From the IMG/VR virus record IMGVR_UViG_2609460053_000007: a stretch of DNA of 9,340 nucleotides, one strand, 5' to 3'. Numbering within the stretch: position 1 is the first letter of the stretch; each line of letters begins with the position of its first letter. Positions 1 to 9,340 of the stretch are shown one piece after another. The translations under genes and the position numbers were made by a program. The notes under the pieces were generated by a model. That model was given only the letters and a program-made list of their open reading frames with translations, was not told the origin of the DNA and made no database searches. This DNA is from a virus. Taxonomy: Monodnaviria > Loebvirae > Hofneiviricota > Faserviricetes > Tubulavirales > Inoviridae.

Positions 1-150
1 AAATTTCCATATGAAGTATTACACCCGCAACATGGGATTGAAATTTTAGCGGGACTAAGCTTTGGAAGCAAAACTAAATACCGAATAAAACTCATATGGG
101 ATGACAATTATAAAAAAAGGAATGAAGAGGAGTTTTTCATTTCTATATAA
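1..150 (+). CDS. 5'-truncated copy of the C-terminal 49 codons of the 159-aa membrane-anchored protein (duplicate of 9092-9241)
   Basis: Sequence identical to 9092-9241 and in frame with the 8762-9241 ORF. It is truncated by the window edge, not necessarily a real pseudogene. Confidence 0.6.
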   Translation, partial: KFPYEVLHPQHGIEILAGLSFGSKTKYRIKLIWDDNYKKRNEEEFFISI

Positions 151-181
151 ATTGGTTCGCACAATGACGTTATGCTAAAGA

Positions 182-218
182 GGCCGCTGCGGGATACGAT
201 TTTCGCAGCGGCCTTTTC
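182..218 (+). terminator. Rho-independent terminator-like hairpin after the plus-strand accessory operon (copy 1)
   Basis: Perfect 10-bp GC-rich stem GGCCGCTGCG (182-191) / CGCAGCGGCC (204-213), 12-nt loop, followed by TTTTC (214-218). Lies 32 nt after the stop of the 159-aa ORF in the second copy. It could alternatively be an ori or packaging hairpin. Confidence 0.6.
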
Positions 219-247
219 AACATAACGAGTCGTACATTATGCGCACC
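215..247 (-). other. dif-like XerC/XerD recombination site (candidate attP) with extended central region
   Basis: Minus strand reads GGTGCGCATAA-TGTACGACTCG-TTATGTTGAAA. The XerC arm matches E. coli dif (GGTGCGCATAA) 11/11 and the XerD arm matches TTATGTTAAAT 9/11. The central region is 11 bp instead of 6 bp. The dif sequence is quoted from memory. Confidence 0.65.
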
Positions 248-281
248 AATGGTAAGGATGGCAGAATCTGGCGGGAATCGT

Positions 282-309
282 TGACACTGGCCGTCAACTG
301 GCTACTATC
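282..309 (+). promoter_or_regulatory. Candidate sigma70 promoter (TTGACA-16 nt-TACTAT) overlapping an inverted repeat
   Basis: -35 TTGACA at 282-287, 16-nt spacer, -10 TACTAT at 304-309. The -35 sits inside the inverted repeat GTTGAC (281-286) / GTCAAC (294-299). Predicted start near 316, reading antisense to the ORF 388-582. Confidence 0.35.
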
Positions 310-378
310 GACAGTGATTCAAAATCATCCGTTTCTCCAAACGAATCAGAATCAAATGTCTGTCAGCAGTAAGTGAAC

Positions 379-401
379 GGCCTGACCTCACCAATCAGGC
401 C
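379..401. repeat. Inverted repeat / hairpin GGCCTGA-(9 nt)-TCAGGCC
   Basis: Perfect 7-bp stem 379-385 / 395-401. The stop codon of the minus ORF 388-582 lies in the loop. Followed on the plus strand by TGTTCATCC. Possible terminator for a short plus-strand transcript or an ori/packaging hairpin. Confidence 0.35.
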
Positions 402-582
402 TGTTCATCCAGTTAGTTGGTAAATCTGTACCTGATACACGAGAATCAAACACCACTTCTTCAGTGCCATCACCATGATGCCGGAATGCTGGATCTTTAA
501 GAAGCATCACTTTCAGCTCCTGATGTGTCATGAATTTTTCCATGATAAGCCCCGATGAATGCTGCCGCGCCGAATCAGCCAT
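388..582 (-). CDS. Hypothetical small protein (64 aa; possibly 47-51 aa from internal ATGs), cargo position
   Basis: ORF in the six-frame track. No convincing SD before the first ATG; the internal starts (MEKF.., MTHQ..) have weak GGGG/GGAA upstream. No recognisable motif. May be a spurious ORF in a structured non-coding region. Confidence 0.3.
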   Translation of the reverse strand: MADSARQHSSGLIMEKFMTHQELKVMLLKDPAFRHHGDGTEEVVFDSRVSGTDLPTNWMNRPDW

Positions 583-727
583 AACGCTGAAAATGGAAAC
601 TGTACGGCTTGGCCAACCCCGGACAGCAACAAAACAAGTTTTGTCACTGACCGGCGTTATCTTTCAAAACAGACAGTTAACGATTTTTTGTCTGGTGTTT
701 ATGCGTGAAATTTCGTGCGTACGAAAT

Positions 728-976
728 TCACCACCAATAAACAAACGGACGATGACTGACCGGAAAAGCAATGCCGTCAGCATCATGACCACGCATTACC
801 TGATTGAGAAGCCTTCTGACTTCACGACGCTCAGGCCTGGTCATCATCATATTGCGATACCAGGACGGCGATTTATCAAACCATCTGGCACAACTGGCAA
901 AATGTGAACCTACACGACGATAAGACTTAAGGCGGCCACCGGGAAGTCGGTCACGCGCCTTATTTTTTACAGACAT
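728..976 (-). CDS. Hypothetical small basic Arg/Trp-rich protein (82 aa), cargo position downstream of gIV
   Basis: ORF with a good RBS (GAGGA, 6 nt before the ATG at 974-976). Same orientation as the core genes. No recognisable domain. Confidence 0.45.
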   Translation of the reverse strand: MSVKNKARDRLPGGRLKSYRRVGSHFASCARWFDKSPSWYRNMMMTRPERREVRRLLNQVMRGHDADGIAFPVSHRPFVYWW

Positions 977-1064
977 AATAAATCCTCTAAGTAACTGAAT
1001 ACCTAGAAGATGTCGTACTGTTCATACCCCATAAAAGTTAACGCCATAATAAAAATCCATACAA

Positions 1065-2309
1065 TCAGTTCAGGTTGTCCCGGAACAGTTCACCGCTCCT
1101 CGCGGCGCTGCGGGGCGTCGCCCTGCTCCGGTCAACCTTTCTGACCTGAAGCATCACCATAATATCAGTCTTGTTGCTTTCACTGGTACGGGAACCGAAG
1201 AAGCTCCAGCCGGAACTGGCCTTACTGTCTTTCTGTTCAGCAAGGCCACCAAGTAAAATAATATCACCATCTGCAAGGCTGACTTCGGTTGTTACATCAC
1301 GCTTGATAAGGGTTGGCGAGTTATTGACGCCGGTTTCAGTGGTCACAAAGTTGGAAAGCTGCTGCTGAATCTTGAGATCCATTGTCCGACTTTTGATTGA
1401 TGGCGTCACGTTAAACAAAACACCGCTGGAACGATATTCAACGGATTGCGTTGTCGTATTGTTATTCACCGTAACACTGCCCAGTACTGGCACATCAGAG
1501 CCGACTGAAAAAGACGCTGAGGCATTATTTTTTACCCGCAGTCGTGGCGCACTGACAACAGTAAAACGACTGTCGGTTTTCAGCAGATTGAAAATGGCAT
1601 CAATGGAGCCGGTTCGAATATTGATAAAATTATCCAGTCCGGCAGCACCAACTGAAATATTGAATTTATCAGACAGAATTTTAGCCGCTAAAAGAATGCC
1701 GGAGCCGTCAGACTGCGAGGTCTGAACCTCAAAAACATAACCAGAAACAACCACTTCATCACTCATCGTATCCAGCGAAGTGACCAGTGTTTTCAGGATG
1801 GCGATATCCTCTTTCGTACCATAATAAACCAGAATATCACCGGTTCGATTGATGTAGTTGCTTGCCCCTGATGAACCTTTTAGCGAATCGTCAGAAATCA
1901 CGGCTCCACTGTTATTGAAGGAGCCTGAAACGTAGCCGCCAAGAATATCAGACAGGTAGGCAACAGAACGGTACTGAGGCGTATAAGTCCATGTATAACG
2001 TGGCTTAACCGGCTCTTTCGGCGTATAGGGCGCGATAAAATCAACACCCTTTTTCGTCCATATTCGAATGTTCATATTGCCAAGATAACGGGTTACAAAT
2101 TCCCGTTCATCAATATCAGGTGTTAACCTGAATGTAATCATTCGTTCATCATTAACAAGCTGTGGATCTAGCATATACGGGACTTTAAGCACCTCACTGT
2201 AAATAAGAGAAATAGCCTCCGGTAGCTTGACTTTATTTAATTCAAGCTCTGACCCTGCGAAAGCACATGAAGAAAATAGTAGCGTTAATGCGAGTAAAAT
2301 CTTTTTCAT
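1065..2309 (-). CDS. Phage-encoded secretin (pIV-like) for virion extrusion
   Basis: 414 aa; N-terminal signal peptide MKKILLALTLLFSSCAFA with AxA cleavage motif; C-terminal secretin-like region (VVSAPRLRV...DGDIILLGGL...). Last gene of the morphogenesis block, as in Ff phages. Start ATG overlaps the gI stop (TAATG at 2307-2311). Confidence 0.85.
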   Translation of the reverse strand: MKKILLALTLLFSSCAFAGSELELNKVKLPEAISLIYSEVLKVPYMLDPQLVNDERMITFRLTPDIDEREFVTRYLGNMNIRIWTKKGVDFIAPYTPKEPVKPRYTWTYTPQYRSVAYLSDILGGYVSGSFNNSGAVISDDSLKGSSGASNYINRTGDILVYYGTKEDIAILKTLVTSLDTMSDEVVVSGYVFEVQTSQSDGSGILLAAKILSDKFNISVGAAGLDNFINIRTGSIDAIFNLLKTDSRFTVVSAPRLRVKNNASASFSVGSDVPVLGSVTVNNNTTTQSVEYRSSGVLFNVTPSIKSRTMDLKIQQQLSNFVTTETGVNNSPTLIKRDVTTEVSLADGDIILLGGLAEQKDSKASSGWSFFGSRTSESNKTDIMVMLQVRKVDRSRATPRSAARSGELFRDNLN

Positions 2310-3334
2310 TATTTTTTCCCCGTATAAAGCGTCACACGCTCACCATCAATAATTCCGCTCATCAACATCCCTTTGTAATTAAAACTGGATGCAGGAACGG
2401 CACGCAAAACACCGGCACCATTAACAAGAATCACAAACGCCCTGCCTTCACTGGTCATTCTCCCTGATATACGCCACTCGGTTGAAAGTGGCGGTTCAGC
2501 TGGTTCTGAGGGAGTATCTGGTGCTGGAGTAGCAGCGGAAGAACGAAACATGGCCGCATCACGTACATCTGTTGTAGTCAAATCTGGCGAGGGATCGCTT
2601 CGGCCAAACGTGCTGAAAAATGAGTAAATCAGCCAGCCTGACCCGATAAACATCAATGGAAAAAGCACAAGAAAGAACCTGACTTTGCCAGAATTCCAGA
2701 TGCTCTGGCGTTTATCTGTCTGCTTTTCATTACCGTTATTTCCTTCATAACTTTTGTAAAGTTCAAAAATATCAGGGTTATATTTATTGCGATAACTGGT
2801 GACGAGGTTGCTTTTATAGATTTTGTGGCCTGAATATACGTCAATGCAGTAATGATTATTCAGGCCCAACGCTTTCAGCTTGCGCATCCGGTAAGTTGTT
2901 TCTATTTTGTCTTTCAGAAAGCGAGCAATATTAGAAAGTGACTGATTTACAATAACCAAATCACAGCTAATACCCGTTTCAGGGTGCGTAAAATGACGAT
3001 GTTCAGCAATAAATGATTTCTTCTCAGCCGTCATATCCTTATCGCTACCGAAGATTCGCCATGCTTCATCAATAACAATTAAATCACCAAACTGGCAAAA
3101 GCTCCCTTCCCCACCTTTAAAAGGAAAGAAATCTGCTTTAAGCACATCATCATTATCCACAACAATAATTTCTCCCGTTGCATCAGGATAACGTTCGGTG
3201 ATTTTATCTTTTTGTAAACCATAAATGTTCGTCACAACTCTCCGGCCGCTGGTAAATGCCGGAATAATGACATTGCAAACGGCTTCATAACTTTTTCCTG
3301 AGCCGGGTATGCCAATATATGCAGAAATAGCCAT
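2309..3334 (-). CDS. Zot-like assembly ATPase (pI-like)
   Basis: 341 aa; Walker A GIPGSGKS near the N-terminus, Walker B-like LIVIDEAW, single TM segment (FFLVLFPLMFIGSGWLIYSFF) in the C-terminal half. Position between gVI and gIV. Confidence 0.9.
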   Translation of the reverse strand: MAISAYIGIPGSGKSYEAVCNVIIPAFTSGRRVVTNIYGLQKDKITERYPDATGEIIVVDNDDVLKADFFPFKGGEGSFCQFGDLIVIDEAWRIFGSDKDMTAEKKSFIAEHRHFTHPETGISCDLVIVNQSLSNIARFLKDKIETTYRMRKLKALGLNNHYCIDVYSGHKIYKSNLVTSYRNKYNPDIFELYKSYEGNNGNEKQTDKRQSIWNSGKVRFFLVLFPLMFIGSGWLIYSFFSTFGRSDPSPDLTTTDVRDAAMFRSSAATPAPDTPSEPAEPPLSTEWRISGRMTSEGRAFVILVNGAGVLRAVPASSFNYKGMLMSGIIDGERVTLYTGKK

Positions 3335-3337
3335 AAC

Positions 3338-3625
3338 TCACCCTATAACAGGAATACGTCGAATAATAAAACGAGTAGCCATTGCGGAGATAATCATACT
3401 AATCCCCTGTGGTAATTTACTCAGGTTAATGAAGTACCAGAATCCGTCTGATAAATTGGCAAACAGCGATGAGAGATTGCTTGAATCTGGCAGTAACTCA
3501 ACAAGGATTTCAACGAAGCCCTGGACTACAAAATACAGCGCAAAGAATACGACGAATTTAATAATCAATGACCGGAATACAAAACCTAACAAAGTATTTA
3601 ATGCACTAATCAGAATCCCAAACAT
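3338..3625 (-). CDS. Minor coat protein pVI-like (hydrophobic)
   Basis: 95 aa, strongly hydrophobic with multiple TM-like segments. Position between gIII and gI. Weak resemblance to f1 pVI (recalled from memory). Confidence 0.7.
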   Translation of the reverse strand: MFGILISALNTLLGFVFRSLIIKFVVFFALYFVVQGFVEILVELLPDSSNLSSLFANLSDGFWYFINLSKLPQGISMIISAMATRFIIRRIPVIG

Positions 3626-3637
3626 AGTTGCACTCCT

Positions 3638-5350
3638 TTAGGCACTCAGAATAATACGGAGCGCAACAAATCCCCATATAATCAGAAATATGGTTTCTAC
3701 GGCGCTTCTGTTCTGCTCAATTAACGGACAATGGGAGTCAATTCTGTACTGGTGATTAAACACGCTGAATTCAACAACGGGGCAGGATGCTGAACGAGAG
3801 CCGATGTTAAATTCGTTTGTAAAAGGCAACAAATTAATAATTGGCGTTAAAATATCTCTTGCCGTTGGCGTTTCTTCAAGCTCAGGCTCTTTTACACCGG
3901 GATCTTCTCCCAAATCTATATTGCCATTATTTCCAGTGTCAGATCCTGAGTTGTTATTAATGGTAATATCAATATTGACGTCAGCCCCTGCACTGTCAGA
4001 TACAGGTGAAAGCATATCTAATAACGTTGGAGATAGCCTAAGTTCCGACATCGCAGAAGTTACTTCAGCCGGTGAAACCTCTTTAAACGGTAAGCCGTTA
4101 TAATCGGCATTAACGGCAGCTTCAGACCACAGCTCGTTAATCATGTCGGCAAGAAGTGCTGGCGATACACTAACACTATCAAGATACTCCAGATAATCAA
4201 TCATGGACTCAATATTTCCAGCCTCCAGTACTTCCGTCATGGCTTTATATTTGGTATTGGTCCAGATAGTAAGCTCACTCTTTTCATCAATATCTTTTGC
4301 GGTGTAATCCTCTTTTTCAGGAACGGCACAAATCGTCGAATATCCACCATTTGACTGATTAGTCGTTTTACAAGGCGTGTTGTGATACTGATATTGCTTT
4401 CCTGCTGTTAAATAAGCAACGCTGTAATACATGGGAAGCCCTGCTACATTTTCATACATGGGAATACCTGCGGGAAATGAAGATGCGGCCGGGTTGCTAT
4501 ACAAGTGTGTAATCTCAGGTATTTCATAAAATGAGGAAGGATAAGTAAACTTATAATTCTGTTCAGTAAAGGATACATCTCCATTACTGTTGACAACTTT
4601 ATTCGTCACAGTGCGTTCAAAATTCGTTAGTGTTTCAGTATAAGTACGCGAGTTATAGTCATTAAGATAATTTCTGGCAATTTCAGTTGGATTATCACCA
4701 TAGTAATAAATTAGCTCTTTCGAATCCTGATAATAATAAAGTGCATTATCTGGCGTGGAATATCCTGTTTCAACACCTACAACTGGAGAACCCGCATCCA
4801 CATTATTACGACTAACATGAAGGATTACCGGACTTAATTCCTGTGGTTCAAAATTAACGGTTATCGTCTTACTTTCACCACTTTGACCACTGTACGTTAC
4901 TTCATATAAATTATCGGAAATCTTTTTACCGTTAGTCATTACCATTACCGAGCCGTCAGATGAACTCAAAGAAGACGGAACAAAAGATGATACAGCAGCA
5001 GCAATACCCGCCCACGTTGCAACACCGCTCATTTTGTATGATGAGGCAGCAGGCAAGTATTCGGCAGCATTAGCCGCAGCGCGGCCAACAAAAACACGGG
5101 TTGCTGTAAGCTGTGATGCCGTATAAATCGCATCATTGGCAGCAAAGCGACGAACAAGCACCCGGCCAACGACTTTAGGAATAACAGCCCGCGCAGCCAC
5201 TGCTGCAATTGCTGGTACAAATGAATATGAATATCGGGGAAAGGAAACCCAGAGAAAGGAAAAAATAAAGGAATAAACCGTCAGCCTCTTAGCCCAAGAA
5301 TAACGACATAAGCTGAGACGATCCCCCATAAAAGGGAACCCAATTTCCAT
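3638..5350 (-). CDS. Adsorption / receptor-binding minor coat protein pIII-like
   Basis: 570 aa as drawn. Asn/Gly/Ser-rich linker (NNNSGSDTGNNGNIDLGEDPG) and C-terminal hydrophobic anchor (IFLIIWGFVALRIIL), typical pIII architecture. SD GGAG 7 nt before the ATG at 5348-5350. An alternative start at the ATG 5030-5032 (M107) would give a 464-aa product. Confidence 0.75.
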   Translation of the reverse strand: MEIGFPFMGDRLSLCRYSWAKRLTVYSFIFSFLWVSFPRYSYSFVPAIAAVAARAVIPKVVGRVLVRRFAANDAIYTASQLTATRVFVGRAAANAAEYLPAASSYKMSGVATWAGIAAAVSSFVPSSLSSSDGSVMVMTNGKKISDNLYEVTYSGQSGESKTITVNFEPQELSPVILHVSRNNVDAGSPVVGVETGYSTPDNALYYYQDSKELIYYYGDNPTEIARNYLNDYNSRTYTETLTNFERTVTNKVVNSNGDVSFTEQNYKFTYPSSFYEIPEITHLYSNPAASSFPAGIPMYENVAGLPMYYSVAYLTAGKQYQYHNTPCKTTNQSNGGYSTICAVPEKEDYTAKDIDEKSELTIWTNTKYKAMTEVLEAGNIESMIDYLEYLDSVSVSPALLADMINELWSEAAVNADYNGLPFKEVSPAEVTSAMSELRLSPTLLDMLSPVSDSAGADVNIDITINNNSGSDTGNNGNIDLGEDPGVKEPELEETPTARDILTPIINLLPFTNEFNIGSRSASCPVVEFSVFNHQYRIDSHCPLIEQNRSAVETIFLIIWGFVALRIILSA

Positions 5351-5382
5351 AATTCAATCTCCATAATAACCTCAAGTAAAAC

Positions 5383-5401
5383 GGGCGATATTGCATCGCC
5401 C
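5383..5401 (-). terminator. Terminator-like hairpin downstream of the major coat protein gene
   Basis: 7-bp stem GGGCGAT/ATCGCCC with 5-nt loop. On the minus strand it is followed by GTTTTACTT. Ff phages have a strong terminator immediately after gVIII. Confidence 0.5.
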
Positions 5402-5414
5402 ATGAATAATGAAT

Positions 5415-5648
5415 TTATGCGGATTTAACGGTACGCAATACCCAGCGAACGCCAGCGACACCGGCATAAAGTGTTACCAGTGAAGCAGCAACGGCCATAA
5501 TCGCAACCAGAACTGTACTGAAATCAATGCTGTTCGTCAGCGGCGATAAATCAACACCACTTGATGCCGCTCCTTCTGCAGCGAAAGTCGCGCCAGAAAC
5601 AGCCATTAATGCAGGTACAGCCAGAAAACTAACGATTTTTTTAAACAT
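5415..5648 (-). CDS. Major coat protein pVIII-like
   Basis: 77 aa; signal peptide ending AxA (..SGATFA|AEGAAS), acidic N-terminus of the mature part, hydrophobic core (VLVAIMAVAASLVTLYAGVAGV), basic C-terminus (RWVLRTVKSA). SD GGAG 8 nt upstream. Confidence 0.9.
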   Translation of the reverse strand: MFKKIVSFLAVPALMAVSGATFAAEGAASSGVDLSPLTNSIDFSTVLVAIMAVAASLVTLYAGVAGVRWVLRTVKSA

Positions 5649-5682
5649 AACTCTATCTCCATTACATTTTAAAGGTTCGCAT

Positions 5683-5934
5683 TCAAGCAGTACGAACCAT
5701 CTTTATTACCTGTCCCACACCTACAGAAAAAAGCCAGAGCAGCAGGACAGAGCCAAAACCTAATGTCCAGTAATTTCCCATTGCAGAATAATCAATTTGA
5801 TGAAATGGTTCAGAACGTACCATTATTGCCTGACATTCTTTTGCATTGTTCGCATTACATAAATAACCTTCAATACGGTAACCATTTTCAGGAATATGAT
5901 TATCAAACTGAATATCGAAACCTGATGCATCCAT
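5683..5934 (-). CDS. Small protein with C-terminal hydrophobic helix at the pVII/pIX position (putative minor coat protein)
   Basis: 83 aa with C-terminal TM-like segment WTLGFGSVLLLWLFSVGVGQVI. Lies between gV and gVIII where Ff phages encode pVII/pIX. ATG 2 nt after the gV stop. Confidence 0.5.
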   Translation of the reverse strand: MDASGFDIQFDNHIPENGYRIEGYLCNANNAKECQAIMVRSEPFHQIDYSAMGNYWTLGFGSVLLLWLFSVGVGQVIKMVRTA

Positions 5935-5936
5935 AA

Positions 5937-6254
5937 TCAGCCTTTTATTTCAGTAATGCCGCCATCTGATGAAATGTTATAAGTTACTCCTTCCCTCCCC
6001 TCCATTGACCAGACGCGAACATATACAGGTATCTGGACTAACTTACCGATAAAATTATTTGCCTGATTCATTACACCGGCATTAACAAGAGCCTGAGATA
6101 CACGAATAATAATCTGGTCTTGCTTAGTGCCGCCAAAACCATCAGGAATCTCTAAGCCAACACCAATTTCATTATAGTATCCCTGACCATTGACCTTATT
6201 ACGCTGGCGAGCACCAAGCATTTTACCTTTTACAAAAAGACCATAATTAGACAT
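5937..6254 (-). CDS. Putative ssDNA-binding protein (pV-position)
   Basis: 105 aa, immediately downstream of gII and upstream of the coat genes. Assignment is by position and size only; no clear similarity to f1 pV was recognised. Confidence 0.55.
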   Translation of the reverse strand: MSNYGLFVKGKMLGARQRNKVNGQGYYNEIGVGLEIPDGFGGTKQDQIIIRVSQALVNAGVMNQANNFIGKLVQIPVYVRVWSMEGREGVTYNISSDGGITEIKG

Positions 6255-6265
6255 ATCACTCTCCT

Positions 6266-7318
6266 TTAATGCCAGTTACTGGCATGTGAAATACGGTTAT
6301 AATCGAAAATTAAACCTTTCTCATAAACCCATGATGGAATTTTGGCTGGTTTGGCTTCAAGAGTACGAACCAACGGAACAACGTTATTAGAATCCGGTGA
6401 CTCACAATAAAAGTTAATATCTATTCCGAAAGAAAGTAATTCTTTACGGTGTCGGTAGAATGTAGGTTTCGGTAACATCTCTTTCATGTTCGCGCCCTGC
6501 TTCCACAATAAATATGTAGACTGTATTTTTCTTGGGAGATTAATTATTTTTTCATCAGTTAATATAGTATTTTGATTCATTTCTATTCTCCCTACATAGT
6601 CAGAGAATAATTTATTGGGCGTCTCAATATTCCAGCTATTACCAAGCGTAAGATTCAAATCAATTAATTCAGTTGTTCTTAATGTTAATTCAATGCGTAA
6701 TTTATCTTTTGACCAGTCCAGTAAACCAGCTTTAACGAATTCGTCTGCCATCTGGTGCCCTTTTTTGCCAGATGTATGCTCATCATATTTTGAATAAAAT
6801 TTCAGGCTCCAACGACGGGAGTTTTTCCCTAAGTAAACAGTGCCACCTTTACCACAGGCGCGACCGTGGCGAGTTTTAGCTTTAAATTCTGCGGCATATA
6901 ACCATGCGCGGACATTTTCTAATGTTGACAATGAATACATGTAATTGATATCGATGCGCGAGATCTTAAATTGCCCTTCCATGACCTGCCGATAGGATGG
7001 TAGATCATGAGGAATATGCAGTAATGCCAATATTCTGGCGTAAGCTGTTAACACCAACCCTTGCAAATCGTCGGAACCGATAACAGAGTGACCTTGCAAA
7101 AACTTTGATGGATTACCGTCAATGTAGAGATGTGTTGCCCGACCTTCACCATCAGATCCAACAGACCTTACTTTCATTGTGGACTCATGCGAACCGCGAA
7201 CGGTCAACCGTTTTACTGTTTCCCACTCCACTGCACCGTCAGCATCGACGCTGACGACACTACCAGCCGGTAACGGTCGGTGTGTGCAAGGCAGGATTCC
7301 GGTAAACCAGTCGATCAT
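6266..7318 (-). CDS. Rolling-circle replication initiator (pII / RstA-like)
   Basis: 350 aa; N-terminus MIDW... and motif KFLQGHSVIGSDDL resemble f1 pII (MID..., KVLQGHNVFGTTDL, recalled from memory). First gene of the minus-strand block, divergent from the HTH regulator. Confidence 0.85.
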   Translation of the reverse strand: MIDWFTGILPCTHRPLPAGSVVSVDADGAVEWETVKRLTVRGSHESTMKVRSVGSDGEGRATHLYIDGNPSKFLQGHSVIGSDDLQGLVLTAYARILALLHIPHDLPSYRQVMEGQFKISRIDINYMYSLSTLENVRAWLYAAEFKAKTRHGRACGKGGTVYLGKNSRRWSLKFYSKYDEHTSGKKGHQMADEFVKAGLLDWSKDKLRIELTLRTTELIDLNLTLGNSWNIETPNKLFSDYVGRIEMNQNTILTDEKIINLPRKIQSTYLLWKQGANMKEMLPKPTFYRHRKELLSFGIDINFYCESPDSNNVVPLVRTLEAKPAKIPSWVYEKGLIFDYNRISHASNWH

Positions 7319-7344
7319 AAGTAGTCACACCCATCAAAATATGT

Positions 7345-7416
7345 GTCAATAGTCATTTGTGAGCAGATTGAATGGTCACAATGTAATATGCTCAGTTCTG
7401 ACAGTCAATACATTTG
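7345..7416. promoter_or_regulatory. Imperfect direct repeats GTCAATA(GT)CATTTG: candidate operators in the divergent control region
   Basis: gtcaatagtcatttg at 7345-7359 and gtcaatacatttg at 7404-7416. The second overlaps the predicted -35 of the gII promoter. Confidence 0.35.
7380..7408 (-). promoter_or_regulatory. Candidate sigma70 promoter for gII (minus strand)
   Basis: On the minus strand: -35 TTGACT (7403-7408), 17-nt spacer, -10 TACATT (7380-7385). Confidence 0.4.
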
Positions 7417-7427
7417 CAATGTTTAAA

Positions 7428-7457
7428 TTGTCAGAAATGAGCATCAAATCTAACTAT
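7428..7457 (+). promoter_or_regulatory. Candidate promoter for the HTH regulator gene
   Basis: -35 TTGTCA (7428-7433), 18-nt spacer, -10 AACTAT (7452-7457). Weaker match than the gII promoter. Confidence 0.25.
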
Positions 7458-7489
7458 TGAAAAACCACTGTTAAGATGGAGCCAAGTAG

Positions 7490-7936
7490 ATGGGCAACAA
7501 TGAGCATGAAGTTATGGCGGACAAACAGAGAGCAGAACGTATCAAAAAGGTAATTCTGGAACACTCGACTTATGAAGAACTGGCCAAGAAGACTGGCATT
7601 AGCGTGAGTACGCTGGTCAGGATAGCGTCCGGCAAAACTGAACCTAAATTCAGTGACATCATTCAGATAGCTAAAATTACGGGTGCAGACTTAAACACCT
7701 TAGCTTATGGCTATGCTCTTGATGTTAAAGAAGAAGCTACCGAGCGGAAGCTAATCACTTCTGCGGATGGATATACTGATGAAGAAACCACTAACGCACA
7801 TAATTTCATCGTGTGGAACATCAGGACACTGGAAAAACAAGATATTCTGGCACTCGCAAGGCAGGTTTCTGCCTTAAGTTCATACACTTACAGTACTAAA
7901 ATGTTTATGAAAAAAGCGGTGTCTGGAGAAGAGTAA
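7490..7936 (+). CDS. HTH XRE/Cro-CI family transcriptional regulator, putative phage repressor (RstR-like position)
   Basis: 148 aa; helix-turn-helix signature EELAKKTGISVSTLVRIASGK plus a C-terminal extension of about 70 aa. SD GGAG 8 nt upstream. Divergent from the replication gene, as rstR is from rstA in CTX-type phages. Confidence 0.8.
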   Translation: MGNNEHEVMADKQRAERIKKVILEHSTYEELAKKTGISVSTLVRIASGKTEPKFSDIIQIAKITGADLNTLAYGYALDVKEEATERKLITSADGYTDEETTNAHNFIVWNIRTLEKQDILALARQVSALSSYTYSTKMFMKKAVSGEE

Positions 7937-7947
7937 AAGGATTAACA

Positions 7948-8001
7948 GTCTCAGGAATGAGACAAACGTGCAGTATTACCAACACTGCACGTTCTTTATT
8001 G
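7948..8001 (+). terminator. Tandem hairpins after the regulator gene (terminator or operator palindrome)
   Basis: GTCTCA-GGAA-TGAGAC (7948-7963), then a perfect 10-bp stem AACGTGCAGT (7965-7974) / ACTGCACGTT (7984-7993) with 9-nt loop, followed by CTTTATTG. Confidence 0.5.
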
Positions 8002-8035
8002 TGCGAATTTTGAACAGTGAAAAAGGATCAAAAGG

Positions 8036-8458
8036 ATGAGTAGAAATAACGAAACAAGCGGCGTTGAACTGGTTGTCGTGGGCGTATTTGCTTTCTGTCT
8101 GGCAGTTGTTGCCTGGCTAATGAAAACTTTCGATGTTGAATGGCAAACAGCGCTGGAAACTGCGCCTGGCCTGATAGTGTGGCTGCTTGTTGTCGGGGCG
8201 GGGATCTTTTTCGGGATCAAAATGGAAACAGGCCTTGTTCGCTGGGGTGCTCCACTGGCGATCGCCCTTCTGATTCCGGTATTCAAACCAATTCTTAAGG
8301 AAGCTGCCGGAGTTCGTGAAACGGGTGGGCTGGTTTTCGATGATATGGTTTCGTGGTACGGAACTGGCTGGGGAATGTCGTTGATGTTTTTCGGAATTCT
8401 TATCATCGGATACGGGATGCTTTATTGGTGGCACAGAAGAAATTCATATTACTGGTAA
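8036..8458 (+). CDS. Hypothetical integral membrane protein, about 4 TM helices (accessory operon gene 1)
   Basis: 140 aa; hydrophobic segments at about residues 12-29, 45-61, 70-83 and 112-132; aromatic/basic C-terminus WWHRRNSYYW. SD AGGA 8 nt upstream of the ATG. Confidence 0.75.
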   Translation: MSRNNETSGVELVVVGVFAFCLAVVAWLMKTFDVEWQTALETAPGLIVWLLVVGAGIFFGIKMETGLVRWGAPLAIALLIPVFKPILKEAAGVRETGGLVFDDMVSWYGTGWGMSLMFFGILIIGYGMLYWWHRRNSYYW

Positions 8459-8486
8459 TCAATAAAACGTAGAAGAGAGGAAATAT

Positions 8487-8762
8487 ATGAAACTGAATCC
8501 TGAGAAATACAATAGAAATATCACCCTGCTATGTCCTGTGTGCGGAAATACAGAGATGGAACACGAGGAAGAGTCTGAAGTCGTCAGATGTGTAGGCTGC
8601 GGGAAAGAATTCACTAATGATGAGTTAATCCAAGAAAACGGGGTGAGTATTGACGCCCATGTGGATGAGATAAAAGAAGAGTTAACAAAAGATATTCAAA
8701 AACAGTTTAACGACATGCTCAAAAAGGCATTTAAAGGAAGTAAAAATATAAGGATTAAATAA
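8487..8762 (+). CDS. Hypothetical zinc-ribbon protein (accessory operon gene 2)
   Basis: 91 aa; Cys16-x2-Cys19 ... Cys35-x2-Cys38 (CPVCG-x15-CVGCG); acidic middle and Lys-rich C-terminal helix-like tail. Strong SD AGAGAGGA upstream. Stop overlaps the next start (TAATG at 8760-8764). Confidence 0.7.
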   Translation: MKLNPEKYNRNITLLCPVCGNTEMEHEEESEVVRCVGCGKEFTNDELIQENGVSIDAHVDEIKEELTKDIQKQFNDMLKKAFKGSKNIRIK

Positions 8763-9241
8763 TGACAACAAGTGATGCCATCGCTTTAGCTGCGCTTGTA
8801 GTATCGATTTACACTATCATATCATCAGAAGTGAAGTCGAGAAAAAGTGATAGAGAACAAAAGGTTATAAAGGATGAGCAAGACAGATTACGTAAGTTGC
8901 TTCTGGAAAAAGAAACAAAGTCAGCAATTAATGAGATGAAGGCTGAGCTTGGTGCCCGCCTCGTAAAAATAGCCAAAAACAACTATAGACTCAAGATATT
9001 TAATAGAGGGAAAGTTGAGGCTAAAAATATAGAGATTCATTTCCCTGATAACGATGGCAATGAATATCTTTCCATGCATGATGTAGAAGATAAATTTCCA
9101 TATGAAGTATTACACCCGCAACATGGGATTGAAATTTTAGCGGGACTAAGCTTTGGAAGCAAAACTAAATACCGAATAAAACTCATATGGGATGACAATT
9201 ATAAAAAAAGGAATGAAGAGGAGTTTTTCATTTCTATATAA
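8762..9241 (+). CDS. Hypothetical N-terminally membrane-anchored coiled-coil protein (accessory operon gene 3)
   Basis: 159 aa; N-terminal hydrophobic helix (AIALAALVVSIYTIIS), highly charged K/E/R-rich helical region, then a C-terminal domain. Start is translationally coupled to gene 2. Followed by the strong hairpin at 9273-9309. Confidence 0.7.
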   Translation: MTTSDAIALAALVVSIYTIISSEVKSRKSDREQKVIKDEQDRLRKLLLEKETKSAINEMKAELGARLVKIAKNNYRLKIFNRGKVEAKNIEIHFPDNDGNEYLSMHDVEDKFPYEVLHPQHGIEILAGLSFGSKTKYRIKLIWDDNYKKRNEEEFFISI

Positions 9242-9272
9242 ATTGGTTCGCACAATGACGTTATGCTAAAGA

Positions 9273-9309
9273 GGCCGCTGCGGGATACGATTTTCGCAGC
9301 GGCCTTTTC
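9273..9309 (+). terminator. Rho-independent terminator-like hairpin after the accessory operon (copy 2 of 182-218)
   Basis: Identical to 182-218: 10-bp GC stem, 12-nt loop, TTTTC tail, 32 nt after the stop codon at 9239-9241. Confidence 0.6.
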
Positions 9310-9338
9310 AACATAACGAGTCGTACATTATGCGCACC
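9306..9338 (-). other. dif-like XerC/XerD site (copy 2 of 215-247)
   Basis: Identical to 215-247; the window ends 2 nt beyond the XerC arm. Confidence 0.65.
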
Positions 9339-9340
9339 AA

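Follow-up and report, generated by a model that had tools for sequence, protein, structure and literature searches.

A CUS-1/YpfPhi-type filamentous prophage of Escherichia coli JA69: tandem copies at dif and the terminal repeat of its contig

Gene content and relatives of the element

The stretch of DNA analysed here (the window, 9,340 nucleotides) is the entire 9,340-bp contig JFFO01000066.1 of assembly GCA_000599825.1 from E. coli JA69, a blood isolate sequenced with MiSeq paired-end 2x250 reads and assembled with the A5 pipeline. It contains the core operon of a filamentous phage, with matches to Phage_CRI, G2P_X_C, Putative_G5P, DUF2523, Zot and Secretin that are all above Pfam cut-offs. 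The genes and their strands are as follows.

1065-2309, minus strand: pIV-like secretin, 414 aa (Pfam Secretin, 1e-24)
2309-3334, minus strand: Zot/pI-like assembly ATPase, 341 aa (Pfam Zot, 2e-26)
3338-3625, minus strand: DUF2523 small membrane protein in a pVI-like position (Pfam DUF2523, 1e-20)
3638-5200, minus strand: putative adsorption protein, pIII-like, 520 aa as annotated (operon position and PHROG 3942; frame open to 5350)
5415-5648, minus strand: major coat protein candidate, 77 aa (PHROG 2186 virion structural protein, 4e-29; Pfam Phage_Coat_B below cut-off)
5937-6254, minus strand: ssDNA-binding protein, G5P-like, 105 aa (Pfam Putative_G5P, 1e-52)
6266-7318, minus strand: replication initiator, pII-like, 350 aa (Pfam Phage_CRI, 1e-73; G2P_X_C, 4e-34)
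7490-7936, plus strand: divergent HTH regulator in an RstR-like position, 148 aa (Pfam HTH_3, 2e-9)
8487-9241, plus strand: two cargo genes in a variable slot, the first for a zinc-ribbon protein of 91 aa (ECs_2282 family), the second for a protein of 159 aa and reaching with its 3' end into the terminal repeat

The HTH regulator has a homologue in YPO2273 of YpfPhi (PMC4266046), and the 520-aa pIII protein is very widespread among genomes. The cargo slot holds different genes in other, otherwise near-identical prophages; PADLOC searches of the cargo genes gave weak zinc-ribbon matches, none of them a convincing defence-system assignment. No integrase or recombinase is present among the Pfam matches of the 15 ORFs, the PHROGs or the PADLOC results.

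Judged by its sequence, the element is a CUS-1/YpfPhi-type inovirus. It has 99.67% nucleotide identity to YpfPhi (the prophage of Y. pestis NCTC5923) across 7,538 nt, corresponding to window 480-8016. YpfPhi (also CUS-2), a phage of Y. pestis biovar Orientalis, shares the attP region as well (window 150-485, 99.7%) and is likewise found in tandem, but differs in the cargo next to attP, the Y. pestis locus containing nothing that matches window 8016-9240. CUS-1 of E. coli O18:K1:H7 (UTI89) occupies the same locus (dif-side genes and hipA) in the same host species, with the same core genes and gene order, and its left-end region is 99.4% identical to the window; its cargo slot contains a 369-aa gene in place of the 91-aa and 159-aa pair, and the UTI89 prophage is assembled as a single copy. 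Differing cargo genes near attP have also been described between CUS-1 and YpfPhi (PMC4266046), and both CUS-1Phi and YpfPhi are classed as CTXPhi-type (PMC4246890; PMC3089051). When the entire window was compared with the phage collection by megablast, no record matched, CTXPhi included; YpfPhi and CUS-1 evidently have no separate records there.

The attachment region

The first-pass annotation had reported that the two ends of the window are identical, and this is borne out by an exact prefix and suffix comparison, in which bases 1-249 equal 9092-9340 and no prefix longer than 249 recurs as a suffix; the period inside the window is 9091. The repeat includes the 3' end of the last operon gene, as had been described, in the form of the last 150 nt (1-150) of the 159-aa ORF at 8762-9241. 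The terminator hairpin assigned to it is present as a GC stem-loop, but in place of the one dif-like site that had been seen there are two, in inverted orientation. The features of the region are listed below.

1-249, no strand: first terminal overlap, identical to 9092-9340; holds the phage-phage junction, which runs on into 250 and beyond
154-180, again at 9245-9271, plus strand: dif-like site A (XerC-like arm 154-164, centre 165-169, XerD-like arm 170-180)
182-213, again at 9273-9304, no strand: GC-rich stem-loop (10-bp stem, 182-191 with 204-213; 12-nt loop, 192-203), followed by TTTTC
215-247, again at 9306-9338, minus strand: dif-like site B (XerD-like arm 215-225, 11-nt centre 226-236, XerC arm 237-247)
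233-249, no strand: 17-nt core TACATTATGCGCACCAA, common to phage and chromosomal dif region and present at both prophage ends; right junctions end at 249
9092-9340, no strand: second terminal overlap; base 9340 is the final base common to phage and chromosomal dif region (the attR boundary)

Site A reads GGTTCGCACAA-TGACG-TTATGCTAAAG, and its arms match those of E. coli dif at 9/11 and 9/11 positions. Site B, on the minus strand, reads GGTGCGCATAA-TGTACGACTCG-TTATGTTGAAA, with 11/11 and 9/11 matches; its XerC arm is identical to that of E. coli dif, and it is at site B that recombination with dif took place.

Folding of the viral strand gives -31.2 kcal/mol (z = -7.5) with sites A and B paired, and a consensus fold of five variants has 35 pairs, 4 of them compensatory, in which the XerC-arm, XerD-arm and GC stems are all kept. 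Three compensatory pair changes occur in the GC stem-loop of the Brenneria relative. The two inverted dif-like sites are thus predicted by the fold to form a CTXPhi-type attP hairpin on the viral strand, of which the stem-loop at 182-213 would be the tip; from the gene orientation, we infer that the packaged strand is the minus strand of the window. The same hairpin is a plausible candidate for the terminator of the plus-strand operon, and a simple terminator scan did not call it because its loop is longer than 8 nt.

The organisation resembles that of CTXPhi of V. cholerae, a CTX-type IMEX (integrative mobile element exploiting Xer), which similarly has no integrase and carries a pair of dif-like sites in inverted orientation that fold in the (+) strand, the central region of one of them being over-long (11 nt in the present phage and 12 nt in CTXPhi attP1; PMC3089051). 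CTXPhi likewise integrates at dif and regenerates it, and its tandem arrays serve phage production (PMC4246890, PMC3089051). The two differ in that the sites are ~35 nt apart in a 94-nt hairpin here, as against ~90 nt apart in a 150-nt hairpin in CTXPhi, and in that the E. coli phage, unlike CTXPhi, encodes its own secretin. By analogy, a CTXPhi-type Xer mechanism is proposed for this E. coli phage.

Head-to-tail copies at dif and the origin of the terminal repeat

The window had been read as spanning either a circular replicon or a tandem prophage, with long reads suggested as the means of resolving copy number. A PacBio assembly of the same isolate answers in favour of the tandem form, with which a free replicative form (RF) may coexist. 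Contig JMJE01000001.1 runs from a partial copy (window 1348-9340) into a full copy and from there into hipA/hipB, with a period of 9145; the junction between its copies matches window 200-300 without a difference, and chromosomal sequence takes over immediately past the counterpart of base 249. What precedes the position matching base 1 is the remainder of another phage copy rather than a different sequence, which is the signature of unit periodicity. The assembly consists of 27 contigs, and the copy number it gives, at least two head-to-tail, is a lower bound only. A second PacBio contig, JMJE01000003.1, is phage-only; its source could be either the inside of the array or free RF DNA.

Similar arrays are present in complete genomes, with three copies between canonical dif and hipA in FDAARGOS_1303, two in FDAARGOS_1299 and one in GON1437; the unit is 9,144-9,145 bp in the single complete-genome array measured. 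Among complete E. coli genomes with the phage (~98, counted as those holding the phage left end), 63 contain the phage-phage junction, and the left end is found at a median of 2 places per genome with a maximum of 4. Window 1-485 is 100% identical to the copy-copy junctions of the complete-genome tandem arrays and of the JA69 PacBio contig. In the complete-genome loci in which host flanks were inspected, the phage always adjoins canonical dif or hipA/hipB. On the left of the prophage in L002 and L003, the canonical E. coli dif of 28 nt is followed by phage from 233 on, and in L001, L002, L003 and L005 the identity of phage and chromosome ends with the counterpart of base 249/9340. Site B, including its centre of 11 nt, forms the right junction, and canonical dif is regenerated on the left side only. 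Insertion of CUS-1/YpfPhi-type inoviruses at dif by host XerCD, in arrays of 2-4 copies, is already known, the published account of YpfPhi also giving a regenerated dif and XerC/D sites in inverted arrangement (PMC4266046), and the remark in the first-pass annotation that tandem arrays are common among dif phages and needed by some of them agrees with the CTXPhi and YpfPhi literature (PMC4266046, PMC4246890).

Contig building in A5 is done by IDBA, a de Bruijn assembler that iterates from a minimum k up to a maximum k, the latter probably set to the read length in the pipeline script. The overlap of 249 equals 250 - 1, and it is because the repeat is the read length minus 1 that the signature of a cyclic assembly path is preferred: the 249 nt are most likely a k-1 overlap and not a biological terminal repeat. 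De Bruijn contigs with terminal overlaps ('circular' contigs) similarly have an exact prefix equal to the suffix, of length k or k-1, and a like pattern is seen in a Brenneria alni contig of a related phage from an unrelated assembly (9,278 bp with a 240-nt overlap). Here the cycle would differ from the usual case in being a chromosomal tandem repeat, instead of or besides a circular molecule. The head-to-tail array at chromosomal dif would make the assembly path cyclic, and a fork in the graph at the boundary of the last copy with the chromosome, from which either phage or hipA-side flank can follow, would account for the end of the contig at that point. The break at this attR fork does not make the contig a strict unitig, since such a unitig is expected to break also at the attL merge point, window 233, giving contigs 1-481 and 233-9340; a single contig, unbroken at 233, is observed.

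The interpretation of the window as a tandem CUS-1/YpfPhi-type prophage at dif whose ends are a k-1 overlap is given a probability of about 0.85, and the tandem arrangement in JA69 is supported by the joined PacBio array. Integration state had been considered indeterminable from the window, yet it can be inferred, as the contig halts at the exact last base common to phage and chromosomal dif region. This is one of several observations against a purely extrachromosomal phage, replicating in JA69 as a circle that does not integrate. The window has no host flank, and in non-Orientalis Y. pestis YpfPhi is only episomal (PMC4266046), but a free circle would end exactly at attR with a chance of ~1/9,091, the complete-genome loci with inspected flanks adjoin dif or hipA/hipB, and the phage-hipA/hipB joint in JMJE01000001.1, from the same isolate, contradicts it directly; we regard it as very improbable. 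Identical ends are also the flagging criterion for genomes with direct terminal repeats in viral metagenomics. A direct terminal repeat of a linear genome, or a local duplication, has next to no probability here, given that inoviruses package circular ssDNA, that the remainder of a full phage unit lies upstream of the first repeat in both the long-read and complete assemblies, and that single-copy prophage ends share only the 17-nt repeat (233-249). With full phage units flanking the repeat a physical terminal repeat is ruled out, and local duplication or terminal redundancy is refuted by the JA69 PacBio array and the complete-genome junctions.

The 54-nt gap and the proposed route of integration

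The unit length of 9091 bp deduced earlier is correct for this contig but not for the strain, for which the PacBio assembly gives 9,145 bp. The window unit is the shorter one because a 54-nt segment is missing at the following position.

481-485, no strand: CCGGA, marking where 54 nt found in all other copies of the phage are missing in frame

Both JA69 PacBio copies contain the 54 nt, and this segment is the whole difference between the 9,091- and 9,145-bp units; JFFO01000066.1 is not faithful to the array units seen by long reads. The deletion junction reads GATGCCGGAATGCTGG. The allele, located by the exact 51-aa version of the small ORF, is on record in JFFO01000066.1 only; exact-protein look-ups of the 64-aa and 47-aa versions gave no match, and a scan of viral and metagenome contigs did not find the junction. 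The left breakpoint of the gap lies where the junction-specific 250-mers come to an end (232 + 249 = 481, the k-mer horizon from attL), and de Bruijn graph logic offered no mechanism for a clean in-frame deletion between CCGGA repeats. The missing 54 nt reflect a deletion private to this contig or else an artefact of assembly.

It is unlikely that the 9,091-nt unit is real, that is, a variant without 18 codons of a conserved small ORF that exists as a free circle or dominates the array in the MiSeq colony beside wild-type chromosomal copies. Also unlikely is the explanation that the contig comes mainly from free circular RF coexisting with integrated wild-type copies, the 9,091-nt unit being the extrachromosomal variant. 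The sequences of the RF and of the inter-copy junction are identical, and the window alone cannot tell them apart; in the Illumina contig the phage-phage junction goes together with the deletion allele, which is absent from both junction-proximal PacBio copies, the two DNA preparations of JA69 having been separate. Libraries of 10-kb SMRTbells often under-represent small supercoiled circles, a further point for RF. Strains with integrated YpfPhi also hold extrachromosomal forms (PMC4266046). Against RF, there is no direct evidence for it in JA69, the phage-only contig JMJE01000003.1 has the wild-type 54 nt, the deletion allele is on record nowhere else, and its left breakpoint lies within a few bases of the k-mer horizon, which points to an effect of assembly rather than biology.

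In a tandem prophage at dif, the array would arise by the route proposed for CTXPhi-type phages. In the circular viral (+) strand, corresponding to the window minus strand, the two inverted dif-like sites would pair up as a dif-mimicking hairpin; host XerC would then exchange one pair of strands between this hairpin and dif, at the point where the XerC arm passes into the central region, and the intermediate would be resolved by replication. The Y. pestis array is informative here in that the XerC arm of its host's dif departs from that of E. coli in one base: the XerC arm at the right end is of the host type (TTATGTGCACC) and is joined to the phage centre, and the inter-copy arm is of the phage type. 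These junctions place the crossover at the boundary between the XerC arm and the central region, with XerC as the probable catalyst. A true dif would be regenerated on the far side and accept further copies, an array being the normal outcome for CTXPhi-type elements. By analogy with CTXPhi, tandem copies may let the phage Rep protein make new circles from the chromosome without excision. For CTXPhi, the ssDNA substrate, the irreversibility of integration and the role of tandem copies in virion production are documented, and for CUS-1/YpfPhi they are only proposed (PMC4246890, PMC3089051).

When a phage-sized contig of an isolate assembly has exactly repeated ends, the genome need not be circular or terminally redundant; in this case the repeat marks a tandem prophage at dif, and the position of the contig break, exactly at attR, is itself informative about integration state. 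If the 9,091-nt variant is real, it would show a dif-integrated array in the course of rapid turnover. The one quantitative addition to the biology of these phages is that about two thirds of the phage-carrying complete E. coli genomes hold at least one head-to-tail junction.

Gene content and phage identity

The genes of the window form a filamentous-phage set, as judged by Pfam and PHROG matches, and no recombinase was found among them with the profiles of either collection.

Gene order in the window
Minus strand: pII-type Rep (Phage_CRI, G2P_X_C), G5P ssDNA-binding protein, two small membrane/coat proteins
Minus strand, continuing: 520-aa pIII-like protein, DUF2523 protein, Zot/pI, secretin
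Plus strand: divergent HTH regulator, then three small genes

Megablast matches in complete E. coli genomes reach 100% identity, with coverage of at least 80% in 86 genomes, and in the loci examined in detail the prophage is flanked by canonical dif, the chromosomal Xer site, and by hipA/hipB. Over 7,538 nt the core matches YpfPhi, a prophage of Y. pestis, at 99.67% identity, and UTI89 (O18:K1:H7, the CUS-1 clone) carries the same prophage with a cargo gene different from that of the window. The CUS-1/YpfPhi-type system is already described.

The cargo slot (8460-9241), between a 140-aa gene and attP, varies in content among otherwise near-identical prophages. The window carries genes for 91 aa and 159 aa products, a pair that received no PADLOC assignment; alternatives are a DpnII/MboI-like 264-aa protein with DUF6953, a 363-aa or 369-aa protein, and a 155-aa plus 123-aa pair, while YpfPhi has yet another gene pair. 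With its place beside attP, the slot looks like a hot spot for morons or defence genes. Close relatives of the phage (Rep 96% and 86% identical) are also present in two contigs, L021 and L023, binned under 'Aerococcus sp.' and 'Candidatus Nanosynbacter sp.' MAGs, with window 7935-9340 matched at 95.5% in L023; these are probably mis-binned contigs and not real hosts.

The terminal repeat and the source assembly

The first-pass annotation had noted identical termini at 1-249 and 9092-9340, and 249 nt is indeed the longest prefix equal to a suffix. It had placed a 3' gene end, a hairpin and one dif-like site within the repeat; the first two are present, together with two dif-like sites in inverted orientation.

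Features of the terminal repeat
8762-9241: 159-aa ORF, the last 150 nt of which lie inside the repeat
154-180: dif-like site A of attP, GGTTCGCACAA-TGACG-TTATGCTAAAG
182-213: GC stem-loop inside the repeat, 10-bp stem, 12-nt loop, then TTTTC
215-247, minus strand: dif-like site B of attP, GGTGCGCATAA-TGTACGACTCG-TTATGTTGAAA

Site B has the same XerC arm as E. coli dif and a central region of 11 nt. The 182-213 hairpin is not called by a simple terminator scan because of its long loop.

An exact-protein look-up identifies the window with the whole of contig JFFO01000066.1 (9,340 bp, in reverse complement) in GCA_000599825.1. This is the A5-pipeline assembly of MiSeq reads (paired-end, 250 bp) from E. 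coli JA69, a blood isolate that was also sequenced by PacBio and assembled with HGAP2 (PMC4271156). A5 contigs are built by IDBA, an iterative de Bruijn assembler running from a minimum to a maximum k (PMC3441570). In A5 the maximum k is taken here to be the read length. No k-1 overlap from the JA69 MiSeq reads could exceed 249 = 250 - 1 nt, the length observed, and the identical ends are therefore most probably left by a path that closes on itself in the assembly graph rather than belonging to the molecule itself. A local duplication or physical terminal redundancy is contradicted by the full phage units flanking the repeat.

The same assembly phenomenon is seen in another genus: a Brenneria alni contig (NZ_MJLZ01000070.1, 9,278 bp) consists entirely of a ~77% identical phage with an exact 240-nt terminal overlap, which also spans its attP hairpin and ends 10 nt past the XerC arm. 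Across the collection, 1,177 indexed blocks contain the pIII protein, and for 259 of these the longest contig that carries it measures only 5-10 kb; stand-alone phage-sized contigs therefore appear common in short-read E. coli assemblies.

Prophage junctions and the tandem array at dif

The ends of single-copy prophages have just 17 nt in common (233-249, TACATTATGCGCACCAA). At the left end canonical dif ATTTAACATAATATACATTATGCGCACC passes into phage sequence, and at the right end phage site B passes into the chromosome directly after ...GCGCACCAA.

Junctions
attL, left prophage-chromosome junction: dif, then TGGTAAGG
attR, right prophage-chromosome junction: GCGCACCAA, then CATAAACC
Phage-phage junction: CGAGTCGTACATTATGCGCACCAATGGTAAGG
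Window 481-485, deletion junction: GATGCCGGAATGCTGG

The window ends at exactly the last shared base and starts 249 nt before the equivalent of that base, as is expected of a loop that starts and ends at the attR k-mer where the graph forks; a randomly cut free circle would break there with a chance of ~1 in 9,091. The break point, from the window and reference junctions, is independent support for a phage integrated in the sequenced DNA. The contig is unbroken at the attL merge point (233), where a strict unitig should break too.

The PacBio contig JMJE01000001.1 of JA69 (27,587 bp) contains window 1348-9340, then a full further unit, then hipA/hipB; the chromosome starts directly after the equivalent of window base 249, and the copies join through sequence identical to window 200-300. 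JA69 therefore holds at least two head-to-tail copies of the phage at dif, and the earlier choice of circular replicon or tandem prophage can be sharpened to a tandem prophage at dif, seen via an assembler overlap. A purely extrachromosomal phage in the source strain is contradicted both by the joining of this contig to hipA/hipB and by the break point at attR. A free circular replicative form may nonetheless coexist with the integrated array, since its sequence is that of the inter-copy junction, and YpfPhi lysogens contain episomes.

Complete genomes are arranged alike: FDAARGOS_1303 has three copies, FDAARGOS_1299 two and GON1437 one. The phage-phage junction is present in 63 complete genomes (181-nt probe, at least 80% covered) and the left-end region in 98, where it occurs at up to 4 places (median 2) in a genome, in agreement with the YpfPhi copy number of 2-4 (PMC4266046).

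The unit length of 9091 bp proposed from the window does not hold for the PacBio assembly of the strain, as the period in JMJE01000001.1 is 9,145 bp; the difference arises because the window lacks 54 nt present in every other copy examined (complete genomes, both JA69 PacBio contigs and YpfPhi). The gap lies between two CCGGA pentamers (481-485) and is in frame, removing 18 codons from a conserved small ORF whose profile, phrog_6642, is matched in two stretches. JFFO01000066.1 is the only record of the deletion allele, and scans of viral and metagenome contigs gave no match to it. The left breakpoint of the gap, 481 = 232 + 249, is as far as a 250-mer can reach while still including the base on the left of the attL crossover. 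This suggests that the gap arose in the assembly or in the steps after it, in which A5 cuts scaffolds where discordant pairs cluster and uses SSPACE to join the pieces again. It is equally possible that the colony sequenced had a private slippage deletion.

attP fragments, the attP hairpin and integration

Window 153-224, which covers site A, the GC hairpin and site B's XerD arm, has ~93% identical copies at ~477 places on E. coli plasmids. In both plasmids examined in detail, which are APEC plasmids, one of them ColV, a small cargo cassette ends with the attP-like element; the cassette contains, for example, an ECs_2282 zinc-ribbon gene and two small ORFs, or a gene of the STM4504 family. One chromosomal copy stands after a SIR2 gene.

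attP-like copies
L026 (APEC plasmid), 4001-4074
L027 (APEC plasmid), 4001-4071
L003 (E. coli genome with prophage at dif), 23804-23877

The element is interrupted in its dif-like site by IS-end-like sequence, beside transposases annotated as ISNCY, which fits published work on IS1202-family elements that target dif-like sites (PMC10132070) and suggests that these IS elements move phage cargo and attP fragments onto plasmids.

The window's minus strand has the sense of the morphogenesis operon and so, by inovirus convention, corresponds to the packaged (+) strand. As ssDNA it is predicted to fold into a 94-nt hairpin (-31.2 kcal/mol, z = -7.5), whose stem joins the XerC arm of site B to the complement of the site A arm and the two XerD arms to each other, around a central bulge of 7 nt against 1 nt. 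The structure is kept in five natural variants with four compensatory pair changes, a small sample in which all four changes come from the Brenneria relative.

In the proposed mechanism, XerC would cut GGTGCGCATAA^TGT on the minus strand, followed by exchange with the top strand of dif. The outcome of such cleavage and exchange would be the layout that is observed: the XerD-side flank carries true dif, and the XerC-side flank, towards hipA, carries site A, the hairpin and site B. The XerC arms of the YpfPhi array are of the host version TTATGTGCACC at the right end and the phage version TTATGCGCACC at the inter-copy junction.

YpfPhi marker loci in Y. pestis NCTC5923 (L019)
993-1086 and 9735-9828: the two stretches compared
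Right end: host-type arm GGTGCACATAA
Inter-copy junction: phage-type arm GGTGCGCATAA

These host- and phage-type arms therefore place the crossover at the border of XerC arm and centre. CUS-1Phi and YpfPhi are listed among the CTXPhi-type elements, and CTXPhi integrates irreversibly, with production dependent on tandem copies (PMC4246890, PMC3089051). We infer that the phage of the window uses ssDNA, relies on catalysis by XerC only and depends on tandem copies.

Follow-up and report, generated by a model that had tools for sequence, protein, structure and literature searches.

A candidate CTX-type hairpin attachment site in a dif-integrated filamentous phage of the Ypfφ/CUS-1 family

Phage genome and attachment region

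The window, i.e. the whole stretch of 9,340 nucleotides analysed here, consists of one 9091-bp unit plus a 249-bp overlap, positions 1-249 being identical to 9092-9340. According to a Pfam scan of its 14 ORFs all genes expected of an inovirus lie on the minus strand, while the plus-strand ORFs comprise an HTH repressor-like gene plus three small ORFs. The features relevant for this study are the following.

154-180, plus strand: attP2-like inverted dif-like site, with XerC-like arm GGTTCGCACAA (154-164), spacer TGACG (165-169) and XerD-like arm TTATGCTAAAG (170-180)
154-247, minus strand: whole predicted forked hairpin, attP(+), based on fold prediction and covariation
181-214, no strand assigned: inner GC-rich stem-loop with an 11-bp stem (181-191/204-214) and a 12-nt loop (192-203), then TTTTCAAC
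215-247, minus strand: attP1-like dif-like site, with XerC arm GGTGCGCATAA (237-247), 11-nt spacer TGTACGACTCG (226-236) and XerD-like arm TTATGTTGAAA (215-225)
233-249, no strand assigned: crossover region TACATTATGCGCACCAA, identical between the phage and E. coli dif plus flank
1065-6254, minus strand: inovirus structural and assembly gene block
1065-2309, minus strand: secretin pIV (Pfam; RefSeq annotation of identical copies)
2309-3334, minus strand: Zot/pI (Pfam; RefSeq annotation of identical copies)
3338-3625, minus strand: DUF2523/pVI-like protein (Pfam; RefSeq annotation of identical copies)
3638-5350, minus strand: large pIII-like protein (RefSeq annotation of identical copies)
5415-5648, minus strand: coat protein (Pfam; RefSeq annotation of identical copies)
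5937-6254, minus strand: G5P-like ssDNA-binding protein (Pfam; RefSeq annotation of identical copies)
6266-7318, minus strand: rolling-circle replication initiator pII (Pfam Phage_CRI 1e-73, G2P_X_C 4e-34; 100% identical to the Y. pestis NCTC5923 copy)
7490-7936, plus strand: divergent HTH repressor-like gene, placed like rstR; a variable cargo module comes after it and extends to 9241 (PMC4266046)
9245-9338, minus strand: second copy of the hairpin, lying in the 249-bp terminal overlap

The Pfam scan detected no recombinase domain in the 14 ORFs and returned only inovirus replication, structural and assembly domains plus the HTH domain. The pIII-like ORF has no Pfam match; it encodes 570 aa if translated mechanically, the RefSeq product of the identical gene being 520 aa with a downstream start. 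Positions 150-8016 of the window are 98.9% identical over 7922 nt to the Ypfφ prophage of Y. pestis NCTC5923 (locus L003, 8742-bp period), showing the near-identical core of ~7-8 kb that defines the Ypfφ/CUS-1 group; Ypfφ and CUS-1 were described as 99% identical over 7.1 kb (PMC4266046). Ypfφ differs by its unit of 8.7 kb compared to 9091 bp, and the only portion not shared is 8017-9091 plus 1-149, the cargo adjoining the attP2-like side. Judged by its sequence, the phage is a filamentous phage of Enterobacterales belonging to the Ypfφ/CUS-1 family, the likeness to CUS-1φ of E. coli O18:K1:H7 being drawn from the published description of that phage (PMC4266046). The unshared cargo differs among the relatives and covers most of a 140-aa ORF, a 91-aa zinc-ribbon protein and a 159-aa ORF; RefSeq assigns the zinc-ribbon protein to the 'ECs_2282 family', and it shows a weak Lar-like Pfam match below the cut-off.

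By megablast the phage collection contained no nucleotide match to the whole window, Ypfφ and CUS-1 not being separate records there, and a comparison of the window with Rfam was likewise negative. Judged by pII, I2-2 (Lineavirus I22) comes closest among deposited phages, with 57.8% identity over 98% of the protein and no nucleotide-level match; I2-2 is not known to integrate. A stretch of 135 bp within the HTH gene (7529-7663) is 92.6% identical to plasmid HTH genes, two E. coli/Salmonella plasmids being listed, and this match may explain most of the 408 plasmid records, most of them conjugative, that fall into the 90-95% identity band.

Integration at dif and position of the crossover

The plus strand of 215-247 reads TTTCAACATAACGAGTCGTACATTATGCGCACC and the minus strand GGTGCGCATAA TGTACGACTCG TTATGTTGAAA. 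Comparison with E. coli dif, GGTGCGCATAATGTATATTATGTTAAAT, i.e. GGTGCGCATAA TGTATA TTATGTTAAAT as read by us in E. coli chromosomes and as published (PMC2731167), confirms what the original prediction had stated for this site, namely a XerC arm identical to that of dif, a XerD arm matching at 9 of 11 positions and a spacer of 11 bp. A pattern search with the two E. coli dif arms and an 11-nt gap matches 215-247 and 9306-9338, both on the minus strand and each with two mismatches, both in the XerD arm; the same pattern gave no match in 200 dinucleotide-preserving shuffles. The identity of 1-249 with 9092-9340 bears out that there is one such site per 9091-bp unit and that the window ends 2 nt beyond the XerC arm. 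The TGTA of TGTACGACTCG, placed beside the XerC cleavage site, matches the centre TGTATA of dif. Since the XerC arm of the E. coli host is identical to the phage arm, the window taken by itself reads the same as attP and as a hybrid junction.

The genomic context shows where the element resides. At least 80% of the window is present in 86 of 5426 complete E. coli genomes (about 1.6%), at dif, where copies are single or tandem, in agreement with the array suggested by the original prediction. Strain GON1437 (NZ_CP132022, locus L001) carries a single prophage beside hipA: on its left, an intact dif, ATTTAACATAA TATACA TTATGCGCACC, is directly followed by window position 248 onward, and on its right the whole hairpin region is followed by TTATGCGCACC AA and then by non-phage sequence. 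FDAARGOS_1303 carries three copies in tandem, bordered on the left by an intact dif and on the right by the hairpin, which lies next to hipA; the copies are 100% identical to the window except for a 54-bp insertion near 481-485 in each. The window matches the last copy of this array, and its end coincides with the last base that phage and chromosome have in common there. A synthetic empty site composed of left flank, dif and right flank is contiguous in 288 E. coli genomes, and intact dif flanks the element in 15 loci. All examined integrated copies, from E. coli, Yersinia, Klebsiella, Photorhabdus and a plasmid, are joined to their target exactly through the hairpin site.

A relative of the phage also exists in circular form. 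The record in question, annotated as an 'untypable plasmid' of E. coli TUM14759 (NZ_CP128883, locus L049; circular, 9565 bp), represents the episomal form of this relative, which is 98.8% identical and has its attP arranged in the same way; its cargo module differs from that of the window. In another related phage, L031, the contig ends overlap within the XerC arm and centre.

Two further observations concern the E. coli loci. The insertion point of the 54-bp sequence in FDAARGOS_1303 lies inside the minus-strand ORF 388-582, and the period of this array is 9144/9145 bp compared to 9091 bp. In GON1437, the prophage is separated from hipA by a segment (12163-14930 of L001) that contains an ISNCY transposase pseudogene and a SIR2-family gene. 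The hipA-side border of this segment is a truncated hairpin, which retains the attP2-like site, stem and XerD-like arm but has 52 unrelated nt in place of the centre and XerC arm; this looks like the relic of an older dif-integrated element with the same attP.

Targets whose XerC arm deviates from that of the phage allow the crossover to be located. In Y. pestis the internal junction carries the phage arm GGTGCGCATAA, and the outermost junction carries GGTGCACATAA and then the phage centre. K. pneumoniae plasmid p1 (NZ_CP132684, IncFIB/HI1B; loci L050/L051, ~65.9-84.9 kb) contains a tandem array of a 98.7%-identical relative with a 9504-bp period in a plasmid Xer site, for which we reconstructed the target AGTGCGCTTAA TGTACG TTATGTTAAAT; here the left, regenerated-side junction reads ATTTAACATAA CGTACA plus the phage arm TTATGCGCACC, and the right, hairpin-side junction reads phage centre plus target arm TTAAGCGCACT, the target arm being AGTGCGCTTAA. 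The Y. pestis and Klebsiella junctions together confine the exchange to the 7 nt TACATTA, which lie inside 233-249 and include the point of XerC cleavage (minus strand, between 236 and 237). Across hosts, the top-strand XerC arm of the outer junction varies (AGTGCGCATAA, AGTACGCATAA, GATGCGCATAA, GGTGCGCCTAA, GGTTCGCATAA) and the partner arm hardly changes across loci; a host-varying top arm is expected if it is swapped with the arm of the target at each integration.

The Klebsiella array constitutes a filamentous prophage carried on a large IncFIB/IncHI1B plasmid. In Y. pestis, the flank past the outer XerC arm (969-992 of L003, AAGGTAACGATAGGCGGAATCTGG) resembles window 248-271 (AATGGTAAGGATGGCAGAATCTGG), which may reflect an older phage relic or a flank captured by the phage. 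The dif of CO92 is listed as GGTGCGCATAA... (PMC2731167) and the outermost arm of L003 (993-1003) is GGTGCACATAA; the published CO92 dif may be phage-regenerated and bear the arm of the phage.

These junctions leave the nature of the phage substrate aside. A route on single-stranded DNA and a route with a single XerC exchange on duplex DNA give the same product, so that junction sequences do not separate them. According to a VGJφ-like model, the duplex replicative form would be the substrate, XerC and XerD would bind duplex 215-247, XerC would swap one strand pair with dif, and 154-180 would be irrelevant or part of a terminator. This model agrees equally well with the junction anatomy and the crossover position, a circular episome exists, and superinfecting Ypfφ was reported to insert preferentially between resident copies, at the 'imperfect dif' junction (PMC4266046).

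An inverted partner site and a predicted forked hairpin

An inverted repeat of 168-191 with 204-227 pointed to a second dif-like site at 154-180, in inverted orientation and separated from 215-247 by 34 nt. This provides the second inverted half-site of a CTX-type hairpin whose search had been proposed originally, and the pair folds in a CTX-like manner. The 154-180 site has two mismatches per arm, four in total, and sites with at most four mismatches occur 0.007 times per shuffled genome; from this frequency and the distance of 34 nt to the first site, we rejected a chance origin.

The minus strand of 154-247 is predicted to fold with -31.2 kcal/mol (z = -7.8), none of 200 shuffles folding as well. 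The complementary strand folds more weakly (-29.1 kcal/mol, z = -5.8), because three G·T wobbles in the arms become A·C there. The structural genes have the minus strand as their sense strand; for an inovirus this makes it the packaged (+) strand, pII defining the coding strand. In the predicted fold the XerC arm forms a duplex that contains, in the E. coli and the Yersinia versions, a single G·A mismatch and a single G·T wobble, and the XerD arm a duplex with two G·T wobbles and one A·C mismatch. The centre is predicted as 11 nt over 5 nt, being paired only at the two base pairs beside each arm. In terms of this model, the central bulge is asymmetric (11/5 nt), its top strand being the 11-bp spacer, and the putative terminator stem is the inner helix of the attP hairpin. 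Each of the three G·T wobbles is kept in most or all of the 18 sequences (15, 17 and 18, respectively), a bias which fits selection acting on the predicted (+) strand fold. One of them lies at position 8 of the XerD arm (window 218/177), where the top arm has a G, dif having an A, opposite a T on the phage (+) strand; the same wobble is found at this position in the related phage L005 and in attP1/attP2 of CTXφ, and it may be a functional quirk common to folded attP sites.

The inner stem had originally been taken for an operon terminator. A GC-rich stem does follow 31 nt past the stop of the last plus-strand ORF, but a consensus terminator scan made no call on 181-214, because the loop has 12 nt and only four T follow; the stem-loop may nevertheless double as terminator of the plus-strand module ending at 150. 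That a stem-loop comes right after the last plus-strand ORF and is followed by TTTT would suit a reading in which the locus has no present function, the inverted dif-like pair being a scar of past recombination beside an ordinary terminator hairpin. We give this reading hardly any credence: besides the missing terminator call, every integrated copy examined uses exactly this site for joining its target, and the site is kept in episomal/circular forms.

Related loci that contain the hairpin region number 30-odd and come from Yersinia, Klebsiella, Photorhabdus, Brenneria, Phytobacter and viral contigs. Identity within the hairpin amounts to 83-99% even for relatives with genomes that are ~72% identical or mostly unalignable and with unrelated cargo just before position 150, leaving the hairpin as a conserved island; compared to the Ypfφ copy of Y. 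pestis, the hairpin of the window differs by one loop base. Positions 154-180 are nearly invariant in relatives. Free variation is limited to the loop and to the interior of the 11-nt bulge (variants TGTACGACTCG, TGTGCGACTCG, TGTGTGACTCG, TGTCAACGCG with a 1-nt deletion, and TGTGCCACACG), while the arms themselves, the TGT beside the XerC arm, invariant in all relatives, and the CG beside the XerD arm are fixed.

This pattern bears on a TLC-like model, according to which a duplex site of GGTGCGCATAA, the 6-bp centre TGTACG and a degenerate XerD arm ACTCGTTATGT would be used, a proper XerD arm not being needed. TGTACG is the exact central region of the Klebsiella plasmid target and its TGTA is common to dif. 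The spacer interior nevertheless varies freely and even loses one base (TGTCAACGCG, TGTGCCACACG), and the TTATGTTGAAA arm is conserved, paired with the partner and placed 11 nt from the XerC arm (10 nt in one group of relatives). TLC-type integration is furthermore reversible and XerD-first (PMC4246890), and we see no sign of such an exchange at the loci studied here; we judge the model very improbable.

To assess covariation we counted the stated in-register structure on 18 distinct sequences. Paired cells amount to 93.4%, and five pairs changed on both sides. These compensatory changes lie in the XerC arm (columns 4/92), in the XerD arm (columns 29/72) and, in Brenneria, at three pairs of the inner stem. 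In all five covariation measures the observed value exceeds those of 500 out of 500 shuffles and of any slid register. Most of the double changes stem from the Brenneria loci L006 and L030, and we regard the covariation as supportive but not decisive for the fold.

Stronger support comes from hairpins of unrelated sequence that follow the same design in the related phages L005 (1-110), L004 (4976-5100) and L031 (1-110). Their top spacers have 9-11 nt starting with TGT, their bottom spacers have 6 nt starting with TG, compared to 5 nt in the type found in the window, and the inner stems differ. In L005, AGTGCGCACAA TGTGATCAAGA TTATGGTGAAT lies opposite AATGCGCACAA TGCAGA TTATGATAAAT, giving spacers of 11/6 nt and a predicted fold of -38.6 kcal/mol (z = -6.3); L004 and L031 have spacers of 9/6 nt.

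Some of these records need comment as to their origin. L005 and L007 are contigs of metagenome-assembled genomes labelled 'Aerococcus sp.' and 'Candidatus Nanosynbacter sp.', respectively, which carry phage with pII 96% and 86% identical, L007 also containing an E. coli-type dif; their placement in bins of a Gram-positive genus and of Saccharibacteria is almost certainly mis-binning. A ~4.9-kb segment between two hairpins in locus L020 was considered as a non-phage satellite and dropped; its tandem ORFs of 344 and 420 aa look, by size alone, like Zot and secretin of a truncated inovirus copy.

Taken against the VGJφ-like duplex model, these data leave much that it does not account for, i.e. 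the near-invariance of 154-180, the compensatory changes in the arms, the G·T bias of the (+) strand and the recurrence of a two-site architecture with unrelated sequences. Xer core sites use spacers of ~6-8 bp, and the 12-bp attP1 of CTXφ is unsuitable as duplex (PMC4246890); accordingly, we consider a duplex substrate improbable. The argument for a single-stranded substrate combines the conservation of the partner site, covariation, strand bias and analogous hairpins with the 11- and 5-bp spacers, reported to be unusable as duplex (PMC4246890, PMC3089051).

Proposed integration mechanism and relation to known systems

Our data support a model, to which we assign a probability of about 0.85, according to which the minus-strand site 215-247 supplies one half, the attP1-like one, of a CTX-type attachment site used in a CTXφ-like integration mechanism. 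The original prediction of a phage attP of a Xer-exploiting element thus holds as to Xer exploitation and integration at dif in E. coli, but 215-247 would be one half of attP rather than the whole. In the circular (+) ssDNA, i.e. the minus strand of the window, 215-247 would pair with 154-180 around the 11-bp GC stem, yielding a forked hairpin in which the XerC and XerD arms are both duplex and the centre is asymmetric, with 11 nt facing 5 nt. Host XerC and XerD would bind this mimic of dif, and XerC would exchange the top strand with chromosomal dif, aided by the TGT(A) shared with TGTATA; replication would then turn the resulting pseudo-Holliday junction into an integrated prophage. On one side a functional dif would be regenerated and stay open to further integration, so that repeated integration would build tandem arrays. 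The other side would hold attP2 and attP1 as a duplex pair; their spacers of 5 and 11 bp do not suit Xer recombination and would therefore render integration effectively one-way. New genomes would arise by rolling-circle replication across tandem copies. We infer the single-stranded substrate, the catalysis by XerC only, the replication-dependent completion and the irreversibility from CTXφ (PMC4246890, PMC3089051, PMC3442271), the system in which, among those compared here, the mechanism was shown experimentally.

The likeness to CTXφ extends over several levels. Both phages have an inverted pair of dif-like sites, one with a longer and one with a shorter spacer, namely 11/5 nt in the window and 12/7 nt in the CTXφ El Tor sites, AGTGCGTATTA TGTGGCGCGGCA TTATGTTGAGG and AATGCGTATTA TACGCCA TTATGTTACGG (PMC3089051), CTXφ spacers being given as 12 and 5-7 bp (PMC4246890, PMC3089051). 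In both, the TGT beside the XerC arm matches the centre of the host dif, a G·T pair lies at XerD-arm position 8, the phage has no recombinase, and tandem arrays occur with a regenerated dif on one side and two dead sites on the other; with dif integration, this product anatomy and the predicted (+) ssDNA fold, the phage shows the features of a CTX-type element. Differences concern the dimensions, the arms being ~90 nt apart in a hairpin of ~150 nt in CTXφ compared to 34 nt and ~94 nt here, as well as the enterobacterial hosts and dif, the I2-2-like replication protein and the own secretin of the phage studied here.

VGJφ- and TLCφ-type phages likewise use XerCD at dif and have no integrase of their own, but they possess a single duplex site with a usable short centre and integrate reversibly (PMC4246890). 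In the phage of the window the only spacers are 11 and 5 bp, neither being usable as duplex, and the inverted partner is conserved. The closest counterparts are Ypfφ (CUS-2) of Y. pestis and CUS-1φ, with which the phage has in common dif integration, regenerated dif, tandem arrays and the inverted XerC/XerD pair (PMC4266046). Ypfφ integrates at dif and rebuilds an intact dif (PMC4266046), and both phages have been classed with CTXφ as using ssDNA and XerC only and as integrating irreversibly (PMC4246890, PMC3089051). A limited literature search found no biochemical or genetic test of the folded site in the Ypfφ/CUS-1 family, the reviews using the words 'potential' and 'proposed'.

As a summary, the site represents the already described attachment type of Ypfφ/CUS-1 and adds no new biology as such; a scan working on the sequence alone picked out a Xer-hijacking attachment site correctly. 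Ypfφ and CUS-1 were reported to have modest effects on the fitness of Y. pestis and ExPEC (PMC4266046). The crossover markers in Y. pestis and Klebsiella as well as the unrelated hairpins with bulges of 9-11/5-6 nt provide useful support for a mechanism which is proposed by analogy to CTXφ. The preferred insertion of Ypfφ between resident copies is not predicted by the simple CTX model. We tentatively propose, as a rather doubtful extension, that the hairpin is a portable targeting module, rewritable by the host, that also enters multimer-resolution sites of plasmids, and that the inter-copy junction with its 11-bp spacer could be a secondary Xer target. If so, the top-strand XerC arm would be replaced by the arm of the target at each integration and the partner arm never exchanged, which would explain why the top XerC arm equals E. 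coli dif exactly and the partner arm is still Pectobacteriaceae-like, GGTTCGCA(C/T)AA. The insertions of Ypfφ between copies would then fit an inter-copy target, a non-canonical Xer substrate, and the phage could travel on large plasmids via their multimer-resolution sites.

Follow-up and report, generated by a model that had tools for sequence, protein, structure and literature searches.

The region between the secretin gene gIV and the dif-like site of this inovirus (positions 250-1064) raises the question of whether it carries accessory genes or a structured origin, the two possibilities left open by the initial annotation. The window, that is, the whole stretch of 9340 nucleotides that was analysed, belongs to a dif-integrating inovirus of the CUS-1/YpfPhi type with a unit length of 9091 bp. 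The explanation that best accounts for all observations together, to which we give a probability of about 0.7, is that this part of the phage genome is its accessory (moron-type) end, with two genuine small genes, the first of which (ORF1) is probably gated by its leader, and with the origin of replication elsewhere.

The window is 100% identical to a tandem dif prophage located beside hipBA in E. coli SF-173, except for a 54-bp deletion in the second gene, ORF2. Megablast and blastn searches against a phage collection that does not include YpfPhi gave no match. The minus-strand gene gIV (Secretin, PF00263) has its end at 1065, and a dif-like site is present at 220-247. The prophage/host junction falls inside this site, and perfect host dif is seen at the SF-173 junction. 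The site is part of a CTX-type attP (151-250, no strand assigned) in which two inverted dif-like sites flank a GC hairpin; the corresponding inverted repeats (I1 and I3) are 151-166/235-250 and 168-191/204-227. This attP is the most structured segment of the viral strand (z = -9.7), and the same arrangement is described for YpfPhi in the literature. Features of a CTX-type Xer-exploiting integrative element (IMEX) are present: dif-like sites in inverted orientation, able to form a fold in single-stranded DNA, insertion at the chromosomal dif site and tandem copies. The gene order in SF-173 and Yersinia pestis is gIV, ORF1, ORF2, perfect dif, in agreement with the published description (PMC4266046), and both small genes share the transcriptional direction of gIV. 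The YpfPhi genes YPO2280a and YPO2281 and their CUS-1 homologues are known to occupy the slot of ctxAB in CTXphi, after the secretin gene, and have no predictable function (PMC4266046).

The three ORFs initially listed in the region, 728-976 (minus strand, 82 aa), 388-582 (minus strand, 64 aa) and 530-907 (plus strand, 125 aa), are all present. ORF1 (728-976, minus strand) corresponds to YPO2280a of YpfPhi and to the PGAP protein WP_001399975.1. It is rich in arginine and tryptophan (14 R and 4 W; pI 11.5), and its coding status is established by codon-level conservation: 15 divergent orthologues align without gaps over exactly 82 codons with dN/dS values of 0.12-0.26, 57% of the differences are at codon position 3, and its own frame is the only one of the six to be free of stops across the orthologues. 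The copy of Y. pestis NCTC5923 is 100% identical to that of the window. The plus-strand ORF, already suspected to be non-coding, is interrupted by in-frame stops in most orthologous copies.

ORF2 (388-543, minus strand) codes for an acidic protein of 51 aa and is a deletion allele of the YPO2281/PHROG 6642/WP_001298440.1 family, the members of which are elsewhere 57-69 aa long. The 64-aa ORF (388-582) is simply the longest possible reading of this frame; the homologues and PHROG 6642 place the start at MEKF (541-543). The full-length protein of SF-173 matches PHROG 6642 over positions 1-69 of 69 (E = 1e-53), whereas the allele of the window matches it in two pieces (E = 1e-31). The gene is 97% identical to the Y. 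pestis copy and has pN/pS values of 0.25-0.37 against divergent copies. The 54 bp (18 codons, in frame) missing from the window are present in all related copies, and the junction lies in a CCGGA repeat (481-485). Matches to both flanks were obtained in seven complete E. coli genomes, all of which have the additional 54 bp, and none of the 98 genomes with a match was contiguous across the deletion junction. Because this private in-frame deletion removes 18 conserved residues, ORF2 is probably defective in the window. Pfam searches with full-length ORF2 and its homologues and a PADLOC search with ORF2 found nothing. We conclude that ORF2 is a lineage-restricted, exchangeable acidic cargo gene. 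The comparison with related inoviruses that the initial annotation recommended therefore places both minus-strand ORFs under purifying selection at the protein level. The region does carry cargo, although not a novel one, the two ORFs being the known YPO2280a and YPO2281.

Several non-coding elements surround these genes. A small hairpin (ATTTCGTACGCACGAAAT; 710-727, minus strand), identified by folding, directly follows the stop codon of ORF1, and a near-identical palindrome is found in the Brenneria alni phage L010. Further downstream lies a long hairpin of about 20 bp (599-661, minus strand; inverted repeat I2), with arms at 615-635 and 638-658 and the 3' flank GGGGTTGGCCAAGCCG. Its stem is perfect in phage L027, which we infer to be UPphi-like from its gene content (IKe-type structural genes with Ypf-type gII/gV). 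When the stem was tested across relatives, 92% of cells paired, versus 37-58% with the partner slid, and two pairs are changed on both sides. G-T wobbles make the structure specific to the viral strand, with z-scores of -3.4 and -3.8 there and of -2.0 and -2.2 on the other strand. This element is a candidate cis signal, acting either as a 3' structure of the mRNA or as a single-stranded DNA signal (minus-strand origin or packaging).

The second element is the non-coding block between ORF2 and attP (250-387, no strand assigned), the single-stranded DNA of which folds strongly on either strand. It contains the best sigma-70-like promoter found by scanning the region (281-308, plus strand, TTGACA-16-TACTAT), and a hairpin is present at 381-403. 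The block is 97% conserved in L027 and 89% in L028, with the promoter hexamers kept; in these two phages ORF2 is replaced by a plus-strand gene of PHROG 21003 located just downstream of the block. In the Brenneria phage it is not conserved beyond about position 273. The segment 292-411 (z-scores of -4.2 and -4.9) is among the most structured genome-wide. A plus-strand small RNA that would start from the promoter at 281-308 and be antisense to the 3' end of ORF2 was considered; its sole support is the match to the promoter consensus. Rfam searches of positions 1-1300 (E<=10) gave sub-threshold noise, such as OrzO-P at 310-406 (21 bits versus 60 required, E = 1.3).

It is possible, at somewhat less than even odds, that 599-661, the block at about 290-410, or both, serve alongside the genes as minus-strand origin and/or packaging signal on the packaged strand, which would be compatible with our main reading. 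Although its genome as a whole is no more than 72% identical, the Brenneria phage retains 56 nt of 599-661 with 100% identity. The compensatory changes in this stem and its strand-specific G-T pairs, the occurrence of the element in phages sharing pII/pV and its absence from Xenorhabdus and Morganella phages, and the folding of 292-411 (z = -4.2) all point in the same direction. On the other hand, the 599-661 hairpin persists beside orphan copies of ORF1 that have no phage, and a strong hairpin is found 30-70 nt past ORF1 in every lineage, which a structure at the mRNA 3' end would explain equally well. A packaging role is also difficult to reconcile with the presence of the hairpin in UPphi-like phages, the morphogenesis proteins of which are unrelated. 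As for the segment 290-410, it folds equally well on both strands and is not conserved in the Brenneria phage. The UPphi-like phages with the same pII share 599-661 and 233-409 with the window, but also 7947-8035 and attP; positions 274-442 are not conserved in the Brenneria phage, whose pII is 87% identical.

The leader of ORF1 is itself structured. The initial annotation credited ORF1 with a good ribosome-binding site, and the sequence GAGGA is indeed present 6 nt ahead of the ATG, but it forms part of a conserved hairpin, in the 3' arm. This 12-bp RNA hairpin (982-1011, minus strand), identified by a terminator scan and by RNAalifold, consists of ATCTTCTAGGTA, a loop and TACTTAGAGGAT, with the Shine-Dalgarno motif at 983-987. 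Its 5' arm contains the stop codon (1003-1005) of a mini-ORF of 14 codons (uORF; 1003-1047, minus strand; MALTFMGYEQYDIF and stop), the start of which is 17 nt past the stop codon of gIV. An in-frame uORF of 13-14 codons is conserved in all 17 related loci, where it ends in GYE(Q/M)xDIF and a stop codon, 24-29 nt before the ATG of ORF1; the length is counted from the ATG nearest to the conserved core, as the frames in L018 and L027 have further ATGs upstream. The N-terminal half is variable among these 17 close loci. The same layout of uORF and hairpin, with unrelated nucleotide sequence, is found in four remote members of the ORF1 family (L023, L029, L032 and L033). Some of the remote members bearing the leader are plasmid copies with no secretin gene ahead, and the members from tailed phages are without leader.

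For the inner hairpin, 96% of cells pair, a proportion that falls to 34-56% on sliding the partner. One pair is changed on both sides. A second, outer helix (966-1035, minus strand; RNAalifold columns 21-34 with 79-91) pairs the uORF codons GGxTATGAx with the AUG region of ORF1 (UUAUGUCUGU). It pairs in 94% of cells, has no pair changed on both sides, and also appears in single-sequence folds. The two helices taken together pair in 95% of cells versus 34-56% when slid, a test that used the same sequences from which the structure was derived. Covariation in the leader is thin and consists mostly of G-U/A-U/G-C switches; single-sequence folds of eight leaders gave z-scores of -1.9 to -3.7. If the outer helix forms as modelled, for which the evidence is weaker than for the inner hairpin, the start codon of ORF1 may be occluded as well. 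Conservation of the leader peptide could be explained wholly by constraints on the RNA, because DIF followed by the stop codon is the anti-Shine-Dalgarno sequence read in that frame.

This layout suggests that ORF1 is translationally coupled to its leader. On the evidence of the sequence, ORF1 would remain silent until the leader ORF has been translated by a ribosome, probably one that has just completed gIV 17 nt upstream. By terminating within the 5' arm of the stem-loop, this ribosome would melt the structure and expose the ribosome-binding site of ORF1. Coupling of this kind, as in tap-repA, repY-repZ or mok-hok, would keep the output of ORF1 low and tied to translation of the late operon. 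The ORF1 cassette would then be composed of the leader ORF (1003-1047), the stem-loop (982-1011 plus the outer helix), ORF1 itself and the stable hairpin without U-tract at 599-661.

The terminator scan also scores the inner hairpin, together with the UUAUUAUG that comes after it, as a terminator of gIV, and it could be argued that 982-1011 is a plain intrinsic terminator of the gIV operon, that the uORF is incidental and that ORF1 is expressed by read-through or from its own promoter, uncoupled from the leader. In Ff phages a hairpin located right after gIV terminates transcription, and this parallel, together with the U-rich tail flagged by the terminator scan, speaks for such a terminator. 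We nevertheless consider it unlikely. Although its N-terminal half varies, the in-frame uORF retains a start codon and a stop located in the 5' arm in each of the 17 close loci, and it recurs with different sequences in the four remote members, including plasmid copies without preceding secretin gene. Moreover, the U-rich tail contains the AUG of ORF1 itself.

The function of the ORF1 protein was approached through its distribution. Inoviruses with three different replication proteins carry ORF1 after the secretin gene and before dif. Its identity is still 70-76% in phages that have Phage_GPA or Rep_trans in place of pII as replication protein and a secretin of no more than 24-48% identity, and the homologue in the UPphi-like L027 is 83% identical. 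ORF1 is conserved far better than the phage backbones. Chromosomal dif lies 125-1946 nt downstream, in the same orientation, in 17 loci with a close homologue; in L011 a second inovirus is inserted between ORF1 and dif, and L010, a phage contig, has attP instead of dif. Degraded E. coli prophages still keep the gene, and orphan copies are found beside dif in Pantoea, Brenneria and Erwinia. The Pantoea orphan was also examined as a possible complete mini-element; no dif-like site was found to its left and it is therefore treated as a remnant. The family is unannotated and is characterized by the C-terminal motif sPxWW..TRPxRR..L..G.D.D..FPL..KPHxYYW-COOH. A profile search for this C-terminal domain retrieved 153 representative clusters. 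The contexts include tailed phages, an island beside an MmeI-type restriction-modification enzyme, an integrase/PIN element, IncFIB plasmids of Salmonella, a MOBQ plasmid of Proteus with a type ISP enzyme and a plasmid of Halioglobus.

No credible match for ORF1 was found in Pfam, NCBIfam, PHROG, PADLOC or PDB, and neither small ORF has a Pfam or NCBIfam motif, as had been noted. The PADLOC search with ORF1 gave one sub-threshold match to JetB (E = 0.004, 13.8 bits) and the PHROG search a weak one to PHROG 12343 (E = 1e-3), a family itself without assigned function; profile searches of PDB sequences with two alignments (A4 and A3) gave chance-level matches only. AlphaFold2 models are poor (pLDDT 51 with 19 sequences, 64 with 90), and Foldseek found no match in PDB and a best E of 0.7 in BFVD. 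No signal peptide or toxin domain was detected in ORF1 or ORF2. Because its family spans inoviruses, plasmids, genomic islands and tailed phages, the ORF1 product is best regarded as an accessory factor, and not as a component of morphogenesis or replication or one specific to Xer. Our best guess is that it binds nucleic acid or a partner protein and thereby modulates the host or its defences.

A bolder proposal, which is speculative and has perhaps one chance in several of being right, is that ORF1 represents a widespread undescribed family of small basic proteins of mobile elements that act early on the host or its defences. Its leader would be a true switch, operating by coupling or as a nascent-peptide sensor that ends in D-I-F-stop, and once the phage has decayed the gene would persist at dif in domesticated form, as in the Pantoea and Brenneria orphans. 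Inoviruses would then carry this cassette at their dif-proximal tip. One lead towards an anti-restriction role of the family comes from sequence context, because two remote members adjoin single-chain restriction-modification enzymes.

Two further proposals concern the function of ORF1. The basic ORF1 and the acidic gene that follows might form a two-protein pair (effector/inhibitor or toxin-antitoxin-like), the partner being ORF2 or, in UPphi-like phages, the PHROG 21003 protein. The isoelectric points (11.5 for ORF1, 5.2 for ORF2 and 4.8 for the PHROG 21003 protein) and the tight translational gating typical of toxic products would fit such a pair, and an interaction between the two UPphi genes was guessed at by the authors who described them (PMC7307601). 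This is improbable, since the second gene is inconstant, being absent in the Pantoea orphans and replaced by other genes in Xenorhabdus and Morganella, and since ORF2 of the window lacks 18 conserved residues beside an intact ORF1. No toxin-antitoxin or PADLOC match was found, and both proteins are hydrophilic (GRAVY about -0.8) and do not have the hydrophobic character of type I toxins. Alternatively, ORF1 could be an accessory factor of Xer/dif recombination, like XafT of TLCphi, which would explain its constant adjacency to dif in the 17 loci, the retention of orphan copies there and a conservation exceeding that of the backbones. Such a role appears very improbable: there is no match to DUF3653 or any other Pfam family for ORF1 or ORF2 (E<=1), remote members occur in tailed phages, plasmids and islands without dif context, and proximity to dif is expected of any gene that closes the main operon in a CTX-type element.

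With an accessory role for ORF1 retained as the preferred reading, the position of the origin remains to be considered. The initial annotation reported that the pII nick site could not be identified anywhere; this holds for the region 250-1064, while the best candidate is located outside it. The proposed lead CTTTAAG is at 495-501 and not at 494-500, is on the plus strand of the window, which is the non-viral strand, and lies inside ORF2. It occurs three times in the window versus 1.5 expected by chance, a number matched by 35 of 200 shuffled sequences, and is not a useful lead. Even with three mismatches allowed, the Ff nick region had no match in the window, CTTTAATAG-like matches are at chance level with none in 250-1064, and a scan of viral-strand hairpins in that region for an Ff-type nick core found none.

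The candidate plus-strand origin (7947-7993, minus strand) consists of a hairpin AACGTGCAG-TGTTGGTAATA-CTGCACGTT at 7965-7993 and a second hairpin GTCTCAttccTGAGAC, with a predicted nick at GGT^AATA (7978/7977). The former is the only intergenic hairpin of the viral strand with a TAATA-type loop, and we take it to resemble hairpin D of Ff. The candidate (z = -4.7) is kept in every relative that shares pII, beside a swapped immunity region, and its second hairpin has two compensatory pairs in the Brenneria phage. In Klebsiella (L020), a shortened prophage copy is joined exactly at the predicted nick. Taken together, the resemblance to Ff, the conservation and this single deletion junction make 7965-7993 the most likely pII nick site, although the hairpin could instead serve to terminate transcription of the repressor gene on the opposite strand. 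Two truncated E. coli prophages (L034 and L035) were examined for further origin junctions and rejected as uninformative, their deletions being internal or IS1-mediated.

In Ff phages the slot equivalent to the present region holds the origin and the packaging signal. The suggestion that the region is such a structured replication/packaging region with chance ORFs, which this equivalence and the presence there of three of the ten most structured 120-nt windows of the viral strand (292-411, 572-691 and 612-731) might support, can be dismissed with near certainty: both ORFs are conserved in length and under purifying selection at the codon level, phages with unrelated replication proteins also carry ORF1 together with its leader and the family extends to plasmids and tailed phages, and the viral strand of the region has no Ff-like nick core.

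YpfPhi and CUS-1 have been linked to the fitness of Y. pestis and of extra-intestinal E. coli in infection, and the ORFs at the end of their genomes are obvious candidates for this effect. Across dif-integrating inoviruses that are otherwise unrelated, no other gene is as well conserved as ORF1. Its conserved uORF with the hairpin pairing to the Shine-Dalgarno motif, and its wide unannotated family reaching plasmids and tailed phages, are new; the YpfPhi/CUS-1 literature that we covered is silent on the leader ORF with its hairpin, on the wider family and on the orphan copies. A candidate origin of 47 nt (7947-7993) and two candidate single-strand signals are now defined, and the impression given in print that genes II and V are all that UPphi and YpfPhi have in common is corrected. 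The basic picture of inovirus biology is unchanged by these findings.

Five known systems are relevant for comparison. The intergenic region of Ff (f1/M13) comprises the packaging hairpin A, the minus-origin hairpins B and C and the plus-origin hairpins D and E. Like it, the present region follows gIV and contains strongly folding single-strand elements; unlike it, the region is mostly coding and lacks the Ff nick consensus, and the element most similar to hairpin D is 7 kb away (7965-7993). The slot between the morphogenesis/secretion genes and the dif-side end of CTX-type elements is also that of ctxAB in CTXphi and of rstC in the RS1 satellite, RstC being likewise a small protein encoded at that end. 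Neither has sequence similarity to ORF1 or ORF2, and a dedicated antirepressor would not be expected to occur, as ORF1 does, alongside unrelated repressors and outside inoviruses. The closest relatives are YPO2280a and YPO2281 of YpfPhi and their CUS-1 counterparts, the same genes at the same dif-side position after the secretin gene (Derbise & Carniel 2014; PMC4266046), from which the window differs by the private 54-bp in-frame deletion in ORF2. The h1/h2 genes of UPphi (Shapiro & Putonti 2020; PMC7307601) are comparable in that the secretin gene of L027 is followed by an 82-aa gene that has both the leader and the downstream hairpin seen in the window, but its second gene codes for the plus-strand PHROG 21003 protein and not for ORF2.

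For the leader, the closest parallels are found outside the inoviruses. In tap-repA of plasmid R1, repY-repZ of IncI/IncB plasmids and mok-hok, a short uORF ends in or near a stem-loop that occludes the Shine-Dalgarno motif and the start codon, and translation of the leader opens the stem-loop. In the window the uORF likewise stops in the 5' arm of 982-1011 and GAGGA lies in the 3' arm, from which a dependence of ORF1 on its leader is predicted. Unlike in those systems, no antisense RNA or pseudoknot partner was identified for the ORF1 leader, and the product that would be gated is neither a replication initiator nor a membrane toxin but a small basic protein.

The region between gIV and the dif-like site (250–1064) contains two genuine genes on the minus strand, ORF1 (728–976, 82 aa) and ORF2 (388–543). 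The initial annotation had offered chance ORFs in a structured region as one of two readings; this is wrong for both, as a protein-level comparison across related genomes, the check it proposed, gives dN/dS of 0.12–0.26 against the window for ORF1 (dS near saturation) and pN/pS of 0.25–0.37 against the Brenneria and Xenorhabdus-type copies for ORF2. Relatives of ORF1 form 34 protein clusters (Salmonella, Pantoea, Brenneria, Morganella, Xenorhabdus and Pectobacterium), mostly 82 aa long and 68–98% identical among the full-length ones. Its 82 codons align without gaps across 15 DNA copies, and third codon positions hold 57 per cent of the differences. Of the reading frames, that of ORF1 alone has no stop codon in any of the 15 copies; the plus-strand ORF 530–907, rightly suspected to be non-coding, is thus not maintained as a frame.

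When 1.8 billion representatives were searched with a profile, 153 clusters with the C-terminal 45 residues of ORF1 were recovered. The shared motif, sPxWW..TRPxRR..L..G.D.D..FPL..KPHxYYW, finishes exactly at the C-terminus. The protein is strongly basic (pI 11.5, net charge +12). Searches of Pfam, PHROG, PADLOC and PDB revealed no relative of the family, and the AlphaFold models were poor and matched nothing; any activity proposed for ORF1 is a guess. Remote members are found in early or replication regions of tailed phages, in an island with an MmeI-type restriction–modification enzyme and a Panacea-domain gene, in an integrase/PIN element, on Salmonella IncFIB plasmids, on a 10-kb Proteus MOBQ plasmid with an adjacent type ISP enzyme, and on a Halioglobus plasmid; given this variety of elements, ORF1 encodes an accessory protein. 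Two remote members adjoin single-polypeptide restriction–modification enzymes, of MmeI type (locus L023, 10001–12999) and type ISP (locus L032, 1663–7414), which may be a coincidence in accessory-gene hotspots or a functional hint.

For ORF2, a gene is indeed present where a 64-aa ORF had been listed; that length is the longest mechanical reading, and both the homologues and PHROG 6642 start at MEKF (541–543), giving 51 aa in the window. A 52-residue core is conserved and the tail is variable. The window copy lacks 54 bp (18 codons, RAAYEAESQNPQSGYQII) that are present in E. coli SF-173 and its relatives, and CCGGA repeats flank the gap (481–485). The 54 bp are present in every one of the seven complete E. 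coli genomes with matches on both flanks, and among the 98 genomes with a hit not one matches contiguously across the junction, which makes the deletion allele private to this 9340-bp NCBI contig (P0045). In the Brenneria alni phage (L010, 8572–9010), a 146-aa ORF carries the conserved ORF2 C-terminal half (..DFQIIRH....GTEEVMFDS) behind an N-terminal region that is longer and different.

Between distant loci, DNA similarity reaches 55–75 nt upstream of the ORF1 ATG. This leader contains a mini-ORF of 14 codons (MALTFMGYEQYDIF and a stop; 1003–1047, minus), beginning 17 nt past the gIV stop. An in-frame mini-ORF of 13–14 codons is present in 17 of 17 close loci, counted from the ATG closest to the conserved core, as L018 and the UPphi-like prophage L027 hold further in-frame upstream ATGs. 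In these loci its first half is variable and its end is ...GYE(Q/M)xDIF-stop, 24–29 nt before the ORF1 ATG. A 12-bp hairpin (982–1011) has the mini-ORF stop in its 5' arm and the ORF1 Shine–Dalgarno sequence as its 3' arm, and in an outer helix the codons GGxTATGAx are paired with the ORF1 AUG region. Across these helices 95 per cent of cells pair, against 34–56 per cent with the partners slid; covariation is modest, with one pair altered on both sides and many pairs showing G-U/A-U/G-C switches.

The same architecture recurs, in unrelated nucleotide sequence, in remote members of the family, with leader peptides MSWYPALDIF (L023), MGIFYWGQDIF (Halioglobus plasmid), MYLLQEHF (Salmonella plasmids) and ...ALDSL (Proteus plasmid), each followed by a stop. 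In each, the 5' arm contains the stop, and the Shine–Dalgarno sequence is within or beside the 3' arm (fold z −1.9 to −3.7); the tailed-phage members have no leader. This shared layout despite unrelated sequence is the strongest argument for a gate. We read the leader and hairpin as putative translational coupling, in a layout like that of the coupling systems tap-repA, repY-repZ and mok-hok: ORF1 would be translated only once a ribosome finishing the leader has opened the stem. Most of the conservation of the leader peptide may reflect RNA constraint, because DIF-stop is the anti-Shine–Dalgarno sequence in that frame. Given the unpaired CAR-NNN-GAY and the similar ...LDSL-stop of Proteus, which is encoded by different bases, the peptide itself may still have some role.

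The ORF1–ORF2 spacer (583–727) is structured as single-stranded DNA of the viral strand (z −3.8, equalled by 0 of 200 shuffles; z −2.0 for the other strand). The spacer is dominated by an element made up of a stem of roughly 20 bp (615–658) and the flank GGGGTTGGCCAAGCCG; 56 nt of this element are identical in the B. alni phage, itself only 72% identical overall, and compensatory changes keep the stem perfect in the UPphi-like copy. In the stem 92 per cent of cells pair, against 37–58 per cent when slid, with both-sided change in two pairs. The hairpin, which has no U-tract, occurs in phages with common pII/pV and beside orphan copies of ORF1; the Xenorhabdus and Morganella phages lack it and have other strong hairpins in its place. 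Its role may be that of an mRNA 3' structure or of a signal on the single strand; packaging is the less likely function, since the UPphi-like phages share the hairpin and not the morphogenesis proteins.

The block 250–387 folds strongly, to the same degree on the two strands (z −4.2 and −4.9), and includes the best sigma-70-like promoter of the region (281–308, plus). It is 97 per cent (L027) and 89 per cent (L028, a related locus) conserved directly upstream of a PHROG 21003 gene that stands, on the plus strand, in place of ORF2, and is therefore probably the promoter and leader of this alternative cargo gene; in the window the promoter would read antisense into ORF2. A sub-threshold match to the Rfam OrzO-P type I antitoxin RNA (310–406, plus; 21 bits against 60, E 1.3), spanning the interval from the promoter-like site to a hairpin at 381–403, is most likely due to chance.

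The origin most likely lies outside 250–1064. The CTTTAAG proposed as a nick lead at 494–500 is actually at 495–501; it is at chance frequency (three copies found, 1.5 expected), and since this one is on the non-viral strand inside ORF2, it cannot be the pII nick of the plus strand. The viral (packaged, mRNA-sense) strand is the window minus strand, as follows from the genes it carries: gII (Phage_CRI, E=1e-73), gV, the coat genes, gIII, gVI, gI/zot and the secretin gene gIV, which ends at 1065. An HTH repressor gene and three small genes lie on the plus strand. The UPphi-like prophage has Ypf-type gII/gV (93% nucleotide identity) and otherwise shares with the window only attP, 233–409, 590–661, ORF1 with its leader, and 7947–8464; the immunity region 7319–7946 is swapped, so the origin is not there. 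Among the intergenic hairpins of the viral strand, a TAATA-type loop occurs only in AACGTGCAG-TGTTGGTAATA-CTGCACGTT (7965–7993), resembling hairpin D of Ff, AGTCCAC-GTTCTTTAATA-GTGGACT, nicked at CTTT^AATA. It is identical in L027, L028 and the Klebsiella spallanzanii copy L020, with one loop change in the 72%-identical L010. A second hairpin follows it, with two compensatory pairs in L010. Its surroundings rank second in structure on the viral strand, after attP. In the truncated K. spallanzanii prophage, sequence within gIV is joined to ...GT|AATACTGCACG, exactly the predicted nick (L020 7226–7293, equal to window ~2176 joined to ~7978), as would be expected of aberrant pII initiation or termination. 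Followed by TTCTTTATT, the hairpin might just as well be the repressor gene's terminator, on the other strand. We put slightly better than even odds on a plus-strand origin at 7965–7993; whichever its role, nothing resembling a pII nick site was found in 250–1064.

A 46-nt copy of the segment with this hairpin is duplicated near the L020 deletion junction. The 10-mer TTCGCACAAT (8004–8013, viral strand, just upstream of the hairpin) is also present, on the opposite strand, within the attP arm GGTTCGCACAATG (156–165). The repressor gene and the intergenic region upstream of gII (7319–7946) make up an exchangeable immunity module that closely resembles the heteroimmune rstR/ig-2 modules in CTXphi: relatives with gII more than 93% identical have a different HTH gene (39% identical or unrelated), and homology breaks sharply at 7318/7319 and 7946/7947.

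The window consists of one 9091-bp filamentous prophage unit and a 249-base terminal direct repeat (1–249 and 9092–9340), and has the appearance of a tandem prophage that was collapsed, or of a circular replicative form, assembled into a single contig. E. coli SF-173 has a tandem prophage at dif, beside hipBA, 100% identical to the window, and the stretch 130–1100 has near-full-length matches in about 90 further complete E. coli genomes. The start of gIII (3638–5350) is uncertain because the ORF has 570 aa from the first ATG and the PGAP product in SF-173 has 520 aa (1563 nt). The same phage is found in tandem on the 248-kb IncFIB/IncHI1B Klebsiella pneumoniae plasmid NZ_CP132684.1 (L030), inserted at the plasmid dif-like site GGTGCGCATAATGTACGTTATGTTAAAT (11784–11811). 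An identical ORF1 is also encoded by NZ_CP128883.1, a circular E. coli record of 9565 bp labelled 'plasmid', which may be the free replicative form of a CUS-1/YpfPhi-type phage. The CTX-type attP (151–250) comprises two inverted dif-like sites flanking a GC hairpin. Its 72-nt core (inverted dif-like arms and GC hairpin; window 153–224, L031 3001–3071, L028 14677–14750) recurs with about 93% identity at 476 E. coli plasmid places, adjoining STM4504/CBY_0614-family and ISNCY transposase genes. In one chromosome its neighbour is a SIR2-family gene adjacent to hipA. This suggests that non-phage cargo elements exploit this Xer attachment module too.

ORF1 is a mobile cassette and not a core phage gene. 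Its position, after the secretin and upstream of dif (125–1946 nt downstream in 17 loci), is constant across otherwise differing backbones: Ypf/CUS-1; a UPphi-like backbone with IKe-type structural genes (ORF1 83% identical); Xenorhabdus inoviruses with a Phage_GPA replication protein (secretin 46–48%, ORF1 70%); and a Morganella inovirus with Rep_trans (secretin 24%, ORF1 76%). It also stands beside chromosomal dif without surrounding phage genes in three Pantoea genomes (L005, L006 and L008, ~9925–10510), in Brenneria sp. L3-3Z together with ORF2 (L009, ~9927–10622) and, truncated, in Erwinia (L021, 1492–1787); no dif-like site was found on the left side of these orphans. Both ORFs are intact in two degraded E. 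coli prophages. The orphan copies retain the leader and downstream hairpin. In Pantoea an Rpn/Transposase_31 gene follows dif, and the remote homologue on the Salmonella plasmids likewise adjoins an Rpn gene.

The element is a CUS-1/YpfPhi phage: backbone genes and both small ORFs are 97–100% identical, protein by protein, to the Y. pestis copy, in which the three small plus-strand genes beyond the repressor have no match. The initial annotation is confirmed with corrections; all the ORFs it listed are present, and its reading of the region as novel cargo holds as to cargo and fails as to novelty, the ORFs being already known as hypothetical genes (the PGAP label of both). ORF1 and ORF2 correspond to YPO2280a and YPO2281 of YpfPhi, for which a review gives no predictable function and which occupy the slot of ctxAB in CTXphi (PMC4266046). 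New here are the conserved leader ORF with its putative gate, how large and widespread the ORF1 family is, the finding that ORF1 is the constant gene at the dif-proximal end in several inovirus lineages and also occurs at dif as an orphan, and the homology of accessory genes between YpfPhi and UPphi, earlier reported as absent.

Follow-up and report, generated by a model that had tools for sequence, protein, structure and literature searches.

Filamentous phages of the CUS-1/Ypf-phi family are grouped with CTX-phi as CTX-type phages, in which a folded single strand is integrated at dif by XerCD. Their virion DNA is described as 'positive' single-stranded. The hosts of Ypf-phi (Yersinia pestis) and of CUS-1 (invasive E. 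coli K1 and uropathogenic strains) gain modestly in fitness from these phages during infection. A review of Ypf-phi assigns to YPO2280a/2281 the position that ctxAB occupies in CTX-phi, and in the literature on Ypf-phi the function and regulation of the two ORFs adjoining the attachment site are not known.

The locus described here shares with the ctxAB slot of CTX-phi and with moron promoters a predicted autonomous sigma-70 promoter in the cargo slot nearest the attachment end of a filamentous prophage that integrates at dif, and with the CTX-phi slot the interchangeability of its cargo cassettes. Unlike the promoters of moron and CTX-phi cargo, it lies in the conserved backbone rather than in the cassette, is directed against the structural operon and, in the DNA analysed here, has no gene to express and opposes the cargo ORF. 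As with the cis-antisense and convergent promoters of phages and plasmids, a strong promoter faces converging 3′ ends without coding capacity of its own; it differs from cis-antisense systems in that there is no defined terminator or conserved target overlap, the RNA is predicted only, and the target ORF varies or is missing among carriers of the module. In the Frpo/ssi elements of conjugative plasmids the whole promoter lies within one long hairpin. Those elements and the present locus share the idea that recognizable -35 and -10 hexamers become active once a transferred single strand has folded, but an inverted copy of 281-308 is absent here. The viral strand of the Ff phages reportedly carries two adjacent hairpins, [B] and [C], with -35-like and -10-like sequences, in work attributed to Higashitani et al. 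1996/1997. Like the Ff (f1/M13/fd) minus origin, where the process depends on the sigma-70 holoenzyme, the locus combines a non-coding inovirus region, an RNA that would be complementary to the packaged strand and adjacent viral-strand hairpins with -35/-10-like sequences. In filamentous phages the sigma-70 holoenzyme primes synthesis of the minus strand (PMC3411601).

The stretch of DNA analysed here, called the window (9,340 nucleotides), comes from a CUS-1/Ypf-phi family filamentous prophage at dif. Bases 1-249 are identical to 9092-9340, and the window therefore holds one 9091-nt unit of which 249 nt appear twice, as at the junction of tandem prophages or in a circular form. E. coli SF-173 carries this sequence adjoining hipA, as a tandem filamentous prophage, and Y. 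pestis has a gene IV that is 100% identical. The genes and the attachment site are arranged as follows.

7318-6266, minus strand: gene II/X replication protein, 58% identical to gene II of phage I2-2
2309-1065, minus strand: secretin, gene IV
minus strand: DNA-binding protein, coat proteins and Zot-like gene I
minus strand: two small ORFs, of 82 aa and 64 aa
7490-7936, plus strand: HTH repressor
plus strand: three more ORFs, the last ending at 9241
154-247: CTX-type attP, two inverted dif-like sites (154-180, plus; 247-215, minus) around a GC hairpin at 181-214

From this gene orientation we take the minus strand of the window to be the packaged one; the structural genes all lie on that strand, so an RNA from a plus-strand promoter would be complementary to the packaged strand. 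A circular 9565-bp E. coli 'plasmid' (NZ_CP128883.1) matches 421-700 at 99.6%, has the same adjacent genes and looks like a replicative form.

The plus-strand dif-like site of the attP (154-180) reads GGTTCGCACAA-TGACG-TTATGCTAAAG and the minus-strand site (247-215) reads GGTGCGCATAA-TGTACGACTCG-TTATGTTGAAA; together, as is characteristic of a CTX-type attP(+), 154-247 folds as a very stable forked hairpin (z=-7.5). Canonical dif is joined at CATTATGCGCACC in the single prophages of VR50, K. spallanzanii, 90-9280 and Phytobacter. A convergent intergenic gap of 237 nt extends over 151-387. The promoter begins 34 nt phage-inward of the XerC arm of dif/attP, and the feature at 281-405 lies outside attP. 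The second proposal of the preliminary description, that transcription enters the prophage from its att end, is supported, and the att side had been rightly placed, with dif/attP at 154-247. Within and beside the feature the following elements were recognized.

281-286, plus strand: -35 hexamer TTGACA, 6/6 to consensus, invariant in 18/18 distinct variants
303-308, plus strand: -10 hexamer TACTAT, 4/6 to consensus, with T1, A2 and T6 retained
309-314, plus strand: discriminator, 6/6 columns variable among relatives
280-298: inverted repeat GTTGAC-N7-GTCAAC (H1), arms 280-285 and 293-298, overlapping the -35 and the spacer
315-372, plus strand: conserved untranslated leader, a TGATTC/GAATCA stem (315-320/349-354) enclosing a CGTTT-CTCC-AAACG hairpin (330-343)
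374-407: GC-rich hairpin (H3), made up of 379-401 plus TGAAC/GTTCA with one bulge, conserved loop CCTCACCAA
388-582, minus strand: 64-aa ORF, homologue of YPO2281 of Ypf-phi, in no Pfam family, opposed by the predicted transcript

The motif TTGACA-16-TACTAT, which had been placed at 282-287 and 304-309, was recovered by the promoter scan on the plus strand one base lower. With a score of 10/12 and a 16-nt spacer the site at 281-308 conforms to sigma-70 hexamers and spacing; three sites in the window reach 10/12, and only this one has a perfect -35. The score alone does not exceed chance for the window, whose 17 promoter-like sites are fewer than the 23.8 +/- 4.1 that the scan found in shuffled versions; by our own arithmetic, sites of this quality are expected about 0.2 times per window and about 0.006 times in the 237-nt convergent gap. 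It is on account of its conservation, not of its score, that the site stands above chance. Transcription usually starts 6-8 nt downstream of the -10, which puts the predicted start at about 315-317. Inspection by eye revealed nothing convincing in the way of LexA, CRP or FNR-type boxes. The literature search found no origin, promoter or small RNA at the 281-405 site in CUS-1/Ypf-phi, and in the literature searched the promoter is thus undescribed for the family.

The repeat GTTGAC/GTCAAC in which the -35 is embedded is present as first reported, at 280-298. In single-stranded DNA it forms a hairpin, of which both arms are conserved and the loop (287-292) is variable. Its suggested role as an operator is unsupported, since no second close copy occurs in the window, including the repressor-controlled region at 7319-7489. 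The 3′ arm of the repeat is conserved though it lies within the spacer, and a plain promoter leaves this arm conservation unexplained.

The module was recovered by BLAST, pattern scans and protein-anchored searches, most variants being gathered through anchors outside the promoter, and 18 distinct versions were aligned. They came from E. coli, Y. pestis, K. spallanzanii, E. tracheiphila, IMG/VR genomes and metagenomes; the region is present in 119/5426 complete E. coli genomes. Across the 18 variants, positions 278-407 form a discrete conserved unit. Within 280-314, two of the 12 hexamer columns vary as against 14 of the other 23 (18 variants; Fisher one-sided p=0.015), a contrast that rests on few independent events because the carriers are at least 87% identical and their divergence is shallow. 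The sole -10 variants, each in one sequence, are AACTAT (L026) and TGCTAT (L046), the latter having lost the key A of the -10. The retention of the hexamers while the spacer loop and discriminator vary fits the pattern of a working linear sigma-70 promoter. E. tracheiphila has kept all 30 nt of the promoter block (100% identity) between two unrelated flanks, and its module is 13% diverged elsewhere. Taken with the co-oriented gene of a sister lineage described below, this conservation suggests that the plus-strand sigma-70-like promoter previously proposed is probably functional, and that 281-308 is probably a real promoter of the ordinary kind.

Comparison with E. tracheiphila and Brenneria shows a sharp left edge of the module at about 278. 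The preceding AAGGATGG...GGGAA is also present in Brenneria alni and Phytobacter, where a short, different hairpin follows and the promoter module is missing; no analogous non-homologous promoter was found at the same position in either. Since these relatives have a similar att-proximal architecture, the module is dispensable for the phage family. In E. tracheiphila (L006) a 1.17-kb three-gene cargo (6954-8156) lies exactly between attP and the -35, and gene IV is broken by a transposase-like insert. Two metagenome contigs, L041 (742-1492) and L051 (minus strand), carry a common deletion derivative in which 245-397 is fused to 7851-8454 and all structural and replication genes are gone; the longer contig, L051, has other cargo and an attP copy beyond the fusion. 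These derivatives were considered as evidence of a promoter driving plus-strand genes and set aside as simple internal deletions.

Downstream of the promoter the window offers, as the sole start, a 6-codon ATG at 356 without a ribosome-binding site. A promoter for a plus-strand protein in the window was rejected, ORF 530-907 being interrupted in relatives. The minus-strand 82-aa ORF has third-codon-position bias, and the lack of conservation of the one together with the codon bias of the other argues that the window's transcript would be non-coding and antisense. The 64-aa ORF itself has a 54-nt in-frame deletion at about 478 relative to the copies in SF-173, Y. pestis, A4, VR50 and Klebsiella, and a separate 2-nt indel at 408-412 alters its C-terminus by lineage, to ...PTNWMNRPDW or ...PTATG before the stop. 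Between the 64-aa and 82-aa ORFs lie strong hairpins at 615-658 and 705-731. The first of these persists even in the relatives from Brenneria and Phytobacter, which have no promoter module, and could be a family-wide minus origin or regulatory site.

In the L008 lineage (E. coli 90-9280 and related IMG/VR genomes) positions 410-589 are replaced by a plus-strand 81-aa gene, which starts about 150 nt beyond the predicted transcription start, after a structured leader of about 145 nt. A co-oriented downstream unit is thus present in that lineage and absent from the window, where no plus-strand ORF is conserved. No other plus-strand promoter-like site was found upstream of the 81-aa gene on the phage side of dif. 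The gene belongs to a real protein family, with homologues at 65-78% identity. Members are found in integrase islands and, next to a zeta-toxin-like gene, on a plasmid of Erwinia; these plasmid and island copies have other upstream sequence, and the module is absent upstream of them. From the distribution of these sequences the promoter appears to belong to the phage backbone and to read into an exchangeable cargo slot. On the Erwinia amylovora contig (L052, 2756-3842) the 81-aa homologue lies directly upstream of a zeta-toxin/AAA_33-like gene, and TrbI/TrbH conjugation genes are found on the same contig; the zeta-toxin neighbour suggests that the 81-aa family may be an antitoxin-like partner.

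The reading that we place first, tentatively and at slightly short of an even chance, is that of a genuine sigma-70 promoter of the CUS-1/Ypf-phi backbone that fires into the cargo slot and whose product is antisense in the window. What is observed is the motif, the selective way in which it is conserved, the discrete limits of the module and the different cassettes that occupy the cargo slot; firing in vivo, the position of the RNA end and any regulatory effect are what these sequences lead us to infer. The promoter would fire on the plus strand, from about 315, into the attachment-proximal slot. In the sister lineage (90-9280) the same promoter and leader would serve the co-oriented 81-aa cargo gene. 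In the window, because the slot holds an opposite-strand ORF, the transcript would be an untranslated RNA antisense to ORF 388-582, directed against the 3′-end of the long minus-strand phage operon, and convergent transcription or antisense pairing might lower expression of the YPO2281-like ORF or of the operon tail. Untranslated antisense RNAs of such a kind are commonly ended by Rho or by processing. A backbone promoter aimed at the cargo slot would give a handle on cargo expression or silencing while the phage operon is repressed.

The same sequences can be read, with a probability that we consider low, as a complementary-strand origin, at which H1 and H2 on the viral single strand would recruit the RNA polymerase holoenzyme to make a short primer RNA of plus-strand sequence, as at hairpins [B]/[C] of the Ff phages. 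H1 (280-298) then holds the -35 as a duplex, and the base of H2 (303-371) contains the TACT/AGTA of the -10. Folding of single-stranded 270-412 gives three hairpins (z=-4.3), hinting at a role at the DNA level, and the RNA from the promoter would be complementary to the packaged strand and come from the non-coding gap at 151-387. The sigma-70 holoenzyme priming known from filamentous phages fits a promoter-like site (PMC3411601), the phage has an I2-2-like gene II (58%) and an I2-2-like plus-origin hairpin (7955-7994) together with no detected homologue of the I2-2/Ff minus origin, and the derivatives lacking 398-7850 retain 245-397, the plus-origin region and attP.

Variation within the module argues against such an origin. 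The -10 stem (309-314/360-365), in which the discriminator would supply the 3′ arm at the base of H2, is its most variable part, with changes that are uncompensated: the -10/discriminator stem is broken without compensation in L006, L009 and L008 while H1 is kept, and the stem pairs are broken at four of six positions in E. tracheiphila and three of six in VR50. The RNAalifold covariation term is +0.46, with just one compensated pair, the G.T versus C.A changes, about eight events each way, favour neither strand, and the version of the L008 lineage folds no better than shuffles (z=-0.9). The Brenneria and Phytobacter relatives do without the module. The M13 control showed that the minus origin of Ff does not take the form of a linear promoter, whereas 281-308 does; nor does the locus have sequence homology to that origin, the I2-2 match being confined to the plus-origin hairpin. 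We would add that H1 joins H2 by its -35-distal end, and the 16-bp promoter geometry is then not reproduced. Were the origin reading true, the complementary-strand origin of a CTX-type integrating phage would be located beside its single-stranded attP; otherwise the site adds an ordinary promoter annotation. A plus-strand origin at 281-405 was rejected, the sole I2-2 intergenic homology lying at 7955-7994. There, between the repressor gene and ORF 8036-8458, 41 nt of the minus strand match the I2-2 intergenic hairpin TGCAGTGTATGTAATACTGCA (90%, E=4.5e-8), and this element is likely the plus-strand origin or gene II nick site.

An origin role would not preclude promoter activity when the DNA is double-stranded. 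A dual use on these lines, with a cargo-slot promoter in the double strand and a complementary-strand primer site on the incoming viral strand, is distinctly unlikely in our estimate. With the polymerase recognition site 34 nt from the folded attP hairpin, it would set polymerase and XerCD in competition on adjacent hairpins, and the outcome would decide between single-strand integration and establishment of the replicative form. In a variant of this scheme, divergent supercoiling from the promoter could aid extrusion of the attP cruciform from double-stranded DNA.

More doubtful again is a conserved minus-strand nucleic-acid structure whose likeness to a promoter is incidental, either as stem-loops in the 3′-UTR of the operon or YPO2281-like mRNA or as a signal acting in cis on the viral strand, for packaging or otherwise. 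H3 stands directly after the ORF stop in the common variant, minus-strand G.T pairing is retained in its two informative variants, the predicted fold is strong, and H1 keeps both arms around a variable loop. Structure does not account for A307 and T308 of the -10, which are unpaired in every predicted fold yet invariant, and the discriminator, which would have to form a stem, varies freely. By our arithmetic, about 0.006 perfect -35 hexamers with the right spacing are expected in the 237-nt gap, and an accidental one is unlikely. A better candidate for a packaging signal lies at the 3′-end of gene IV: at 1065-1149 (minus strand) a long GC-rich hairpin (z=-3.1) extends over that end and is placed like the annotated morphogenetic signal of I2-2.

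The preliminary description had further envisaged a discrete cis-antisense RNA of 70-90 nt, running from about 316 to the hairpin at 379-401 and acting on the 3′-end of ORF 388-582. The hairpin GGCCTGA-N9-TCAGGCC is confirmed at 379-401. Its overlap with the stop codon holds in the window, where TGA (390-388) lies in the loop, but not as a general feature: it is lineage-specific, since Klebsiella and A4 have the stop elsewhere through a 2-nt indel and the L008 lineage has no such ORF, and H3 is itself absent or truncated in three carriers of the module (L020, L041 and L051). No U-tract follows H3 on either strand (the tail after 407 is TCCAGTTAGTTGG), and the terminator scan did not call it. 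In both informative H3 variants (2/2) the minus strand can still pair, as G.T, where the plus strand has a C.A mismatch. With no U-tract and variants that favour the minus strand, a discrete RNA ending at 379-401 is unsupported, and H3 does not, to judge from its sequence, appear to be a terminator delimiting such an RNA. We give this model very little probability. In its favour are the probable reality of the promoter, the conservation of the leader (315-372), a stable stem-loop (z=-2.6) that could protect a processed 3′-end and two apical-stem variants (L010 and L026) that make G.U pairs on the plus strand. Against it, besides the missing U-tract and the strand preference of the hairpin variants, the overlap with the ORF would be just 18 nt and is unconserved, the same leader precedes a gene in the L008 lineage, which lacks the ORF, no Rfam match came near threshold, and no covariation was detected (one compensated pair under the RNAalifold term given above). 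A non-functional relic, the former promoter of a cargo gene of the 81-aa type that is young and undecayed in the CUS-1/Ypf-phi lineage, is equally improbable: the carriers are little diverged and the downstream slot has been swapped between lineages, but the contrast between hexamers and neighbouring columns (p=0.015) points to ongoing constraint and the promoter is perfectly retained in E. tracheiphila despite the 13% divergence elsewhere in the module.

Some further observations concern the attP. Its GC hairpin (181-214) is followed by TTTTC on the plus strand and by TCTTT on the minus strand; because of these flanks it may double as a bidirectional terminator for both converging gene sets. 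A homologue of about 71 nt (about 93% identity to 153-224), covering one dif-like arm and the GC hairpin, occurs on about 440 plasmids, mostly conjugative IncF-type plasmids of E. coli, and in the one plasmid examined (L059, 2501-2571) it lies directly after a gene of the STM4504/CBY_0614 family.

Follow-up and report, generated by a model that had tools for sequence, protein, structure and literature searches.

The window analysed here (the whole stretch of DNA, 9,340 nucleotides) contains a 9,091-bp filamentous prophage of the CUS-1/YpfPhi type and is 100% identical to E. coli chromosomes, in which two tandem copies of the prophage lie beside hipBA. The element is a member of the Inoviridae and belongs to the CUS-1/YpfPhi lineage: the gene order gII-gV-(gVII/IX)-gVIII-gIII-gVI-gI-gIV of this lineage is found together with its diagnostic domains, which follow one another on the minus strand as Phage_CRI/G2P_X_C, G5P, Coat_B (weak), DUF2523, Zot and Secretin. 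A prophage of the CUS-1 type is reported to have been described in 2002. CUS-1 from E. coli O18:K1:H7 and YpfPhi from Yersinia pestis are dif-integrating filamentous prophages (PMC4266046), and the present element likewise carries a dif-like attP, its dif-like inverted sites having a perfect XerC arm. Compared with the Y. pestis copies, pIV is 100% and pI 99.7% identical. A nucleotide comparison of the whole window with the GenBank phage collection gave no match, and a tRNA search of the window found none. On the minus strand, genes I and IV meet at the first of two junctions considered here.

1065..2309, minus strand: gene IV, outer-membrane secretin, 414 aa (Pfam PF00263, 1.3e-24; PHROG 1012, 8.1e-138, 'assembly protein IV of M13')
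2307..2311, minus strand: TAATG, with the gene I stop TAA at 2311..2309 and the gene IV start ATG at 2309..2307, a 1-nt overlap with the shared A at 2309; RefSeq borders agree
2309..3334, minus strand: gene I, Zot-family assembly ATPase, 341 aa (Pfam PF05707, 2.2e-26; PHROG 197, 8.7e-94)
2317..2321, minus strand: GGGGA, Shine-Dalgarno (SD)-like, in the final gene I codons, about 8 nt 5' of the gIV ATG (duplex with the 16S 3' end, -5.7 kcal/mol)

The naming of these genes as gI and gIV is borne out by the profile matches and by features of the Ff type, namely a Walker A NTPase with a membrane span in pI and a signal peptide with a secretin domain in pIV. The Walker A sequence of pI is GIPGSGKS near the N-terminus, and the hydrophobic stretch VRFFLVLFPLMFIGSGWLIYSFF of its translation is taken as the membrane span, while the signal peptide MKKILLALTLLFSSCAFAGS opens the gIV product at its ATG. 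G-rich runs occur at the position of GGGGA in most gI/gIV homologues. A 16-nt near-repeat of this junction inside gIV (1523-1538 versus 2307-2322) was set aside, being out of frame and expected about 0.5 times by chance according to our own estimate. The second junction is located on the plus strand near the other end of the window.

8487..8762, plus strand: zinc-ribbon protein of the ECs_2282 family, 91 aa (NCBIfam NF047912, 3.6e-18; alignment; AF2 model, pLDDT 76)
8750..8754, plus strand: AAGGA, SD-like, formed by codons AUA-AGG-AUU (I-R-I) of the conserved zinc-ribbon tail (-6.0 kcal/mol)
8760..8764, plus strand: TAATG, with the zinc-ribbon stop TAA at 8760-8762 and the 159-aa start ATG at 8762-8764, a 1-nt overlap with the shared A at 8762; RefSeq borders agree
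8762..9241, plus strand: 159-aa protein without family assignment (predicted helix at residues 3-59 and beta-sandwich at 63-158)

The upstream protein of this pair, rightly called a zinc-ribbon protein from the sequence alone, combines two CxxC motifs with a long helix, and its C-terminal tail, AFKGSKNIRIK, is conserved. It shows only generic zinc-ribbon similarity, and a literature search on ECs_2282 gave no match. The Arg codon of the tail, which contributes to the SD-like sequence, is AGG in 37 of 40 distinct homologues, versus 12% of Arg codons in the genes of the window. The downstream protein had been called a coiled-coil protein; it is better described as a predicted N-terminal membrane helix followed by a helical stalk and a beta-sandwich, the hydrophobic N-terminal part of the modelled helix being read as a probable membrane anchor. 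No match to it was found by tblastn in the GenBank phage collection.

Both overlaps were confirmed by the sequence and by the RefSeq borders, the PGAP annotation of a 100%-identical E. coli prophage having the same CDS borders (6363..7388 and 5119..6363 for gI and gIV; 12541..12816 and 12816..13295 for the zinc-ribbon and 159-aa genes). The sequence-only reading had regarded the overlaps as recurrent. TAATG, with 44 copies in the window versus 29.6 ± 5.6 in shuffles (44 was reached in 2 of 200), is common and mildly enriched, so its repetition alone is uninformative, and the idea of a shared element was rejected: the two sites are separate cases, independent of each other, of a generic junction type. 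Two of the ten co-directional junctions in the window are at -1, and others include +2, +3, +11 and +12. A 1-nt stop/start overlap is very common in bacteria and among the commonest prokaryotic gene junctions. What is above chance, from comparison of homologues, is the conservation of junction geometry.

Homologues of each pair were found at at least 80 loci. Among 70 distinct gI/gIV junctions, which come from related sequences and hence are not independent events, 43 are at -4 and 8 at -1 (51 of 70 being 4-nt or 1-nt overlaps), with the gIV starts picked by a signal-peptide heuristic; the rest comprise 4 at 0, 7 at +1 to +7, 4 longer overlaps and 4 likely artefacts of start calling or pseudogenes. 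This sample covers gamma- and beta-proteobacterial inoviruses with pIV identities of 25-100%. At two loci the gI/gIV junction is TAGTG, in which the shared base is altered and both the stop and the start are kept. The zinc-ribbon/159-aa junction, likewise counted from related and thus non-independent sequences (70 distinct junctions, 30-100% identity), is at -1 in 34, at 0 in 13 and at -4 in 10, so that 57 of 70 fall from -4 to 0. A zinc-ribbon gene lies upstream of the 159-aa homologue in 85 of 92 loci, the remainder being mostly contig ends or unsettled start or ORF calls. For reference, 24% of unidirectional gene pairs in E. coli lie between -8 and +6 (PMC10666635).

Since both junctions are conserved as tight, coupling by termination-reinitiation is plausible. 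The two sites are real 1-nt overlaps; the genes of each pair are probably co-transcribed, and termination-reinitiation is the mechanism that we consider most likely to connect their translation. A consensus scan detected neither a terminator-like site at either junction nor a usable promoter-like site between the paired genes, and placed terminator-like sites after gVIII and gIV. The sole promoter-like match near gIV (2335..2308) was rejected as an internal promoter because its second hexamer overlaps the gIV ATG and therefore could not supply a gIV transcript. A ribosome ending gene I or the zinc-ribbon gene would terminate with the next AUG in or near the P-site, and some of the terminating ribosomes would restart on gIV or on the 159-aa gene, probably assisted by the SD within the last upstream codons. 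The outcome would be coordinated and co-localised expression of two cooperating proteins. Such coupling would link the expression of the partners and set no fixed ratio. The fixed stoichiometry that had been claimed from the overlaps is thus an over-reach: coupling can saturate (reviewed in PMC12548453), and downstream output then need not follow upstream output. In f1, pIV is a 15-mer, and the source does not give the subunit number of pI/pXI (PMC8563730).

Termination-reinitiation at overlaps of this kind has been shown in E. coli for -1 and -4 junctions (Huber et al. 2019, PMC6728339; Huber et al. 2023, PMC10666635). Among five such pairs tested, three were strictly coupled, one was about 60% coupled and one, bioBF, was uncoupled (PMC6728339); coupling collapses when the genes are about 20 nt apart, and heteromeric complexes show an enrichment of overlaps (PMC6728339, PMC10666635). 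The junctions of the window share the geometry of these pairs, which is -1 (TAATG, TGATG or TAGTG) or -4 (ATGA or GTGA); in both sets the upstream gene contains an SD at its 3' end, the host is E. coli and the partners cooperate. Coupling was measured in the pairs of Huber et al., whereas those of the window are known from sequence. Unlike the former, pI and pIV cannot assemble co-translationally as cytoplasmic subunits could; they reside in separate membranes, and this pair therefore cannot owe its advantage to such assembly. A functional partnership between pI and pIV is known from Ff phages. In f1, a single trans-envelope complex contains both pI/pXI and pIV, and within it the periplasmic domain of pI contacts the N0 domain of pIV (PMC8563730), and this contact is assumed by homology to hold for the pair in the window.

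The Ff and IKe phages belong to the same virus family as the element and have the same gene order, with genes I and IV always juxtaposed. M13 has a 4-nt overlap at genes VII/IX and at IX/VIII, and IKe has a 1-nt overlap at genes III/VI. At gI/gIV, in contrast to the 1-nt overlap of the window, M13 has a 23-nt overlap and IKe a gap of +2. We know of no phage in which coupling between gI and gIV has been put to the test. The classical coupled pairs of filamentous phages are genes V/VII of f1 and IKe and genes VII/IX of f1 (PMC12548453).

It is rather unlikely, though to be taken seriously, that the overlaps are a by-product of selection for a small single-stranded DNA genome or for small mobile cassettes, each gene being translated independently from its own SD. 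Because both downstream starts have an SD, de novo initiation could explain all downstream translation; the SD strengths (-5.7 and -6.0 kcal/mol) are ordinary, within the range of the other, stand-alone genes of the window. Every junction of the morphogenesis operon is short, and since the genome is tightly packed throughout, part of the junction tightness may be mere genome economy. The uncoupled bioBF overlap points in the same direction, as does the range of the gI/gIV junction from -35 to +7 in the depositor annotation of nine GenBank inoviruses, function being kept. However, compaction predicts a spread of short distances, not sharp peaks at exactly -4 and -1/0. The zinc-ribbon/159-aa junction is also kept in chromosomal islands, where genome size is no constraint, and eight of its ten -4 variants have no SD at all, which is hard to square with independent initiation.

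Coupling might alternatively operate by RNA unfolding, in which the downstream ribosome binding site would be held in a hairpin opened only by ribosomes translating the upstream gene, as documented for genes VII/IX of f1 (PMC12548453). This appears improbable here: when 141 nt were folded for each junction, the energies were no better than those of shuffled sequences (z = 0.06 and 0.64), the SD and AUG were mostly unpaired in the centroid structures, and an Rfam search of the window gave no match. Mis-assignment of one or both downstream starts, with overlaps that are not true junctions, is more improbable still. The ORF lists are mechanical, and the gene III start in the window is indeed ambiguous (GTG at 5200 in PGAP versus an SD-preceded ATG at 5350). 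On the other hand, the gIV ATG opens a signal peptide, and no alternative in-frame start exists back to a stop 30 nt upstream; the N-terminus of the 159-aa family (MTTSD.IA..AL) is conserved from residue 1, and the PGAP starts are identical. Termination-reinitiation remains the reading that we prefer. The conserved gI/gIV junction suggests that selection acts to coordinate production of the inner-membrane ATPase with that of the secretin, and from the obligate linkage of their genes we infer that the zinc-ribbon and membrane proteins may work together or interact physically.

The zinc-ribbon and 159-aa genes form an uncharacterised, portable cassette of two genes, with most of its copies found outside inoviruses. 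The family of the 159-aa membrane protein comprises at least 1,300 clusters at 50% identity. Three of the five distinct non-inovirus contexts inspected singly adjoin type I/III restriction-modification, Mrr or SIR2-STAND genes (a raw count without background control), and the neighbours in 33 further loci, again as raw occurrence without background control, include AAA_21, GmrSD, HEPN, GajA/B (Gabija), a CBASS cyclase, PD-T4-2 and NsnA. With toxin-antitoxin (TA) and abortive-infection cassettes of defence islands the pair shares a small protein next to a membrane-anchored one, obligate linkage, a stop/start overlap, mobility and defence neighbours. Unlike those cassettes, the 159-aa protein has no match among known defence or TA families, including the defence models of PADLOC 2.0, and the zinc-ribbon protein has weak sub-threshold matches only, in PADLOC 2.0 to part of the candidate PDC-S64 (4e-7) and to generic zinc-ribbon regions, which does not assign it to a known defence system. 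A literature search for filamentous prophages with defence systems found nothing relevant. The 140-aa, zinc-ribbon and 159-aa genes, all three carried by the element in the window, are missing from YpfPhi; this agrees with a review in which the attL-side ORFs, without known function, differ between YpfPhi and CUS-1 (PMC4266046).

As two more cases of the commonest prokaryotic overlap type, the stop/start overlaps themselves are of minor significance. That the gI/gIV junction is held at -4/-1 across a broad sample of gamma- and beta-proteobacterial inoviruses is a modest new comparative result. The more useful lead is the pair that this virulence-associated prophage carries as cargo: it offers a hypothesis for the ORFs at the CUS-1 variable end and draws attention to a large unannotated family found among defence genes in several loci. 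We tentatively suggest that the zinc-ribbon protein and its membrane-anchored beta-sandwich partner of about 155 aa could constitute an unrecognised anti-phage, superinfection-exclusion or TA-like system, moving between defence islands and acquired as cargo by the CUS-1-type prophage found in extraintestinal pathogenic E. coli, at the place where YpfPhi has unrelated ORFs. If this is true, defence-like cargo could help to explain the retention of the CUS-1-type prophage.

Both TAATG junctions lie exactly where the sequence-only reading had put them: a TAA stop and an ATG start share one A at 2309 (gI/gIV) and at 8762 (zinc-ribbon/159-aa genes). The gene identities given for the two pairs are correct as well (gI matches Zot, gIV Secretin and the zinc-ribbon protein the ECs_2282 family), and RefSeq coding-sequence borders (PGAP) agree at both junctions. 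The gIV start is sound, with a signal peptide at the pIV N-terminus and no other in-frame start upstream, and so is the 159-aa start, where the N-terminus of the family is conserved from the first residues. By Pfam and PHROGs, the minus strand of the window carries a full filamentous-phage gene set.

Genes of the window
7318..6266, minus strand: gII (Phage_CRI and G2P_X_C)
6254..5937, minus strand: gV (G5P family, 1e-52)
5934..5683, minus strand: 83-aa ORF
5648..5415, minus strand: gVIII (weak Coat_B match)
end at 3638, minus strand: gIII
3625..3338, minus strand: gVI (DUF2523)
3334..2309, minus strand: gI (Zot, 2e-26)
2309..1065, minus strand: gIV (Secretin, 1e-24; PHROG "protein IV of M13", 8e-138)
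7490-7936, plus strand: HTH repressor, RstR-like
8036-8458, plus strand: 140-aa hydrophobic protein, probably membrane, without domain match
8487-8762, plus strand: zinc-ribbon protein, ECs_2282 family
8762-9241, plus strand: 159-aa protein

E. coli chromosomes match the entire window at 100%, in two tandem copies adjoining hipBA, at least 80% of its length is found in 86 of 5,426 complete genomes, and Y. pestis copies of pIV are 100% identical to that of the window. The chromosomal identity, the tandem copies at hipBA and the identity of pIV indicate that the window is a dif-integrating prophage of the CUS-1/YpfPhi type (PMC4266046). On self-comparison, 1-249 is an exact copy of 9092-9340, and this 249-nt terminal redundancy is consistent with a unit of 9,091 bp read past its own end, whether from a circular genome or from prophage copies in tandem. 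Prophage gene positions recur 9,145 bp apart in an E. coli chromosome (L001) and about 8,742 bp apart in Y. pestis. Just 3' of the 159-aa gene, at 9245-9338 (the sequence also at 154-247), an inverted pair of dif-like sites surrounds a GC-rich hairpin, reading GGTTCGCACAA...TTATGCTAAAG on the plus strand and, on the minus strand, a perfect XerC arm GGTGCGCATAA and then TTATGTTGAAA. On inspection, this pair looks like the XerCD attP of YpfPhi and CTXphi (PMC4266046); the spaced 28-nt dif pattern gave no match at three or fewer mismatches. The start of gIII is ambiguous within 5200-5350 (minus strand): PGAP uses a GTG at 5200 without an SD (+0.9 kcal/mol), an alternative ATG at 5350 has GGAG upstream (-6.4 kcal/mol), and the PHROG 3942 profile alignment begins at residue 28 of the longer product.

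The TAATG pentamer alone is uninformative. It occurs 44 times in the window versus 29.6 +/- 5.6 in shuffles, and a generic -1 overlap is the sole feature that the two sites have in common. In bacteria and archaea no other gene overlaps are nearly as common as those of -1 and -4 nt. The remaining co-directional junctions in the window lie at +2, +3, +11, +12, +28, +34 and longer distances. A 16-nt near-copy (15/16) of the gI/gIV junction at 2307-2322, CGGGTAAAAAATAATG, is found at 1523-1538, within gIV on the coding strand and out of frame; it is probably a coincidence, since about 0.5 such matches are estimated by chance at this size.

For the gI/gIV survey, 80 bacterial-genome loci were fetched via pIV protein alignment, and the gI stop and the gIV start, the latter picked by signal-peptide score, were located in each.

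Distance between gI and gIV in 70 distinct junction sequences (negative, overlap in nt; positive, gap)
-4 (ATGA/GTGA): 43/70
-1: 8/70
0: 4/70
+1 to +7: 7/70
longer overlaps: 4/70
probable start miscalls or pseudogenes: 4/70

Most of these junctions have a G-rich SD-like run 6-12 nt upstream. In nine divergent GenBank inoviruses (pIV 25-49% identical) the annotated distances are -35, -26, -23, -4, -4, -4, +1, +1 and +7; M13 has an overlap of 23 nt and IKe a gap of +2. In two near-identical phages (L008 and L016; position 3001, window 2309) TAATG is replaced by TAGTG, a natural A-to-G variant of the common base that converts TAA to TAG and ATG to GTG, and therefore both stop and start are kept. 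Judging from the surveyed distances, the exact form of the gI/gIV junction varies, yet fusion at the stop/start level is almost always retained.

Homologues of the 159-aa protein were traced to viral and metagenome contigs and genomes, giving 92 loci. In 85 of these the gene is directly preceded by one for a two-CxxC protein of about 90 aa homologous to the zinc-ribbon protein; the other seven are mostly cut by a contig end or ambiguous in start or ORF call.

Distance between zinc-ribbon and 159-aa genes in 70 distinct junctions (30-100% identity; counts phylogenetically non-independent)
-1: 34/70 (19 TAATG, 14 TGATG, 1 TAGTG)
0: 13/70
-4: 10/70
-10: 2/70
+1 to +8: 6/70
further apart or miscalled: 5/70

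Only 24% of unidirectional gene pairs in E. coli fall within -8 to +6 (PMC10666635). The conserved C-terminal tail of the zinc-ribbon protein, AFKGSKNIRIK (window 8727-8759; homologues L108-L198), is second only to the cysteines in conservation, and its I-R-I codons contain the SD-like AAGGA that precedes the 159-aa start. Of 40 distinct homologues, 37 encode the tail Arg by AGG, a codon that accounts for 12% of Arg codons in the window genes. This AGG forms the SD of the 159-aa gene, and thus protein and translation signals are superimposed. Where K replaces this R, the junction is mostly a -4 overlap that lacks an SD (8/10). In the predicted structure a zinc ribbon and a long helix are followed by the tail at low confidence, as would be expected, we infer, of a segment folding only on a partner.

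That the two pairs are translationally coupled, as had been proposed, is a reasonable inference from junction conservation and from E. coli and phage precedents. In E. coli reporter tests of -1 and -4 pairs, three of five were strictly coupled, one was coupled to about 60% and one was uncoupled, and separating stop and start by about 20 nt removed the coupling (PMC6728339). Genes V/VII of f1 and IKe and VII/IX of f1 are classical coupled genes of filamentous phages (PMC12548453). Because of these overlap tests and phage cases, termination-reinitiation would, with moderate confidence, be the best-supported mechanism at both junctions. The SDs of the downstream starts are unremarkable in strength (-5.7 and -6.0 kcal/mol, enclosed by the -3.2 to -9.1 range of other well-supported starts in the window), and therefore independent initiation at both is possible; compactness throughout the genome also counts against treating reinitiation as settled. 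Coupling by ribosomes that unfold an occluding hairpin has no support, as folding around both junctions is no more stable than in shuffled sequence (z = 0.06 and 0.64).

No terminator-like site was found at either junction. Terminator-like hairpins lie directly 3' of gVIII (5381-5403, minus strand) and gIV (982-1011, minus strand), the same layout as in Ff and IKe phages, where a strong terminator follows the major coat gene and another follows gIV. The sole promoter-like match for gIV, at 2335..2308, was rejected: its second hexamer overlaps the gIV start codon, so that a gIV message from it is impossible.

The further proposal of fixed stoichiometry is unsupported, since downstream output can ignore large changes in upstream translation, as in IKe V/VII (PMC12548453). 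pI/pXI and pIV, the latter a 15-mer, constitute one trans-envelope machine (PMC8563730); pI and pIV end in different membranes, so co-translational assembly is inapplicable. Coordinated expression is a fair statement, and a fixed ratio is not.

YpfPhi of Y. pestis (L028), although near-identical to the window in core genes and HTH repressor, is without the 140-aa, zinc-ribbon and 159-aa genes (window 8036-9241), as are several IMG/VR contigs with a 100% identical pIV. Their absence from YpfPhi agrees with the remark that YpfPhi and CUS-1 have different ORFs, without known function, on the attL side (PMC4266046). This end of the phage is an exchangeable cargo slot. Inovirus core genes accompany only 10 of the surveyed pair loci, and the zinc-ribbon/159-aa pair is a portable two-gene cassette residing mostly outside inoviruses. 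The 159-aa family comprises 1,308 clusters (50% identity) at E <= 1e-3 and 482 at E <= 1e-10; among the 150 best hits, full-length members nearly always measure 140-165 aa. The protein has no match in Pfam, NCBIfam, PADLOC or PDB sequences.

Several copies of the pair adjoin R-M, SIR2-STAND, Gabija, CBASS, GmrSD or HEPN genes, or lie in integrase-bearing islands. One E. coli copy is flanked by a type III R-M system and ardA/integrase, a Proteus copy follows type I R-M and Mrr genes, a copy in a metagenome-assembled genome has as neighbours a SIR2-STAND gene together with a type I R-M system, and a Klebsiella copy lies amid toxin-antitoxin genes. Among 122 ORFs from 33 non-inovirus pair loci, scanned with Pfam and PADLOC, the commonest Pfam neighbours are AAA_21, phage integrase, GmrSD_N, SMC_N/AAA_15, HsdR/ResIII and HEPN; PADLOC neighbours include NsnA, mad3, PD-T4-2_A, type I/II/IIG restriction enzymes, GajA/GajB, a CBASS cyclase and 4TM effector, PD-Lambda-3_B and AbiLi. 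As raw, uncontrolled counts, these neighbour frequencies are suggestive of a defence-island association.

Neither junction is unusual: each adds one example of a known junction type in a known prophage. The cargo pair deserves follow-up more than the overlaps themselves, as it represents a large family of obligately linked genes without annotation, situated amid defence genes in several of the examined loci.

Follow-up and report, generated by a model that had tools for sequence, protein, structure and literature searches.

A variable accessory region of a dif-integrating inovirus combines a conserved membrane-protein gene with a mobile two-gene cassette that probably serves phage defence

The terminal ORFs of the filamentous phages CUS-1, YpfPhi and UPPhi have reportedly been flagged as unexplained since 2002. 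UPPhi phages carry the genes h3, h4 and h5, of which h3 is found in 221 of 229 UPPhi prophages, h4 in 56 and h5 in 57 (Shapiro and Putonti 2020, PMC7307601); that paper assigns no function to the three genes and does not set the h4-h5 pair apart as a portable module. The attL-adjacent region differs, with no explained function, between otherwise 99%-identical phages, the accessory-region ORFs being orf1/orf1a in CUS-1 and YPO2271/2272 in YpfPhi, and a review of YpfPhi treats the terminal ORFs as the key open question (PMC4266046). Outside this group, the defence hotspots of P2 and P4 combine conserved flanks with mutually exclusive cargoes (Rousset et al. 2022, PMC9122126). The KKP module and PfiAT of Pf phages are lysogeny-linked accessory cargo of filamentous prophages with effects on other phages, as may be the case here, but the proteins involved (kinases/phosphatase and a ParE-type toxin) are unrelated and both host and integration system differ (PMC11341870, PMC12328805).

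The window analysed here comprises 9,340 nucleotides and represents a circular genome of 9,091 nt with a 249-nt terminal overlap; because of this overlap, the 3' end of the last gene discussed below (g3) and attP recur at positions 1-249, with the attP copy at 152-249. The carrier is one of the dif-integrating inoviruses of the CUS-1/YpfPhi type: the genes for Rep, the ssDNA-binding protein, the coat, Zot and the secretin lie on one strand, the RstR-like repressor gene is divergent, the att site is of the XerCD type, and integration is in tandem, tandem prophage copies being found in the chromosome. The whole genome has no nucleotide match in the INPHARED phage collection. A sequence-only reading of this DNA had described three co-directional ORFs located between the repressor gene and an att-like site; all three are present, and the site is of the Xer type. 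The features of the region are:

7490-7936, plus strand: RstR-like HTH repressor gene (HTH_3, 1.6e-9; phrog_3557; phage_RstR, weak)
7948-7993, plus strand: tandem hairpins 3' of the repressor gene (RNA fold, z = -3.4)
8036-8458, plus strand: g1, 140 aa, polytopic inner-membrane protein with 4 predicted TM helices
8487-8762, plus strand: g2, 91 aa, predicted cytoplasmic Cys4 zinc-ribbon protein
8762-9241, plus strand: g3, 159 aa, single-pass membrane protein, putative effector
9243-9340, plus strand: attP forked hairpin, 98 nt (ssDNA dG -28 kcal/mol, z = -7)

All three are real genes, each with many homologs conserved at the protein level. They share the strand of the repressor gene, opposite to every replication and structural gene. 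The proposal that they are cargo and serve neither replication nor morphogenesis is supported. The spacing is as first read, including the 28-nt gap between g1 and g2, the TAATG overlap of g2 and g3 and the flanking hairpins: the TAA of g1 ends at 8458 and the ATG of g2 begins at 8487, with GAGAGG at 8475-8480, 6 nt 5' of that ATG; the g2 stop codon (TAA, 8760-8762) and the g3 start codon (ATG, 8762-8764) overlap by one base, with AAGGA at 8750-8754 ahead of the g3 start; and AGGA at 8024-8027 lies 8 nt before the ATG of g1. This spacing suggests that g1-g3 may form an operon. A simple scan of the plus strand from 7300 to 9340 gave no sigma-70 promoter, and the window contains no Rfam RNA family.

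The view that the locus has no counterpart in inovirus biology was overstated in two respects: (i) the same trio constitutes h3-h5 of UPPhi phages (PMC7307601), g1 being h3, g2 h4 and g3 h5, and (ii) the slot corresponds to a region of CUS-1/YpfPhi already known to be accessory and variable (PMC4266046). The ECONIH2 UPPhi prophage has the three genes in the same place at ~98% nucleotide identity; the tandem hairpins form the left boundary of the shared block, homology to ECONIH2/UPPhi and others beginning at ~7952-7955. The backbones differ: in UPPhi the structural genes are IKe-like and the regulator has 60 aa, whereas the present genome has CUS-1/YpfPhi-like genes and a 148-aa HTH repressor. 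CUS-1 and YpfPhi have the same slot, bounded by the RstR-like repressor and the dif-type site, but their cargo differs from that found here.

The three genes had been proposed to act as one module. Instead, this module is a composite of two separate things, a conserved g1 and a swappable g2-g3 cassette: 127 of 5,426 complete E. coli genomes have g1 and 28 E. coli genomes the g2-g3 pair, g1 is missing from every g2-g3 locus outside inoviruses, and in a survey of related loci co-occurrence breaks down for the trio and holds for the pair. The counts of h3 versus h4/h5 in UPPhi match this split. Among dif-integrating enterobacterial inoviruses, g1 (phrog_4174) is an accessory gene that is conserved: nearly all members of two backbones have it, including at the same position in the IKe-like UPPhi backbone, and it delimits on the left a cargo slot whose other end is attP. 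Between g1, which is retained whichever cargo stands downstream, and the attP arm GGTTCGCACAATGACGTTATGC, at least 8 different cargoes are found in a slot of about 0.8-1.2 kb; those counted occur in 28, 24, 15, 10 and 1 genomes, g2-g3 being the commonest of them in E. coli. Elsewhere the slot holds a PDC-S35-like protein with a CAP12/Pycsar TIR domain (PF10137, 3.6e-20), a PDC-S35-like protein with a DpnII/MboI nuclease domain (PF18742, 7e-59; PADLOC Aga_Helical-REase, 1e-34), or an AbiJ_NTD4 (8.6e-27) plus DUF7014 protein; in UTI89, which we take to represent the CUS-1 arrangement, g1 is accompanied by a 369-aa protein. With conserved flanks, mutually exclusive cargo and recognised defence genes among that cargo, the slot appears to behave like an inovirus defence hotspot filled with candidate defence genes. 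It resembles the P2/P4 hotspots in this design, several of its cargoes being putative defence genes by their domains (TIR, REase, AbiJ-like); it differs from them in that the carrier of this small slot is a 9-kb ssDNA inovirus that integrates via host XerCD.

g2 and g3 are an obligate, translationally coupled pair that is widespread far beyond inoviruses. A g3 profile search gave 1,273 clusters at 50% identity, nearly all of 145-165 aa. At 42 of 45 genome loci, collected with our alignment A2 (a more diverse g3 alignment, A5, proved too divergent for this purpose), the gene immediately 5' of g3 and on its strand is a g2 homolog; of the remaining three loci, two are truncated by a contig edge and one has a broken g3. 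The distance from g2 stop to g3 start is -4, -1 or 0 nt in 39 of 48 unique pairs, and over these 48 pairs g2 and g3 have co-diversified (Mantel r = 0.65, p <= 0.001). More than 40 loci, from Alpha- to Deltaproteobacteria, have the pair without an inovirus or g1; it is found widely among bacteria from soil and water and among those associated with plants, its settings include conjugative plasmids, and only 8 IMG/VR contigs carry it. The pair is not a split duplication, because hhalign finds no relationship between g2 and g3; nor do the two genes correspond to the halves of a fused phage protein, since phrog_4852 matches g2 only.

The architectures assigned to the three proteins (a 4-TM protein, a Cys4 zinc ribbon and a single-pass membrane protein with a charged helix) had been read correctly. 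The zinc-ribbon cysteines of g2 (C16, C19, C35 and C38, i.e. two CxxC pairs) are invariant across the 48 pairs; beyond the ribbon, the protein continues as a helix and ends in a conserved basic tail, AFxGSKxIxIK. g2 belongs to NCBIfam NF047912, the ECs_2282 family of putative zinc-binding proteins (65.2 bits against a cut-off of 37, E = 3.6e-18), and RefSeq annotation likewise places it in this family. NCBIfam gives the family name ECs_2282 without further information, and our literature search found no mention of ECs_2282 or of the RefSeq accessions. Pfam returned only sub-threshold matches to generic zinc ribbons and a PDB sequence search only generic zinc fingers; the g2 protein has no match in INPHARED. 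In PADLOC v2, g2 aligns with the zinc-ribbon portion only of PDC-S64 (4e-7), HEC-08 and PDC-M14A. We reject all three candidates as its family: for the first two only ~50-60 internal residues of the 339-aa and 358-aa profiles are aligned, the match to PDC-M14 is weak (E = 0.002, residues 18-99 of the 152-aa PDC-M14A profile), and g3 has no match.

g3 (phrog_6723) is predicted to have an N-terminal TM helix at residues ~5-24, oriented N-out and with small residues conserved along one face (A8, A11, S15), as well as a long charged helix that extends to residue 59. Where a charged coiled coil had been proposed, the charged helix stands, but the remainder of the protein is modelled as something else: residues 63-158 are predicted to form a cytoplasmic 7-8-stranded Ig-like beta-sandwich (model pLDDT 84), and the model shows no enzyme fold. 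Searches with g3 gave nothing in Pfam, nothing in PADLOC v2 (which has no g3 model), a family of unknown function in PHROGs, only spurious FliD matches among PDB sequences and, in BFVD, only uncharacterised viral TM-plus-sandwich proteins. Neither g2 nor g3 has an identifiable catalytic or known pore-forming domain. A holin assignment for g3 was rejected: the match to phrog_1350 (E = 0.006) covers only the TM helix and the helix that follows (residues 1-63), no endolysin gene is nearby, and inoviruses do not lyse their host.

The neighbourhoods of the pair are rich in defence genes. Individual loci place it with SIR2-STAND, type I RM and AAA_13; with type III-like RM, ArdA and an integrase; or with type I RM and Mrr; on plasmids TacAT, ParDE and NACHT stand alongside. 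Among 293 non-redundant proteins encoded within 4.5 kb of the pair, a raw survey without a matched background control, are type I, III and IIG RM, ShosA (ShosTA), PsyrA, PtuA/AriA-like proteins, integrases, Pycsar, CBASS-III (cyclase, HORMA, TRIP13, TIR), ThsB (Thoeris), PD-Lambda-3 and PD-T7-4. In a machine-learning prediction that is independent of this survey, the g3 homolog WP_001610303.1 of an IncF plasmid is listed as "Predicted novel defense gene" with a mean log-odds of 5.9 (DefensePredictor Table S10). The only remote match given there for a g3 homolog is a Csx23 profile at coverage 0.16 and probability 64.7. WP_001553315 (TM 1-27, coiled coil 24-57), considered as a relative of g3, is unrelated; it has 86 aa and belongs to the four-gene DS-30.

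Combining the guilt by association at more than 40 independent loci with the machine-learning prediction, a defence or Abi role is the best-supported reading of g2-g3, and we suggest that the pair is probably a phage-defence module, a candidate cassette of sensor and membrane effector. The earlier proposal of a membrane-acting defence module thus holds best for g2-g3 and does not hold for the trio as a unit. For the accessory region as a whole, we place slightly better than even odds on two independent layers on the lysogeny strand, namely g1 and a mobile g2-g3 cassette that is most likely an anti-phage system of the Abi type. For g1 we tentatively favour a role in exclusion or immunity at the envelope of lysogens. 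In this model, g2-g3 would be a self-contained, horizontally mobile two-gene module in which g2 acts as a soluble cytoplasmic sensor or regulator that contacts the cytoplasmic beta-sandwich of g3. Infection would release or trigger g3, which, anchored by its one TM helix and oligomerising through its long helix, would assemble in the inner membrane and cause membrane integrity or the proton-motive force to collapse.

This layout may be compared with that of Csx23 (PMC11014256) and Cap15, in which an N-terminal TM segment is joined to a small cytoplasmic sensing domain and which are thought to disrupt the membrane on activation. However, g3 has a zinc-ribbon partner in place of a cyclase or CRISPR partner and matches neither protein in sequence or fold, and we do not regard it as a nucleotide-gated effector of this type. 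As first read, the genes match no named defence system, PADLOC returning nothing for g1 or g3. Kiwa consists of a multi-TM KwaA and a DUF4868 protein, KwaB; g1 and g3 have no PADLOC or Pfam match to it at E <= 1, and no DUF4868 protein is encoded. Zorya consists of MotA/MotB-like ZorA/ZorB with ZorC/D or ZorE; there are no PADLOC or Pfam matches to it and the g1-g3 proteins are far too small.

A bolder version of the defence reading, which we rate somewhat below an even chance, is that g2-g3 represents a new and widespread anti-phage family of ~750 bp (>1,000 clusters) in which a free zinc ribbon gates an Ig-like switch of a membrane protein, and that the dif-proximal slot of CUS-1, YpfPhi and UPPhi is a dedicated defence hotspot. 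If so, it would explain the retention of such prophages and the fitness gain of their hosts, the phage of the plague bacillus included.

Guilt by association also fits toxin-antitoxin (TA) modules and other selfish elements, as these are residents of the same islands. Specifically, g3 could be a holin-like membrane toxin and g2 a zinc-ribbon antitoxin made first, together forming an addiction module that stabilises an easily lost episomal or tandem prophage as well as conjugative plasmids. The gene order, small size and translational coupling of the pair fit this alternative, as do the weak holin-family match of g3, the position of the pair beside TacAT and ParDE on plasmids, the conjugative nature of 85 of the 91 plasmids with g3 homologs, and the reported instability of YpfPhi as an episome (PMC4266046). 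g2 also has a weak match to the MqsA-family zinc finger (TIGR03830, E = 0.001), which at 18.9 bits is far below the cut-off of 61.8; it lacks the HTH of an MqsA-like antitoxin and, more generally, a DNA-binding domain of the kind that type II antitoxins typically have. Moreover, most g2-g3 loci are chromosomal defence islands rather than replicons in need of stabilising, and in 15 diverse E. coli genomes an intact related g3' persists from which g2' has been cleanly deleted. Either the cell can tolerate g3 without g2, or these copies are dead. We consider a TA module unlikely; because many TA systems are themselves defence systems, it overlaps with the defence reading.

Less probable again is that the trio, or g1 by itself, confers envelope-level superinfection exclusion against filamentous or pilus-dependent phages or against conjugation, e.g. 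by interfering with TolQRA or the pilus. A resident YpfPhi partially protects against superinfection (PMC4266046), all three genes lie in the lysogeny-strand module beside the repressor gene, g1 keeps its position in two inovirus backbones, a g1 homolog with 62% identity adjoins a T4SS operon on a plasmid contig, and g3 homologs are common on conjugative plasmids. For the pair, the many loci without inovirus or g1 speak against exclusion, as does the bulk domain of g3, which is predicted to be cytoplasmic and not periplasmic. Nor is there homology to any known exclusion protein; g1 matches nothing in Pfam and only a function-less family in PHROGs, and its structure model is of low confidence (pLDDT 63), a fold search with it being uninformative. 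We also considered g1 as a common sensor for the variable effectors and rejected this, given that the pair occurs without g1 elsewhere and that the TIR and REase cargoes look like single-gene candidates. That g1-g3 are host-directed fitness or virulence cargo, like ctxAB at the equivalent end of CTXphi, modulating the envelope in animal infection, is very improbable: CUS-1 and YpfPhi do confer modest fitness advantages in vivo with their terminal ORFs unexplained (PMC4266046) and many carriers are ExPEC or APEC isolates, but the pair is widespread in environmental bacteria, neither of its proteins has a secretion signal, and the alternative cargo of the slot is of the defence type, not the virulence type.

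Returning to the defence reading, g2-g3 is a portable two-gene module without a characterised relative. If the pair protects, it would rank among the smallest known two-component systems, and its logic, from zinc ribbon to membrane effector, would be an unexplored one; 9-kb ssDNA phages would move defence genes between chromosomes and conjugative plasmids via Xer sites; and there would be an ecological rationale for prophage retention in ExPEC, APEC and Yersinia. If it does not, the family is still a large uncharacterised one.

The structures that bracket the genes differ in nature. Of the tandem hairpins upstream, one occupies 7948-7963 and the other 7965-7993; the latter has a stem of 10 bp with TCTTTATT behind it and is likely a leaky terminator of the repressor transcript. 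Downstream, a GC-stem terminator had been proposed, and the stem is indeed present (11 bp, 9272-9282/9295-9305, followed by TTTTC) but is the tip of the 98-nt forked hairpin. Since this hairpin carries XerC/XerD-like arms, recognised by the dif consensus, it is the attP structure itself and not a terminator alone; it may in addition terminate the g1-g2-g3 transcript. Its XerC/D-like site, GGTTCGCACAA-TGACG-TTATGCTAAAG, lies at 9245-9271 and the inverted site consists of AACATAA (9310-9316) and TTATGCGCACC (9328-9338). In UTI89, the same att sequence is found at the prophage/dif junction, with the dif XerC arm, adjoining hipA.

The three plus-strand genes between the repressor gene and attP fall into two parts: g2 and g3 (a Cys4 zinc-ribbon protein and a single-pass membrane protein with an Ig-like sandwich) are an obligate, portable pair, and g1 (a four-TM membrane protein) is conserved on the lysogeny strand of enterobacterial inoviruses that integrate at dif. 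The sequence-only reading had taken the trio as cargo and proposed defence among its roles; cargo, probably for defence, holds for g2-g3. Its view of the trio as one three-gene system does not hold, given that g1 is present in 127 and g2-g3 in 28 of 5,426 complete E. coli genomes (megablast).

The carrier is a member of the CUS-1/YpfPhi family described in PMC4266046. Window positions 1-249 are an exact direct repeat of 9092-9340; the window is thus a circular 9,091-nt genome whose first 249 nt are given again at the end, owing to which the end of g3 and attP occur twice. A full inovirus gene set lies on the minus strand; it is listed here together with further ORFs:

388-582 (-) and 728-976 (-), small ORFs of 64 aa and 82 aa, on the opposite side of attP
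1065-2309 (-), secretin
2309-3334 (-), Zot-type assembly ATPase
coat proteins, part of the inovirus set
5937-6254 (-), ssDNA-binding protein
6266-7318 (-), rep
7490-7936, HTH repressor, divergent from the minus-strand set
7996-8406 (-) and 8117-8434 (-), antisense ORFs of 136 aa and 105 aa, overlapping g1
8036-8458 (+), g1
8487-8762 (+), g2
8762-9241 (+), g3

The 64-aa and 82-aa ORFs occupy the YPO2280a/YPO2281 position; RefSeq labels them hypothetical proteins in all copies, and Pfam and PADLOC assign no family. E. coli chromosomes hold the window sequence as tandem prophage copies, abutting the XerC arm of chromosomal dif beside hipBA. A complete circular copy of the inovirus from E. coli TUM14759 (NZ_CP128883.1, 9,565 nt), deposited as an 'untypable plasmid', is presumably its replicative form.

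The three ORFs, the 28-nt g1-g2 gap with its GAGAGG Shine-Dalgarno sequence, the TAATG overlap of g2 and g3, and the double hairpin upstream and GC stem downstream of the trio were all confirmed. The plus-strand g1 frame is argued to be the real gene because its protein sequence is conserved in 18 homologs. A simple scan found no plus-strand promoter near the trio; solely from the spacing, we infer that g1, g2 and g3 are co-transcribed. The GC stem that had been read as a terminator is present (9272-9282/9295-9305), but it is only the tip of a 98-nt imperfect, forked hairpin (9243-9340, equal to 152-249; ssDNA fold -28 kcal/mol, z = -7), which may double as terminator. In its arms this hairpin holds two inverted dif-like XerC/XerD sites with spacers of 5 nt and 11 nt, GGTTCGCACAA-TGACG-TTATGCTAAAG on one side and, inverted, AACATAA...TTATGCGCACC on the other. 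It is a CTXphi-style folded attP, as predicted in a review of YpfPhi (PMC4266046).

In other strains similarity to the window ends almost at once around the stop codon of g1, to within a few bases, different genes follow, and the same attP arm closes all of them. We conclude that g1 and attP flank a slot of which g2-g3 is one occupant:

Cargo between g1 and attP
Window type, 28 genomes: g2-g3
VR50 type, 24 genomes: 264-aa protein (PDC-S35-like N-terminus, DpnII/MboI nuclease domain), then a DUF6953 protein
MS8345 type, 15 genomes: g3' and a 123-aa gene, g2' deleted (g2' and g3' being diverged versions of g2 and g3)
UTI89 type, 10 genomes: 369-aa uncharacterised protein
O55:H7 DEC5E, 1 genome: 368-aa protein (VR50-type N-terminus, CAP12/Pycsar-type TIR)
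NC101: AbiJ_NTD4 and DUF7014 protein
TW10590: 367-aa uncharacterised protein
Strain 8178: 89-aa and 240-aa uncharacterised proteins
TUM14759 (9,565-nt episome): frameshifted TM-plus-sandwich gene

The CAP12/Pycsar-type TIR and DpnII/MboI-type nuclease ends represent a domain swap within one inovirus slot; the two proteins (L021 4042-5148 and L002 10586-11380) share a PDC-S35-like N-terminal domain and differ in their C-terminal effectors. In the 5' part of the frameshifted TUM14759 cargo, a TM helix is encoded along with a motif that resembles the g3 sandwich, 'FNKGK..NVEIKVP'.

The same block occurs in a second lineage. The ECONIH2 UPPhi prophage holds g1-g2-g3 at ~98% identity (L082 9314-10889), the shared block beginning at about window 7952, inside the hairpin, but has an IKe-like backbone and, before the block, a 60-aa regulator in place of the 148-aa HTH repressor, so this accessory block is exchanged between two lineages of inovirus. 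Three dif-adjoining ORFs of the IKe-like UPPhi phages were named h3-h5 (here g1-g3), with h3 in 221 of 229 prophages, h4 in 56 and h5 in 57 (PMC7307601); the split between g1 and g2-g3 is therefore already in that literature, where it was left uninterpreted.

Homolog searches gave ~70 close relatives of g3 and ~100 of g2, chiefly in Enterobacterales, and searching 1.84 billion representatives with a profile gave a g3 family of 1,273 clusters (466 at E <= 1e-10), nearly all of 145-165 aa. A one-genome-per-species scan yielded 45 loci, in Alpha-, Beta-, Gamma- and Deltaproteobacteria plus a few MAGs with odd labels; with HMMs built for this analysis, a g2 homolog lies immediately upstream of g3 on the same strand in 42, two of the others ending at a contig edge and one having a broken g3. 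Among 48 non-identical pairs, the g2 stop overlaps the g3 start by 4 nt in 12 and by 1 nt in 19, abuts it in 8 and is separated from it by 5-25 nt in 9; the two proteins co-diversify (Mantel r = 0.65, p <= 0.001). Among g2-g3 loci, g1 is confined to those of inoviruses. An identical pair, 43% identical to that of the window and with largely common flanks (L029-L038, L056), is found in Variovorax, Hydrogenophaga, Xenophilus, Stutzerimonas stutzeri and MAGs labelled Lysobacterales, Rhizobiaceae and Bacteroidetes, which implies that it has recently been spread by an element of broad host range. The trio of enterobacterial inoviruses also turns up, 97% identical, in a MAG labelled Candidatus Nanosynbacter, almost certainly as a binning contaminant, and MAG labels at other loci, such as Methanoculleus or Coriobacteriia, call for the same caution.

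Qualitatively, the neighbourhood of the pair is defence-rich, consistently so across many unrelated loci: (i) SIR2-STAND, type I RM and AAA_13; (ii) an integrase island with a SNF2/DUF4391/methylase/ResIII system and ArdA; (iii) AIPR, a DprA-like protein, mSLOG and DUF488; (iv) a P4-like island with type I RM and Mrr; and (v) on Klebsiella plasmids, TacAT, ParDE and a NACHT protein. A batch survey of the 293 non-redundant neighbours lying up to 4.5 kb away, qualitative and without matched background, found type I, III and IIG RM, Mrr, ShosA, PsyrA, PycC and PycTIR, a CBASS-III set (cyclase, HORMA, TRIP13, TIR/Cap17), two ThsB-TIR proteins, PtuA/AriA-like ATPases, PD-Lambda-3, PD-T7-4, PDC-S06 and RmrA, together with integrases, transposases and MobA. 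Plasmids with a g3 homolog are conjugative in 85 of 91 cases; in IMG/VR the pair is limited to 8 contigs, 3 of them the present phage.

E. coli plasmids have about 475 sites with a copy of window 9244-9315 (attP left arm and stem; also L023 7885-7954 and L003-L006 8903-8924), ~93% identical. On IncF/APEC and Klebsiella plasmids the copy lies directly 3' of a diverged trio of g2', g3' and a 123/127-aa gene whose proteins are only 39-62% identical. They look like captured inovirus cargo ends, or else the Xer-site arm moves with the cassette.

The most economical reading is that g2-g3 is a candidate two-component abortive-infection-type system. The IncF-plasmid g3 homolog WP_001610303.1 (39% identical to g3) is listed in DefensePredictor Table S10 (PMC13092281) as "Predicted novel defense gene" (mean log-odds 5.9), its sole remote match there being a Csx23 profile at 16% coverage; it was not found among validated systems in the text and tables searched. 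The g2 protein has four invariant cysteines, a helix and a conserved basic tail (AFxGSKxIxIK), no hydrophobic segment, and a net charge of -4 overall and +6 over its last 15 residues; it attains the NCBIfam ECs_2282 cut-off, its other matches being generic zinc ribbons only. The g3 model (pLDDT 84) has an unbroken helix 3-59, the first ~20 residues of which form the TM segment, followed by a 7-8-strand sandwich, which we place in the cytoplasm because of the charge bias around the TM helix (0.06 K+R ahead of it, 3.7 in the next 15 residues). A small-residue face made up of conserved A8, A11 and S15 suggests TM helix packing. On the two-component reading, g2 would be a cytoplasmic sensor or regulator binding the g3 sandwich, and g3 a membrane-anchored effector that would oligomerise and damage the membrane. 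Csx23 offers a precedent for a small TM effector with a cytoplasmic switch domain (PMC11014256); the likeness to g3 is one of layout, not homology.

A strict toxin-antitoxin system is weakened as an alternative because a natural allele exists (L080 3519-4515 in E. coli MS8345, with 14 further genomes) in which g2' is cleanly deleted and g3' (155 aa) and the 123-aa third gene are intact; the deletion leaves the ribosome-binding site and last codons of g2', to which the upstream region is fused. These 15 diverse genomes include ETEC, UPEC, APEC and pig isolates. Behaving like a TA system would also be compatible with a role in defence. The kinds proposed here, a prophage defence hotspot and a small membrane-effector system, are known ones; this family of genes and its setting in an inovirus are uncharacterised.

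For g1, a four-helix membrane protein by a model of low confidence, a role in exclusion is a guess. One g1 homolog (62% identity; L019 1509-1922) is not part of an inovirus: it adjoins a VirB/Trb-type T4SS operon on a contig of 31 kb.
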